From Mobula hypostoma (Eukaryota): 64,000 nt of DNA. Positions 1 through 64,000 of this stretch are shown piece by piece; positions within the stretch are counted from its first letter, which is position 1; each line of letters begins with the position of its first letter. The stretch spans positions 117,244,001 through 117,308,000 of the forward strand of contig NC_086097.1 of the NCBI RefSeq assembly GCF_963921235.1. Reading direction: 5' to 3'. The translations under genes and the position numbers were made by a program. The notes beneath the pieces are model-generated. The model made no database searches. It was not told where the DNA came from and worked only from the letters and a program-made list of their open reading frames with translations.

Positions 1-110
1 AATACAACACACATCGAACCTTGAAGTGGATGGGCTACAGCAGCAGAAGACCATGAACATTCACTCAGTGGCCAGTTTATTAGGTACCATCTGTAACGTG
101 GCCACTGATT
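1..110 (+). mobile_element. 3' end of Tc1-derived non-autonomous element (family A; terminal hairpin 62-110)
   Basis: CACTCAGTGGCCAGTTTATTAGGTAC...GTGGCCACTGA matches the ends of the copies at 52712-53254 and 54683-55518; cut by the window edge. Confidence 0.75.
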
Positions 111-269
111 GAATGCTATGTTCACTGCAGTAGCTCAATTGCAATTCATTATCTGCCAATAAACGAAACAAGAGCTGTGTGGGAGGCCACCATCACTGTC
201 TCCAAACCATGTTTCGTCCTTCCGGAGCTTTAATTTGCCAACAGTCCTGCATGACTTCTAATAGATTAG

Positions 270-515
270 GTGCCATGATAGCGTAGTGCTCAGCATAATT
301 CTATTACAGTGACTGCAGCCCGTGTTTAGTTCCACCACTGTCTGTAATGTGTTGGTACGTTCTCCCCATGAGGGCGTAGGTTTCCACAGTGTGCTCCAGT
401 TTCCTCTCACATTGTAAAGCTGTACAAGTTAGTGCATCTTTCAAATGGGAGTGATTGCGCAGCATGTGCTCGGTGGGCTGGAAGGCCCGTTACCTTCATG
501 TATTCCCAACAAAAA
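270..515 (+). mobile_element. tRNA-derived V-SINE (HE1-like), decayed
   Basis: tRNA-like head followed by V-domain-like gtacgttctccccatga...ggtttcc...gtgctccagtttcctctcacatt. Confidence 0.7.
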
Positions 516-532
516 TTAAAAGAATGCCACTA

Positions 533-605
533 ATTGGCTGACCTACATGGCACTGACATGAGACACCATTGGCTGACCCACATGACACTGACATGAGATA
601 CCATT
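533..605. repeat. 35-bp tandem duplication
   Basis: ggctgacc(t/c)acatg(g/a)cactgacatgaga(c/t)accatt twice. Confidence 0.85.
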
Positions 606-1030
606 TCCCAGCAAGGGTTACGTTGGAGTAGCTGGGAACCCCCGAACTGGGCTGAACTTACTTCTAAAATGCACAGTTAGACTTCTCATCACGCAGCTTA
701 CAGTAAGCCTTGAAACACTCACATTATGTGGTAACAGGGGGCGATCCTGAGGCTGAGGCAGAAGATTAGAGGGTAGATTTTACTTCCCCTACAGTCTGTT
801 GGGCTCATACAATTGGATAGAGTGGTGGTGGTACAAGTCTGTCACTGTGGAATACTGGTTTATAATACTCATGGCTGGACCTCTGCAGCCATACATTACG
901 GGGCTGGTTCCCACAGGTGTGTCACAGTGTAAAACTGGCAGGAAAGGCTGTTGAGGAAAGGACAGTCACAGTATAAATTGGGATACATTAATGATAGGGA
1001 CAGGTTATTCATTGCTTACGCTGGGATAGA

Positions 1031-1487
1031 CACTCAGTGGCCACTTCAATCCGTACAATAGTAGAACCTGATGTGAGTTTTGTTGCTGTTGTACTTCAAG
1101 GTTCAACGTATTGTGCATTTGGAGATGCTCTTCTCCACACAACTGTTATAGCACATGATTATCTGAGTTACTATCACCTTCCTGTCAGCTTCAACCAGTC
1201 TGGTCTTTCTCCCCCGACCTCTGTCATTAAAAAGGCCTTTTCGCCCACAAAACTGCAGTTTCTGAGATACTCAAGCCACCCTGTCTGGCACCAACACCCA
1301 TTCCCTGGTCAAAGTCACTTGGATCACATTTCTCCCCCATTTTGATGTTTGGTCTAAGCAACAACAGAACCTTTTGACCATGTCTACATGTTTTTATGCA
1401 TTGAGCAGCTGCCACATGATTGGCTGATTGGATATTTGCTTTAACGAGTGGGTGTACGGGTGTACATAATAAAGTGGCCACTGAGTG
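1031..1487 (-). mobile_element. Tc1-derived non-autonomous element (family A)
   Basis: TIRs CACTCAGTGGCCACTT / AAAGTGGCCACTGAGTG; minus strand encodes Tc1 N-terminal HTH remnant MGEKCDPSDFDQGMGVGARQGGLSISETA. Confidence 0.85.
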
Positions 1488-1871
1488 CTTATGGTTTGGA
1501 GCAGATGATGGTGTTCCAGCACAAAGCTCTTGTTCTTTTCATTGGTGGAGAATGAAGTGCGGCTGAAATAGCTTCAGTGAACCTAATTTATATCATTAAA
1601 AGAAAGCAACTAGTGGAGAATGTGTCCATAGATAATTTTGAGATCCTTACGTAATGTGAGAGCTGAAGGCAGACAACCTATTGGCCATTATTCCAGAACA
1701 CCTCATTGAACCTTGCAGAGAATAACTAATCCTCCCTCTGGTAGCTTTTCCCTCCCACTCTCATCTTCTTCTCTTCCCTACTCTGGCCTTCTACCTCTTC
1801 TTACCTGCCAATCAGCACAACATGGTGGGCCGAAGGACCTGTACTGTGCTGTAATGTTCTACGTTCTAAGT

Positions 1872-2820
1872 AAGACCATTACACCATAAGATATCAGAGC
1901 AGAAGCAGGCCATTCAGCTCATCAAGTCTGCTCTGTCATTCAATCATGGGCTGATCCAATTCTTCCAGTCATCTCCACTCCCCTGCCTTCTTCCCATACC
2001 ATTTGATGCCCTGGCTAATCAAGAACCTATCTATCTCTGCCTTAAATGCACCCAATGACTAGGCCTCCACAGCCACTCGTGGCAACAAATTCCACAGATT
2101 TATCACCCTCTGACCAAAGTAATTTCTTCGCATCTCAGGTCTAAAAGACGTTCTTCAATCCTCAAGTTGTGCCCTCTTGTCCTAGAATCCCCTACCATAG
2201 GAAATAACTTTGCCATTTGTAATCTGTTCAGGCCTTTTAACATTCAGAAGGTTTCTGCGGGATCCCCTGTCATTCTCATGAACTCCAGGGAATACAGCAC
2301 AAGAGCTGCCAGATGTTCCTCATATGGTAACCCTTTCATTCCTGGAATCATTCTCGTGAATCTTCTCTGAACTCTTACCAATGTCAGTATATCCTTTCTA
2401 AAATAAGGAGCCCATAACTGCACACAATACTCCAATTTCAGTCTCATGAGTGCCTTATTGAGCCTCAACATCACATCCCTGCTCTTATATTCTATACCTC
2501 TAGAAATGAATGCCAACATTACATTCGCCTTCTTCGCCACCGACTCAACCTGTAGGTTAAACTTTAGGGTATCCTGCACAAGGACTCCCAAGTCCCTTTG
2601 CATCTCTGTATTTTGAATTCTCTCCCTATCTAAATAATAGTCTGCCCATACCATACACTTTCCAACATTGTATTTCATTTGCCACTTCTTTGACCATTCC
2701 CCTAAACAATCTAAGTCTCTCTGCAGGCTCTCTGTTTCCTCAACACTACCTGCGCCTCCACCTATCTTTGTGTCATCAACAAATTTAGGCACAAATCCAT
2801 TCATACCGTAGTCCAAATAG
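1872..2820 (-). mobile_element. CR1 LINE, 5'-truncated (RT C-terminus and 3' UTR)
   Basis: KFVDDTKIGG, WQMKYNVGKC, RDLGVLVQD, LEYCVQLWAP, VQRRFTRMIPG; (tcttatgg)-type tail. Confidence 0.95.
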
Positions 2821-3249
2821 GTAAATTTGGGCATTAAGGGAAGTCACCTGTGTCATCATTTCAAAGCGATACACATTTAGCAGTAAACATCAGTACTTGG
2901 CAGCAGCACAAATGAGGCAGAGGAGAATATCAACTTTTATCGAAAGTGGGTTGAAGCTTCGCATAAGTGAGATATGCACACTTTACTGCCAGAGGCAGTG
3001 TGCCAACAGCATGTGTTCCGAGAGCTTATTGGAAGGAACTGACTAACGAAATGATATTGATGATATGGAAAATCCCTGGCAAAAGCAAAATATTTTGGAT
3101 GCTGTGAATCAGATATGTATACTAGAAATATTCTGTAAGACAGGCATCATCTGCCAAGAGAGAAACACTTCTATTGCTTCAGGTCAGTCACTTTTCATTG
3201 GAATTGGGAATAGTTAAGCAAGAAGCAACCTTCAAGCTGTGCCGTCCGG

Positions 3250-3465
3250 CAACCTCTGATTCAACCCTGGCCTAATCATGGGACAGTTTACAAAGACCAA
3301 CTCACCTACCAATGGGTACATCTTTGGAATGTGGGAGAAAACCAGGGAACCCAGAGGAAACATACATGGTCACAAGGAGATCGTACAAACTCTTTACGGG
3401 CAGTGGCAGGAATTGAACCCCTTTCGCTGGTTCTGTAAAGTGTTGTGCTAACCACTGTGTTACTG
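3250..3465 (-). mobile_element. V-SINE (HE1-like)
   Basis: reverse strand reads A-box-like gtggttagcac, B-box-like ggttcaattcc, then the V domain. Confidence 0.8.
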
Positions 3466-3805
3466 AGACTCCAGAACGATTAGTGTGGTGGAAAGTGAGG
3501 GCAATGGGAGTCATATCTTGGTGTTGGTAATGGAATTATTTTTTTATCAATGTAAACTTTACTCATAATAAAAGAAGTTATTTAAAAGAAGAAACCACAC
3601 ATGCCTCCTTATTCTAACGTTTGTTGTTAATGAGTTATGTAGTGCTCTATTACATTTGTTAATTACAGGACTGTTGCCACTCAGTTGGCCCCTGAGGTGC
3701 TACATTGCTACAGAAACTGAGGGGCTTCCTCACCTAAGCTGGCCAGTCCCAGTCTCATTGCGGAAGAATGTAACACAGAGGTCCTTGCCCACGTAGTGGA
3801 CCAAA

Positions 3806-4218
3806 AGACCATAAGACAAAGGAGCAGAAGTCGGCCATTCAGCCCATCGAGTCTGCTCCGCCATTTTATCATGAGCTGATCCATTCTCCCATTTAGTCCC
3901 AGTCCCCTGCCTTCTCACCATAACCTTTGATACCCTGGCTACTCAGATACCTATCAATCTCTGCCTTAAATACACACAATGACTTGGCCTGCACTGCCAC
4001 CCATGGTAACAGATTCCATAGATTCACCACCCTCTGACAAAAAATTTCTTCGCATCTCTGATCTGAATGGGCGCCCTTCAATCCTTAAGTCATGCCCTCT
4101 CGTACTAGGCTCCCCCATCATGGGAAGCAACTTTGCCACATCCACTCTGTCCATGCCTTTCGACATTTGAAATGTTTCTGTGAGGTCCCCCCTCATTCTT
4201 CTAAACTCAAGGAACTCT
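3806..4218 (-). mobile_element. CR1 LINE 3' end
   Basis: EFRRMRGDLTETF...RGHDLRIEGRPFR...QRVVNLWNLLP; tail tcttatggtct. Confidence 0.92.
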
Positions 4219-5060
4219 ACTCCCCGTGATGGCCACACCGAGCTTTGATGTTAGCTCTCAGCATGTGCTCTTGCTGCCTGGAATGTGCCAGTCTGCAGAA
4301 GTAGAATTCCTCTATGGACATCTTGAAGATCTGGCTAACCAGCGAGTTTTAGGCATAACAAAGGTTCCCTTCCTCCGAGTTGACAATCTGCCGTCAGCCC
4401 TCGATGCTGGTCTGCACGTGTGTACTTGGGAACGGCCCATAGATCAGAGAGACCCGTGTCACGCAGCTGCCTGAGTGAACCACGACAATGCCTTTGCACC
4501 TGCGTCCACGCCCTAATCGCAAGCCCCACTGTCCGCAAAGTGGTGAGCGAGTGTCTCGTCGCCACTCCTCTCCTCGCAGTGGGAGTGATGCCCTGACCAT
4601 GAAGGAAGGATCTGATTTGGAGGGCCCATCTCACTGCAGACCAGGCAAGGTCCTGGTGCCTGCTGGTGTGGCCTGGCCATGATGTATTCTGATGGATGGT
4701 TTGAGAGTCTGCTCAGGGAACAACCCGACTCTATTCACCGAGTCCTTCTCTTGCATCATCGGCAGGGCATTCTGTGCTAACCAAGTCCACAGCCTGATGA
4801 ACTTGTGTTCAAAGGCGTTGGCCCTGAAGAATCTTCCCACAAAGGACTGGGAGTGCAGCAATATCTAGCTGAGTGGACGTTGTGTAGGAATGGGGCCCGA
4901 CCCATCTTGCACAACATCGGAGAGGGTCAGAACCTCGGCACGCAAAGGTACTTGGTGCCCACATACGTGGGTTCCACTCACAGCTGTGTTGCAGCCACAC
5001 AGTGAAAGAGGGACTGTGCCCTGTTGTGAGCCTGTCAACCATGATTGAGGAAGTTCCATG
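4219..5060 (-). mobile_element. Tx1-clade (L1 group) LINE ORF2 C-terminal fragment, decayed
   Basis: minus-strand translation SCVTRVSLIYGPFPSTHVQT...CRLAHSRQQEHMLR resembles the Tx1-type ORF2 C-terminus as recalled (LYGLFPGTH...CRLAHSKVQDYVLR); stops and frameshifts present. Confidence 0.7.
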
Positions 5061-5419
5061 GCCGAAGAAAAGGAAAAGCACAATGGCAACATACTGGGTA
5101 TACTCAGCAGGCCCAGCCCCACCAGGGAAACAGAGTTAATGTCTCAGATTAAAGGCCTTGCATTGGCACTGGGAAGATTTGATAATTAGCAGATTCTAAG
5201 ATTGTCAGAGTAACAGGAGTTTAGAGAAGGGAAATTTTGTGATCTAGTGGAGGACAGGAAAGATTAAATTAAAAAAGACAGCACAAGTGATAGAATAGAA
5301 TGATTGAAGTGTAGTTTTAAAGATTGCAATTTAACTTGTGCATTGGGATTGGCTGCCAATCCATACACCTGAAGGAATTTTGCATTTGTTGGGATCCCAG
5401 TGGCTTTCCTTCTCCAAGG

Positions 5420-5850
5420 ATTATCACCTTATCGTGGTGGAAAGGCTTGTGAGTTCCTGAGATTCCGAGACTGATGCCGTCTGGTGTGTACCCACTGAGT
5501 GCTTAGCCCCTGGTAGGGTCACCCATGGTGCGAAGGTCAAGGGGAAGACTCTAGATAAAGAACAGTTGTAGCAAGACCTCAACGGTGGAGCCGGCGTGGG
5601 AGGACAACACATCACAATGACAGTGAAGGCGGAGGAAGGCTGCGGCAGTGAAGGGTTCCCAGTCATCTTGCCTTCCGTGCCACTGGATCCTGCCCTTGAG
5701 ATGTTAAGGTCTCTCTGGTGACTGCCCACGCATTGACCTCCCCACATTTAACAAAGTCAGGCATGGGTATTCTCCATTAAGAGAATCCATCCAAACATCC
5801 TGAATATGTGGATCCGGGATTGGCCTCTCCTGAGGACCCGCCCCTTAGGA
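5420..5850 (+). mobile_element. non-autonomous element with RTE-type 5' UTR
   Basis: gcccctggtagggtcacccatgg...ggtcaagggg...agataaagaacag resembles fish RTE 5' leaders (recognition only); no ORF. Confidence 0.45.
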
Positions 5851-6179
5851 GAACATCATACTCAACTCGAGTGATCACTCTTCTAGTGTTTGTACAATGC
5901 AAAAAAAAAACATAGGCATTATTAAAATATCACCTGACAATTTTCTTATAGTTCTGCTAGAAAAGTAAGATTAAGATCCAGAGAATTAAAAATTAAAGGC
6001 AGCTTTAATTTAATATAGAGAAGGATGTAAGACAATTTCTTCAAGCATTTGTACCTTTAGGTTAATAATTAAATATCAAGGACATTGATACCCACAGAGC
6101 TAACTTTAATGAGTCTATTAAACTGTTGAATAAAATAAGAAATGAGGGAGAAACATCTTCCTGGCGTTGGACGAAGGAA

Positions 6180-6600
6180 TTCAAAGGTTCAAAGGGTCAA
6201 TTTAATGTCAGAGAAATGTATACAATATACATCCTGAAATACGTTTCCTTCACAAACATCCACGAAAACAGAGAAGTGCCCCAAAGAATGAACGACAGTT
6301 AAACATGAGAACCCGAAAGCCCCCCCCCAGCTATCCCCCTCCCGTGCGTAAGTGGCAGCAAGGCAACTATAACCCCCTCCCCCCCCCGGCAAAACAAGCG
6401 CACCCGCTACCGAGCTCAAGTGTGAGCTAAGCGATATCAAAGACACAGACCTTGCAGTTACCCCAAAGGCTATCACCATTCATCCGGCATTCGGCAACCC
6501 ACAGGTTCTCTCTGTCCCCAATAAGGAAGAGGGAGGCATCCCCCATTTTCACAGCAAGCGGGAGACATAACAACAACCCGCTGGTTTACCATGTTAAAAA
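6180..6600 (-). repeat. non-coding interspersed repeat (SINE-like), homologous to 28046-28450
   Basis: reverse complement aligns with 28046-28450 (tttcaggatgta..tgtatacatttctctgacattaaat); short-repeat tail. Confidence 0.8.
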
Positions 6601-6624
6601 GTCCATTTTGTCACTTTTTTTTTA

Positions 6625-7040
6625 GATTATTAGGTTATGAGAACACTCAGTCCTCTTTTATTGTCATTTAGAAATGCATACATGCATTAAGAAATGATAC
6701 AATGTTCCTCCGGAGAGGTATCACAGAAAACAGGACAAACCAAAGACTAACACTGACAGAACCACATAATTATAACATATAGTTACAGCAGTGCAAAACA
6801 ATACCATAATTTGATGAAGAACAGACCATGAGCATGGTAAAAAAAAGTCTCAAGTCCCGATCGACTCCTATAGTCCCCGATAGCAGGCGGCAAAAGGGAG
6901 AAAGTCCCTGCCATAAACCTCTAAGGCACCGACAACTACCAATGCCTTGGAAGCAGCCGACCACAGCCGACACCAGGTCCGTCTGTCTGAAAACATCAGG
7001 CCTCCGACCAGCCCCTCCGATACAGCCTCCTGGGCGCCAT
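6625..7040 (-). repeat. non-coding SINE-like repeat with Rex1/L2-type tail
   Basis: minus-strand tail tgacaataaaagagg; GC-rich 5' part; unclassified. Confidence 0.5.
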
Positions 7041-7384
7041 AACATCGTGCATTCTTTTTTTAAGTGATCAACTCACGTCATAAGAGTGGATTGATCACTG
7101 CCCTCAACCTATCTCACTTAAAAAAATAGAGTAAGGTAGGGTAGTGAATTTGGGTTCTTTTTAATGATTCTTTAGGTGTAAGACTTTACACCTTATCAAG
7201 GTCCCGATTGTGACATTGTAAACAATTCAGAATGATTACCTGACACACGAACTCTGCTGCTATCTCAGTCAGTACTGTCATACCTGCTGAGCTTTCGTTT
7301 CAGATTTTCAGTATTTCAGATATTTTACATAGGTAATGCTAATGAATAATTTAAAGAAAATTGCTGATGGACATAGAGCTAAGA

Positions 7385-7775
7385 GCACAGAACTCCACAG
7401 CACAATACAGGCCCTTTGGCCCACAATATTGTGCCAATCTTTCTAAGATTAAACTAACTCTTCCCTCCAAGACAGAACCTCCATTTTTCTATCATCCACG
7501 TGCCTATGTAAGAGTCCCTTTAGTGTCCCGATGCCTTGATGACCATTCCAGTCAGAGCATTCCACACATCCACCACTCTCTGTGTCAAAAACTTCTCCCT
7601 GACATTCCCCCTATACTTTACTTCAATCACTTAAAATTAGGGCTCTTGGATTAGTGATTTCTGCCTTGGGAAAAAAGTCTCAGACTGTCTATTCGATCTA
7701 TGCCTCGTATCATCTTGTATACCTCTATTAAGTCACCTCTAATTCTTCTTCTCTACAAAGGAAAAAGCCCTAGCG
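7385..7775 (-). mobile_element. CR1 3' end, decayed
   Basis: agaggtgacttaatagaggtatacaagat...cacagagagtggtgg...gggccaaagggcctgtattgtg on the minus strand. Confidence 0.8.
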
Positions 7776-7879
7776 TGATCAAAGTTCAAAATTCAAAGTA
7801 CACTTATTATCAAAGTATGCATTAATTATACAATCTTGAGCTTTGTCTCCTTGCAGGCAGCCACAAACCAAAGTAACAC

Positions 7880-8747
7880 AATAATTGAGGCAGCTGATTC
7901 TCGTTGGGGCTGGCTGCATAAATACCTCCAGAGACCAGGGTGTGGCTGCTGGATTGTTCTTGTCCTTACTCCTTGTATCCCTTGCTCTGCCTTCTGTTTC
8001 CTCGCCTGAAGCCCTACCTTGGCTTGCTGATAACTCTTGCCTTGCCTGAAGTTCTCGTCTCGCCTTGCTTTTCCAGAAGCCTTGCCTTGTCTTGCTAGTA
8101 ACTCTCATCTCGCAGTCTTGTCCTGGAGCCACCCTGTACCTAACTCCCTTCCTGTCCCTTGCCTCCACCTAGGTAAGCCAGGCTGTCTTGCCGTTACCTG
8201 CGGTTGGTTCTGTCCCTTCCTGTTCCTTGCCTCTGTCAGGTGGTGATCCGCGCCCTGCCCAGGAGGAGCCTCTAGCCTCTAGCCTCAAGCCTGAAGATTC
8301 CAGCCTCCTGCCTCCTGCCAAGCCTCACCTCAAGCCTCTAGCCTCTAGCCTCAAGCCTGAAGACTCCAGCCTCCTGCCAAGCCTCGCTTCTAGTCTATAG
8401 CTTCTAGCCTGAAGACTCCAGCCTCCTGATTCCTGCCAAGCCTCGCCTCAAGTCTCCAGCCACTAGCCTCTAGCCTCAAGCCTGAAGACTCCAGCCTCCT
8501 GCCTCCAGCCAAGCCTCGCCCTTGCGTAGTTCTGGGGTCAGAACCAGAGGCAAGACCCAGGTACTGGGTCCTTGTCCAGTCTCTGGCTCGGAGTCCAAGC
8601 CCGGGCTCCTAGCTTTCTTGTCCAGTCCTGTTGTTCCTGGTTTTCCTGTCCATGTCCTTGCTCTCACCCTGTATCCTAGTCCTGTCCCTAGTACTTCAGT
8701 GTCTGTGTCTTGCACTTGGGTCCATTCCCAGCCACCACCTTATGACA
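7880..8747 (+). mobile_element. Gypsy-like LTR (5' end obscured) with internal tandem repeat
   Basis: TATA-like cataaata near 7917; ends tcttgcacttgggtcc...tatgaCA like fish Gypsy LTRs; no TSD found. Confidence 0.5.
8268..8522. repeat. ~55-65-bp tandem repeat, about 4 copies
   Basis: gcctctagcctcaagcctgaaga(c/t)tccagcctcctgcc repeated. Confidence 0.9.
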
Positions 8748-9254
8748 TAGAGAGGGTGCAGAGGAGATTTATCAGCATGCTGCCTCGCACTTGGACTTGG
8801 GCCCTTCTGCTTTGATACTCTCCTTGGCCCAGGCCCACCACCTCGATTCGACCCAGTGCTTAAATTATTCAAACCTCATGTCTTCCCTTACTTGATGGCC
8901 CGGGTTTCGCATCCGCTCACCTCACCTCAAATTGCCTCCAAGTGCACTCCAGCAATGGCCAAGCATTGGCTGACTCCTGGCTCTCGTGCCTGGGGCAAGC
9001 CGCCTCGGTTCAGGCCATACCAGCCACACTACAACTGTTCTGCACCTTCAAGATTTCAGTTCACACTGCAAAAATGCTAGGTTATACAGATGGTTCAAAA
9101 GCTCAACTCTGAAAGAGAATTATAGGTTATTGATTACAGAGAGTGTTCACCAGAAAAAGTGTGATTGATAAAGTAGTCAGTATTTTTCTTTGTTTTGCCT
9201 GCCGTCGGCAAGTAGTCACTGAGCCTCCCCAGCAGCACCTTAAACTGGAAACCT

Positions 9255-9490
9255 AACCTCATATGTTCTCTAATCCAGACAGTATGCTGATAAATCTCCT
9301 CTGCACCCTCTCTAAAGTTTCCACATCTTTCCTATAACGAGGCCATCAGAACTGAACACAGTACTCCAAGTGTGGTCTAGCCAGGGTTTTATAGATCTGC
9401 AACATTACCTTGTGGCTCTTGAACTCAGTACCCCAACTAATGAAGACCAACACACCACATGCCTTCTTAACAACCCTATCAACTTTCGAG
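9255..9490 (-). mobile_element. CR1 ORF2 fragment
   Basis: actgaacacagtactccaagtgtggtct = RPHLEYCVQF on the minus strand. Confidence 0.85.
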
Positions 9491-10049
9491 GGATCTTTGG
9501 ATATTTATTCTCTCTAAATCAGCAATGTTCAAATGTTAGGAAGGGTTGGTTCATGAAATATTTGTTAATCAATGGCAAGCAATTTTTCATAAGAGATTGT
9601 TGGGTAGAAGAAGCAGGAACACAACAATAAGATCAATTATTTATGAAGACTATTTTATCAGAATCCATATTGAGAGCATAGAATCATCTAGACCATTAGT
9701 GTGTATCCAGAAATTTTGGGAAATTAGCTCTAGGAGAAAAGTATACTTTATCATTATTGTCAGGTTCTCTTCCAAATTATACATCTTTCTAACATGGAAA
9801 TATAGCTCATTTCCTAGGTCTACATCCTAGGAAACCCTGATGAACATTATTGTAGAAATAACCTTCACTCGAAGGACAGCAGTGAATAAAGAGTTTGGCT
9901 CAAATCCCAAAGATTGATGTGCCTGCAAATTTAAGAAAAATATATGTTTTTTTCAAGAACAGGAATGCTTTAAGATACCATACTTTGAGAAGCAAGAACT
10001 ATGCAGGAGAAAACCCTATTGTTAATCACAGCCTTCCTCAGACGGCCTG

Positions 10050-10785
10050 CTGATGTGCTGGCATTGGAGAGGGTCTTGAGGAAGTTCATGAGAATGATCC
10101 CAGGCATGAAAGAGTTAACGTACGAGGAGCTCTGGGTCTGTACTCGCTGAAATTTAGAAGAAGAGGAAAGATTGAGACTTATCGAATATTGAAAGGCATA
10201 GAGAGAATAGAATGGATCTGGAGAGGATCTTTCTAATAGTGAGGGAGTCTGGACCAGAGAGCATGTCCTCAGAAAACAAAAGCATCCCTTTAGAACAGAG
10301 AAAAGGAGGGATTTCATAAGCCAGAGGGTGGTGAATCTGTGGAGTTTATTGTCATAGATAGCTATGGAAACTGAGTCATTGGCTATACATATTTAAAGTG
10401 GAGGTTGAGAGGTTCTTGACTAGTAAAGACATCAAAGGTTATGGGGAGAAGGCAGGAGAATGAGGTAAAGAGGGTGTGGTAAACCATGTATATATGTTGT
10501 AACTCGGTTACCTGTCTGGACACACCCCTCTGCTGACTGCCCCTGTGGCTCCTCCCACAGAGTCCTGTAGAAAGGTTTTTGCCTTGCTCCTCCCCCTCAG
10601 TCCGGGGGCAGACACTCACTCTGGAGGTCGTATTGGGCAGCGAATAAAAGCCTTTCAGTATTTTACCAAACCTCAGTCTTCTGGAGTAATTGAACGTGCT
10701 TCAGAGGGATAATAAATTGGCCATGTTGGAATGGTGGAGCAGACTTGATGGGTTGAATGGCCTTATTATCCTTCCAGGTCTTTTG
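10050..10785 (+). mobile_element. CR1 3' end interrupted by a solo LTR
   Basis: gatgtgctggcattggagaggg...ccagagggtggtgaatctgtgg...gcagacttgatgggttgaatggcct. Confidence 0.9.
10475..10703 (+). mobile_element. 229-bp solo LTR
   Basis: TG...CA termini; 5-bp TSD GAGGG (10470-10474, 10704-10708); AATAAA at 10643; removing it restores the CR1 3' UTR. Confidence 0.85.
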
Positions 10786-11569
10786 TACAGTTCGGTCCAA
10801 AATGATTTGCTATATATGGATATCAAAAAATGTGCGGATCTGATAATCTGAACTGAATCTGAAACACTCTGCAGAAGTCAGTCTGCAACTGTAGAAAGAG
10901 AAGCAAAATATTTCAGATTGATCAGAACCACAATGATGCATCAGAATGTATCCCAAATTAAACAGTGCCCTATGAAACCAGCTTTAAAAATTATTCATGT
11001 ATGGCATGGCCACACTAATGCTTTCATTTCTGATACTCTTCTGTAATCAAACCACCCAGGGGAGTCTCTGCAAATTTTAAATTTGAATGCAAGTGCATCA
11101 GAAACTGGGGCTATTAGAAAATGCCCAAGATTGTTATTTCGTTAAAAGTATTAAATTGAAATAGAATAAATTTTGATGTTGAATATTTTGAACCACAGTT
11201 CCTCGCTCAGTGCTTGAAAAAATTATAATTCAGCAAGTGATTTTGAGAATTCTGTGTTACTGTAGTAGACCTCTAGGATTTTCTTTAAACAATCATTCTT
11301 TGCTCTGTTTGCTGGGTCAATCTACCCATAATTATTACACAGAAATATATTTAAATCATCTACATCTGAGACCCCAGAATCCAGCCAGTATATGCTCTAA
11401 TAAAACCCAGTTCTGATGAGATCTGAGAACGGTTTGAAATCCCTCTGACCAACACCGCTTGAGGGGTTTCCACTGAAAGTGATGGAGGTCACTGGGCGTA
11501 CCCCTCATGTTCCAGGTGAGGATAGTCAAGGTGGGCAGTAGCAATAGTTCCTCAGCCTTGATGCCAAAA

Positions 11570-12370
11570 TGTTGATCAATACTCCTGACATCATCATGTC
11601 ATTGATACTCCAGGTTGCCACGGGACGGTCAGAAATCACTTACTTGCTGCAGTTGGTAAAACTCCATCTTCCTCAGAACATCCTGGTGCAATTCTACCCT
11701 GCCATCATAGACAGCATCTCCACATCAGCCGTTACTGTCTGGTCTGGTGTAGCATTCCCTCACGATATATGGAGACTCCAGAGAACTGTCAGGTCAGTAG
11801 CTGCAGTCCGCCATCACTGCAGGACTTCTATGTCGAGCACAGGAAAAATCATTGCGGACTCTTCCCACCCCAGAAAACTGCCCTTTTGAAAGCTCCCTTC
11901 TGGAAAGTTCTATAGGGCTATTAAAATGGAAGCTTTACACCATCTGAGATGTTGCCTCCACCGAGAAGTTAATTTGATCCGCCACGCTAATTAGACCCCC
12001 AACACCCCGTCTACTACTTCAGTCACTGCATACAAAGTGCTAGAGGAACTCAGCAAGCCTAGAAGCTTCTATGGAAAGGAATAAACAGGCAACGTTTTGG
12101 GCTGAGACCGTTCATCAGATTAACCATTCTAGTTAGCGCCTGCCTACTTCCCTCAGTCATTTCACTGCACTTTAAACACATTAAATCACTTTGTATAATG
12201 CTGTTTGCATTGTAAATACTGACAATAATGCATTTATATACATTTAATTCTTTTTCTATACAGTTCTTTTTCTTTATACATAATTGTTGAATGCGGTTAT
12301 ATGTCACACCGACACACCACAGCAAATTTGTAATACGGGCAAATGTATGTGGTGAATAAAGTTGATCCGT
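11570..12370 (+). mobile_element. Rex1/Babar-type LINE 3' fragment containing a small Penelope-derived insert (~12030-12125)
   Basis: LPQNILVQFYPAIIDSISTSAVTVW...LQRTVRS...DSSHP; tail ggtgaataaagttgatcc. Confidence 0.75.
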
Positions 12371-13321
12371 AATTTTTACTTTCATTAATTTACCTTGTTT
12401 GTCAATGTAACATTTATTCTTCCGATGACCTAACACTTTGTATTGGCCAGCATGTAGCAGTCATGCTTCGCCCCCACAACTGGACAGCACAGATGACAGA
12501 TGATTCGCTTTTTAAGATTCTTACTATACAAAGCAGCTGAAGATTCAGATTTATTGATCATATGTAAATGGAAACATACAGTGAAATGGGTTGCTAGCGT
12601 TAACTACCAACACAACATTGCTGGGGGCAGCCTGCAAGTGTCACCACACATTCCAGCACGACATAACACAATCCGCACTGCTCAGCAGAACAGAACAGAA
12701 CACAATAAAACTGAACAGCATTCCGACAATACTCATCAGAACACAGCAAAACTGAAAAGAATAAGCAAAAAAACAGCAACAGCAAAACATTCCCCTCCCC
12801 CCGCCCACGAACATGGACAGTCCCTCAATTCTAGGTCACCCAGTTTCCAGTCTCCAGCTAATGGGCTTCAACTTCCAGAATTCCAGTGAACTTTCAGGCT
12901 CTGACCTTCGCTATTAACACCCAGACTATCCAAACACAGGAACCCGAACTCCAGGCCGGCCTTCATGCCTCCTGCTCGCATAGACATCTGTTCCTGGGAC
13001 AGCCCAATATCCATGGATGTCCTTTGCTCCATGACCATGTTGTTGACCTTCAGGCACGGAGCAAAGTTATAGATTCCAGATGTCCTTCATCACCCGTCTG
13101 CTTTGAGTGCAGAGCATGAGCAGAGGCCCAGACACCAGCCTGACCTCCATCCCCATCCCTAAGCCCTAATATGACCTCTAACTTCCCTAAATCTGTCCCT
13201 AAACCCTAACCTGACCCTTAACTCACCTCTCCGTCCCTAAACCTATCCCTAAGAACTTAAAAAAATCCAACTACTATAATTCTGAACCACAACCATTGTT
13301 CGAGACAACAACCAGCAAGAC

Positions 13322-13460
13322 ATAGCATCAAAGGTTACAGGGAAAAAGCCAGGAACTGGTGTTGAGGAGGAGAAGAAAAAACAATCAGCCATGATTGAAT
13401 GGCGGAGCAGACTCGATGGGCCAGATGGCCTAATTCTGCTTCTATACCTCATGGTCTTGA
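13322..13460 (+). mobile_element. CR1 3' UTR fragment
   Basis: gcatcaaaggttacagggaaaa...gcagactcgatgggccagatggcctaattctgct. Confidence 0.8.
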
Positions 13461-14850
13461 CTGGAAGGTCCCCATGATCGAAGGCAATTCACTGGGATGA
13501 ATGGTGTGGCTGGAAAGTCCATTGCCCTGCAAAGCCAACAACAAATGCAGCATTAGAGAACATCTAGGCCTGTCTCACTGGCTGCCAGTTCTGAAGGTCT
13601 CAGCAAGAACCAGCCAAAGTTCAGCCACTACTGACAGAGGGATAGCTGGACAATTGTCTCTGGTTCTATCCCTTGGGCATTCCAACTTCCTATTTACGTT
13701 TTAGAAAATATGTGTATATTTGTTTAACCATGCCAAAGAGAAAGGAATCTGTTGAGCTTAATTTATATTTTAAAATGTCGCTCTCTTTTCTACACTGTTA
13801 GGTAACAGTGGACCTGAACTACATTCAGTGTGGCATATCCTTAGTTGGTTAATGAATGCACACAATTATTGAGTGAATCTGTGTGTGTGGTATGATTCTT
13901 GAATGTGTTTTCCCAAAGTGATTTAAATTAGCTCCCTGCAATCTGTGTTTGCCTCCATGTCTTCATTGGTCCTGTGCCATATTCTAAATGTTTTTCCTTA
14001 CTGGGGAGCAGTAGTGGAGATTCACTGCTTAGCCAACTGGCAAACTGCCTTTTAACAGAGAAGGCTCACTTCCTACGTCTGGGACAATCTTTAATGTATC
14101 TGCAATTCTGCCAATGATGCAGCTGTTGGGAGTTTATTACTCTCAGGCTGGTGCTTATTGTCGTGGCTCAGACCATAGTTGACATTTCTCTCGCTCACTA
14201 TTTCATGCTTCTTCACACATGACATCACTGGCACTCTTTTATCCTTCATCCTTAACATTATCCTTAGTGAAGGACAGTGGTCCACTATTAAGCCTTCTGA
14301 ACTCCCTCCCTGAACATTTTCCGAATGCAAGTGGCTTGGAGCTCACCCGAAATGCCTCCTGGAGCTGCTGTGAGAATGCTTGTAAGTCCCATCTGCTTTG
14401 TACATGAATTGAATATGCAGAGATGACATTGCAGCTGCCACTATCAGAATGCCTTTCTCTAAGGTAGAGAACTAGACGAAGAAGCGTTAATCCTATCCAG
14501 CTTTGTGTAACTTTGGATGGAAATGCTTGATCACCACTGCTAAGATGTTGCGCTGTCCTCTCTGTGGAAAGAACTGTATCAAATTTTATAACCAAAAGAA
14601 ATTTGGATGAGACATTGCATCAATTGTAACTTTATTTTATCTGCTGCATCTTGGTCAATTACATATTCAAAATTGACATCACTGGCAAGCTTACTTGAGC
14701 TAATGATGCCTACTCCTTGTTATCAATGAGGTAAAGGAGCTTCTTTTTGTGTCCATTGCTACCAAGTGCCAATGTGCTTACATGGATGAAGAAAGAGAGT
14801 TGAAAATCAATTTGGCTCCAAGTTTTCAAATTGACAAGTTACTCAGATGG

Positions 14851-15267
14851 TGTAGGCCCCTGCCCGTCAGGGAGATCAGTGATTACATTGAAATACAGAC
14901 AAATTATATCATTAAGAAATTGGTGTGATGTTGTATCATCTGCGCGCGCACGCACACACACACACATGCCATGAACCCGACAGCCTGTACACCTGTATTT
15001 GTTAATTGTTGTCTTATCTAGAGTTAAGCCCTTGTACTTTCTGGTTAATCTTGTCAAGTTTATTTTGACTGGCACAGGTTTTCTACGTACTGTGATAATT
15101 TAAGGCAGACCCCTGATCAGCACTTATAGCGGGCCCTTGTGTTTCAAGAATGATGCCTCTCACGGTTTCGCTCAGTCAAGCCACTGATGCTCTGTTGGAA
15201 TTCCTGTTATTAAACTCTTGACCCTTTCTCTATGTGGAGCCTGTCATTTCTCCACACCTGCTCTACA
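14851..15267 (+). mobile_element. probable solo LTR
   Basis: TGTAG...CTACA inverted termini; ATTAAA ~55 nt before the end; TSD not visible. Confidence 0.45.
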
Positions 15268-15290
15268 AAATAAGTTTCACAACATATGTT

Positions 15291-17832
15291 ATTTCTTCAG
15301 CAGTTTGAACAGGGCATGACTGCGCAAGCATGTGGAGGTCGGCCAGTAAGAACAGCGGGAAGAGTTTAAAAGCGAGCAGAGTTGAGAAGATAATGGTTCT
15401 TTCTTTGGCAGTTTGAACAGGGCACGGCTGCGCAAGCGCATGGAGATTGGCTAGTGAGAACAGTGGGAGGAGTTTAAAAGGAAGACAGATTTACAGAGCG
15501 AGCGCTGGAGGAGCGGGCAATGGAGTAGTGGGAGACAGAGTAGGAAGGCTCAATGGGGTTTCAGCGATAAAGGGTCGAAGCCAGGTAGGTTATCTGTTCA
15601 AAATAAAGACAGAAAGTACGTGTGTGAGGCCAGTTTTCTGTGCTCGGTGTCAGATGTAGGAGGTCCTGGAGACTCTCAGCCTCCCGGAAGACCACACCTG
15701 CATCAGGTGCGTCAAGCTGCAGCTCCTTAGAGACCGTGTTAGGGAACTGGAGCTGCAGCTCGATGACCTCCATCTGGTCAGGGAGAGTGAGGAGTTGATA
15801 GAGAGAAGCTATAGTTAGGTAGTCACCCCGGGACCACAGGAGACTGAGGAGTGGGTAACAGTCAGGAGAGGGAAAGGCAAGAAGCAGGTACTAGCAAGTA
15901 CCCCAGTGGCTCTCCCCCTTAACAATGTTGGAGAGGATGGCCTACCTGGGGGAAGCAACAGTGGTCGCACCTCTGGCACAGAGTCTGAGAAGGCCTTGGC
16001 GAACAGGATTAAGGAAAACCTCAAGGCATTCTACAAATATGTGAAGAGCAAGGGGATAAGATATGAGAGAATAGGACCAATCAAGTGTGATAGTGGAAAA
16101 GTGTGTATGGAACTAGCGGAAATAGCGGAGGTAATTAATGAATATTTTGCTTCAGTATTCACTATGGAAAAGGATATTGGCAATTGTAGGGAAGATTTGC
16201 AGTGGACTGAAAAGTGTGAAAATGTAGATATTATGAAAGAGGATGTTCTGGAGATTTTGGAAAGTACCAAGTTGGATAAGTCACCAGGATCGGATGGAAT
16301 GTAACTCAGGCTACTGTGGGAAGCAATGGCGGAGATTGCTGAGCCTCTGGCAATGATCTTTGCATCATCAACGAGGATGGGAGAGATTCCAGAGGATTGG
16401 AGGGTTGTGGATGTTGTTCCCTTATTCAAAAAAGGGAGAAGGGATAGCCCAGGAAATTATAGGCCAGTGAGTCTTACTTCAGTGGTTGGTAAGTTGTTGG
16501 AGAAGTTCCTGAGAGGCAGGATTTATGAACATTTGGAGAGGCATAATATGATTAGGAATAGTCAGCATGGCTTTGTCAAAGGCAGGTCATGCCTTATGAG
16601 TCTGATTGATTTTTTTTTGAGGATGTGACTAAGCACATTGATGAAGGTAGAGCTGTAGATTTTAGCAAGGCACTTGATAAGGTACCCCATGGAAGGCTTA
16701 TTGAGAAAGTAAGGAGGCATGGGATCCAAGGGGGCATTGCTTTGTGGATCCAGAACTGGCTTGCCCACAGAAGACAAAGAGTGGTTATAGACGGGTCATA
16801 TTCTGCATGAATGTTGGTGACCAGTTGTGTACCTCAGGGATCTGTTCTGGGACCCCTACTCTTTGTGATTTTTATAAATGACCTGGATGAGGAAGTGGAG
16901 GGATGGGTTAGTAAATTTGCTGATGACACAAAGGTTGGGGATGTTGTGGATAGTACGGAGGGCTGTCAAAGGTTACAACAGGACATTGATAGGATACAAA
17001 ACTGGTCTGAGAAGTGGCAGATGGAGTTCAACCAGATAAGTGTGAGGTGGTTTATTTTGGTAGGTCAAATATTATGGCAGAATATAGTATTAATGGTAAG
17101 ACTCTTGACAGTGTGGAGGATCAGGGTTATCTTGGGGTCCGAGTCCATAGGACACTCAAAGCCGCTACGCAGATTGACTCTGTGGTTAAGAAGGCATACG
17201 GTGCGTTGGCCTTCATCAATCGTGGGATTGCGTTCAAGACCCGAGAGGTAATATTGCAGCTATATAGGACCCTGGTCAGGCCTCACTTGGAGTACTGTCA
17301 TCATTTCTGGTCACCTCACTACAGGAAGGATATGGAAACCATAGAAAGGGTGCAGAGGAGATTTACAAGGATGTTGCCTTGATTGGGGAGCATGCCTTAT
17401 GAGAATAGGTTGAGTGAACTCGGCCTTTTCTCCTTGAAGCAATGGAGGATGAGAGGTGACTTGATAGAGGTGTACAAGATAATGAGAGGCATTGATAGTG
17501 TGGGTAGTCAGAGGCTTTTTCCCAGAGCTGAAATGGCTAGCACAAGAGGGCATAGTTTTAAGGTGCTTGGAAGCAGGTACAGAGGAGATGTCAGGGGTAA
17601 ATTTTTTATGCAGAGAGTCGTGAGTGCGTGGAATGGGCTGCTGGCGGCAGTGGTGGAGGCAGAAACGATAGGGGTTTTTGAGAGACTCCTGGCAACGTGC
17701 ATGGAGCTTAGAAGAATAGAGGGCTATGGGTAAAGCCTAGGCAGTTCTAAGGAGGGACATGCTCAGCACAGCTTTGTGGGCCGAAGGGCCTGTATTGTGC
17801 TGCCGGTTTTCTATGTTTCTATGTTTCTATGT
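15291..17832 (+). mobile_element. CR1 LINE with 5' UTR, ORF1 N-terminus, large internal deletion, RT and 3' tail
   Basis: duplicated 5' leader; ORF1 CARCQM..HTCIRCVKLQLLRDRVRELE; jump at ~15987 to ORF2 [42 protein letters not shown]; (ctatgttt)n tail; multiple stops. Confidence 0.95.
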
Positions 17833-18337
17833 CATTTTCCCATGGACATCAGGAACAGCCACGTAGGACCCTAGGTTCCACCTTTAGCAAATGATTTTCA
17901 AAAATGTTGTCTTCTCCCTTTCACTGTACTGTAGTCTCCAAGAAATACAATGCAGTAAGCTACATTAATGAACAAACAGCAAGTGACTGTCTGCTCAGGA
18001 TTAAACAGACACTGTCTACGCTTCTGACAGCTGCTGGAGATCATTCTTCTGTTGTATGAACATGAAAATGTGTACTGAATGAATTCTCACAGACAAAGAT
18101 CCAGAAACAGGTTTAATATTACTGGCATATGCCATAAAATAAGGTATTTTGCGGCAGCAGTACATTGCAATACATAATTAAAAAACCTAAAAATTACAAT
18201 AAGAAATGAGATACATCTATATAAATTAAATTAATAAGTAATGTGAAAGAAAGGTAGCAACTGTAAGCTTAAACTATGGTGTCTGCATGATATTCACAAA
18301 ATTTTGTTGATAACAATTCCAATAAAATCAATTAAAA

Positions 18338-18635
18338 GGAAGATTAGCTTTATTTGTCACATATACATTGAAGCATGCAGTGAAATGTATCGTTTGCATC
18401 CAATCAAATCGGTGAGGGTCGTGCTGAGTCCTCCAGAAGTGTTACCACGCTCCTGGCACTGACACAGCACCCCCACTGCTCTCTTGCCGTAACCGCACGT
18501 CTTTCGAATGTGAGGGAAAACCGCAGCACCTCGAGGAAACCCACACAGTCACGGGAAGGATGTACAGACTCCTTACAGACGGCAGCCCCAATCTTACAGC
18601 TGGCGCTACAAAGTACTGTGCTCGTCGCTACGCTT
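18338..18635 (-). mobile_element. V-SINE
   Basis: gaaaaccgcagcacctcgaggaaacccacacagtcacgggaaggatgtacagactccttacagac is the V domain in reverse. Confidence 0.8.
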
Positions 18636-18704
18636 TGAGAACAAGGTTCGTTTTCTTGCAGACAAAGAAACACAATGTTGATTTCTTAATTTATTGACGT
18701 ACTT

Positions 18705-18910
18705 CATGAGCTGGGCCATTCTGGCCCTTCAAGCCATGCCGCCCAGCAACACGCCTCCTCCCCACCTCCCCACCAATTTAATCCTAGCCTAGCCACGGGA
18801 CAGTTTACAATGACCATTTACCCTACCAACTGGTATGTCTTTGGACAACAGGAGGAGCCGCATGTGGTCACAAAGAGATTGTACAAAGTCCTCACAGATA
18901 GCAAAGGGAA
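18705..18910 (-). mobile_element. V-SINE fragment
   Basis: homologous to 3250-3420. Confidence 0.7.
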
Positions 18911-18999
18911 TAATAGATCCTGTTCAGAGAAACATCCCACACATCAAAGCCATCAAACACCCACCGTGTAAAACAAAAGAACAAATTATACAAAGGGCC

Positions 19000-20100
19000 T
19001 ATGGTAATACCTGAAACTTACTAACATGGTTAGAGCATTGGCTGATTGGTAGGAGGCAGTGAGTGGGAATAAAAGGATACTTTTCTGGTTGGCTGCCAGT
19101 GACTAGTGGTTTTCCGCAGGGGTCGGTGTTGGGACCACCTCTTTTTATGCTGTATATAAATGATATAGATGATGGAATAGATGGCTTTGTTCCCAAGTTT
19201 GCAGATGATATGAAGATTAATGGAGGGGCAGGTAATGTTGAGGAAACAGATATGATGCAGGAGGACAGATTAGGAGAATGGGCAAGAAAGTGACAAATGA
19301 AATACAATGTTAGAAAATGCACGGTCATACACTTTGGCAGTAGAAATAAATGTGTAGACTATTTTCGGAACGGGGAGAAAATCCAGGAATCTGAGATGCA
19401 AAGGGATCCAGAAATCTGAGATGTTCTTGTGCAGAAAACCCTGAAGTTTAACTTTCAGGTTGAGTCAGTGGTGAGGAAGGCAAATGCAATGTTAGCATTC
19501 ATTTCAAGAGGTCCAGAATACAAGAGCAGGGATATGATGCTAAGGCTTTATAAGACACTGGTGAGGCCTCACCTTGAGTATTGTGAACAGTTTTGGCCTT
19601 CTCATCTAGGAAAAGATGTGCTGGCATTGGAAAGGTTTCAGAGGAGGTTCACAAGAATTATTCCAGGAATGAAAGGGTTGTCATACAGGGAATGTTTGAT
19701 GGCTCTGGGTTTGTACTCGCTGGGATGTAGAAGGTTGGGGGCTGGATCTCATTGAAACCTCTCGAATGTTGAAAAGCCTAGACAGGGTAGATGTGGAAAG
19801 GATGGTTTTCATGGTGGGGGAGCCTGGGACAAGAGGGCACAGCCTCAGAATAGAGGGGCATTCATTTAAAACAGAGATGCAGATAAATTTCTTTAGCCAG
19901 AGGGTGGTGAATTTGTGGAATTTGTTACCACAGGCAGATATGGAGGCCAGGTCATTGGGTGCATTTAAGGCAGAGATTGATAGGTTCTTGATTGGACATG
20001 GCATCAAAGGTTACAGATAAAAGGCCGGGGAATGGGGATGAGGAGGGGAAAGAAGGATCAGCCTAATTCTGCTCCTATGTTTTTCTGGTCTTATGGTCTT
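19000..20100 (+). mobile_element. CR1 LINE, 5'-truncated
   Basis: [35 protein letters not shown]; tail tcttatggtctt. Confidence 0.95.
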
Positions 20101-20129
20101 CTTGCTGGAACTACACCTCTTCAGTAGAG

Positions 20130-20720
20130 ATACCATACTGCAACATGCCTTAGGCCCTATGTGGGTCAGGGTCAACCATGGATGTTGTTACTAGCAGTTT
20201 ATATGATATACAGCCAGGGCAGTACGATATGGAGAGCAAGCTGTGGACCGTGCAGGAAGCTCCCCATCTCTACGCAGCTGATGAATACAAAGGAACAGCA
20301 GAGACCAATATATTTGGCACCAGCGGCATCGCAGGAGCTGCCAGTCAGCACTGAACTCTACCTAGGACTGCCTTGGGGACTCCAGCCATTGATTTTTCTT
20401 CAGGGTTTACTTCCAAGGCCATGATTTACTTCCATGGGTGGATATAGCTGCGAAGCAGCTGAGGTCTGATATCAGAGTTTTCCTTCTCCTAGATGAGCTG
20501 TCAACCACCACTGTCAAGCCCAATCTGCCCAAACCGACTGGTTCTAAGGTACCAGTAACCTATCTTTGCCCCCTCTCCTGTCAGTAGAAATGGTTCCGCT
20601 GGACTTAGTAGCTAAGCCAGACGCCAAGGCCAGGAGCTGGACTTGAGTTATCAGAGGCTGTTTAAGATTCACACCACTGGGAGCATCTAATAGGTAGTGG
20701 GAGCTTATCCCCACTATCTT
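20130..20720 (-). mobile_element. non-autonomous element with RTE-type leader
   Basis: minus strand catctaggagaaggaaaactctgatatcagacctc...gtaaaccctgaag resembles RTE-associated repeats (recognition only); 5' hairpin tagtggg-gataagct-cccacta. Confidence 0.45.
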
Positions 20721-20989
20721 GCCCAGTTTTGACAATCTTAAGTGATCACTGACTCATGCCAATGACAAAGTACTTTCACTACAGTAGATTTCTCCAGCAT
20801 CTGCCGAATCTCAGGTTCACCTTGTGGTCGTTTCACATCCTGAAGATGGTTCTATCTTCTGGGAGGGTAATAGGAGTAGATGGTGGCAGAGTTTGATCTC
20901 CTTTGGCTCAGGCACTATTGCATTACTGGGTCAATTGACACATTTAGTACACTGATACCTTCCTTCTGATTGATTCTGACATACAAGAG

Positions 20990-21190
20990 AGTAAGGGACA
21001 AATTTTATTGTCATCTGGAATAATGTCAAAGTTTAAAGTAAATGCATATACAGTCTGTCACCACATAAAACCCTGAGATTAATTTTCTTGTGGGCATACT
21101 CGATAATAGAACAACAGCCAGAATAGAATGAATGGAAGATTGCGCCAACTGGGTGAACAAAAGACAACAAACTGTGTAAATGCAAAAAAA
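20990..21190 (-). mobile_element. distal 3' UTR of the Rex1-type LINE split by the R4 element
   Basis: continues at 25660; the joined sequence matches the uninterrupted 3' UTR at 57400-57620. Confidence 0.75.
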
Positions 21191-21194
21191 AGGC

Positions 21195-24100
21195 AACAGC
21201 ACCGCCATGGATGGGATGAGAGGACAACGCCGGCCTCTGGCAGTGGGAGGCAGAGTTTGGAGAACTCGTCGGACGGTGAGCCTCTCAGCTGTGTAGACTC
21301 GGAGGACAGCTGAGTAGCTGGGACTTGGTTTCGGGCTCTGTGGGACAGTCTGGGGTGCTGGAACGTGAGGTGCAGGGGAAGGCCACTCATCGGTGTAGAA
21401 TCAACCGCATCCACTCTTCCACCAACACCCCCAGTCCACAAATCTGGCTACAGGTATAACAAGCAATACTCTTTTTGCTTTAGAAATGGAGAGATGTCTA
21501 CAGAACAGAGTGATATGGCCGTTGCCTGGGTACTGCCAGGGAGGCCTGGAGCTAGGAATGGGCATGATGACAGTAAGTGAACCACTAGCGGTGCACTGCT
21601 GACTAGCCAAGCAGGCACCAGGAAACCCAAAAGAAATACTGCCAACATTCGGAGTAGTAACCCATCAACACTACAGGCTGTGACTGCTGCTCTGGGGAGA
21701 AGTCCACTTACAACGGAGACCACTCAAGCAGCTCAGACCAGAAAGACACACATGAAATGGTCATTAGAAGTGAACACATTCACAATGTGTTTATATTACC
21801 TAGTAACAGAACTTGAGACTGACGTGACCGCACACAGAAACTAACTTCATCAACAGTCCCTTCATGCAATAAATGCACAACAAATAGAAGATCAATGCAG
21901 AGCGATAGTAAAAAGTAACTTGTTCCTGATAGACATGTTAAACCAAATAAAATATGAAGTTGCACAAGAAAAAAACAACCTCAAAATCACAACAATACTA
22001 CACAAGAAAATAATGAAGATGCAATTATTTCCACTGCTTCACAATCAGACGTTAACAACAACACAAATGTAGAACCTCAGCAGAATGCTGCTGATGAAGC
22101 TGAGCTTACAGAAAAAAAAATCTTAATATCTAACACCACACTAACAAAACATATGGGCACTGTCCCAACAAAAAAAAACCCTACATACCCAAACAAATTG
22201 CGTCCTTAAAATTTGCAAAAATTGTTACCACTCTTAACAATATTATATTAACACATTTAGGAAAACTTGAAGCATTTGAAGAACTACACACAATAACACA
22301 CTGTGCAGCATTAACATCAGTGCAGTACAATGACTCCAAAATAGAGGCACATTAATAGAAACTCAAAACTGAGTAATGAAATGAGAAAACTGAAATAGCA
22401 GAAGATATTAAGGGACAAAATTGAAACTTTGAGAGCAGAATTAGCCTGCCCAATGGAGTATAAAAAGGATAACCTGAGCAAGAAAGTTAAGAGAAAAGCT
22501 AAGAAAATTTGGATGAAAATTATGAAGTTAAGATTAACTTTGAATTAAATGCTGTTGATTAGCTAGATATTGTTCAAGACCTGGGTCATAAGGGTGATGG
22601 TATAAGAGGCAGACGCTGCCTTGCTTGTGTGAGCTAACAATAGCCAGTCATAGATCGTGCCAGCAATGAAATATTGTTAACCTTTTTTCCAAGATTATCT
22701 AGCAAATAGCAAATAGAGGATCTAACTGTAGACTTGCATCTCTAATTTTGTGCATTGAGCAGGAACGTTAGTAAATTTGTTAATACCTAACAAGTGCTTT
22801 GGAAATTGCTGACCAGGTGTGTTTGGCTGTTGACCACTGCCCAAAATTTACCGTATAAATCTAAGATGTAACTTGACATTGTCAGAGTCGTAAGATGACA
22901 ACTCCCCGTGATCACGTAATAAAAGGGTTAACTGTATACCAAGATCTGTCTCTTTATTTCTGTTCCCTAACAGAGTAAAGTCTCTCATAGTGATTGGTGA
23001 CAATTTTTTTAATGGTAAATTGGAGTAAATTCTTCAACAGAAAATACTCAGGAAATATAAGGTTCATACAAGGTATGATTAGCCTAACAAAATTATTGTA
23101 GAGTTTATAAACACATTTAAAAAGCTTGGTGCATACAAAGCCAGATACATGAAATGCACCAGATCAAGAAAACAGAATCATCACTTTGGAAACAATGAAA
23201 AAGGTTTATACAGGACATTGTAACTAAATTAGAGGCATCAAAATATCACCAACCTCAGCACAGAATTACCAAGAAACACAGAGATAATGAACTTTTGGTC
23301 CAATATCTGGTCAAACAGAGTGATGCACAATCAAGAAGCAAGCTGGATTAGAGAGGAAAAAGAATGCACTCACATGATTGAAGAAATGCAAATTCCTGAA
23401 GATACAATAGATATGCTGAAAGAGGTTACAAAAATATCCACAGCTGGAAAAGTACTGGAAGTGGTAATATTCATAATTATTGGTATAAAAAGCTAAATTG
23501 CCTCGATTCATATCTATTAATGCATAACAATGATTTTCTTAACCATCTTGAAAAGATACCTGGATTTTTGACAGAAGGTAAAACATATCTTTAACCTAAA
23601 GCAGGAATCACAAAAGTTCCATCAAAATATCATCCCATTACTTGTTTACAAACTATATATGAAATTGTAACATCATGTATCTTGCACTAATCACCACTCA
23701 ACTAGACAACCACAATAAACTTGTAGAAGAGTAGAAAGGATACCATATGGATATGAAAGGATGTAAAGAACAACCAATAATAGATTCCATAATTCTAAAC
23801 CAAGCCCGGCGGAAAAACAGAAATCTTTCATCTTGTTATAGTGGCTACCAAGAGCCATTTGATTCTGCCCCACATTCATGGATAAATGAAGTTCTTAATA
23901 TATAGTATATAAACTACACCCTATACTTGTGAAATTCCTGCAATATCTGATGAAGTATTGGCATACTCTAATCAACCAATCTATTAACATGCAAGAAAGA
24001 ACAGCCACCATTATCAAAATAAACTGAGGCATTTTCCAGGGCAACTCTTTAAGTCCACTATGGTTACATCTAGCTTTAAACCTACTCTCTAATTTAGTGA

Positions 24101-25655
24101 ATTTGATGAAAATTGGATATCAAATCAGAAACAATGAAATGAACTATACCTTACCTTTATCAGTTAAGCTAAAACAATTAATTCAAATAGTAGAATTATT
24201 TTCAAAAGATATAAACATGATCTTTGGACTGGATAAATGCAGAATTAAACATAAAGACAGGTGCAATAGAGCTAGTACATTACGAAATGGAGCAGCAGGA
24301 TACAATACAACCAATGGATGAAAATGAAACATATACGGTAAATATCTGGGATATCAGTAAGGAAAGAAAGTAGATCATAGTGCAATAAAGGAAAAAGCCT
24401 TTTGTCAGAATTTATTTCAAGGCTTGAGAAAATCTGCCAAACAGAGCTTAACAGCAAAAATATAACAAAAGCAATAAACACTTTCACTATACTTATGTTA
24501 ATGTATTCTTTTGGCAAAATATCTTGATCTGAAACCGATCTGGAAAATTTATGAAAAAAATTAAGTACAGTACTGAAATGACAAATTTCAGTAAACATTA
24601 TGTACATTCAAGTGCACTTAGACTGACATTACCTAGGACAGAAGGAGGAAGAGAAATACAGATATTAAAACTCTACACAACAGTTAGATAGAACTTCTAA
24701 GGATATGCATTTATCAATCATAACAGGAATCAGCACTCCATGCAAGCATATGCAATTCTGAAGTACATACCACTAAACTTAAATGAGAACACAACACCCA
24801 AAAAATGAAGACATTATCACTATTGAAGGAAAAGTTAATCATTGGAAGAGCATGACTCTCCATGGAAGACATCCCCAAGAACTGAGCAGACTATATATTG
24901 CCAAGGAAGTGTTGAACACCTGGCTTCCCCAAAACAGAAAGGATCCTTGTAGTAATACAGGACCAAGTGGTGAACACAAAAAATGATCAAAATTGCATCA
25001 TAAAAGACCAGCAAATTCAAGATGATAAATGTAGAAAATTCTGAGGACAACCAGAAACAATTCCACGTATAATAGGATCCTGTAGCAGTTTAACTCAATC
25101 TGATTACTTACACAGGCACAATCAAGCGGCAAACATCATTCATCAAAATCTTGCTTTAAAATATAAACTCAGTAATGAAATCACAGTTTACTCTAAATAC
25201 AAGCCTGACCGAGTTTTAGAGTCAGAGTCCCACAAATTATATTCTAACCAATCAGTTATTACAGATAGAACAATCCATAAAAACTGCCCAGATGTTAAAA
25301 TACAGGCAAGTACAACTTATTTAATTGTTATAGCCATTCCAAACACACATAACATACAGAAATCAATGTGAAAAGCACCAGAAATATGCTAAATTAAAAG
25401 AGGAAATTGAAAGGCTTTGGAACACGTACAGGATATACATTTTCCCAATAGTAATATATTCAAGTGGTGTCATCCCAAAGACACTATACATACAATAGCA
25501 TTAAACAATTAGGGCTACACAGCAATATTATGTAGATCTTCAGAGAGCCACATTGCTAAACACCACTAGAGTAGTCTGAAAGTTCCTAACAATTGAGAAA
25601 TATGTGCTTGGCTATGCCCATACCTTAGGGTTTACAAGCCTGAGCTGAGAAAAAT
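21195..25655 (+). mobile_element. R4/Dong-clade non-LTR retrotransposon (RT + zinc knuckle + restriction-like endonuclease), near full-length but decayed
   Basis: across frameshifts: MKWSLEVN, NFWSNIWS..HNQEASWI, YHPITCLQTIY, GIFQGNSLSPLW, FGLDKC, AINTF, LTLPRTEGGR, KCRK..ETIPRIIGSC..YLHRHNQAANIIHQNLA, DRTIHKNCPD..IAIP..KYAKLKEEIERLW. Confidence 0.88.
22510..23039 (+). mobile_element. LTR-like insertion in the R4 ORF
   Basis: interrupts KKVKRKAKKI|LRKYK; flanked by GAAAAT; TATAAAT near 22854, AATAAA near 22918; ends cttcaaCA; left boundary uncertain by ~10 nt. Confidence 0.6.
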
Positions 25656-25659
25656 AAGT

Positions 25660-27230
25660 AATAAATGAATAAATAAATAGAAAAACAACAAATATTGAGA
25701 CATGAGATGAAGAGCACTTGAAAGTGAGTCAATAGGTTATGGGACTATTTCAATGTTGGGCAAGTGAAGTTATCCCTGTTGATTCAAGCTATTGATAGCT
25801 GAGGAATAATAACTGTTCCTGAACCTAGTAGTGTGAGTCCTAAGGCTCCTGTACTTTCTTCAGGATAGCAACAGTGAGAAGAGAGCAGGACCTGGGTTAT
25901 GGGGGTCTCTGATGATGGATGCTGCTAGGTCTTGAAGCTCCATGTAGATGTGCTCAGTGGTGGGGAGGGCTTTCCCTTGATGGATTAGACCATGTGGGTT
26001 CTCTGTTGAAGGACATTGATGTTTCCACATCGGGCTGTGATGCAGCCAGTCAATATACTCTCCATCATTAGAGGTTTGTCGAAATCTTGGATGTCATGCT
26101 GAATCTTTGCAAACTCTTAAGGAAGTAGAGATGTTGCCATGCTAACTTCATAATGGCATTCATGTGCGAGGTTCTGTGAGATGACAATGAGTGAGAAGTT
26201 GTTGTTGTGGTACCACTTAGCCAGATTTTCAATCTCCCTCCTATATGCTTATTCCTCACCACCTTTGATTTGGCCAACAACAATGGTGTTGCCAACAAAC
26301 TTAAACATTGCATTGGAGCAGTGGTTAGTCACAAAGTCATAAGTTTAAAGTGGGTAGAGCAGGGGCTAAGCACACAACCTTGCAGTGCACCTGTGCTGAC
26401 AGAGATTATGGAGGAGATGTTGTTGCCAATCTGAACAGAATGGGGTCTGCCAGTGAGGAATGGGGTCATCCATTTGCACAAGGATGCGGTCTTAAAGCTT
26501 ATTAATTGGTTTTGAAGGTATGATGGCATTATGCAGAGCTGTAGCTATTAAAGAGCATCCTGATGTATGCATTTCTGATATCCAGATGTCCCAGGGTTAA
26601 CTGAAAAGCCAATAAGATGGAAACTGCTATGGATCTATGATGCTGGTAGGCAACTTGAATCAGATCCAAGTCACTTCTCACCAACTTGTCAAAACACTTC
26701 ATCACTGTGGATGCAAGTGATATTGGATGATAGGCAGGTTACCACACTCTTCTTCCGCACATGTATAACTGAAGCCTGCATGAAGCAGATGGGTACCTCA
26801 GACTGGTGAAGTGAGAGGTTAAAGATCTCAGTGAGCACTCCAGCCAGCTGAGCACAGGAGTTTAGTACCCGGCCAGGTGCCCCATCTGGGCCGGATGTTT
26901 TCTATGGTTCATCCTCCTGAAGGATGCTCACAAGCCAGTCTCAGAGCCTGAAATCACAGGGTCATTAAGGGATGTGGGAGTTCGTGATGGATCCTCCCTG
27001 TTCTGATGACCAAAGCGAGCATAGAAGGCATTGAGCTCATCTGTAAATGAAGCCCTGCTGTCAACCGTGTAGCTTGATTTCACTTTAAAACAGGTGATAG
27101 CATTCTAGCCCTGACACAGCTGCTGAGCATCCCTCATTCGTTCAAGTTTAGTGAGGCATTGCCACCGGCCGTGAGGTGACTTTCTGGAGATCATACCTGG
27201 ACCTCTTGTAACTTACCTTTATTGGCCCTT
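25660..27230 (-). mobile_element. Rex1/Babar-type LINE (RT region and 3' UTR), decayed
   Basis: LCKWMTPFLTGRPHSVQIGNNISSIISVSTGALQGCVLSP; HLYFLKSLQRF. Confidence 0.88.
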
Positions 27231-27249
27231 ATCCGGTGGCTAATTATGC

Positions 27250-27455
27250 ACAATCCAATGTCTCCTCAGGAACTGTAGTGACTGCCCCCACTGACTTCTT
27301 TTAAACTCTCTCTCTCTCTCTCTCCCTCTACACGTTCTGGTGTCTCCCCGGGACTACGATGTGCAAAAATGAGCTGACTGCCCTCACTTGCTTCTTCTGA
27401 ACTCTCTCTCCCTCTACGCAATCTGATGTCTCCCCAGGACTGCGGTACACAAAAC
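27250..27455. repeat. diverged ~95-bp tandem repeat with (TC)n
   Basis: tgactgccc..cact..cttct..actctctc(tc)n-cctctac..tgtctcccc.ggact occurs 2-2.5 times. Confidence 0.7.
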
Positions 27456-28045
27456 ATTACATTTGTTTCATTTCAGTGGATTGTTATTTTTACTTTGGAT
27501 GCTGGAACCAAGTCATAACTTAGTGCCAATAATGACCGCAACTTGCCAGTAGAGAACAAGAATGGAAATCATGAACCATGAAAGCTAACTCCTAAATTAT
27601 TATTTTGGAAATCGTTTTGGTTGCCATCTTCATATCTTCTGTAATTGAGTTGAATATTGATGTACTATGTTTTCTGATATAAAAATAATAGGTAATTGAC
27701 AAATTAATACATATATCTGTGGAGTTGTTCATGAGTATTAATGTTTTTTGAAGACTGTTCATTTATAAGAAGCTGCAATTATAGCTCATGCTCAGCCATG
27801 TACAATAAGCCCATTTTGTCAGAAATAAATAGAGACCCTTTTTGTAATAGACAGTGTCAAGACTGAGCATCTGAAACAGGAATGGATGTATTACAGGATT
27901 TAATAATGGAAAAAAGGAAAAAATTGCATAATAAATTCAATTAAAATGTTCACAATATACTAAGTTTAAGATATAGCTTGAATATAACTAAACAAAGGAC
28001 TATATAGAATAATAAAAAAAATAGTTAAAGTGATAAAGATAATAT

Positions 28046-28450
28046 GAGGGAGAGTTGCTTGTTATGTCTCCCCTCTTGCTGTGAAACAGGGACGCCTCTT
28101 TTTCCCTTATTAAGGAGAGAGAGAGAGCCTGTGGTATGTCGAATACCGGGTGAATGAGTAGTCTTTGGGGTACTGCAACTCTGTGTCTTCATTGATGCTT
28201 GGCTGCATGCTTGAGTGCTCGGTGGGGGGGGCGCCAATGCTTTTTTGCTGGTGGGAAGGGGTGGGGTCATTGCTTTGCTGCTGCTTATGTGTGGGGGGGG
28301 AGCTGGGGGGTACTTTTGGATTCTGACATTTAACTGTCATTCATTCTTTGGGAAACTGCTTTGTTTTTGTGGATGTTTGAGAAGAAGAAGAATTTCAGGA
28401 TGTACGTTGTATACATTTCTCTGACATTAAATGTACCTATTGAAACCTAT
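28046..28450 (+). repeat. non-coding interspersed repeat, second copy of 6180-6600
   Basis: direct alignment with the reverse complement of 6180-6600. Confidence 0.8.
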
Positions 28451-28789
28451 AGAATCATAAAAATGTAAAATTTAAAATGTTGATCAAAAAAACAGTGTAA
28501 AACAAGAAAATAAGCCAGATAATAATGGCGTACCACAGATAGATCATAGAACTTGGGAGAAAAAAAACAGAACAGTACAGGCCCTTTGGTCCATGATGCT
28601 GTGCCTACCTTTTAACCCCATCTAAGGTTAACATACCTTTCCCTCGTACATAACCCTCCGTTTTTCTATCATTAATGTGCTTATCTAGGAGTTCCTTAAA
28701 CGCCGAAAGACATAAGGACACAATTGAAACAAAAATAAATGAGAAAATACCATTTTAATATGCATAGAGTTTATGGTGACAATTTGGAT

Positions 28790-29200
28790 ATATATATAGG
28801 ATAGAGGTAGTGGTTGCTGGGTCTTATTCTGAATGGAGGTCTAGGACTAGTGATGTTCCACAGGAACCCATACTGGGACCTCTGCTGTTAGCACTTTATA
28901 TGAATAATCTGGATGAAAATGTCGATGGGTAGGTAAGTAAGTTAACAAAAAAAAACGTGTGTTGTGGAGACAAGAGACTGTCACAGGATATAGTGGGACA
29001 GAGTTCAGTTGCAGATATAGAGGCAGAAATAACAGATAGAGTTTAATCCAGCCAAGTGTGAGAGGCTACACTTTTGGGAGGTCAAACGTAAAGACAGTTT
29101 ATAGCAAGACCCTTAACAATATTGAGATACAGAGGAGGTTCAAGTCCATAGATTCCTGAAAGTGGCTACACGGGTTGATAGGGTGGTAAATAAGGCTTAT
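28790..29200 (+). mobile_element. CR1 RT fragment, old
   Basis: gatgttccacagg..actgggacctctgctg..atctggatgaaaatgt..gagtttaatccagccaagtgtgag. Confidence 0.8.
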
Positions 29201-29919
29201 GGAGAAGGAAGTCAAAAGGTGAATTGATGGTGAAGACCTAAAAGCATGTATAAAGGATTACGTTAGATAATTGTTCTGTTTTCAATGGTCATTCTCCAGC
29301 ACCTTTGTGGCATGAATGCAGTTTAGCAATTGGCGTTCTATTCCTGAACATTGTCTGTTATGGTACACACCCGACCGCACCAGCCTCCGGGGTTCAGACA
29401 CGCCAATTCTCCAGAGTGCAGATAGCTGGTGCGGTCACTTTGAAGATTCTGCCCCACTTCGCTAATTGGCAGCCATATTTTGGCCCCAATATTTGGGTAT
29501 TGAAAGAGTGTTAGAACTCAGTTTTGGTGCTTGGTTGTCATTGTCAGCCCAACGTTTGTTCATTCTGCGATTGCATTTAGGGTTTTCTGTCTCATTTGGA
29601 TTCTTTTCTAGTCTCATCAGGTTCTCGTCCAGCATCCAGTCAAGAACCCTGCCTCGACTCAGTCTCACAATCCTGTGTCCATTCTGGTCTCCGATAGTCC
29701 AGCACTTGCGTCCTTACCATACTCGTCTAGGCTTCTTCCCAAACCTAGTACACGTAGACAACGACTGCTTCATTTTCCAATGAGCTGGGGGAGGAAGTAA
29801 AAATTTGCCTGATTGTCAGCTGACATCAGCACTTTTTGACCTTATGATGCAAAGAATATCATTGATCTGGCAGCAGAGGGTAATTAGGCTTGAGACACTA
29901 CACTGAGGTGCTACTGGAG

Positions 29920-30520
29920 TGAGGTCCAGGAATAGGTTCACGTGAATGATCCCAGGAATGAAAGGGTTAATGAATGGGGAGCGTTTGATGGTTCTGAGTC
30001 TGTATCCACTGGAGTTGAGGAGAATGAGGAAAGGCCTAGATAGGGCGAACATGGAGGGAGGTTTCCAACAATAGGCGAATCTCGGACCAGAGGACACAGC
30101 CTCAGAATACAAGGATGTCCCTTTGGAACTGAGAAAAGGAGGAATTTCTTTAGCCTGTGGTTGGTGAATCTGTGGAAATCATTGCCACTGATGGCTCTGG
30201 AAGTTGATTGGCTCTTGATTAGTAAGGGCGTGAAAGGTTCCAGGGAGAAGGCAGGAGAGCAGGAGTGAGAGGCATAATAACAGGAATTCTGCAGATGCTG
30301 GAAATTCAAGCAACATACATCAAAGTTGCTGGTGAACGCAGCAGGCCAGGCAGCATCTATAGGAAGAGGCGCAGTCGACGTTTCAGGCCGAGACCCTTCG
30401 TCACGGGTCTCGGCCTGAAACGTCGACTGCGCCTCTTCCTATAGATGCTGCCTGGCCTGCTGCGTTCACCAGCAACTTTGATGTATGTTGCGTGAGAGGC
30501 ATAATAATTGGCCATGATTC
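29920..30520 (+). mobile_element. CR1 3' end, hosting a hairpin insertion
   Basis: aggttcacgtgaatgatcccaggaatgaaagggtt...ggtgaatctgtggaa. Confidence 0.85.
30281..30491. mobile_element. Penelope-derived fold-back mini-element with a perfect 87-bp inverted repeat
   Basis: arms 30310-30396 and 30405-30491 are exact reverse complements, 8-nt loop; 16-bp TSD GTGAGAGGCATAATAA (30265-30280, 30492-30507); homologous to the ends of the PLE at 45845-47244. Confidence 0.9.
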
Positions 30521-31297
30521 AATTCAATTCCGGTTTAATTGTCATTTAACCGTATATGAATACAACTGAGACAACGTTACTACAGGGCCAAGATACAAAG
30601 ACACATTACCAAGAGTCACACAGTAAGCACACACAAGGTCACTATCATGTTATAATAGTCCCAAAGCCCACCCCCCCATGACACATGGCTTTGAAGTCCA
30701 GTTCTTGCATATACGAGCACATATAGATAATTAGTAAAAAACACATCCATTGTTTTTACTAATATTCCTTTGAGTGCAGCCAGAAAAAGCTGCAGTTGGC
30801 CACACCAGAGCTACAGAGCTCACCTTCTGCCGAGTGACATCCTGGGAGGAAAGCTTCCGACCACACCGCCCCGGTGAAGCACAACACCTTCGTGCCCTCA
30901 CTCCAGGTGGCTGCAACCAGGCAGCACCAAGGCTTCAGGCCTAGTCCTTACCTCAACCCGAGGACTGGGCCCCCTCCATTCTCCACCCACCCCTGCTCTC
31001 ATCCAATAAACCAGTGAATGGAACTCACTGCACACCACATTAACAATGTGCAAAGGGGTCTTGCGATCACAAGAAAAGCGACCAGACAGCCACTCGCCAT
31101 TTGACTTTACACCTCCATCAGCCTCAGCACATTGTGCAGCTCCTTCCTTAACTCGCTGATGGTGCAGACCTGCAGTACTTTAAGTTCTTAATGTACAGCA
31201 GGATCTTACGATCTTTAAAAGTACATTTAAGTAGAATGGTCAAACCTTTTGTTGACACCACAGAAGCCAACGTGATCAGCCATGCTGCCATCTTGCC
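30515..31297 (-). repeat. non-coding repeat with (ttgaa)n tail and aagatggc 5' end; related tail at ~45260-45350
   Basis: gtttaattgtc.tt.aacc shared with 45275; unclassified, probably Rex1/L2-mobilised. Confidence 0.45.
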
Positions 31298-31449
31298 AGA
31301 AAACTGATCGAAGGGCAGGGTAGGCTTGATGGTCTGAATAACCTAATTCTACTCCTATTACCTTATAGGATGATTTATTTCTGAGAACTATGATCACCTT
31401 CTTTTTCTGTGAGGTATGACTCTAACCAATGACCTGTTACACATTAAAA

Positions 31450-31740
31450 CACAGAGAAGCAAACACAGAAATTCCACAATGCCTGTGCCAATCATGATGT
31501 CAATCCACAGTAATTCCATCTACCTGTATGGGGTCCATACCCTCTCCTCCCTGCTACTCATGTGCCTGTCCAAGTGACTCTGAAACACTGCTATTGCACA
31601 CACTTCCACCCCTTCCCCTGGCAGCAAGTTCCAGACACTTATCACTCTCCATGTAAAAGAACTTGCCTCATAAATTGTCCTTCACACCTCCCCTCTCTCC
31701 TTAAAGCTACGTTCTCCAGTATTTAACATTTCCATTACAA
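31450..31740 (-). mobile_element. CR1 3' end, old
   Basis: ttttacatggagagtgataagtgtctggaacttgctgccagggg on the minus strand. Confidence 0.7.
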
Positions 31741-32919
31741 AATGCTCCGAATGTGGCCTGAAATAAGTTTTAGACAACTACTGCACAGCTTTCTGACTTT
31801 CATACTCCACACCCAAACTGATGACATTAAGCATTCATTATCCCATCTTTATCATATTGAATTCAGTTTTATCAGGAATTCTTTATGCAACACTCAGTCA
31901 AATGCTTCTCTGATGCCTGCAACATCCACCTACACCTTCCCTCAGGAACCCATTTCATTGGTTCATATCTGGAGCAAGGCCGTGATAGTTCTGACCAAAC
32001 AGAATTCAGGATTGTCAGTAAGTTATTGGTGTGTAACTGCTGCACTATAGCACTGAAGCTGCTGTTGGATCTCTGTTTATTTTCTGATCCTTAAGGCTCT
32101 TCTGGGAGTCGGGAATGATGTTAGGAAAACATTCTTAATTTCTATATTTCAGATTATTTTAGAGCACATACAAACAAACATACAAATACTGAGTAAACTA
32201 AATAAAGAGCCCAGAAAGATGCCAAGAGGGGACAAAGAAATAAAGATGGCACTTCTGAAAAATCTATCACTTTTATAGATAAGATAAAGAAAATCCTTAG
32301 ATAGGAATGAATTAGTCAATAGGCTACATAATTAAAACAATTACATCCTAATACTTAGCCAATGAAAAATGAGCAAGGTGATAAACCGTTAGTTTAGGTG
32401 CTATACCGCTTTCTGCCACCCAGTGTGAGAAATACACAAGTTTGTTAAAAAGGTACAAATCTTTTTAAAAGATCTACAAAAGAACAGTAGTTTCTAACAC
32501 TAACATTCTGCTGAATAAATGACAGGATAGAAATTTGTGTGATAATTAACATCAATTTCAAAATTCAAAGTAAATTTATTGTAAAGGTACAAGTACATCA
32601 CGATATACTAGCTTGAGATTCATTGTTTTGCAGCATTTACAGGAAAATAAAGAAATACAATAGGAGTTATGAAACATTATATCTAACAAAGGCAGACAAA
32701 AAAGTCGATAAATAATACTGAGAACACGAGTTGTAAAGTTCTTTAAAGCAAGATTCTAAGTCAGATCAGCAATCTCAATTAAATATGATCTCCTTTTGGT
32801 GAACAGAACAGATATATATGGACAATTGTGTGAGAATTAACTCAATTACATTTGTAGATATGGCCTTATTTTAGTGAAGAGGGCATACATTGCTGGACAT
32901 GAAAAGGGCTGTTCTCTCA

Positions 32920-33319
32920 TGATCCCTATGTAATCTGACAGAGCTTGAGGTTTTGTGAAGAAGAATGGGGAAAATTGCAGTGTCCAGATGTGCAAAGCTG
33001 ATAGAGACCTATCCACACAGACTCAAGGCTGTAATTGCTTCCAAAGGTGCATCTACTAGATACATCTACTAGGTGCATCTACTAAATCTGACCTGAAGGG
33101 GGTAAGTAATTATGCAATCAATTATTTTGTGTTTTATATTTGTAATTAATCTAGATCTATCTGTAGAAATTTGTCTTCACTTTGACACAATGAAGTCTTT
33201 TCTGTTGATCAGCGTCAAAAAGGCCTAATTAAATCCATTGTGCTTCAATGTTGTAAAACAATAAAACATGAAAACTTCCGGGGGGGGCGGCGGTGTGAAC
33301 ACTTTTAATCAGCACTGTA
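32920..33319 (+). mobile_element. Tc1 transposon 3' fragment with long TIR (family B)
   Basis: transposase C-terminus EEWGKIAVSRCAKLIETYPHRLKAVIASKGAST; ends CACTG-TA; reverse-homologous to 36926-37290. Confidence 0.88.
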
Positions 33320-33640
33320 TACGGGAAATTCCCCACCTTATCAGTTTACTACCAGTACCAAAACTGAACTGGAGCTTAGCTAAAGGTGCAGCTAAATATG
33401 GAGCGCAAGTCTTCAGATCTACAGCCCGGATGCATTCTGGCCCCATTGTTTTACTGTATCCAGGAGTCTCTGCCATTTGCTGTTATCATATAGACAGAAT
33501 CAAATTCAATATCCCATGACAAGTTCGAGGGATAAATGCAAAGCTGAATGTTGGCACAGGGCAATCATGTCTTTATAAGAGACATTTATTATAAAGACGT
33601 GGTAGGTTAGCTGTGTGAAAGTCATCATGATTACAATTGC

Positions 33641-33866
33641 AACACACATCAAAGTTGCTGGTGAACGCAGCAGGCCAGGCAGCAACTCTAGGAAGAGGTA
33701 CAGTCGACGTTTCAGGCTGAGATCCTTCATCAGGTCTGATGAAGGGTCGCGGCCTGAAACGTTGACTGTACCTCTTCCTAGAGTTGCTGCCTGGCCTGCT
33801 GCGTTCACCAGTAACTTTGATGTGTGTTGCTTGAATTTCCAGCATCTGCAGAATTCCTCATGTTTG
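33641..33866. mobile_element. Penelope-derived fold-back mini-element with back-to-back hammerhead cores
   Basis: arms ~33639-33733 and 33736-33830 (5 mismatches), 2-nt loop; 15-bp TSD CATGATTACAATTGC (33626-33640, 33867-33881). Confidence 0.9.
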
Positions 33867-33924
33867 CATGATTACAATTGCTATTTCTTTCTTTGCAAAA
33901 TCAGATATAGAAAATGGGCACGAG

Positions 33925-34300
33925 GTACCGCAGGTGCTGGAGATCTAGAACAATACACACAATACATTGGAGGAGCTCAGCAGGTCAAGCAGCATCTATG
34001 GATGAGAATAGACAGTCACCATTTCGGGCTGAGACCATTCTCAGGACTGGAAAGCAATGGGAAGAAGTCAGAATAAGGATGCTGGGGAGGGGAGGAAGAA
34101 GTACAAGGTAGCAAGTGATAAGTGAAACCGGGAGAGGGAGAGGGGTGAAGTAAAGAGCTGGGAAGTCGATCAGTGAAAAAGATATAGGGCTGGAGAAGTG
34201 GGAATCGGATAGGAGAGGACAGAAGGCCATGGAAGAAAGGAAAGGGGGAGGAGCACCAGAGGGAGGTGGTGGGCAGGTAAGAAGAGAAGGTATGAGTGAA
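33925..34300 (-). mobile_element. Penelope-like element terminal (pLTR) fragment
   Basis: homologous to 45845-46130; degenerate hammerhead ccagtcctgagaatggtctcagcccgaaatggtgactg. Confidence 0.75.
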
Positions 34301-35771
34301 AATGATATGTGCAAACAATTTCTTTAATACTTTGTTAAACTTGCTACCTTTTTTTGTTGGTAGCTTTAGTAAACAGTTAGTCACACAGGTCTGATGGATC
34401 AGGATGTAGAATTGTTATTTTCGTGCAGTTTAACATTCCTGTGCTTGCTGGTGTTATTATACAACCACCTATATACATAATTGTTCCGTGAATTTTCCAG
34501 TAATTATGATAGAGTTATTTTTGCATTTTTTTTTTAGTTTTCAGTAGCAGATATCGCACTACTTGAATTTGTCTGTTGTTGTCACTGATTTTTTTTGTTA
34601 TCTCCAGTTGGAGCATGATACAACTACAATTTTTAAGAGATATGGAGCTTAGAAAAGTAGAGGGCTATGTGGTAGGCAGCTTCTAGAATAGGTTGCAGGG
34701 TCAGCACAACATTGTGGGCTGTACTGTGCTGTAGATTTTCTGTGCTCTAACTGCTTTTTCCCCTTTGTCTATTCTTTGTTCTCTCAGCTTATCTATCTGC
34801 TCCATCTTTGTTCTCCCAGCACTTAATAAAATTGCCAGCAATAAGTTCTGTGCCTCATTCTTGACTTCTGAAGAAGCTTTGAATTGTAAAAACATCAGAA
34901 CCCAAGACAATGAGGTTGATGGTGCCCACTAAGGTAGCTTAAATAGCAATATCGAAAATCAAAATAACCGCAAAGGTGGGAAATCTGAAACGAGAGCTCG
35001 ATGCAATCAGTAGGTCAAGCAGAGTCTGTGGAAAGAGAAAATGTTAATGTTTCAGTTTTTGATCTGCTGAGTGTTTCCACCATGTTCTGGTTTTGCAGGG
35101 CGATTGTATTTGCAGCAGTATTTCAGGCCAACCTGCAGGGATATCCATGGAAAATTAAAGTTCTTTTTCTGAGCACTGTTGAGAAATGTCCATCATCACG
35201 TGAAAAAGGCTGGAGAAGTGTGGATATTTTTATTGAAACTGATGTAGAAAGTTGAATTCAGTGCTATACTTCAAAAAGAAACCCTGCAGCCAACCTCTCA
35301 CCAGCACAGTACTGTTGGTGTAAAACAAAGTGAGCAGAGCCTGGACGAAGGATCTTCAATGTGAACCATTCATTCTGTTTCACTTTCCACAGATGCTGCC
35401 TGACGTGATGAGTGTTTTTAGCACTTTTCTGTTTTTTTTATTATCAGTGCTCTCAGAACTACCCTCCTGAGCTGTTGAAGGAGACAAGCTGGAGCTGCTG
35501 TAATTTTACCAAAATAGAACTAGAGCTGTAAATTTGTTTGGGAAAATTGCAGGATGGTGAGGATAAACACAGAAAAACCAATCACTTCACTTGGGTTCAA
35601 ATATGTTACACTGTATTCATGCAACAAACAGTCAAATAGCAAGTAATTTCAGAAGGTATTGATGTTCTTCTCATGAAATAATAAAAAAGCATACAAGCTG
35701 GATAGGTATTTGAAGTGTAAGAATTTAAAACCAACATTCAGGGGGCCATTGACAGTGACTATTTTCTAAGC

Positions 35772-36301
35772 TCACTTAGTGGCCGCTTTATTCAGTACCT
35801 CTTGTAACTAGTACAATGACTATTCAGTATATGTTTGAGGTCTTCTGCTGCTGTAGCTCATCCTCTTTAAGATTTGATATGTTGTGAGCTCAAAGATGCT
35901 TTTCTGTTGTTTATTAAGTTACTGTCGCCTTCCTGTCAGCTTGAACCAGCCGAGCCATTCTCCTCCGACCTTTCACATTAACAAGGTATTTTTACTCACA
36001 GAACTGCCACTCACTGGATGTTTTGTTTTTTGTTTTTTTTTGCACTATTCTTTGTAAACTCTAGAGATTGTTATGCACGAAAATCCCAGGAGATCAGCAG
36101 TTTCTGAGATTCTCAAGCCACCCATTTTGGCACCAACTATTATTCCATGGTCAAGGTCACTTAGATCACACTTCTTCCCATTTTGGTTGGTCTCAACCTC
36201 TTGAATATATCTGCATGGTCTTTTATGCAATGAACTGCTGCCACAGAATTGCCTGATTTGGTAACTGCGTTAACAAGCAAGTGTAAAGTGACTACTGAGT
36301 G
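35772..36301 (-). mobile_element. Tc1-derived non-autonomous element (family A)
   Basis: GKKCDLSDLDHGIIVGAKMGGLRISETADLLGFSCITISRVYKE; degenerate TIRs. Confidence 0.85.
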
Positions 36302-36925
36302 CCAGAATAGAAATCTGGGGTGTGTGGGGAACAAAGTTATCTCCCAACCTGACAAGGAACATCAGTGCTTGCATTTTTGTGAGTCTCCTTTGCCACATTT
36401 GCAGATATTAATGAACATATTTTCAGAGTGGGTGACAGAGACCAGGCCATCTTTCAGTAGACCATGGGAAACAATGTTAGGATCTTACATAACAACCAGT
36501 TGGTTCACCAGCACCCATTTTCCAATAGACAGAGGCAACTGGTCTTCCTCTAAAATATTATACCTAATAATTACTCATAATATTATTTTCAATTTATATT
36601 TTTTCTAATTCACAATCATTCCCTTCAAATTAAAACTGTTCCTTCATGTAAAAATGTCTTAATAATATAAGATTTCAACTCTTGCAAAATACGTTGCAGG
36701 AAACTGATCTCCAGTAAGCAAATAAATCTGTTTAGTTAAGATCATATGCTCTGTCAGTACAGATGGGAAAGCATCTTCACCGTCACACATGCTAAGCTGT
36801 TTAATTAGAACCATCCAAATAAGAAAGCCTCATGATCAGTTTTCTTTTAAATATTCTGTTTGGAAATTTCCATTGTAAAATGATGTCATGTATGCATTCA
36901 GACACATGATAGCTATTTTACAGTT

Positions 36926-38255
36926 ACAATCCCTATGAAACATATTCACACCCACTTGGAAGTTTTCGTGTTTTATTGTTTTACAACATTGAATCACAGT
37001 GGATTTAATTTGGCTTTTTTGACATTGATCAACCAAAAAAAGACTCTTTCCTGTCAGAATGAAAACAGATAGCTACAAAGTGATTTCAATTAATTACAAA
37101 TATAAAAGAGGAAATACTTGATTGCTTAAGTATTCACCCCTTCAAGTCGGTATTTAGTAGATGCACCTTTGGCAGCAATTACAGCCTTGAGTCTGAGTCG
37201 ATAGGTTTCTACCAGCTTTGCACATCTGGACATTACAATTTTTCCCCACTCTTCTTTACAAAACTGCTAAAGCTCTGTCAGATTGCATGGGAATCATGAG
37301 TGAACAGCCTTTTCTCTATTGGATTGAGGTCTGGACATTGACTTGGCCACTCCAGGATACTACCTTTGTTTTCTAAACCATTCCTGCGTAGCTTTGGTTT
37401 TATGCTTGGGGTCATTGTTTTGTTAGAAACTACATCTTCTCACAGATCTCATGCAGACTGCATCAGGTTTTCCTCCAGGACTTCCTTGTACTTTGCTACA
37501 TCCATTTTACCCTCTACTTTCACAAGCCTTCTTGGGCCTGCGGCAGTGAAGCATCCCCCCAGCATGATGCAGGCGCCATCTGGTGGCTACGTTTGTGTGT
37601 TTTTGATGATGTTGTGTGCTTGGCTTACGGCAAACATAGTCTGATGACCAAAAACCTCAGTTTTGGTTTCACCAGACCACAAGAACCTTCTTCCAGATGA
37701 CTTCAGAGTCTCCAATATGCCTTCTGGCAAACTCCAGCTGAGATTTCATGTGAGTGTTTTCAACAATGGCTTTCTCTTCCCAATCTCCCATAAAGCTGCC
37801 ACTGGTGAAGCACCCAGACAACAGTTGTATGCGCTCTCTCTTCCATCTCAGCCAGTGAAGCTTATAACTCTTCCGGAGTTGTCATTAGTCTCTTGGTAGC
37901 CTCCCTCACTCGTCCCCTTCTTACACGGTCACTTAGTTTTTGAGGACAGCCCGCTCGACTCAAATTTACAGCTGTGTGACATTCTTTCCGTTTCTTAATG
38001 ATTGACAACTGTACTCCAAGGGATATTCTGTGACTTGGAAATTTTCTTGTATCTGTCTCCTGACTTGTGCTTTTCAACAACCTTCCTTATGAGGAGTTGC
38101 TTGGGGTGTTCTTTTGTCTTCATGGTGTAGCTTTTGCCAGGATACTGACTCACCAGCAGTTGGACCTTCAGATAGAGGTGTACTATTACTAAAATTAATT
38201 GAAACTCCTTGACTGTACACAGGTTTCAAAAAACAGATCTCCATTGAACTAATAG
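36926..38255 (-). mobile_element. Tc1 transposon (family B), decayed, one TIR missing
   Basis: long TIR at left; HTAVNLSRAGCPQKLSDRVRRGRVREATKRLMTTPEEL; MLGGCFTAAGP; NDPKHKTK; WPSQCPDLNPIE. Confidence 0.9.
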
Positions 38256-38834
38256 TCTATCATGGAATTCACAATTGTTTTGCATAAATTACTATGTGTG
38301 CAATGAAATGTAGTTTTGATGGAATATTAATTAAGATTGTTACATTAAGTCACCTTGTTAGTCTTTACCCTGCAATTTCATTTTGATCTTTTCAGAGATA
38401 TTTGAATGACTTAAGCACCGGGCCAGGTTGAAAAGGTCAGTGTGTCGGGACCGGAGGCGAGGAAGGGGCCAGTTCTGCTCGCTGCTCCACGGCGATTATT
38501 CAGCTCTGTGTTGAACTGAGGATGCACGTGGCTCTAGCTGCAGTGATGCCTGCCTTTGTGTCTGTGTTCCCGCAATGTTTACTTGGTTCTGAGATGAACT
38601 GAGGCTGTGGCCCACTGCAGCTGCAGAGATGCCAGTCTTCGTGACTTTCGTAAAACGTCAGTTCTGAATGTCATTTGCTTACTTTTATTGGTTGCACAAT
38701 TTTTTTCTTTCGTGCATTCAAGGATTGAAATACATACTTCGATAATAAATGTACTTTGAACTTTTTGAACTTAGAACATGCGCATAATTTTGTGAGGACA
38801 CCAAGAAGAAAAACATGGTCCACTTGTGTCAAGC

Positions 38835-39030
38835 AAATCTGTGGAACTCTTTGTCAAAGACAGCTATGGAGGCCAAGCCATTGGGTATATTTAAAGCAGA
38901 GTTTGATGGGTTCCTGATTACTAAGGTTGTCAAAGGTTATGAGGAGAAGAGAAGAAAATGGGGTTGAGAATGACAACATGTCAGCCATGATGGAATGGTG
39001 GAGCAGACTCGATGGGCCAAATTGCTTCAT
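38835..39030 (+). mobile_element. CR1 3' UTR fragment
   Basis: aatctgtggaactctttg...gagcagactcgatgggcc. Confidence 0.8.
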
Positions 39031-39599
39031 ACTGATCCTATTTGCAGTTTCACTCAAAGTAATAAATTCTTCAAGAAATGTAGGAAACGTATGCTATGTG
39101 ATCTATGATATCAGTCACTCATTGGTCAACTAAGTGGTGCAAAAGTGAACAACACCCAGATGTACTCAGGGTGGTTTCCCTACGGTCACTACTGATTACA
39201 AAATAATGCTAGTCTTATCTAATATCTCCAAAACAGACTCCCTGAACATCTTAAACACAAAATAAGTCCACAAGTGGATCCAATTTTTAGGCAGTAATCT
39301 TCTTAAATCAGATCACTATTTAACTGCACCTATCATATACATGAGGGCTTCTCCCCATGACGTTGTTATGTTTTGGGAAGGATATAAACGTTCATGTTTT
39401 AGACACTAAAATGAAGTCATTGTTGTGTCTATCATGAAATCCACCCAGTCCTTATTATCCCTCTACGCAGAGCAAATAATCCAAGAAAGCAGCTGGAAGT
39501 GGAAAGGAATTCATTGCTGAGCTAGTGGTGGAGGCAGATTCAATTGTAGCATTCAAGATACCTGATGGGGATAAGAATATTTCAAAGCTAGCAACAGGC

Positions 39600-40090
39600 T
39601 GGCTTTCATTTAAATTGAGTGTGGTGGTGTAAGATAGGTTGGCTTGCACTGTTAGAAGGCAGGGATGTGCAATAAGCTGGCCTGCTCTCAGATTAAAGGT
39701 GAGGAATGTGATAAAGTGGCTTGCTCTTAAATAGAGGGTAGGGGAGTGTGATTGGCTTATTTGCTCTTAAATAGAGGGTAGCGGAGTGTGATTGGCTGAT
39801 TTGCTCTTAAATCCAGGGTAGGGGAGTGTGATTGGCTGACTTGCTCTTAAATAGAGGGTGGGGAAGTGTGATTGGCTGATTTGCTCCTAAATAGAGGGTA
39901 GGGGAGTGTGATTGGCTGATTTGCTCTTAATTAGAGGGTAGGGGAGTGTGATTGGCTGATTTGCTCTCAAATAGAGGGTAGGGGAGTATAATTGAATGAT
40001 TTTCTCTTAAATTTAGGGTAAGGGAGTGTGATTGGCCGATTTGCAATTAAATAGATGGGGGTGGGTTGGGTGGTGCAATAGACTGGCTTG
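39600..40090. repeat. 40-bp minisatellite: 8 regular units (39721-40040) plus degenerate flanking units
   Basis: consensus ttgctcttaaatagagggtaggggagtgtgattggctgat. Confidence 0.95.
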
Positions 40091-40096
40091 CATTTA

Positions 40097-43000
40097 AATT
40101 AGATTAGATTAGATTAGATTTAACTTTATTGTCATTGTGCTGAGTACAGATACAAAGCCTTTGAAATGCAGTTAGCATCTGACCAGAAATGCAAAGAGTA
40201 GTGTTATTTACAAAATAACTGCGAATAAAAAGTAAGTGCTACAGCACACAAATATATAAGTACTGAGACAGTACAATATGGGTGCAATACTGCTTAGCGC
40301 TGTGATGAGAGGTTCAACAGGGTCACAGGCTCAGGGAAGAAGCTCTTCCTGTGCCTGCTGGTGCGGGAGCGGAGGCTCCTGTAGCATCTACCAGATGGGA
40401 GGAGAGTAAAACGTCCATAGTTAGGGTGAGATGCATCCCTGATAATGCTTTTCACCCTGCCCAGGCAGTGTTTATGGTAGATGTTCTCAATGGTGGGCAA
40501 TTGGGTGTCGATAATCCACTGGGCAGTTTTCACCACACGCACGCTGGAGTGCTTTACGTTCCGATACAAGGACAAATGCCATACCACACTGAGATGCAGT
40601 TGGTGAATATGCTCTCAATGGTACAGCGGTAAAAGTCCATCAGTATCCTAGGACAGAGGTGAGTTTTCTTGATGTTCCGGAGGAAATAAAAGCTCTGTTT
40701 CGCCTTGTTGATCAGGGTGGAGGAATTCAGGGACCAGGTGAGATCCTCAGAAATGTGGACACCAAGGAATTTGAAGCTTGATATATGCTCCACTACAGCT
40801 CCGTTGATGTAGATAGGGGTGTGAGTGTGGCTCCTAGCATGCCTGAAGTCCACAGTGATAGAAACATAGAAACATAGAAAATAGGTGCAGGAGTAGGCCA
40901 TTCGGCCCTTCGAGCCTGCACCGCCATTTATTATGATCATGGCTGATCATCCAACTCAGAACCCAGCCTTCCCTCCATACCCCCTGACCCCTGTAGCCAC
41001 AAGGGCCATATCTAACTTCCTCTTAAACACAGCCAATGAACTGGCCTCAACAGTTTGCTGTGGCAGAGAATTCCACAGATTCACCACTCTCTGTGTGAAG
41101 AAGTTTTTCCTAATCTCGGTCCTAAAAGGCTTCCCCTCTATCCTCAAACTGTGACCCCTCGTTCTGGACCTCCCCAACATCGGGAACAATCTTCCCGCAT
41201 CTAGCCTGTCCAATCCCTTTAGGATCTTATACGTTTCAATCAGATCCCCCCTCAATCTTCTAAATTCCAACGAGTACAAGCCCAGTTCATCCAGTCTTTC
41301 TTCATATGAAAGACCTGCCATCCCAGGAATCAATCTGGTGAACCTTCTTTGTACTCCCTCTATGGCAAAGATGTCTTTCCTCAGATTAGGGGACCAAAAC
41401 TGCACACCATACTCCAGGTGTGGTCTCACCAAGGCCTTGTACAACTGCAGTAGTACCTCCCTGCTCCTGTACTCGAATCCTCTCGCTATAAATGCCAGCA
41501 TACCGTTCGCCTTTTTCACCGCCTGCTGTACCTGCATGCCTACTTTCAATGACTGGTGTATAATGACACCCAGGTCTCGTTGCACCTCCCCTTTTCCTAA
41601 TCGGCCACCATTCAGATAATAATCTGTTTTCCTATTTTTGCCACCAAAGTGGATAACTTCACATTTATCCACATTAAATTGCATCTGCCATGAGTTTGCC
41701 CACTCACCCAACCTATCCAAGTCACCCTGCATCCTCTTAGCATCCTCCTCACTGCTAACACTGCCACCCAGCTTCGTGTCATCCGCAAACTTGGAGATGC
41801 TGCATTTAATTCCCTCATCCAAGTCATTAATATATATTGTAAACAACTGGGGTCCCAGCACTGAGCCTTGCGGTACCCCACTAGTCACCGCCTGCCATTC
41901 TGAAAAGGTCCCGTTTATTCCCACTCTTTGCTTCCTGTCTGCTAACCAATTCTCCACCCACACCAATACCTTACCCCCAATACCGTGTGCTTTAAGTTTG
42001 CACACTAATCTCCTGTGTGATCTCCTTGGTCTTCTGGGTGTTAAGAGCCAGGTTGTTGTTGCCACACCACGTGGCCAGGTGCTGGACCTCATCCCTGTAG
42101 GCCGTCTCGTCATCCCCTCTGATCAGGCCAACCACCGTGGTGTTGTCCGCGAACCTGATTATGGAGTTAGAACCATGTACAGGAACGCAGTCATAGGTGT
42201 AAAGGGAGTACAGAAGAGGGCTCAGCACAGCCTTGAGGCACGCTGGTGTTCAGGGTGAGAGTGGAGGAGGAGAGGCTGTCTAATTTAACTGATTGGGGTC
42301 TGTTAGTCAGAAAGTCCAAGGTCCAATTGCAGCTGGATGAGCTGATACCAAGCTGGCGAAGTTTGGCGATCAGCTTGGAGGGGATCATAGTATTGAATGC
42401 CGAACTAAAGTCAATGAACATCATTCTGATGTAAGAGTTGAGGCTGTCCAGGTGGGTCAGGGCAGAGTGAAGTGCCGTGGAGATGGCATCCTCTGTTGAC
42501 CTGTTGGTGCAATAGGCAAATTGATGGGGGTCCAGGGTAGTGGGCAGATAGGATTTCAGATGTGATAGAACCATTCTCTCAAAGCACTTTGCAGTGTTGG
42601 GGGTGAGTGCAAATGGTTGGCAGTCATTCAGGCCCGTGGCAGAGGAATGCTTTGGCACTGGCACTATGGTGGCGATCTTGAAGCTTGTGGGGACAACTGC
42701 CTGGGCCAGGGACAGATTGAAAATGTCCGTGAAGACCCCGGCCAGCTGCCCTGCATAGACTCTGAGCACACGGCCAGGAATTCCATCCGGACCAGCTGCC
42801 TTCCGTACATTCACCCTGCTCAGGGTGGCACAAACATCGGAGGTGGAAAGTGAGAGGGGCAGTTCACCAGGTGGGAGATTCGCTTTGAGGATGACCTCCT
42901 TGTTCTCTCGGTCGAAGCGAGCGTAGAAGTAATTGAGCTCATCAGGGAGGGAAGCAGAGCTGGAAGGGGGCACAGTACTAGATGGTTTGAAGTCTGTAAT

Positions 43001-44434
43001 GACCTGTATACCATGCCACATGTGCCGGGGGTCCGAGGAGTTCTCCTCAATTCTCTGTTTGTATATGTGTTTAGCCTGAGAGATTCCCCTCCTCAGGTTG
43101 GCCCTGGCTGAGCTGTAAGCCTCCTGGTCTCCAGACCTGAAGGCGGAATCTCTGGCTTTGAGCAGGAGGTGAACTTCTCTGTTCATCCATGGTTTCTGAT
43201 TGGGGAAAACTTTTATTGTTTTTGTGATGTCACTCTATCTTACACTTGTTGATGTGCTCAAGGACGGAGTTGGTATATCAATCAATGTTGAGCTAAGAGT
43301 CTGTGGTGGCATGGGCAGCAAACGTGCTCCAGTCTGTGTGCTGGAATTGATGTTGAAGAACAGAGTCAGCCCCCTCCAGCCAGATCTTAATAGTCTTCAT
43401 TGTGGGTTTCACACGTTTAATGACTGGGCTATACTTGGGAAGTAGAAACAATGAAAGTTGGTCGGACTGTCCCAGGTGGGGGAGGGTAGTGGCTTTGTAA
43501 ACGTCAGCCACATTTGTGTAGACATGATCTAAGGTTTTATTACCCCTTGTGGTGCATGATACCTTTTGGTAAAATATTGGAAGCACAGTACGTAGGTTAC
43601 AATGATTAAAGTCCCCAGCGACAATAAAGGCTCCGTCTGGATGCAATGTCTGCAGCTTGCTAATGGTGGCACTGAGGTCTTTCATGGCTACTTTAACATT
43701 AGCATCTGGTGGAACATAAACTGCGACAGCAATGATGCATGTAAACGCTCCAGGATGATTAAAAAGGTCTGTACTTAATAATCAAGGTATTCCAGATCAG
43801 CAGAGCAATAAGTGTCAGCGATGGTAGAGTTAGTGCACCATGATCGATTCATGTAGATGCATACACCACCTCCTGTACTTTTACCTGTCGCTGTTGCAGT
43901 TCTGTCAGCCCTGAAGACCGTGCGCCCTTCCAGTTCCACCACATTGTTTGGGACATCACTGTTTAGCCATGTCTCCATAAAAAACATGATGTTGCAATCC
44001 ACAAGCCTTCTTAGTGTGAGGGTCCAAGTCCTTAGTTCGTCCAGCTTGTTCGTCAGAGACTGAACATTGTCGAGGAAGATGCTAGGTAGCGCTGGCCGGT
44101 GTGGATTTAGCATTAGGTAGCACGCAAACCTCCACGCTTCTCCTGTCTTTGTTTACAGTCTCGATGCCGGCGCCAGGTCCTTCCGGTCGGAGCGAGTTGA
44201 ATGCAGGTCCGCTGTGTCCTTACTAACCGGAGGTAGTTGGTCGAAGTTGAATGGATAGTCCAAAACTGTGTTGGTGCATCAATAGTTAATGTCCAAAAGT
44301 GACTGTTTGCTGTAAGTGTAGTTCACATAGCCGAATCGAGCAAACATGCAGGAAACAAGCAGATAAATTAACACTATTTTTCGAAATCTGGTAAGACACT
44401 GAGCCTCACGATACACACGCACTGACGCCATCTG
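40097..44434 (-). mobile_element. essentially full-length Rex1/Babar-type LINE (APE endonuclease + RT), disrupted
   Basis: LPSIFLDNVQSLTNKLDEL, METWL, GGGVCIY, AGDFNH, LDHVY (APE); KAAGPDGIPG, FIDFSSAFNT, VPQG, RFADNT (RT); (TCTAA)n tail at 40097-40120; 5' end ggcagatggcg. Confidence 0.93.
40860..42016 (-). mobile_element. young 5'-truncated CR1 nested in the Rex1 RT
   Basis: stop-free frame [28 protein letters not shown]..to stop at 40956; (TTTCTATG)n tail; GTGAT duplicated at 40855-40859 and 42017-42021. Confidence 0.97.
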
Positions 44435-44944
44435 CCAACGCAATCATAACGAACTCAATGGGCTGAATGATCTGTTTTTGTACTATAATCACCTTGTGAT
44501 TCTGCCAGCAGCTGCAATCCAAGCTTCCCATTGGTTTAAAGTTGCATCTGGCCCCGGTGAACTCATCAGGTTCCAAGTACTTTATGACATTTATGCAAAA
44601 TTGACAGTTATGTGGATGTTTTTCGACTGGCCACCCACTGGTGATCTCGCTTGGTTAACAAGGTAGAATCTGACGCTGCTTCTGCAAGTGACCGGGTAAA
44701 TAAAATAGACAGGTATGCGAATACTCAGAAAGCCTGGAGAAACATCAGTCCACAGATCTTAAGTAATTTGCTAACATTCAACATGACAAAGCGAATGCTC
44801 TGATGGGGTTGCTGTCAAGGACGCCTCAACTCTGGATTTGGGATTACACCAGCAATACTGAAGACGTTTTATCAGCCAATAGAAGACTGCAATTTTATGA
44901 AGAGGAACGCAAGCTGATTGCTCAGTGAAGTCAGGCCTCCTATT

Positions 44945-45127
44945 TCCCCCAGGTACTTCAGTTTCCTCCCACATTCCAAAGACGTGTAGCTAGGGTAAGT
45001 GGGCGTGCTATCTTGGCGCTGGAAGTGTTGCGATACTTGCAGGCTTCCCGAATTCGATTTAACACAAAACTATACATATCATGCTATGGTTCGATTTGCA
45101 AACAAAATTTATCTTTATCTTATCTTT
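44945..45127 (+). mobile_element. V-SINE 3' part with (tatctt)n tail
   Basis: gtttcctcccacattccaaagacgt; tail homologous to 18338-18470. Confidence 0.7.
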
Positions 45128-45892
45128 TTTCTGATCTTCATGCACTGATGGGATTAATGCTGCAATGACCGATCAATCCATTCAGTTGCACTATTATTGT
45201 GATGTTAAAATAAAGAATAAAACTGGAAGAAGCAGGCGATGAATTGGGGCAAAAGTTACTCAGATCAAATCAAGTTTAATTGTCGTTCAAACCATCCATG
45301 GATAGATCCAAACAAGACAGCATTCCTCTGGAGCCAAGCTGCAAAAACGTGCATGTGCAGTCAAAATAGTGAGAAAGAGAGAAAAGAAGAACATAGTTAT
45401 GTAAGAAAACATATTTTTAGTCCAAGAACCTGAGTGACAAGTCCCACAAGTTGATGCTTCTGGGCAGTCCAGCCTGTAATTATCCTGATCCAACACTAGC
45501 GAGCTCACCAATGGGAGAGACCAACCCCACCAACCAACACCACCTCCCGACCACCAAAACAAGCACGGAGGCCAGGCTACAACAAGACCCAGAGGCTTGA
45601 GGCCTAGTCCTGGTCCCATTCCCAGTTTCTTCCCCACAGACAGCTGGGAACTAGTGTCTAAACTGAAAGAGCTGCCCCACACACAAGTCAAGCAACAGTC
45701 TGAAATAAACACCCTCACAGAATCATGCAATCATGCCTTGCAAAGAAACTGAAGTTATTTCCTGATTATAGAAGGGAGCGGTGAAACTCTGTTGATTCCC
45801 AAGGTAAGTTCCTTGCACAGTTTATCCGTTTGTATAACAGACATAACACGCTGGAGGAACTCAGCAGGTCGGGCAGCATCCATGGAAACGAT

Positions 45893-45930
45893 CAGTCAAT
45901 GTTTCGGGCCGGAACCCTTCGTCAGGACTG
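45893..45930 (-). ncRNA. minimal hammerhead ribozyme motif
   Basis: cagtc-CTGACGA-a-ggg ttccgg ccc-GAAAC-ATT-gactg. Confidence 0.6.
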
Positions 45931-47118
45931 TAGAGGGAAGGGGCAGAGGCCCTATAAAGAAGGTGGGGGAGGGTGGGAAGGAGAAGGCTGGTAGGTTCCA
46001 GGTGAAAAACCAGTAAGGGGAAAGATAAAGGGGTGGGGGAGGGGAAGCAGGGAGGTGATAGGCAGGAAAGGTGAAGAAGGAATAGGGGAAAACACAATGG
46101 GAAGTAGAAGGAGGCGGAACCATGAGAGAGATGATAGGCAGCTGGGGGAGGGGGCAGAGTGAAACTGGGATGGGGGACAGGAGGGGGAGGGAATTACCAG
46201 AAGTTGGAGAATTCTATTTTCATACCAAGGGGCTGGAGACTACCTAAACGGTATATGAGGTGTTGCTCCTCCAACCTGAGTTTAGCCTCATCATGGCTGT
46301 AGAGGAGGCCATGTATGGACATATCCGAATGGGAATGTGAAGCAGAGTTGAAGTGGGTGGCTACCGGGAGATCCTGTCTGTTGTGGCGGACGGAGCAGAG
46401 GTGCTCGACGAAGTGGTCCCCCAATCTGCGTCGGGTTTCACCGATGTAGAGGAGGCCGCACTGGGAGCACCGGATGCAATAAATGACCCCAACAGACTCA
46501 AAAGTGAAGTGTTGCCTCACCTGGAAAGACTGTTTGGGGCTCCGTATGGTGGTAAGAGAGGAGGTGTAGGGACAGGTGTAGCACTTACGCTTACAGGGAT
46601 AAGTGCCAGGTGGGAGATCCGTGGGGAGGGTCATGTGGATCAGAGAGTCCTGGAGGGACCGATCCCTGCGGAAAGCGAAGAGGGGTGGAAAGGGAAAGAT
46701 GTGCTTAGTGGTGGGGTCCTGTTGAAGGTGGTGGAAGTTGCGGAAGATAATGTGCTGGATCCGGAGAGGTGGTAGGTTGGAGGAGCAACACCTCATATAC
46801 CGTCTAGGTAGTCTCCAGCCCCTTGGTATGAACATAGAATTCTCCAACTTCCGGTAATCCCCTCCCCCTCCCGTTCCCCATCCCAGTTTCACTCTGCTCC
46901 CTCCCCCGGCTGCCTATTATCTCCCTCATGGTTCCACCTCCTACTACCCATTGTGTTTTCCCCTCTTCTTTCTTCACCTTTCCTGCCTATCATCTCCCTG
47001 CTTCCCCTACCCCACCCCTTTATCTTTCCCCTTACTGGTTTTTCACCTGGAGCCTACCAGCCTTCTCCTTCCCACCCTCCCCCCACCTTCTTTATAGGGC
47101 CTCTGACCCTTCCTCCTA

Positions 47119-47156
47119 CAGTCCTGATGAAGGGTTCTGTCCCGAAACGTTGACTG
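47119..47156 (+). ncRNA. minimal hammerhead ribozyme motif (best preserved copy)
   Basis: stem I cagtc/gactg; core CTGATGA plus extra A; stem II ggg-ttctgt-ccc; GAAAC-GTT with palindromic ACGT and no stem III loop. Confidence 0.7.
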
Positions 47157-47334
47157 ATCGTTTCCATGGATGCTGCCCGACCTGCTGAGTTCCTCCAGCG
47201 TGTTGTGAGTGTTGCTTTGACCCCAGCATCTGCAGAGTATTTTACGTTTGTATAACAGACATGATTTTATTAATGGTGACACTCCAAAGAAGATGAGGCA
47301 AAGCCAACAAAGTCCAATTATATTTATGCCATAT

Positions 47335-47600
47335 TTGACCTGTACTCACTGGAGTTAGGAAGAATATTTTGGTTAGGGGGAGGGTCACAGGAGATCTTAT
47401 TGAAACCTATCAAATTGAAATGCCCAGATAGAGTGGACAAGGAGATGTTTCTTATAGTGGTAGTATTGTACCAGAGGATACAGCCTCAGAACACAAGGAC
47501 TTCCCTTTAGAAGTAAAGAGGAGGAATTTCTTTAGCCAGAGGGTGGTGAATCTTTTGAGTTCATTGCTACAGATGGCGGCGAAGGCCAAGTCATTGGGTA
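47335..47600 (+). mobile_element. CR1 fragment
   Basis: cctgtactcactggagtt...tttagccagagggtggtgaatc. Confidence 0.8.
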
Positions 47601-47677
47601 CCCTTACCGTACATCAATGGGGTGTGCAAGGAAACTGGAGCACCGGGTGGAAACCCATGCTCCCATGGGGAAAATGG

Positions 47678-48610
47678 GCCGGTACAGTAGCATGGTGGTT
47701 AGCACAACTCTTTACAGTACAGGAGCCCCGGGTTCAATTCCCACCACTTCTGTAAGGAGTTTGGACATTCTGCCCAAGTGGAGAGAGTGAGCAGTTTCAA
47801 GTTCCTGGATGTCAAGATCTCTGAGGACCTAACCTGGGCCCAACCTATCGATACAGTCATAAAGAAGGCAAGACAGTGGCTATACTCCATTAGGAGTTTG
47901 AACAGATTTGGTGTGTCCACAAATAAACTCAAAAACTCCGACAGATGTACCGTGGAGAGCATTCTGACAGGCTGCATCACTGTCTGGTATGGGGCAGGGT
48001 TACTGCACAGGACTGAAGAAGCTGCAGAGGTTTATAAATTTAGTTGGCTCCATCTTGGGTACTAGCTTACAAAGTACCCAGGACATCTTCAGGGAGGGGT
48101 GTTTCATAAAGGCAGCGTCCATTATTAAGGACATCCAGCACCCAGGGCATGCCCTTTTCTCACTGTTACCATCAGGTAGGAGGTACAGAAGCTTGAAAGC
48201 ACACACTCAGCGATTCAGGAACAGCTTCTTCCCCTCTGCCATCCGATTCCTAAATGGACATTGAACCCGTGAACACTATCTCAATCTATTCAATATATGT
48301 ATACTGTAATTTATTTATTTATTAATTATTATTCTTTCTTCTTCTAGATTATGTATTGCATTAAAATGCTGCTGCTAAGTTAACAAATTTCTCGACACAT
48401 GTCGGCGATAATCAACCTGATTCTGATTCCGAACGTGTAGGTTTCCTCCGGGTGCTCTGGTTTCCTCCTACATTCCATAAACATACTGGTGGGTAGGCTA
48501 ATTGTTCATCGTAAAGTTAGTGCTGTGATTAGGCTAGCATTAAATTTGGTGATTGCTGGGCGGCTTGTCTCAAAGGGCTGGAGGGGCCCATTCCCCACTG
48601 AATCTGAATA
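47678..48610 (+). mobile_element. V-SINE split by a Rex1 insertion
   Basis: head tggtggttagcac..cccgggttcaattccc..taaggagttt (47678-47765) resumes as cgtgtaggtttcctccgggtgctctgg at ~48434. Confidence 0.8.
47775..48432 (+). mobile_element. Rex1/Babar-type LINE 3' end
   Basis: VERVSSFKFL..SEDLTW..ESILTGCITVWYG..HPGHALFSLLPSGRRYRS..RFRNSFFP; (ctgatt)n tail. Confidence 0.92.
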
Positions 48611-48954
48611 ACTGTACACACTCCTGCCAGACAGCTGTGGAAATTGAACGCTGATCTTACAGCTGATGCTGCAAAGCGACACGCGGCCTGCTATGTTACT
48701 GCACCATCATGCAGGGTATAAACAGTTACATTTTTATTCACGAGCAAGCTGACTGTAAAGAAAAAAAGTCATCCTTGCACAGGATTTGTATAATCCTGTG
48801 GGTCGGGATAAATGACACGAGGGATGGTTCTGCCGTCTGAAATGTGTGCTTCGCCTCAGTGGTCTGAACAACCTGCGTACAAAAGGAGAATACAAATAAA
48901 ACAACATGCTTCTCACTACGATAGCTGTAACACAGTATTTTAAGTCATTATATC

Positions 48955-49320
48955 GAAGAGTCAGACAACACTGAACTGGGCCGTTCGGCCCATAATGTCA
49001 ATGCTGATCTTCTTCTCCCATCTACGCTGATCCTTTTTGCCTGTGTTAGGACCATGTTGTTCCATGCCTTGCCTTTACAAGTGTCTGTCTAAATGTCTCT
49101 TAATCATCCTAATTATATCTACCTCCATCACCTCCTCTGGCAGTGCATTCTCTGTGTAAAAAGGTGACCCTCAGATTCCCTTTAAAACTCCTTCCTTTTA
49201 CCTTCAAGTTATGCCCCCTTGCTTTTGATACGACGACCATGAGAAAAAGGGTTTTAACTCTCTGTTCTATACATGCTTCTCATACTCATATCCACTTCTC
49301 TCAGGTCTCCCCTCGGCAGC
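48955..49320 (-). mobile_element. CR1 3' end, old
   Basis: aagcaagggggcataacttgaagg..ttttacacagagaatgcactgccagagg on the minus strand. Confidence 0.7.
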
Positions 49321-49384
49321 CTTTGCTCCACAGCTACATTGCTGCTATGTGCACGGGACTGAGAACCTAGATAGTGTCAGTCTG

Positions 49385-49610
49385 CAATACTGGGGAACGC
49401 CATATTCTCCACATAGCTCATGCCAGATCCTGGACACCCAGCTGCCAGAAGAGACTCTCAGTTGTGTAGAGAAAAAAAAAACCTATTCATGCTTGTCCTG
49501 AAAGCTTCATTGACAAAATGCAATATCCCTAGCGGATACTGGCAATCTTTGGCCAAACACCTTAAGACCATAAGACATGGAGGAGTATATGGTTTCAAAG
49601 ACCATCCAGT
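49385..49610 (+). mobile_element. RTE LINE C-terminal fragment
   Basis: LKASLTKCNIPSGYWQSLA resembles the RTE ORF C-terminus. Confidence 0.55.
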
Positions 49611-49621
49611 GGAGCCAGATA

Positions 49622-49678
49622 CACTCGGTGGCCACTTTGTTAGATATCTCCTGTACCGAATAAAGTGGCCACTGCGTG
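49622..49678. mobile_element. 57-bp Tc1-type micro-MITE (family A hairpin on its own)
   Basis: TA|CACTCGGTGGCCACTTT...AAAGTGGCCACTGCGTG|TA. Confidence 0.8.
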
Positions 49679-49819
49679 TATCTGGAATGGTGCTCTAAAC
49701 TACAAGCCCGTGTAAAGTGGTGTAAGGAGTGGACCACCCCACAACTACCCAGCCACCTTTCCCAAGTGTTGAAGGGTCTGTAGTTTCCACAATGGCTCCG
49801 CTCAATGCAGATTGACACT

Positions 49820-51690
49820 TCCATTGTATCCCGGATAATGGACTACCTGACTGGCGGACCGCAGTTTGTGCAGCTGCAGAGCTGTTTGTCAGACATGGCT
49901 ATAAGCAGCACTGGGGCCCCACAGAGAACTGTATTGGCCCCCTTCCTGTTTAGACCATAAGACATAGGAGCAGATTTAGCCCATCTGGCCCATCGATTTT
50001 GCAGTCCTCTGGCACCAGGCCTGACACCTCTTTCAGAACCCTGGGGTGCAGTTCATCTGGTCCAGGTGAATTATGTATCTTTAGGTCTTTCAGCTTTTTG
50101 AGCACCTGCTCCTTTGTAATAGTAACTGCACCCACTTCTCTTCCTTCACACACTACAACATCAGGCATACCGCTAGTGTGAAGACTAACGTAAAATACTT
50201 ATTTAGTTCAGCAGCCATCTCCTTGTCCCCCATTAATTTTCTCCAGCTTCATTTTCTTATGGTCCTACATCCACTCTCATTTCTCTTTTATTTTTAACAT
50301 AATGAAAAAAAATTTACTATCCACTTTGATATTATTTGCTAGCTTGAGTTCATATTTCATCTTTTCCCTTCTAATGATTTTTTTTTAGTTGCTCTCTGTA
50401 GGTTTTTAAAAACTTCCCAATCCTCTATCTTCCTACTAATTTTTGCTTTGTTGTATGCCCTTTCTTTTGCTTTTACAATACCTTTGACTTCCTTTGTCAG
50501 CCATGGTTGTACTATTTAACCATTTAAGTATTTCTTCATTTTTGGAATACACATGTCCTGCACCTTCCTCATTTTTCCAGAAACTCACACCATTGCTGCT
50601 CTGCTGACATCCCTGCCAGCAGCTCCTTCCAGTTTACTTTGGCCAACTCCTCTCTCATACCACTGTAATTTCCTTTACTCCACTGAAATACTGCCACATC
50701 AGACTTTATTTTCTCCCTATCAGATTTCAAGCTGAACTCAATCATATTGTGATCACTGGTTCCTAAGGGTTATTTTACCTCAATCTCCCTAATCACCTCT
50801 GGTTCATTTATCCTGTACACCTTGGACTTTAGATACAACACTGAGTCATGTCATCTGCAGAAATTCTCTGATGACTCAGCACTAGTTGGGTGTATAAAGG
50901 GAGGGTGAAAGGATGAATACAGGGCCCTAGTGGAGGACTTTGTCAAATGGTGCAAGCTGAATCAGCTGCAGCTCAACATCAGTAAGACAAAAGAGATAGT
51001 GATGGAGTTTAGGAAGACTATGCCTGCGCTGCTCCCTGTTATTATTGATGGTGAGGATGGAGATGTGGTGAGGACCTACAAGTACCTGAGGGTGCACCTG
51101 GATGACAGACTTGAGTGGAGCACCAACACAGAGGCTGTGCACAAGAAGTGCCAACCACCTCTACTTCCTGAGGAGACTGACGTCCTTTGGAGTATGTAGG
51201 CCTCTCCTTTTTACCAATCAGTTGTTGCTAGTACAGTCTTCTTTGTGCTGGTGTACTGGGGCAATGGCATCAACATGAGTGATGCCAACAGGCTCACTAA
51301 ACTGATTAGAAAGGTTAGCTCTGTTCTAGGAGTCAAAATGGGCACACTGGAGGCTGTGGCAGAACAAAGGACTCTGGTGAAAATCCTGGCAATTCTGGAC
51401 AATGTTTCTCACCCTCTGCACACCAACTTGGCTGAACAGAGGAGCACTTTTAGTAATAGACTAAGACAACTGCTCTGCTCCAAAGAGCGCTATATGAGGT
51501 GTTTTTTCACCTTTGGCCATTGGGCTCTATAATGAGTCAACCTATAGCCGGGGGAGTGATGACCGCCTCCTGTCAGACTGCTTGAGGTAACTCATTTTTT
51601 ATTCTTTCTGCTTCTCTTCTAATATGTGTATACAGAATCTATGCACTTGTAATGCTAGTGTGACACTGTAATTTCCTTTGGGATCAATAA
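49820..51690 (+). mobile_element. Rex1-type LINE 3' half, interrupted by CR1
   Basis: DYLTGGPQFV..GAPQRTVLAPFLF|ILYT..QKFSDDSA; LQLNISKTKEIVMEFR; YKYL; tail gggatcaataaagtatc. Confidence 0.9.
49953..50806 (-). mobile_element. CR1 fragment with the RT domain deleted
   Basis: SPGPDELHPRVLKEV..PEDCKI joined directly to 3' UTR gatgggcc..tcttatggtct; TTTA duplicated at 49949-49952 and 50807-50810. Confidence 0.8.
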
Positions 51691-51809
51691 AGTATCAATC
51701 GATCTTTCTATTTGCACCTTTGGAACCCACAAAATGAAGTCACCTTCAATCCTGAGAAATCACTGAAAGGGAAAAAGAGGAGAAGGAGGAGGGAGAAGAA
51801 GAAAAAGAA

Positions 51810-52712
51810 ATGGAAGGGTGGGTTAGTAAGTTTGCAGATGATACGAAAATTGGTAGAGTGGTGTAGAGGGTTGTAGTAGGAATTGTGGTAGTTACAGAGC
51901 ATGTCTTTTGAGGGTAGGTTGAGTGAGCTAGAGCTTTTATACTTGGAGCGAAGAAACAGGAGAGGTGACTTAATAGAGGTGTGCAAGATGTCAGAACTAC
52001 AGTGCTGTGCAAAAGTCTTAGGCACATACATGTAGCTAGGATGCCTGAGACTTTTTCGCACAGTACTGTAGTAATTTAATGTTTTGCACTGTACTGTTGC
52101 AGCCAAAAAAATAACAAACTTCATGACATAGGTAAGTGATGATAGAGCTGATTCTGATGTAGGTCTCTATTGTGGACTTGGAGTAGGAAGGGGGTGGGGA
52201 AAGGGGAATCATGGTTGGAAAAAGGGGAAGAGAGAGGAACGAAAGTAGGAAACACCAGAGAGACATTTTGTTTGGAATCAGATGACCTTGCCTGGTGTCT
52301 CAGGGCTGAGTGTGTCTGTGGCAGTGCCACACCCCGCCCTGGCACTCCTTCTCTGCCACCCTCCTGTGGTGTTTCACCGTTACCATTCTCGTCACCTTTG
52401 CTCCCACCAGAATTACAAACACCCTCTCTGCTCCACGTAGACAGGTACATTGCTGTGCAAGTCTCAGGCATCCTAACTATATATACTGCATGTGCCTACA
52501 ATGTTTGTACAGTACCGTAAGATTTTACACAGAGTTGTGAGTGTGTGGAGTATGCTACCATGGGCAATAAAGGTAGATGCGTGAGAGGCATTTAAAAATC
52601 TCTTAGATAGGCACATGGATGATAGTAAAATGAAGGACTATGTAGAGGGGAACTGTTAGATTGGTTTTAGAGCAGGTTAAAGGGTCTGTACTGAGCTGTA
52701 TGTTCTACGTTC
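51810..52712 (+). mobile_element. heavily deleted CR1 hosting the composite MITE
   Basis: gttagtaagtttgcagatgatacgaaaattgg; agaggtgacttaatagagg; ttttacacagag; tail atgttctacgttct. Confidence 0.7.
52000..52517. mobile_element. composite Tc1-type MITE (family C): two inverted ~70-bp hairpins flanking a spacer
   Basis: 52000-52068 TA|CAGTGCTGTGCAAAAGTCTTAGGCA..TGCCTGAGACTTTTTCGCACAGTACTG|TA; inverted degenerate copy 52448-52517; outer TA in the CR1 host. Confidence 0.8.
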
Positions 52713-53254
52713 TGCACAGTGGCTGCTTTATTAGTTATGCCTGCTCATTAATACAAATATCGAATCAGCCAGTCACGCAGCAGCAACTCAACGTGTGCAG
52801 ACAGGATCAAGAGGTTCAGTTGTTGTTCAAACCAAACATTGAATGGGCAAGATAGGAGACTTTGACTGTGGAATGATTGTTGGTGTCAGGAGGGGTGGTT
52901 TGAGTATCTCAGAAACTGCTGATCCCCTGGGATTTTCACACACAACAGCCTCTAGCGTTTACAGAGAATAACGCAAAATACAAAGAGCATCCGGAGAGTG
53001 ACTGCCCCATGGATAAAAGCAACTTGTTAATGAGAGAGATTGGAGGTGAATGGCCAGACTGGCTAAAGCTGACAGGGAGGAGACAGTAATTCCCATAGCC
53101 ACACATCACAACAGTGGTGTGCAAATGAGCAAGTTGGACACATGACATGCTGCACCTTGAAGAGGAGGGGCTGCATCAGCAGAAGATCATGAGCACCCAC
53201 TCTGTGGCCACTTTATTAGATACAGGAGATACCTAATTAAGTGGCCACTAAGTG
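52712..53254 (+). mobile_element. Tc1-derived non-autonomous element (family A), terminal hairpin 53198-53254
   Basis: gactttgactgtggaatgattgttggtg..gagtatctcagaaactgctgat; two opposed TIR copies at the 3' end. Confidence 0.85.
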
Positions 53255-53884
53255 TGTGTGCTATGTTCGGTATAAGAACAAGAAAGTATCACTGAGTTAA
53301 CTTCTACAACAATTCTCTAAAATCTGTAATTATCGGTATATTTGAAGCAAATTTATTTATCATAATCCATAGACATGAATTATAAGGTGATTTAATGAAT
53401 TTAGTTGCAGATGTTGGATTTTCATTCCCTGATATGTGCAGTCCTGGTAGCTTAATTTTCAGGCCAGGAGAATAAATCATGCAAATTATTCTAAAATGTA
53501 AGTTGTATGTTTCAGTTCCAGAGAATGTGATTACTTTCTGAACCATCCAGAATTTAAGTACCCGGTTATTGCATCGTTTCTACAATAATTCTTACCATCT
53601 GCAGGACATTTAGAGAATTATCCTGTTTCCTTTCGATATCCTGCAAAAAAAATTACACACGCTACAAACAAATTACTCAGGTTGTCACGATTTATGTCAG
53701 GTAATTAGAAATCTAATTGGCTCAGAAGTGTTAAAAAGAGCATTAATGATGCTTTATTGTGAGTTGTTGATTTTTCTCTAAGGTTTACTGATAAAATTTC
53801 ATTTACTGAAATTATCCACATCAAAATCACACTTGAGGGTCATTCAGATCTACATTCTCCACAGTATACGGCTCTCTGAGATCT

Positions 53885-54415
53885 ATTCCATAAGGCAGAG
53901 GAGCAGAATTAGGCCATTCAGCCCATCAAATCTACTGTGCCTCTCCATCATGTCTGATTTATTACTCCTCTCAACCCTATGCTCCTGTTTTCTCCCTGAA
54001 GCCTTTGACACTCTTTCTAACCAAGAACCTCCAATTTATGACTAGGCCTCATAGTCATTTATGGCAATGAATTCCACAGATTCACCACCCGCCAGTTAAA
54101 GAAATTCCTCCTCATTTCTGTTCTAAGGGGACATCCTTCTATCCTGGAGCTGTACCCTCAGGTACCAGACATCCTGATCTTATCCACTGCATTGAGGCCT
54201 CTCAATAGTCAATGGGATTCCTCCCTCATTCTTCTAAATTCCAGTGAGCGCCGGTGCAGAGCCATCAAAAGCTCCTCTCACTCTAATGTTAACCCTTTCA
54301 TTCCTGGTATCATTCCCACGAACCATTTCTGGATCCTCTCCAACACCAGCACATTCTTTCTCAGATGAGTTACCCCAAAACTGCTCACAATACTCCAAGC
54401 GCCACCTGACGTTCC
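53885..54415 (-). mobile_element. CR1 3' end
   Basis: LRKNVLVLERIQKWFVGMIPGMKGL; ggtggtgaatctgtggaattcattgcc. Confidence 0.85.
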
Positions 54416-54682
54416 ACAGATCCTTTGTTCCTGATCAAGAACAACAAGCACAAGAATCAATGCCGGTCAGTGCATTATAATAAAGCAGAAAGAAACCTCG
54501 AACAAAAAGGTGAAGACATTTCTAACAGCCGAGAAACAAATTGACGCTGTCCGACCAGTTCATTCCCTGCAAAAAAAAATTGAATCTAATGTAATATTAT
54601 GGTAAGTGCCATTTCCTCATAGAGCTAGCTGTGATTCCCTTCAGCCTGCACATTTTAAATGTTTCCTTCATGACTACAATTA

Positions 54683-55518
54683 CACTCAGTGGCCACTTCA
54701 TCGGGTGCAGGAAGTACCTAATAAAGTGGCCACGGAACGTTCGTGGTCTTCTGCGTCTGTTGCCCATCCACCTCAAAGTTTGATGTGTTTTGTGTTCAGA
54801 GATGCTCTTCTGCTCATCACTGTTGTAACACATTGCTTTTTGAGTTACTGTCACCTTCTTGTCAGGTTGAACCAGTCTGGTTATTCTACTCTGGGCTCTC
54901 TCATTAAGAAGGTGTTTTCACCCACAGAGCTGCTGCTCATTGGATATTTTGTGTTTTTCACATCATTCCTGTAAACTCTAGAGACTGTTGAGTGTGAACA
55001 TCCCAGGATATCAGCAATTTCTGGGTTACTCAAACCACTCCGTCTGGCACCATCAATCATTCCAGTCAAAGTCACTGAAATCACTTTTCTTCCCCATTGG
55101 TCTGAATAACAACTGAACCTCTTGACCATGTCTGCGTGCTTTTATGCATTGAGTAGCTGCCACATGATTGATTGATTAGATAAACACACACAAAATGGGG
55201 GAGGAATTCAACAGTCAGGCAGCATAGATGGAAATGAATAAACAGTCAACATTTCGGTTTTCAGGTCAAGACCCATCATATGGAAATGATTGAACAGTCA
55301 ACATTTTGAGCCGAGACCCTTTATTAATCCCGATGAAGGGTCGTGGCCGGAAAAGTTGTATTTTTATTTGTTTCCATGGCTGCTGAATGTTGAGCTGCTG
55401 AGTTCCTGAGCATTCTGTGTGATTGCTCTGGATTTCCAGCATCTGCAGAATCTCTTGTGTTTCTAGCTGATTAGATATTTGCATTAACCAGTGTACCTGA
55501 TAAGGTGGCCGCTGAATG
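54683..55518 (-). mobile_element. Tc1-derived non-autonomous element (family A), TA-flanked, with nested Penelope hairpin
   Basis: TA|CACTCAGTGGCCACTT..hairpin..; GMIDGARRSGLSNPEIADILGCSHSTVSRVY; ..AAGGTGGCCGCTGAATG|TA. Confidence 0.88.
55183..55465. mobile_element. older Penelope-derived fold-back mini-element
   Basis: gagccgagaccctt / gatgaagggtcgtggccggaaa; tail ctggatttccagcatctgcagaat; TGATTAGATA repeated at 55173-55182 and 55468-55477. Confidence 0.7.
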
Positions 55519-56799
55519 TAGGTGGGCTCCAAACAATTCATACTCTGCAACAAAGCATTTCAATTCTGATGTAATATTACTATAAATCCTATTTCCTCTT
55601 GTATTTGGGTGTGATTCCCTTCAGCCTACAAATGTTACATGTTTTCTCAATGCCTACACTTACATTCATTTCATGGGAACACCAATCCTGTTGTTTGCAC
55701 ACACAGCAAGTTAGACCCCAGATATATTCCACCCAAGGCTGTGCAGATCCAATTTCACTACCTTTTTTTAGGCTTCTACCCATAAATTCTTATTATGTTT
55801 GTCGGTCATTAACAAAGGTTGTCAGGATTAGAGAAGCAGGTGAATAGGTATCATTGGAGCAGGTTTCTGTATGGTTGCAAAAATGTACATTAAATTGCTG
55901 TAAACTCACCAGTTGTGAAGGAGACAGGAGGGTTTGCATCAGCAGTTTCCATTGTAAGTCTGGGCATAAGAATTCATAACTGAAAGGCTGGCAAAAAATC
56001 TACATGGATCTTAGATAGCTACAATAAAAAGAAGCAATTTGCATTATTGCCAGCTAAGAATTGTGTTATTAGTAACTACCTCCCTGTGTGCAAATGTCCC
56101 TCAGTCTACTGTCTGCTATGTGACATGAATGATACTGCATCTCCCAGATGACCATCAAAGATAATAGTGAGATAGCAATTCCACTATACAATAGGCTAGT
56201 ACCTTCTTAGCACGGTTAGAAGCCTATATACCTATAACATTCTACTGTCACAAGTTTTCTGTTTGCATGCAGAGTTCTTGTCTAACAATACAGTCAGGTC
56301 TTCAGCACTATAAAGTACATGGAACATAGCATTTTTAAAGTTCACTGTTGCCAATCTAAACATTTTTTTTTTAAGATGATCTCTGATTGTCAACCGGAAA
56401 TTGAATGGGAAAACTCTAATTTTCTTTTGGACTCAAGGTATTAGCCTCAAGTTGTTATCTATGAATTTTCTTATGTAATCTGGAGTCTTGGAGTACATTG
56501 TCAACTTGACTGTACATCTTGCTGAGAAAGTTTCTGATGCGGCAAGAAGACACATTGAGTGCATTTATAAATAACACTGGATCTTCTGCACTGATTTTGA
56601 TTCCCTGAGACAGTAGGAGAGGAAATTTCCTTGGCAGATTTTTTTTTCTACTTATTGGGTGGTTTCCTCTTTTGCCTGCTTCTGAGTAAATACATAGCTG
56701 TGAAGGCAAGTAGGCAGGAGAGAGGGGAGAAATATTTATTCCCGATGTTTTGGTCATCATGGCTTGGATAAGCTTCATCCACCAGAATTTCTCCCCACC

Positions 56800-56980
56800 A
56801 TTTTTTAAATGTATTCATTTATGGGAAATGGGCATCACCAGCTAAGCCAGCCTTTATTGCCCTTGAGAAGGTGGTGATGAGCTGCCTTCTTGAACCGCTG
56901 CAGTCCCTGAGGTGCAGATACACCCACAGTGCTGTTGAGGAGGGAATCCTATGATTTTGACCCAGTGACAATGAAAGAAC
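56800..56980 (-). mobile_element. LINE/SINE 3' end, unclassified CR1/L2 group
   Basis: minus strand gggcaataaaggctggcttagctggtgatgcccatttcccataaatgaat + polyA. Confidence 0.55.
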
Positions 56981-56999
56981 ATATATTATATGTCACTAT

Positions 57000-57383
57000 T
57001 GGGTGGTGGGATGGAGATGCATCTCTACCAAAGGAGATGTAAGGTAGTCCTTCCCTCCATTAGCTTGCAGGTCACCCTTGGGCAAGTTGCAGCACGTGTT
57101 TAGCATTCCCCCCCTCCCCCCCCCGGCCAATCAGGGTCACATGAAGCCATGGGAGCAGGTGGTGGATGGTCGTATGAGCAGCTGGTGCATATCACAAATC
57201 TTGGTTATGCGACCACTGATGCCTGGCAGACGATCTCTGAAGAGCATTGATAATGGCTGGGGTCACCCGTCTTGTAAAGGGGAAGGCAATGGCAAACGAC
57301 TTCTGCAGAAAAATTTGTCAAGACCAATCCTGGTCATGAGACCATGATCACCTTCTTCATAAACAAGAAACATAATGATGATG
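57000..57383 (+). mobile_element. non-autonomous element with RTE/BovB-type tail
   Basis: gaaggcaatggcaaacgacttctg resembles the BovB-type gaaggcaatggcaaaccact tail motif; ends (atg)n. Confidence 0.55.
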
Positions 57384-58044
57384 TATCACTATATACTACC
57401 CTGAGATTCATTCTCTTACAGTAGAATGAAGAAATACAATAAAATCAATGAAAAACTACACGTGATCTAGGACTGACAGGCAACCAATGTGCTAAAGAAG
57501 ACAAACTGTGCAAATATAAAAAGGAATAATGATCACAATTAATTAATTGATTAAGTAAGTAAATAAGTAATACTGAGAACATGACCTGTAGAGTACCTGA
57601 AAGTGAGTCCAGAGGTTGTGCTCAGTGATCAGTTCAAAGTTGAGGTGAGTGAAGTTATCATCACTGGTTTAGGAGCCTGCTGGTTGAAGGAGAATAACTG
57701 TTCCTTAACCTGGCGATGTGGGAGCTAAAGCTCCTCTACATCCTTCCCGATGGCAGTAGTGAGGAAAGAGCATGGCCCGGATAGTGCAGGATGTTGATGA
57801 TGGCTGTTGCTTTCTTGTGGCAGCACTCCATGTAGATGTGCTCTACGGTACCCTTGGCTGTTCCAAAGTTGGACTGCTCTGTAGTCCTTACTTTTTGCAG
57901 GCTTTTCCATTCTTTCTCATTGGTGTTTCCATATCACGCCATGATGCAACGAGTCAACATACTCTCCACTGTGCATCTATAGAAGGTTGTCCAAGTTTTA
58001 TATGACATGCTGAATCTGCACAAACTTGAAAAAGGATCTAGCAC

Positions 58045-58428
58045 TTTTCTGGAATATGTGATGAATAAACTCTTCTCAGGCTTCCAGCCGGGTACAGATA
58101 TTGATTTTAACTAACGTTTCAATGACAAACTCTGCCATCTTCATCAGGGGTGATGCCTGGGCAGGTCCAGTCTGGTGGTATTTAAACACCCATTGTCCAT
58201 CCCTCCTAATTAGTTAGTCCTCATCCAATCAGGTTTCAACTTTCCCACCTTATTTACAATTAAATTCCAGTTCTTACTTAGAGCGAGACCTACATCTTTG
58301 TTAAAATTCTTTCCCTCTAGTTTTACTTCAATGGCTTCCTTCACCAGTCGATTTCAAAAGCTATTGGTATGGCACAGTAGTTTTGTACCATCAAAATCAA
58401 TTCTATATTCAATGTGACTGCAATGTTT
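58045..58428 (-). mobile_element. second Penelope-type family: endonuclease C-terminus and pLTR
   Basis: RIDFDGTKLL..RLVKEAIEVKLEGKNFNKDVGLALSKNW matches the Penelope/Poseidon-type EAIEI..NFN.D.G..LS..W tail. Confidence 0.8.
58109..58151 (-). ncRNA. hammerhead motif of the second PLE family
   Basis: CTGATGA-a-gatggca gagtt tgtcatt-GAAAC-GTT; stem I weak. Confidence 0.5.
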
Positions 58429-59019
58429 GTCATGTCTTCTTCGTCAAGGCACTGATGGGCTGGTCCCAGATCAGATCCTCTCAACTGGCGCTGCAAAGGA
58501 ATTTAAAGTAACTTACCTTCTCCACCTCCAATCCTCTAATGAGGACTGACTCGTTATCTTGGGAAAAGGGGTGGTCAGCTTAGCTAAGCCATTGCAAATT
58601 GGCATTTAAGTTGGCAGTTAAGAAGCATCTTTCATGATTTGTGAATGGAGTTGTACTTAGATAAACCAAAGTGATAAAGGTCACTTAGCTCTCCCAAGTG
58701 ATCAATTGGGATTGAATTTGATAGATTACATTTTCTCCCCAGATGAGCTAAGATGTACACAGAGAAACCAATACCCCTGAGAGAATTTCAGGATCACAAA
58801 GCACATCCTTGGTAGTTCCTGGTAAACTTTTGGCATTAGGAGAGACTGCTGTTAAGGAAAGGGATGCTCTGTGGCACATGTATTCATATGCCAAATTCGT
58901 ACAAAGATGTAAATGTTTCTGGTTGGTTCAATCAATGTACTTCTAAACATCTCCACATTGTCTTACCACCTTCCCTAGCCAACACCAAAGATAATCAAGG
59001 GCATCATATATTGAGGGTA

Positions 59020-59360
59020 CACACTCAGTGGCCAGTTTAATAGGTGCACCTGTACACCTGTTCATTAATTCAAATCTCTAATCAGCCAATCATGTGGCAA
59101 CAATTCAATAAATAAAAGCCAAGAGGCTCAGTTCTTGATCAGACCAAACATCAGAGTGGGGGGAGATATGAATTAAGTGACTTTGATTGTGGAACGTTTG
59201 TTGGTGCCAGATGCCAGATGGAGTGGTTTGAGTATCTCAGAAAGTGCTGATCTCCTGGGATTTTCATGCAGAACAGTCTCTTGGGTTTACAGAGCATGGC
59301 ATGAGAAACAGAAATCATCCAGTGGGTGGCAGCTCTGTGTGTGAAAACACCTTGTTAATG
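59020..59360 (+). mobile_element. Tc1-derived non-autonomous element (family A), truncated
   Basis: TIR CACTCAGTGGCCAGTTTAATAGGTGCAC; HTH remnant. Confidence 0.8.
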
Positions 59361-59585
59361 TCTTCAAATTCCAACCTAAGTACAGGGAATTTGAAGAGTA
59401 GGGGTGATCAGAATGGGTTGACAAATAAATATAGTTGTTACACACACACACCTCATCAGTACATAACACCCTTAAGTTTCTGTGTCAGTGATGTTATATC
59501 ATTGTTCAGATATGGCGTCTTCAGTAGTGTAGTGGCACATCCACAGAATCCATGCTTGGTTTAACTGTGTGTGTATAACCGTGTA

Positions 59586-60080
59586 TGGGATGTCTAGGGA
59601 GGGGTAGCACCTCTGGTGGGGGGACCTGCCATGCCCTTTTTCAGGGTAGCTCATCCACCTTTGGTTCCCACCTGGCGCTCAGCTCTCACTTGTGGCTCCA
59701 AGTAGCTGTAGCATGCACAGCGGCCACTCCCCAGTAAACTGTCTTGGCAGACAGGCCAAACCAGGAGAGGGTAGCCGACTGGTTTTCAACCCTCAGTGAG
59801 GTAGGGGATTTGCCTGTTCCAGCGTGTGAATTCTGGCCCTGGCAGATGGAGCGGAGGAGACTGATTAATGGTCCAACGGTCAAGAAGGCAGGCCAGCAGG
59901 CATCTGTGGAGCACTAGGAGCATGACAAGGCACTTAGATGTCCTGGTCATCCTTTGCAAGAGGTGGTGATCTCTTTAAACTCATCCAGCAGTAGGCAAAG
60001 GCAAACCACTGCTGTAACCTGCAGAGTACGCGATTTCCCAATATGTCAGAGCAGTGTGGAGGGAAATTGTCCACCAACTG
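59586..60080 (+). mobile_element. non-autonomous element with RTE-type ends
   Basis: leader gggaggggtagcacctctggtg; tail motif ggcaaaccactgc. Confidence 0.4.
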
Positions 60081-61454
60081 GAATTTCCAGATGCGACCTG
60101 AAGTGAAGTTTATTCGTACACTTGTTGCAATCGGTATTAAACACCTCTTTTCTACCACATTCCATTCATTACATTTGCCTACCCGCATTTTTAGCTTTGC
60201 TAATAAATCAGGATTTGGAGCAACAATGGTTGCTTGAATATTTTAACAGCTAGCACTATAGCCATTTTTACAGACAGCAATCTTTCATTCCAGAAGTCTA
60301 CTAAGTTTAAATTCTCACTGTGTAAGAGTGAAATTTGCTCTCTGTCTGGGACTACAAGTCTATTACAACAGTACCATACCATTTTAACTGGTATATATGG
60401 CCTTCCTCCTTCACAGCTAATTAAACGCTTTTGAACTATGGCTGATATTTTCTGTAGTCAACATGCATGGACACTGTCTATGCAGCGAGAACTTCCGTCC
60501 ACACCTTATGACTGAACATGCTTCTTCTGGGACCAAGCCACCTTACAGGTAAAACGTATCAAAAATAAACCTGCAAGCCTATTGACATGGAGACGAATTT
60601 TCCAAATCGTTTAATCAGTTCGCCATTTTCCGGATGACACCCTTCTCCGAAGCAGGTATATACCTCCAGACAGTGTTTGGAGAGTGAGACAGAGGGTTGC
60701 AGTCAGAAGTTTACCAGTTTACCACATGATGGCGCTGTTGTATGCAAGAACAGCGGAGTTGGCGAAACAAAAGGACCCGAGCAATTACAACCTTAGAGAA
60801 TTGAGCTCACTGCACTTGGAAACCCTTTGATGTTTCCAATGACATGACCCCCTTTACTTTAAAATTCAGCCTTGCGGTTATAAATGTCAGTAATTTACAG
60901 TTCCACAAAAAGGCAGGCGTTGAGCTTGACTGCAATTAAACAAAATATCTCACCATTACGTCTTTTTTTAATCCATTGATATGTGAGCAAGGAATCATAT
61001 ACACAGCGTATTTACACATATATGCAGTGGATTTTACTTTATGTCAGTTCTATGTCCATACACACATACGTGCCTTCAAATAAATCTATTTAAATACAGA
61101 ACGTAGATGTACGTGTGAGTATATGTGAATGGATAATGCATTTGTATATAATATACTGTTCCTGTGTGTGTGTGTGTGTGTTTGCAATTATTGATGTGAT
61201 TGCTTTCAATTGGACTTTAGGTCCCGGTTGATTTTGGCAGGGGCGTCGCAAATTTTGACTGATTATCTGAAAATCCGGTATGCTAAAGTGGGAGAAAGGT
61301 GCGACTCCAGCGAGATACCTGCCAGAACTGTGGGACAACACGGTTTCAAAACGCCTATGAGTGGTGAAGGGCGATCTTTAAAAAGCTGTCGTGTGCCGTC
61401 CGTTTGCGTTGATTCGGTGCCGGGTACCCGACCCGGTCAGCCAGTGTGAGAGCT

Positions 61455-61488
61455 TGTGTGTGTGTGTGTGTGTGTGTTTGTGTGTGTA

Positions 61489-61534
<46 letters not shown>

Positions 61535-61548
61535 TGTGTGTGTGTGTA

Positions 61549-61581
<33 letters not shown>

Positions 61582-61635
61582 CTGTGTGTGTGTGTATCTG
61601 TGTGTGTGCGTGTGTGTGTGTGCGTGTGTGTGTTT
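61455..61635. repeat. compound (TG)n microsatellite
   Basis: ~180 bp of TG with TATC/TC/CG interruptions; a shorter (TG)n lies at ~61163-61181. Confidence 0.98.
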
Positions 61636-62401
61636 GCGAATGAGCTTCTGACGGGGGAGGGAGAGGCGACTTGCTGTTTCCTCTCATGTCGACAGATCCC
61701 CAGCTTATTACCCTAACGCCACAGCTTGAGAGAGGGATAGTGTGATCACACTGCCATGCCACCTTGGATCTGCCAGGTAACACCATCTTCGACGTGGGCA
61801 TCTCACTGCACACGTAATGTTAAACCATATCAAATTAGCGGGCTTAGTGCAAGGGGACAGTGCTCAGAGAACATCAGTAAATATTTTATCTAACTTGGAG
61901 ATCTTCTCGCATTTAAAACGGTAAGAAAGTGGCTAATTTTAAATGCCTCTAGTCTGTTTGTTCTAAAACTCAACGCGAACTGGTGTTTTTCTGGAAAATA
62001 ACATACATTACACTGGCAACTTTTTTTTTCTCCCTCCTTGTACTAAAATGAGCGATTGTGTGCGGCAGCGACCGAGCCCGGGAGGCCGACTCGGGGAGAC
62101 TCGCACTATGGTTGTGCTCGGGGTCTATGTGATGTGATGAACAGAAAGTTGAACAGACCGCGGGGGAGATGGAGAGAGCCAAGTCAAATTCAATTGTAGA
62201 ATTCCTTCATCAGCAGCGTGCCCGGGCGGGGGGAGGGGACTGGGTTTGAAACTAATACAGGACGGAGAAGCGGAGAATAACGCCAGTGGATGACGGGCTG
62301 ACAATATTGTTCTGTTAGGATCTGAACTCTCTATAACATGCATTCAATCTACATTGGATTTTTTTTTGTTTGTATTGATTTTGTCTTGTTACAGGCGATG
62401 A

Positions 62402-63094
<693 letters not shown>

Positions 63095-63524
63095 TGAGCG
63101 AAACGATTGCGCTCCGGGCGCGCAAAAATACTTGTAAACTAGTAGAGTATATGGACAGACTTTACAGACACCATTCCATATCGATAGGTACCATAGTTAA
63201 CCGGGCAATTTTATCTAATCATTAACTTTCTTTCCCTGGCGCACGCCTCTCGATCACGAAGAAGAAACCTGCTTGGAGGTCCCTCTCATCGGCGCCTTTT
63301 TTTTCCAACTTCCCTCGCTCTGTTATAAAGCACTTTAAATCTGTTTGCAAACCACATTGTTCATCCAATATAGTATTGTGCAGCCGTATCATGCGCTGAT
63401 CTATTGGTGAATTCTTTAATTGGCCTCTGTCACCCGAGCATGGCCTTTATCGTGGTTGATAGCCTCTCATTCTCCCCTTCCCGCCGTGATCCCCGGGTTC
63501 AGACCGAACGGGAGGTGGGTGTGA

Positions 63525-63857
<333 letters not shown>

Positions 63858-64000
63858 TGAGCGGGTAGACAAAGCGGACGGCGTAAGCAAGCCTTTAACC
63901 TGGAGTGCAGAACAAACTCAAGCAGCAGCTGAGGAGAAAAATTGACCTTGTTTTGTTTTTTTTCTGCCACAGTTGCTGCCTGACTCGTTGTTTCCTCCAG

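Follow-up and report, generated by a model that had tools for sequence, protein, structure and literature searches.

An endonuclease-bearing Penelope-like insertion with inverted 3' ends and a one-sided tail in a ray-like cartilaginous fish, and its possible formation by two-ended priming

The insert at 45827-47262 of the window (the whole 64-kb stretch of DNA that was analyzed) is almost certainly a dead-on-arrival copy of a very abundant, endonuclease-positive (EN+) Penelope-like retroelement (PLE) of a ray-like cartilaginous fish, of Neptune/Nematis type as judged from one motif. Its layout has already been described for EN+ Penelope-like insertions. Taken as a whole, this reading of the locus is held with strong expectation. 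The proposed mechanism, i.e. priming from both target strands with the two cDNAs joined via a few complementary bases, is regarded as somewhat more probable than not.

Anatomy of the insert and affiliation of the element

The features of the insert are listed below; the element copy itself spans 45845-47244.

45827..45844, no strand: left copy of the target-site duplication (TSD), 18 bp, 67% A+T
45845..46773, minus strand: long 5'-truncated copy with the end of the ORF, the 3' UTR/pLTR and a hammerhead; its 3' end is at 45845, without a tail
45893..45930, minus strand: minimal type I hammerhead (left), with boxes and stems I and II intact, the stem III palindrome lost (CA for CG), and the triplet AUU
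46194..46766, minus strand: C-terminal ORF fragment of 190 aa plus the stop, with a CX3CxxC linker (CKRKCYTC) and a GIY-YIG core with an internal CxxC
46770..46776, no strand: head-to-head junction; the short copy begins at 46774
46774..47244, plus strand: short inverted 5'-truncated copy with the last 27 ORF codons, the 3' UTR/pLTR, a hammerhead and the tail; its 3' end is at 47244
47119..47156, plus strand: minimal type I hammerhead (right), with boxes, stems I and II, and the palindromic AACGUU intact, and the triplet GUU
47205..47244, plus strand: segment found on one arm only, 40 nt, of which approximately the last 30 are the PLE tail
47245..47262, no strand: right copy of the TSD

The 18-bp TSD and the inverted arms of about 430 bp that the first-pass annotation had placed here were recovered at the same positions. 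The two TSD copies are exact. The left boundary is blurred, since 6 of the last 9 nt of the left copy are the same as in the element end. As a control, 1000 random pairs of 90-nt windows at a spacing of 1.4 kb were compared; a shared word of at least 13 occurred in 5 pairs, all of which overlapped the real TSD, and the longest shared word away from it was 11. The arms, 45845-46277 (433 bp) and 46774-47204 (431 bp), are identical in 406 of 434 columns. Their 24 substitutions comprise 18 transitions (7 at CpG) and 6 transversions, and the decay of the copy amounts to ca. 2-3% per arm. Both outer ends of the insert are element 3' ends, and the 40 nt at 47205-47244 have no counterpart on the left arm. 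No palindrome was found at the 46770-46776 junction. On the basis of protein relatives, which predict HPT codons upstream, and not of a DNA comparison, the junction would include an overlap of 3 nt (AGG).

The ORF runs from 46766 to 46197 on the minus strand and has its stop at 46194-46196. It closes with a C-terminal GIY-YIG core that has two cysteines between GIY and YIG, VIYCIRCSQCGLLYIGE, followed by the stop; a CxxC within the GIY-YIG core is a mark of PLE endonucleases. The 190-aa fragment matched Pfam PF01541 (GIY-YIG) with an E of 0.0019 and 18.9 bits, below the cut-off of 22.6. Its best relative, the ray protein P0001, is identical at 153 of 189 positions (81%). The GIY-YIG ORF fragment of Penelope-like kind in the first-pass annotation was thus borne out. 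A search of solved structures returned three matches at E 0.33-0.53, none of them meaningful.

Among 279 candidate proteins, nine were relatives at E up to 1e-10 (seven from Hypanus or Mobula and one from Rhincodon), which makes a ray the probable host; none of the nine is full length. YIDD is present upstream of the endonuclease in five of them. For P0005, the Pfam GIY-YIG match (23.2 bits) exceeds the cut-off, and RVT_1 was matched weakly, under its cut-off, at E 9.3e-05 (one of three relatives scanned). These two observations suggest that the relatives carry the second RT half upstream of the same endonuclease; the RT is missing from the truncated copy. A CX2-5CxxC linker ahead of the endonuclease was found in the 190-aa fragment and in 7 of 9 relatives. 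Craig et al. (2021, PMC8557442) treat such a linker as characteristic of Neptune and Nematis and report that Penelope/Poseidon lack it. A linker upstream of a C-terminal GIY-YIG is therefore common to these clades and the present copy. The target of the copy, in contrast to these clades, is mixed sequence and not a microsatellite.

In published EN+ PLE insertion units, an inverted 5'-truncated copy by the 5' end and a tail of 30-40 bp at one end are typical (Craig et al. 2021, PMC8557442). Rotifer PLEs have inverted pLTRs, one of which carries a tail of 31 bp, and TSDs of 8-10 bp (Arkhipova et al. 2013, PMC3846280), compared to 18 bp here. Inverted pLTRs and short 3' extensions are also named as PLE peculiarities in a curation guide (PMC8969392). 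The insert shares with canonical C-terminal-EN units, as these two primary sources present them, the head-to-head 5'-truncated copies, the tail at one end, the enclosing TSD, the pLTR hammerhead and the CxxC. It differs from them in having no full ORF, no upstream direct pLTR and no junction palindrome. In a literature search that had most subscription papers outside its reach, neither PLE hairpins in rays nor a statement of two-ended priming for inverted PLE copies was found, and the available text of a ray genome preprint (10.64898/2026.10.27.761883) contains no mention of Penelope.

Contigs aligned on 46278-47620 were retrieved from four public runs and numbered 106,500, 106,680, 67,005 and 7,940; these counts take in another repeat near 47500 and are not equivalent to a copy number. 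The best-supported joint in the four runs connects 46278 to 46774 on opposite strands (20, 26, 12 and 2 contigs). Thus, the family normally continues straight where the present locus turns round. Under a second species label, one contig covers 47214-47396 (tail, TSD and right flank) with five differences and with 31 letters on the element side; by this contig, the insertion is probably shared with the second species label. Scans with a family DNA pattern returned nothing in viral contigs and nothing in metagenome contigs. Six loci from a further pattern scan were discarded as chance matches, as they had only the 19-20-nt pattern in common and no profile match.

Hammerhead motifs of the two arms

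The minimal hammerheads that had been annotated at 45893-45930 (minus strand) and 47119-47156 (plus strand) both parse fully as pLTR motifs. Each 38-nt motif consists of a 5-bp stem I, CUGANGA, an extra A, a 3-bp stem II, GAAA, 2 nt and UH; G10.1-C11.1, the extra base after A9 and helix I are present in both arms. The hammerhead search suggested along with that annotation gave a divided result. Across the 64 kb of the window, a descriptor scan returned exactly these two hammerheads, and 100 first-order Markov simulations of the window gave no hit. Rfam, in contrast, returned no match at the gathering score (at E up to 10, there were three chance lncRNA matches and no hammerhead family).

The metazoan min-HHR (Cervera and De la Pena 2014, PMC4209133), for which dual motifs on opposite strands and 100-700 bp apart were already noted, is likewise of type I and shares the loopless stem III, the 5-bp helix I, G10.1-C11.1 and the additional base that separates 9 from 10.1. 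Helix II has 3 bp here compared to 7-8 bp in the Schistosoma families of that paper. The present motifs also depart from the min-HHR in that the left copy has lost the 15.2-16.2 palindrome and the right copy has GUU. For the right-arm palindrome (15.2-16.2, AACGUU), a self-duplex energy of -4.1 kcal/mol was predicted; that for AACAUU on the left arm was +2.8 kcal/mol, and the palindrome looked for as the mark of a dimer is lost there. A GUC triplet is found in 3 of 11 aligned window ends and, at 47161-47163, in 2 of 8 loose-end consensus rows. The left CA and the right GUU would be changes of the CpG-decay type. No covariation above that of shuffled alignments was detected in the hammerhead stems of the 11 window ends, most of which are truncated or decayed.

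In the predicted fold of either strand, both motifs are fully paired. The motifs lie on opposite strands, so a transcript of the locus contains one motif and its antisense, never two hammerheads. The stem III dimer that had been brought forward for these motifs is, for both of these reasons, impossible in cis at this locus. The arms of all four inverted insertions in the window (the other three are listed below) run 5' past the cleavage site, and their templates were therefore uncleaved. For the Anolis element PAc, uncleaved RNA is reported as the main substrate, with HHR cleavage dispensable (Frangieh et al. 2024, PMC11167929).

Three further observations were made on the hammerhead region and its like. 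A conserved stem between the tail and an upstream motif was predicted but not supported, as two-sided change was seen in 1 of 16 pairs and the single-strand z-scores were -0.43 to -1.57. From an AUG inside the hammerhead core, a frame at 47127-47243 (plus strand) is open to the end of the tail, its sole stop falling at the GUU/GUC position. This frame may be the start of the element ORF; in rotifer PLEs, the pLTR plus tail hold the first codons (PMC3846280). The differing spacer lengths of other subfamilies would shift it. Finally, a different hammerhead-like motif at ca. 58105-58144 (minus strand) has CUGAUGA, an extra A, a stem II of about 7 bp and GAAACGUU, without stem I pairing, and is perhaps a relic of another PLE family.

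Smaller inverted insertions and other features of the window

The remaining PLE-derived units to which the insert had been compared are as follows.

30281..30491, no strand: mini-hairpin of another subfamily; 16-bp TSD; tail on the left arm; junction at 30404, within the hammerhead core
33641..33866, no strand: mini-hairpin; 15-bp TSD; tail on the right arm; junction core/2 nt/core at 33734-33735
55183..55467, no strand: older mini-hairpin of a third sequence type; 10-bp TSD; tail on the right arm; junction read as core/2 nt/core at 55328-55329
12030, 33925 and 35340: relics, i.e. single pLTR ends without an inverted partner; the tail is kept by 33925 only

The mini-hairpins, which had been said to match the terminal sequence and tail of the insert, exist, with TSDs of their own and a tail on one arm. 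Their identity to the insert in the shared end is 71-79% overall (73-79% for the hairpins at 30281 and 33641, 71-78% for that at 55183), however, and they do not belong to the same subfamily. The hairpins at 30281 and 33641 are 90-92% identical to each other, and both arms of the latter differ from both arms of the former at the same five positions; this fits a hairpin built at each insertion from a linear template. The spacer from the hammerhead to a conserved downstream motif varies in length among the types. Neither arm of the 30281-30491 hairpin retains a whole hammerhead. The core/2 nt/core reading at 55328-55329 is probably correct and assumes that the left core has decayed. In the left arm of the same hairpin, part of the hammerhead region is repeated in tandem at 55255-55325, which suggests a template jump or re-priming.

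These comparisons leave the first-pass annotation without its view of the insert as the parent type of one hairpin family. The insert has no RT, and the two hairpins that are so alike are both distant from it. By sequence comparison, it appears to be a cousin, not the parent, of the nearby hairpins, which come from at least two other subfamilies. The three hairpins represent three combinations of subfamily and junction. Nor do the four inverted insertions form the size series, from coding element to pure hairpin, that had been drawn up for them; two classes (1400 bp vs. 285, 226 and 211 bp) were found with nothing between. What survives of that proposal is the shared architecture. All four have a TSD, head-to-head ends and a one-sided tail. 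In the insert, it is the short arm that bears the tail, and at 30281 the arm that is longer by a little; at 33641 and 55183 the arms are of approximately equal length and one of each pair is tailed. Thus, the tail is not tied to the longer arm. The junctions of all three mini-hairpins are located in or beside the 5' core box of the hammerhead, which is a real lead (n = 3).

The relics at 12030, 33925 and 35340 had been annotated as tailed; they are pLTR ends, but the tail is present in one. A single tailed PLE 3' end of ca. 380 bp was noted at 33915-34302 (minus strand), its start lying ca. 50 bp beyond the right end of the 33641 hairpin. Weak pLTR relics at 34995-35097, 5087-5161, 10860-10920, 63935-63991 and 20794 were found using a profile of 11 ends (E 6.6e-06 to 0.08) or the tail motif; the one at 34995-35097 may be what heavy decay has left of a small hairpin.

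Non-LTR retrozymes (Li et al. 2026, bioRxiv 10.64898/2026.07.22.740005) are likewise short, non-coding derivatives of PLE ends with type I hammerheads, and they are also known from one chondrichthyan. They are defined in that preprint as tandem direct repeats, whereas the units of the window are inverted and single, and none of 10 tandem-repeat rows overlaps the PLE units of the window. Retrozyme identity was therefore rejected.

The window holds other features as well. An open frame at 62402-63094 (plus strand) matches, in residues 67-136, cerebellin-1 (E 2e-31) and cerebellin-4 (E 9e-29) chains, and, close to the window's end, putatively represents the initial coding portion of a cerebellin gene. 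Two long open frames at 40959-43234 (minus strand; 388 and 347 aa) contain RVT_1 above the cut-off and are LINE-type fragments; they gave no match to the PLE relatives. A 40-bp minisatellite of 8.4 copies occupies 39721-40055, and a degenerate array with a unit of 59-66 bp occupies 8267-8517. An inverted pair of 96-bp segments (52869-52964 and 54969-55064), 2 kb apart, is 85% complementary.

Formation of the inverted ends

According to two-ended priming, the element protein would make a staggered cut that leaves 18-nt 3' overhangs, and each target strand would then serve as primer for the reverse transcription of unprocessed element RNA. The top strand would start at the tail-less site and be extended by ca. 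930 nt; the bottom strand would start at the tail site and be extended by ca. 470 nt. The two cDNAs would pair over a few complementary bases, and fill-in synthesis would complete the join, which accounts for the TSD, for the pair of 5'-truncated copies placed head to head and for a tail that is present at one end. The order of these events and the polarity of the overhangs are those that we infer. The mini-hairpins would record the same type of event in other subfamilies, with both cDNAs halted at the hammerhead. The hammerheads would be passengers that were copied twice, and inactive at the present locus.

The position of the tail bears most directly on this account. The short arm is 40 nt longer than the long arm at its 3' end, so that any target-primed model has to assume that the bottom strand at the right was primed as well. 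A long, tail-less cDNA that folded upon itself would copy only its own content and thus could not supply these 40 nt. The fold-back mechanism assumed in the first-pass annotation is contradicted by the same observation. Biochemical data on another PLE are in keeping with two primings. The purified Anolis PLE protein, a predicted dimer, cleaves and extends both strands, and its reverse transcription starts at two sites that bracket the tail (PMC11167929). In that system, the start lies 111-118 nt behind the start codon that follows G8; here, the tail ends lie 118-135 nt from core A6, which is close. In both systems, slightly more than 110 nt separate the hammerhead core from the tail behind it and the template is uncleaved, and extension of both strands by the PAc protein would explain the inverted layout. 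PAc is, however, a Poseidon element and belongs to another clade, and the available text of PMC11167929 does not apply its results to inverted insertions.

The alternative that survives best is self-priming, in which the antisense strand folds and copies its own first part, and the one-sided tail arises later by endonuclease trimming or by pairing with a second, short cDNA. It is the published reading of palindromic PLE junctions, with self-priming on an antisense template (Arkhipova et al., PMC3846280), and EN-mediated resolution has been named as the source of the tail (PMC8557442). Both arms carry two bases that the family contigs seldom have: 46920 (ca. 1% or less) and 46873 (2-13% in three DNA runs), among the best 40 of 707 rows. 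This sharing would be expected of self-priming and speaks against two-ended priming, although a single source subfamily would account for it just as a single template molecule would. The near-identity of hairpin arms (90/91 and 90/95) also favors self-priming. On the other hand, a target-primed single cDNA cannot extend the short arm alone, and ca. 3 paired bases, with no palindrome, are available at the 46770-46776 junction. On balance, self-priming is considered a possible but rather doubtful origin.

The clustering of hairpin junctions at the 5' core allows a refinement of two-ended priming. The hammerhead, in which the stem I strand and the start of the core form a near-palindrome, could be a favored site for cDNAs to stop and join, and hairpins of 210-290 bp would then recur across subfamilies. 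This idea is offered tentatively. The same clustering (3 of 3 in or beside the 5' core box, two with a core/2 nt/core center) could be read to mean that the hairpins of ca. 210-290 bp are a self-propagating, non-autonomous family derived from a similar element, transcribed as hairpins and moved by a PLE protein; non-autonomous PLE derivatives have been described (PMC8557442; bioRxiv 10.64898/2026.07.22.740005). Such a family is improbable, given that the three hairpins are three different combinations of subfamily and junction and that arms are more alike within than between hairpins. Neither one shared junction nor arm-by-arm inheritance of variants was seen among the three hairpins of the window. 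No strand switch within the pLTR was found among the best 15 of 783 joints, which counts weakly against a self-propagating family, as a threshold of 80% misses most hairpins at 73-79% identity and several of the listed joints come without their kind.

It is very improbable that the inverted arm was a subsequent addition, whether through insertion of a second PLE into the existing one or through local rearrangement, with gene conversion between the arms. PLEs are reported to insert into or beside earlier copies (PMC6765202) and the arms differ by 24 substitutions, but a single TSD encloses the whole unit and none the short copy alone, and the layout recurs in all four inverted insertions. Of 18 listed right-arm positions, 14 show the family base on the left arm, and 10 further substitutions are probably left-arm changes, in line with two arms that have aged equally after a single event.

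The insert itself is of little importance, since the repeat is very common, this copy of it has decayed, and the layout has been published before. It is of use as a clean record of how PLEs make inverted ends and one-sided tails, in that the TSD, both 3' ends and the junction can be read. The tail on the short arm argues against a simple fold-back, and one locus cannot settle the question. If two-ended priming with preferred joining at the hammerhead is true, ray genomes would constitute a large natural record for settling how the inverted ends of PLEs form.
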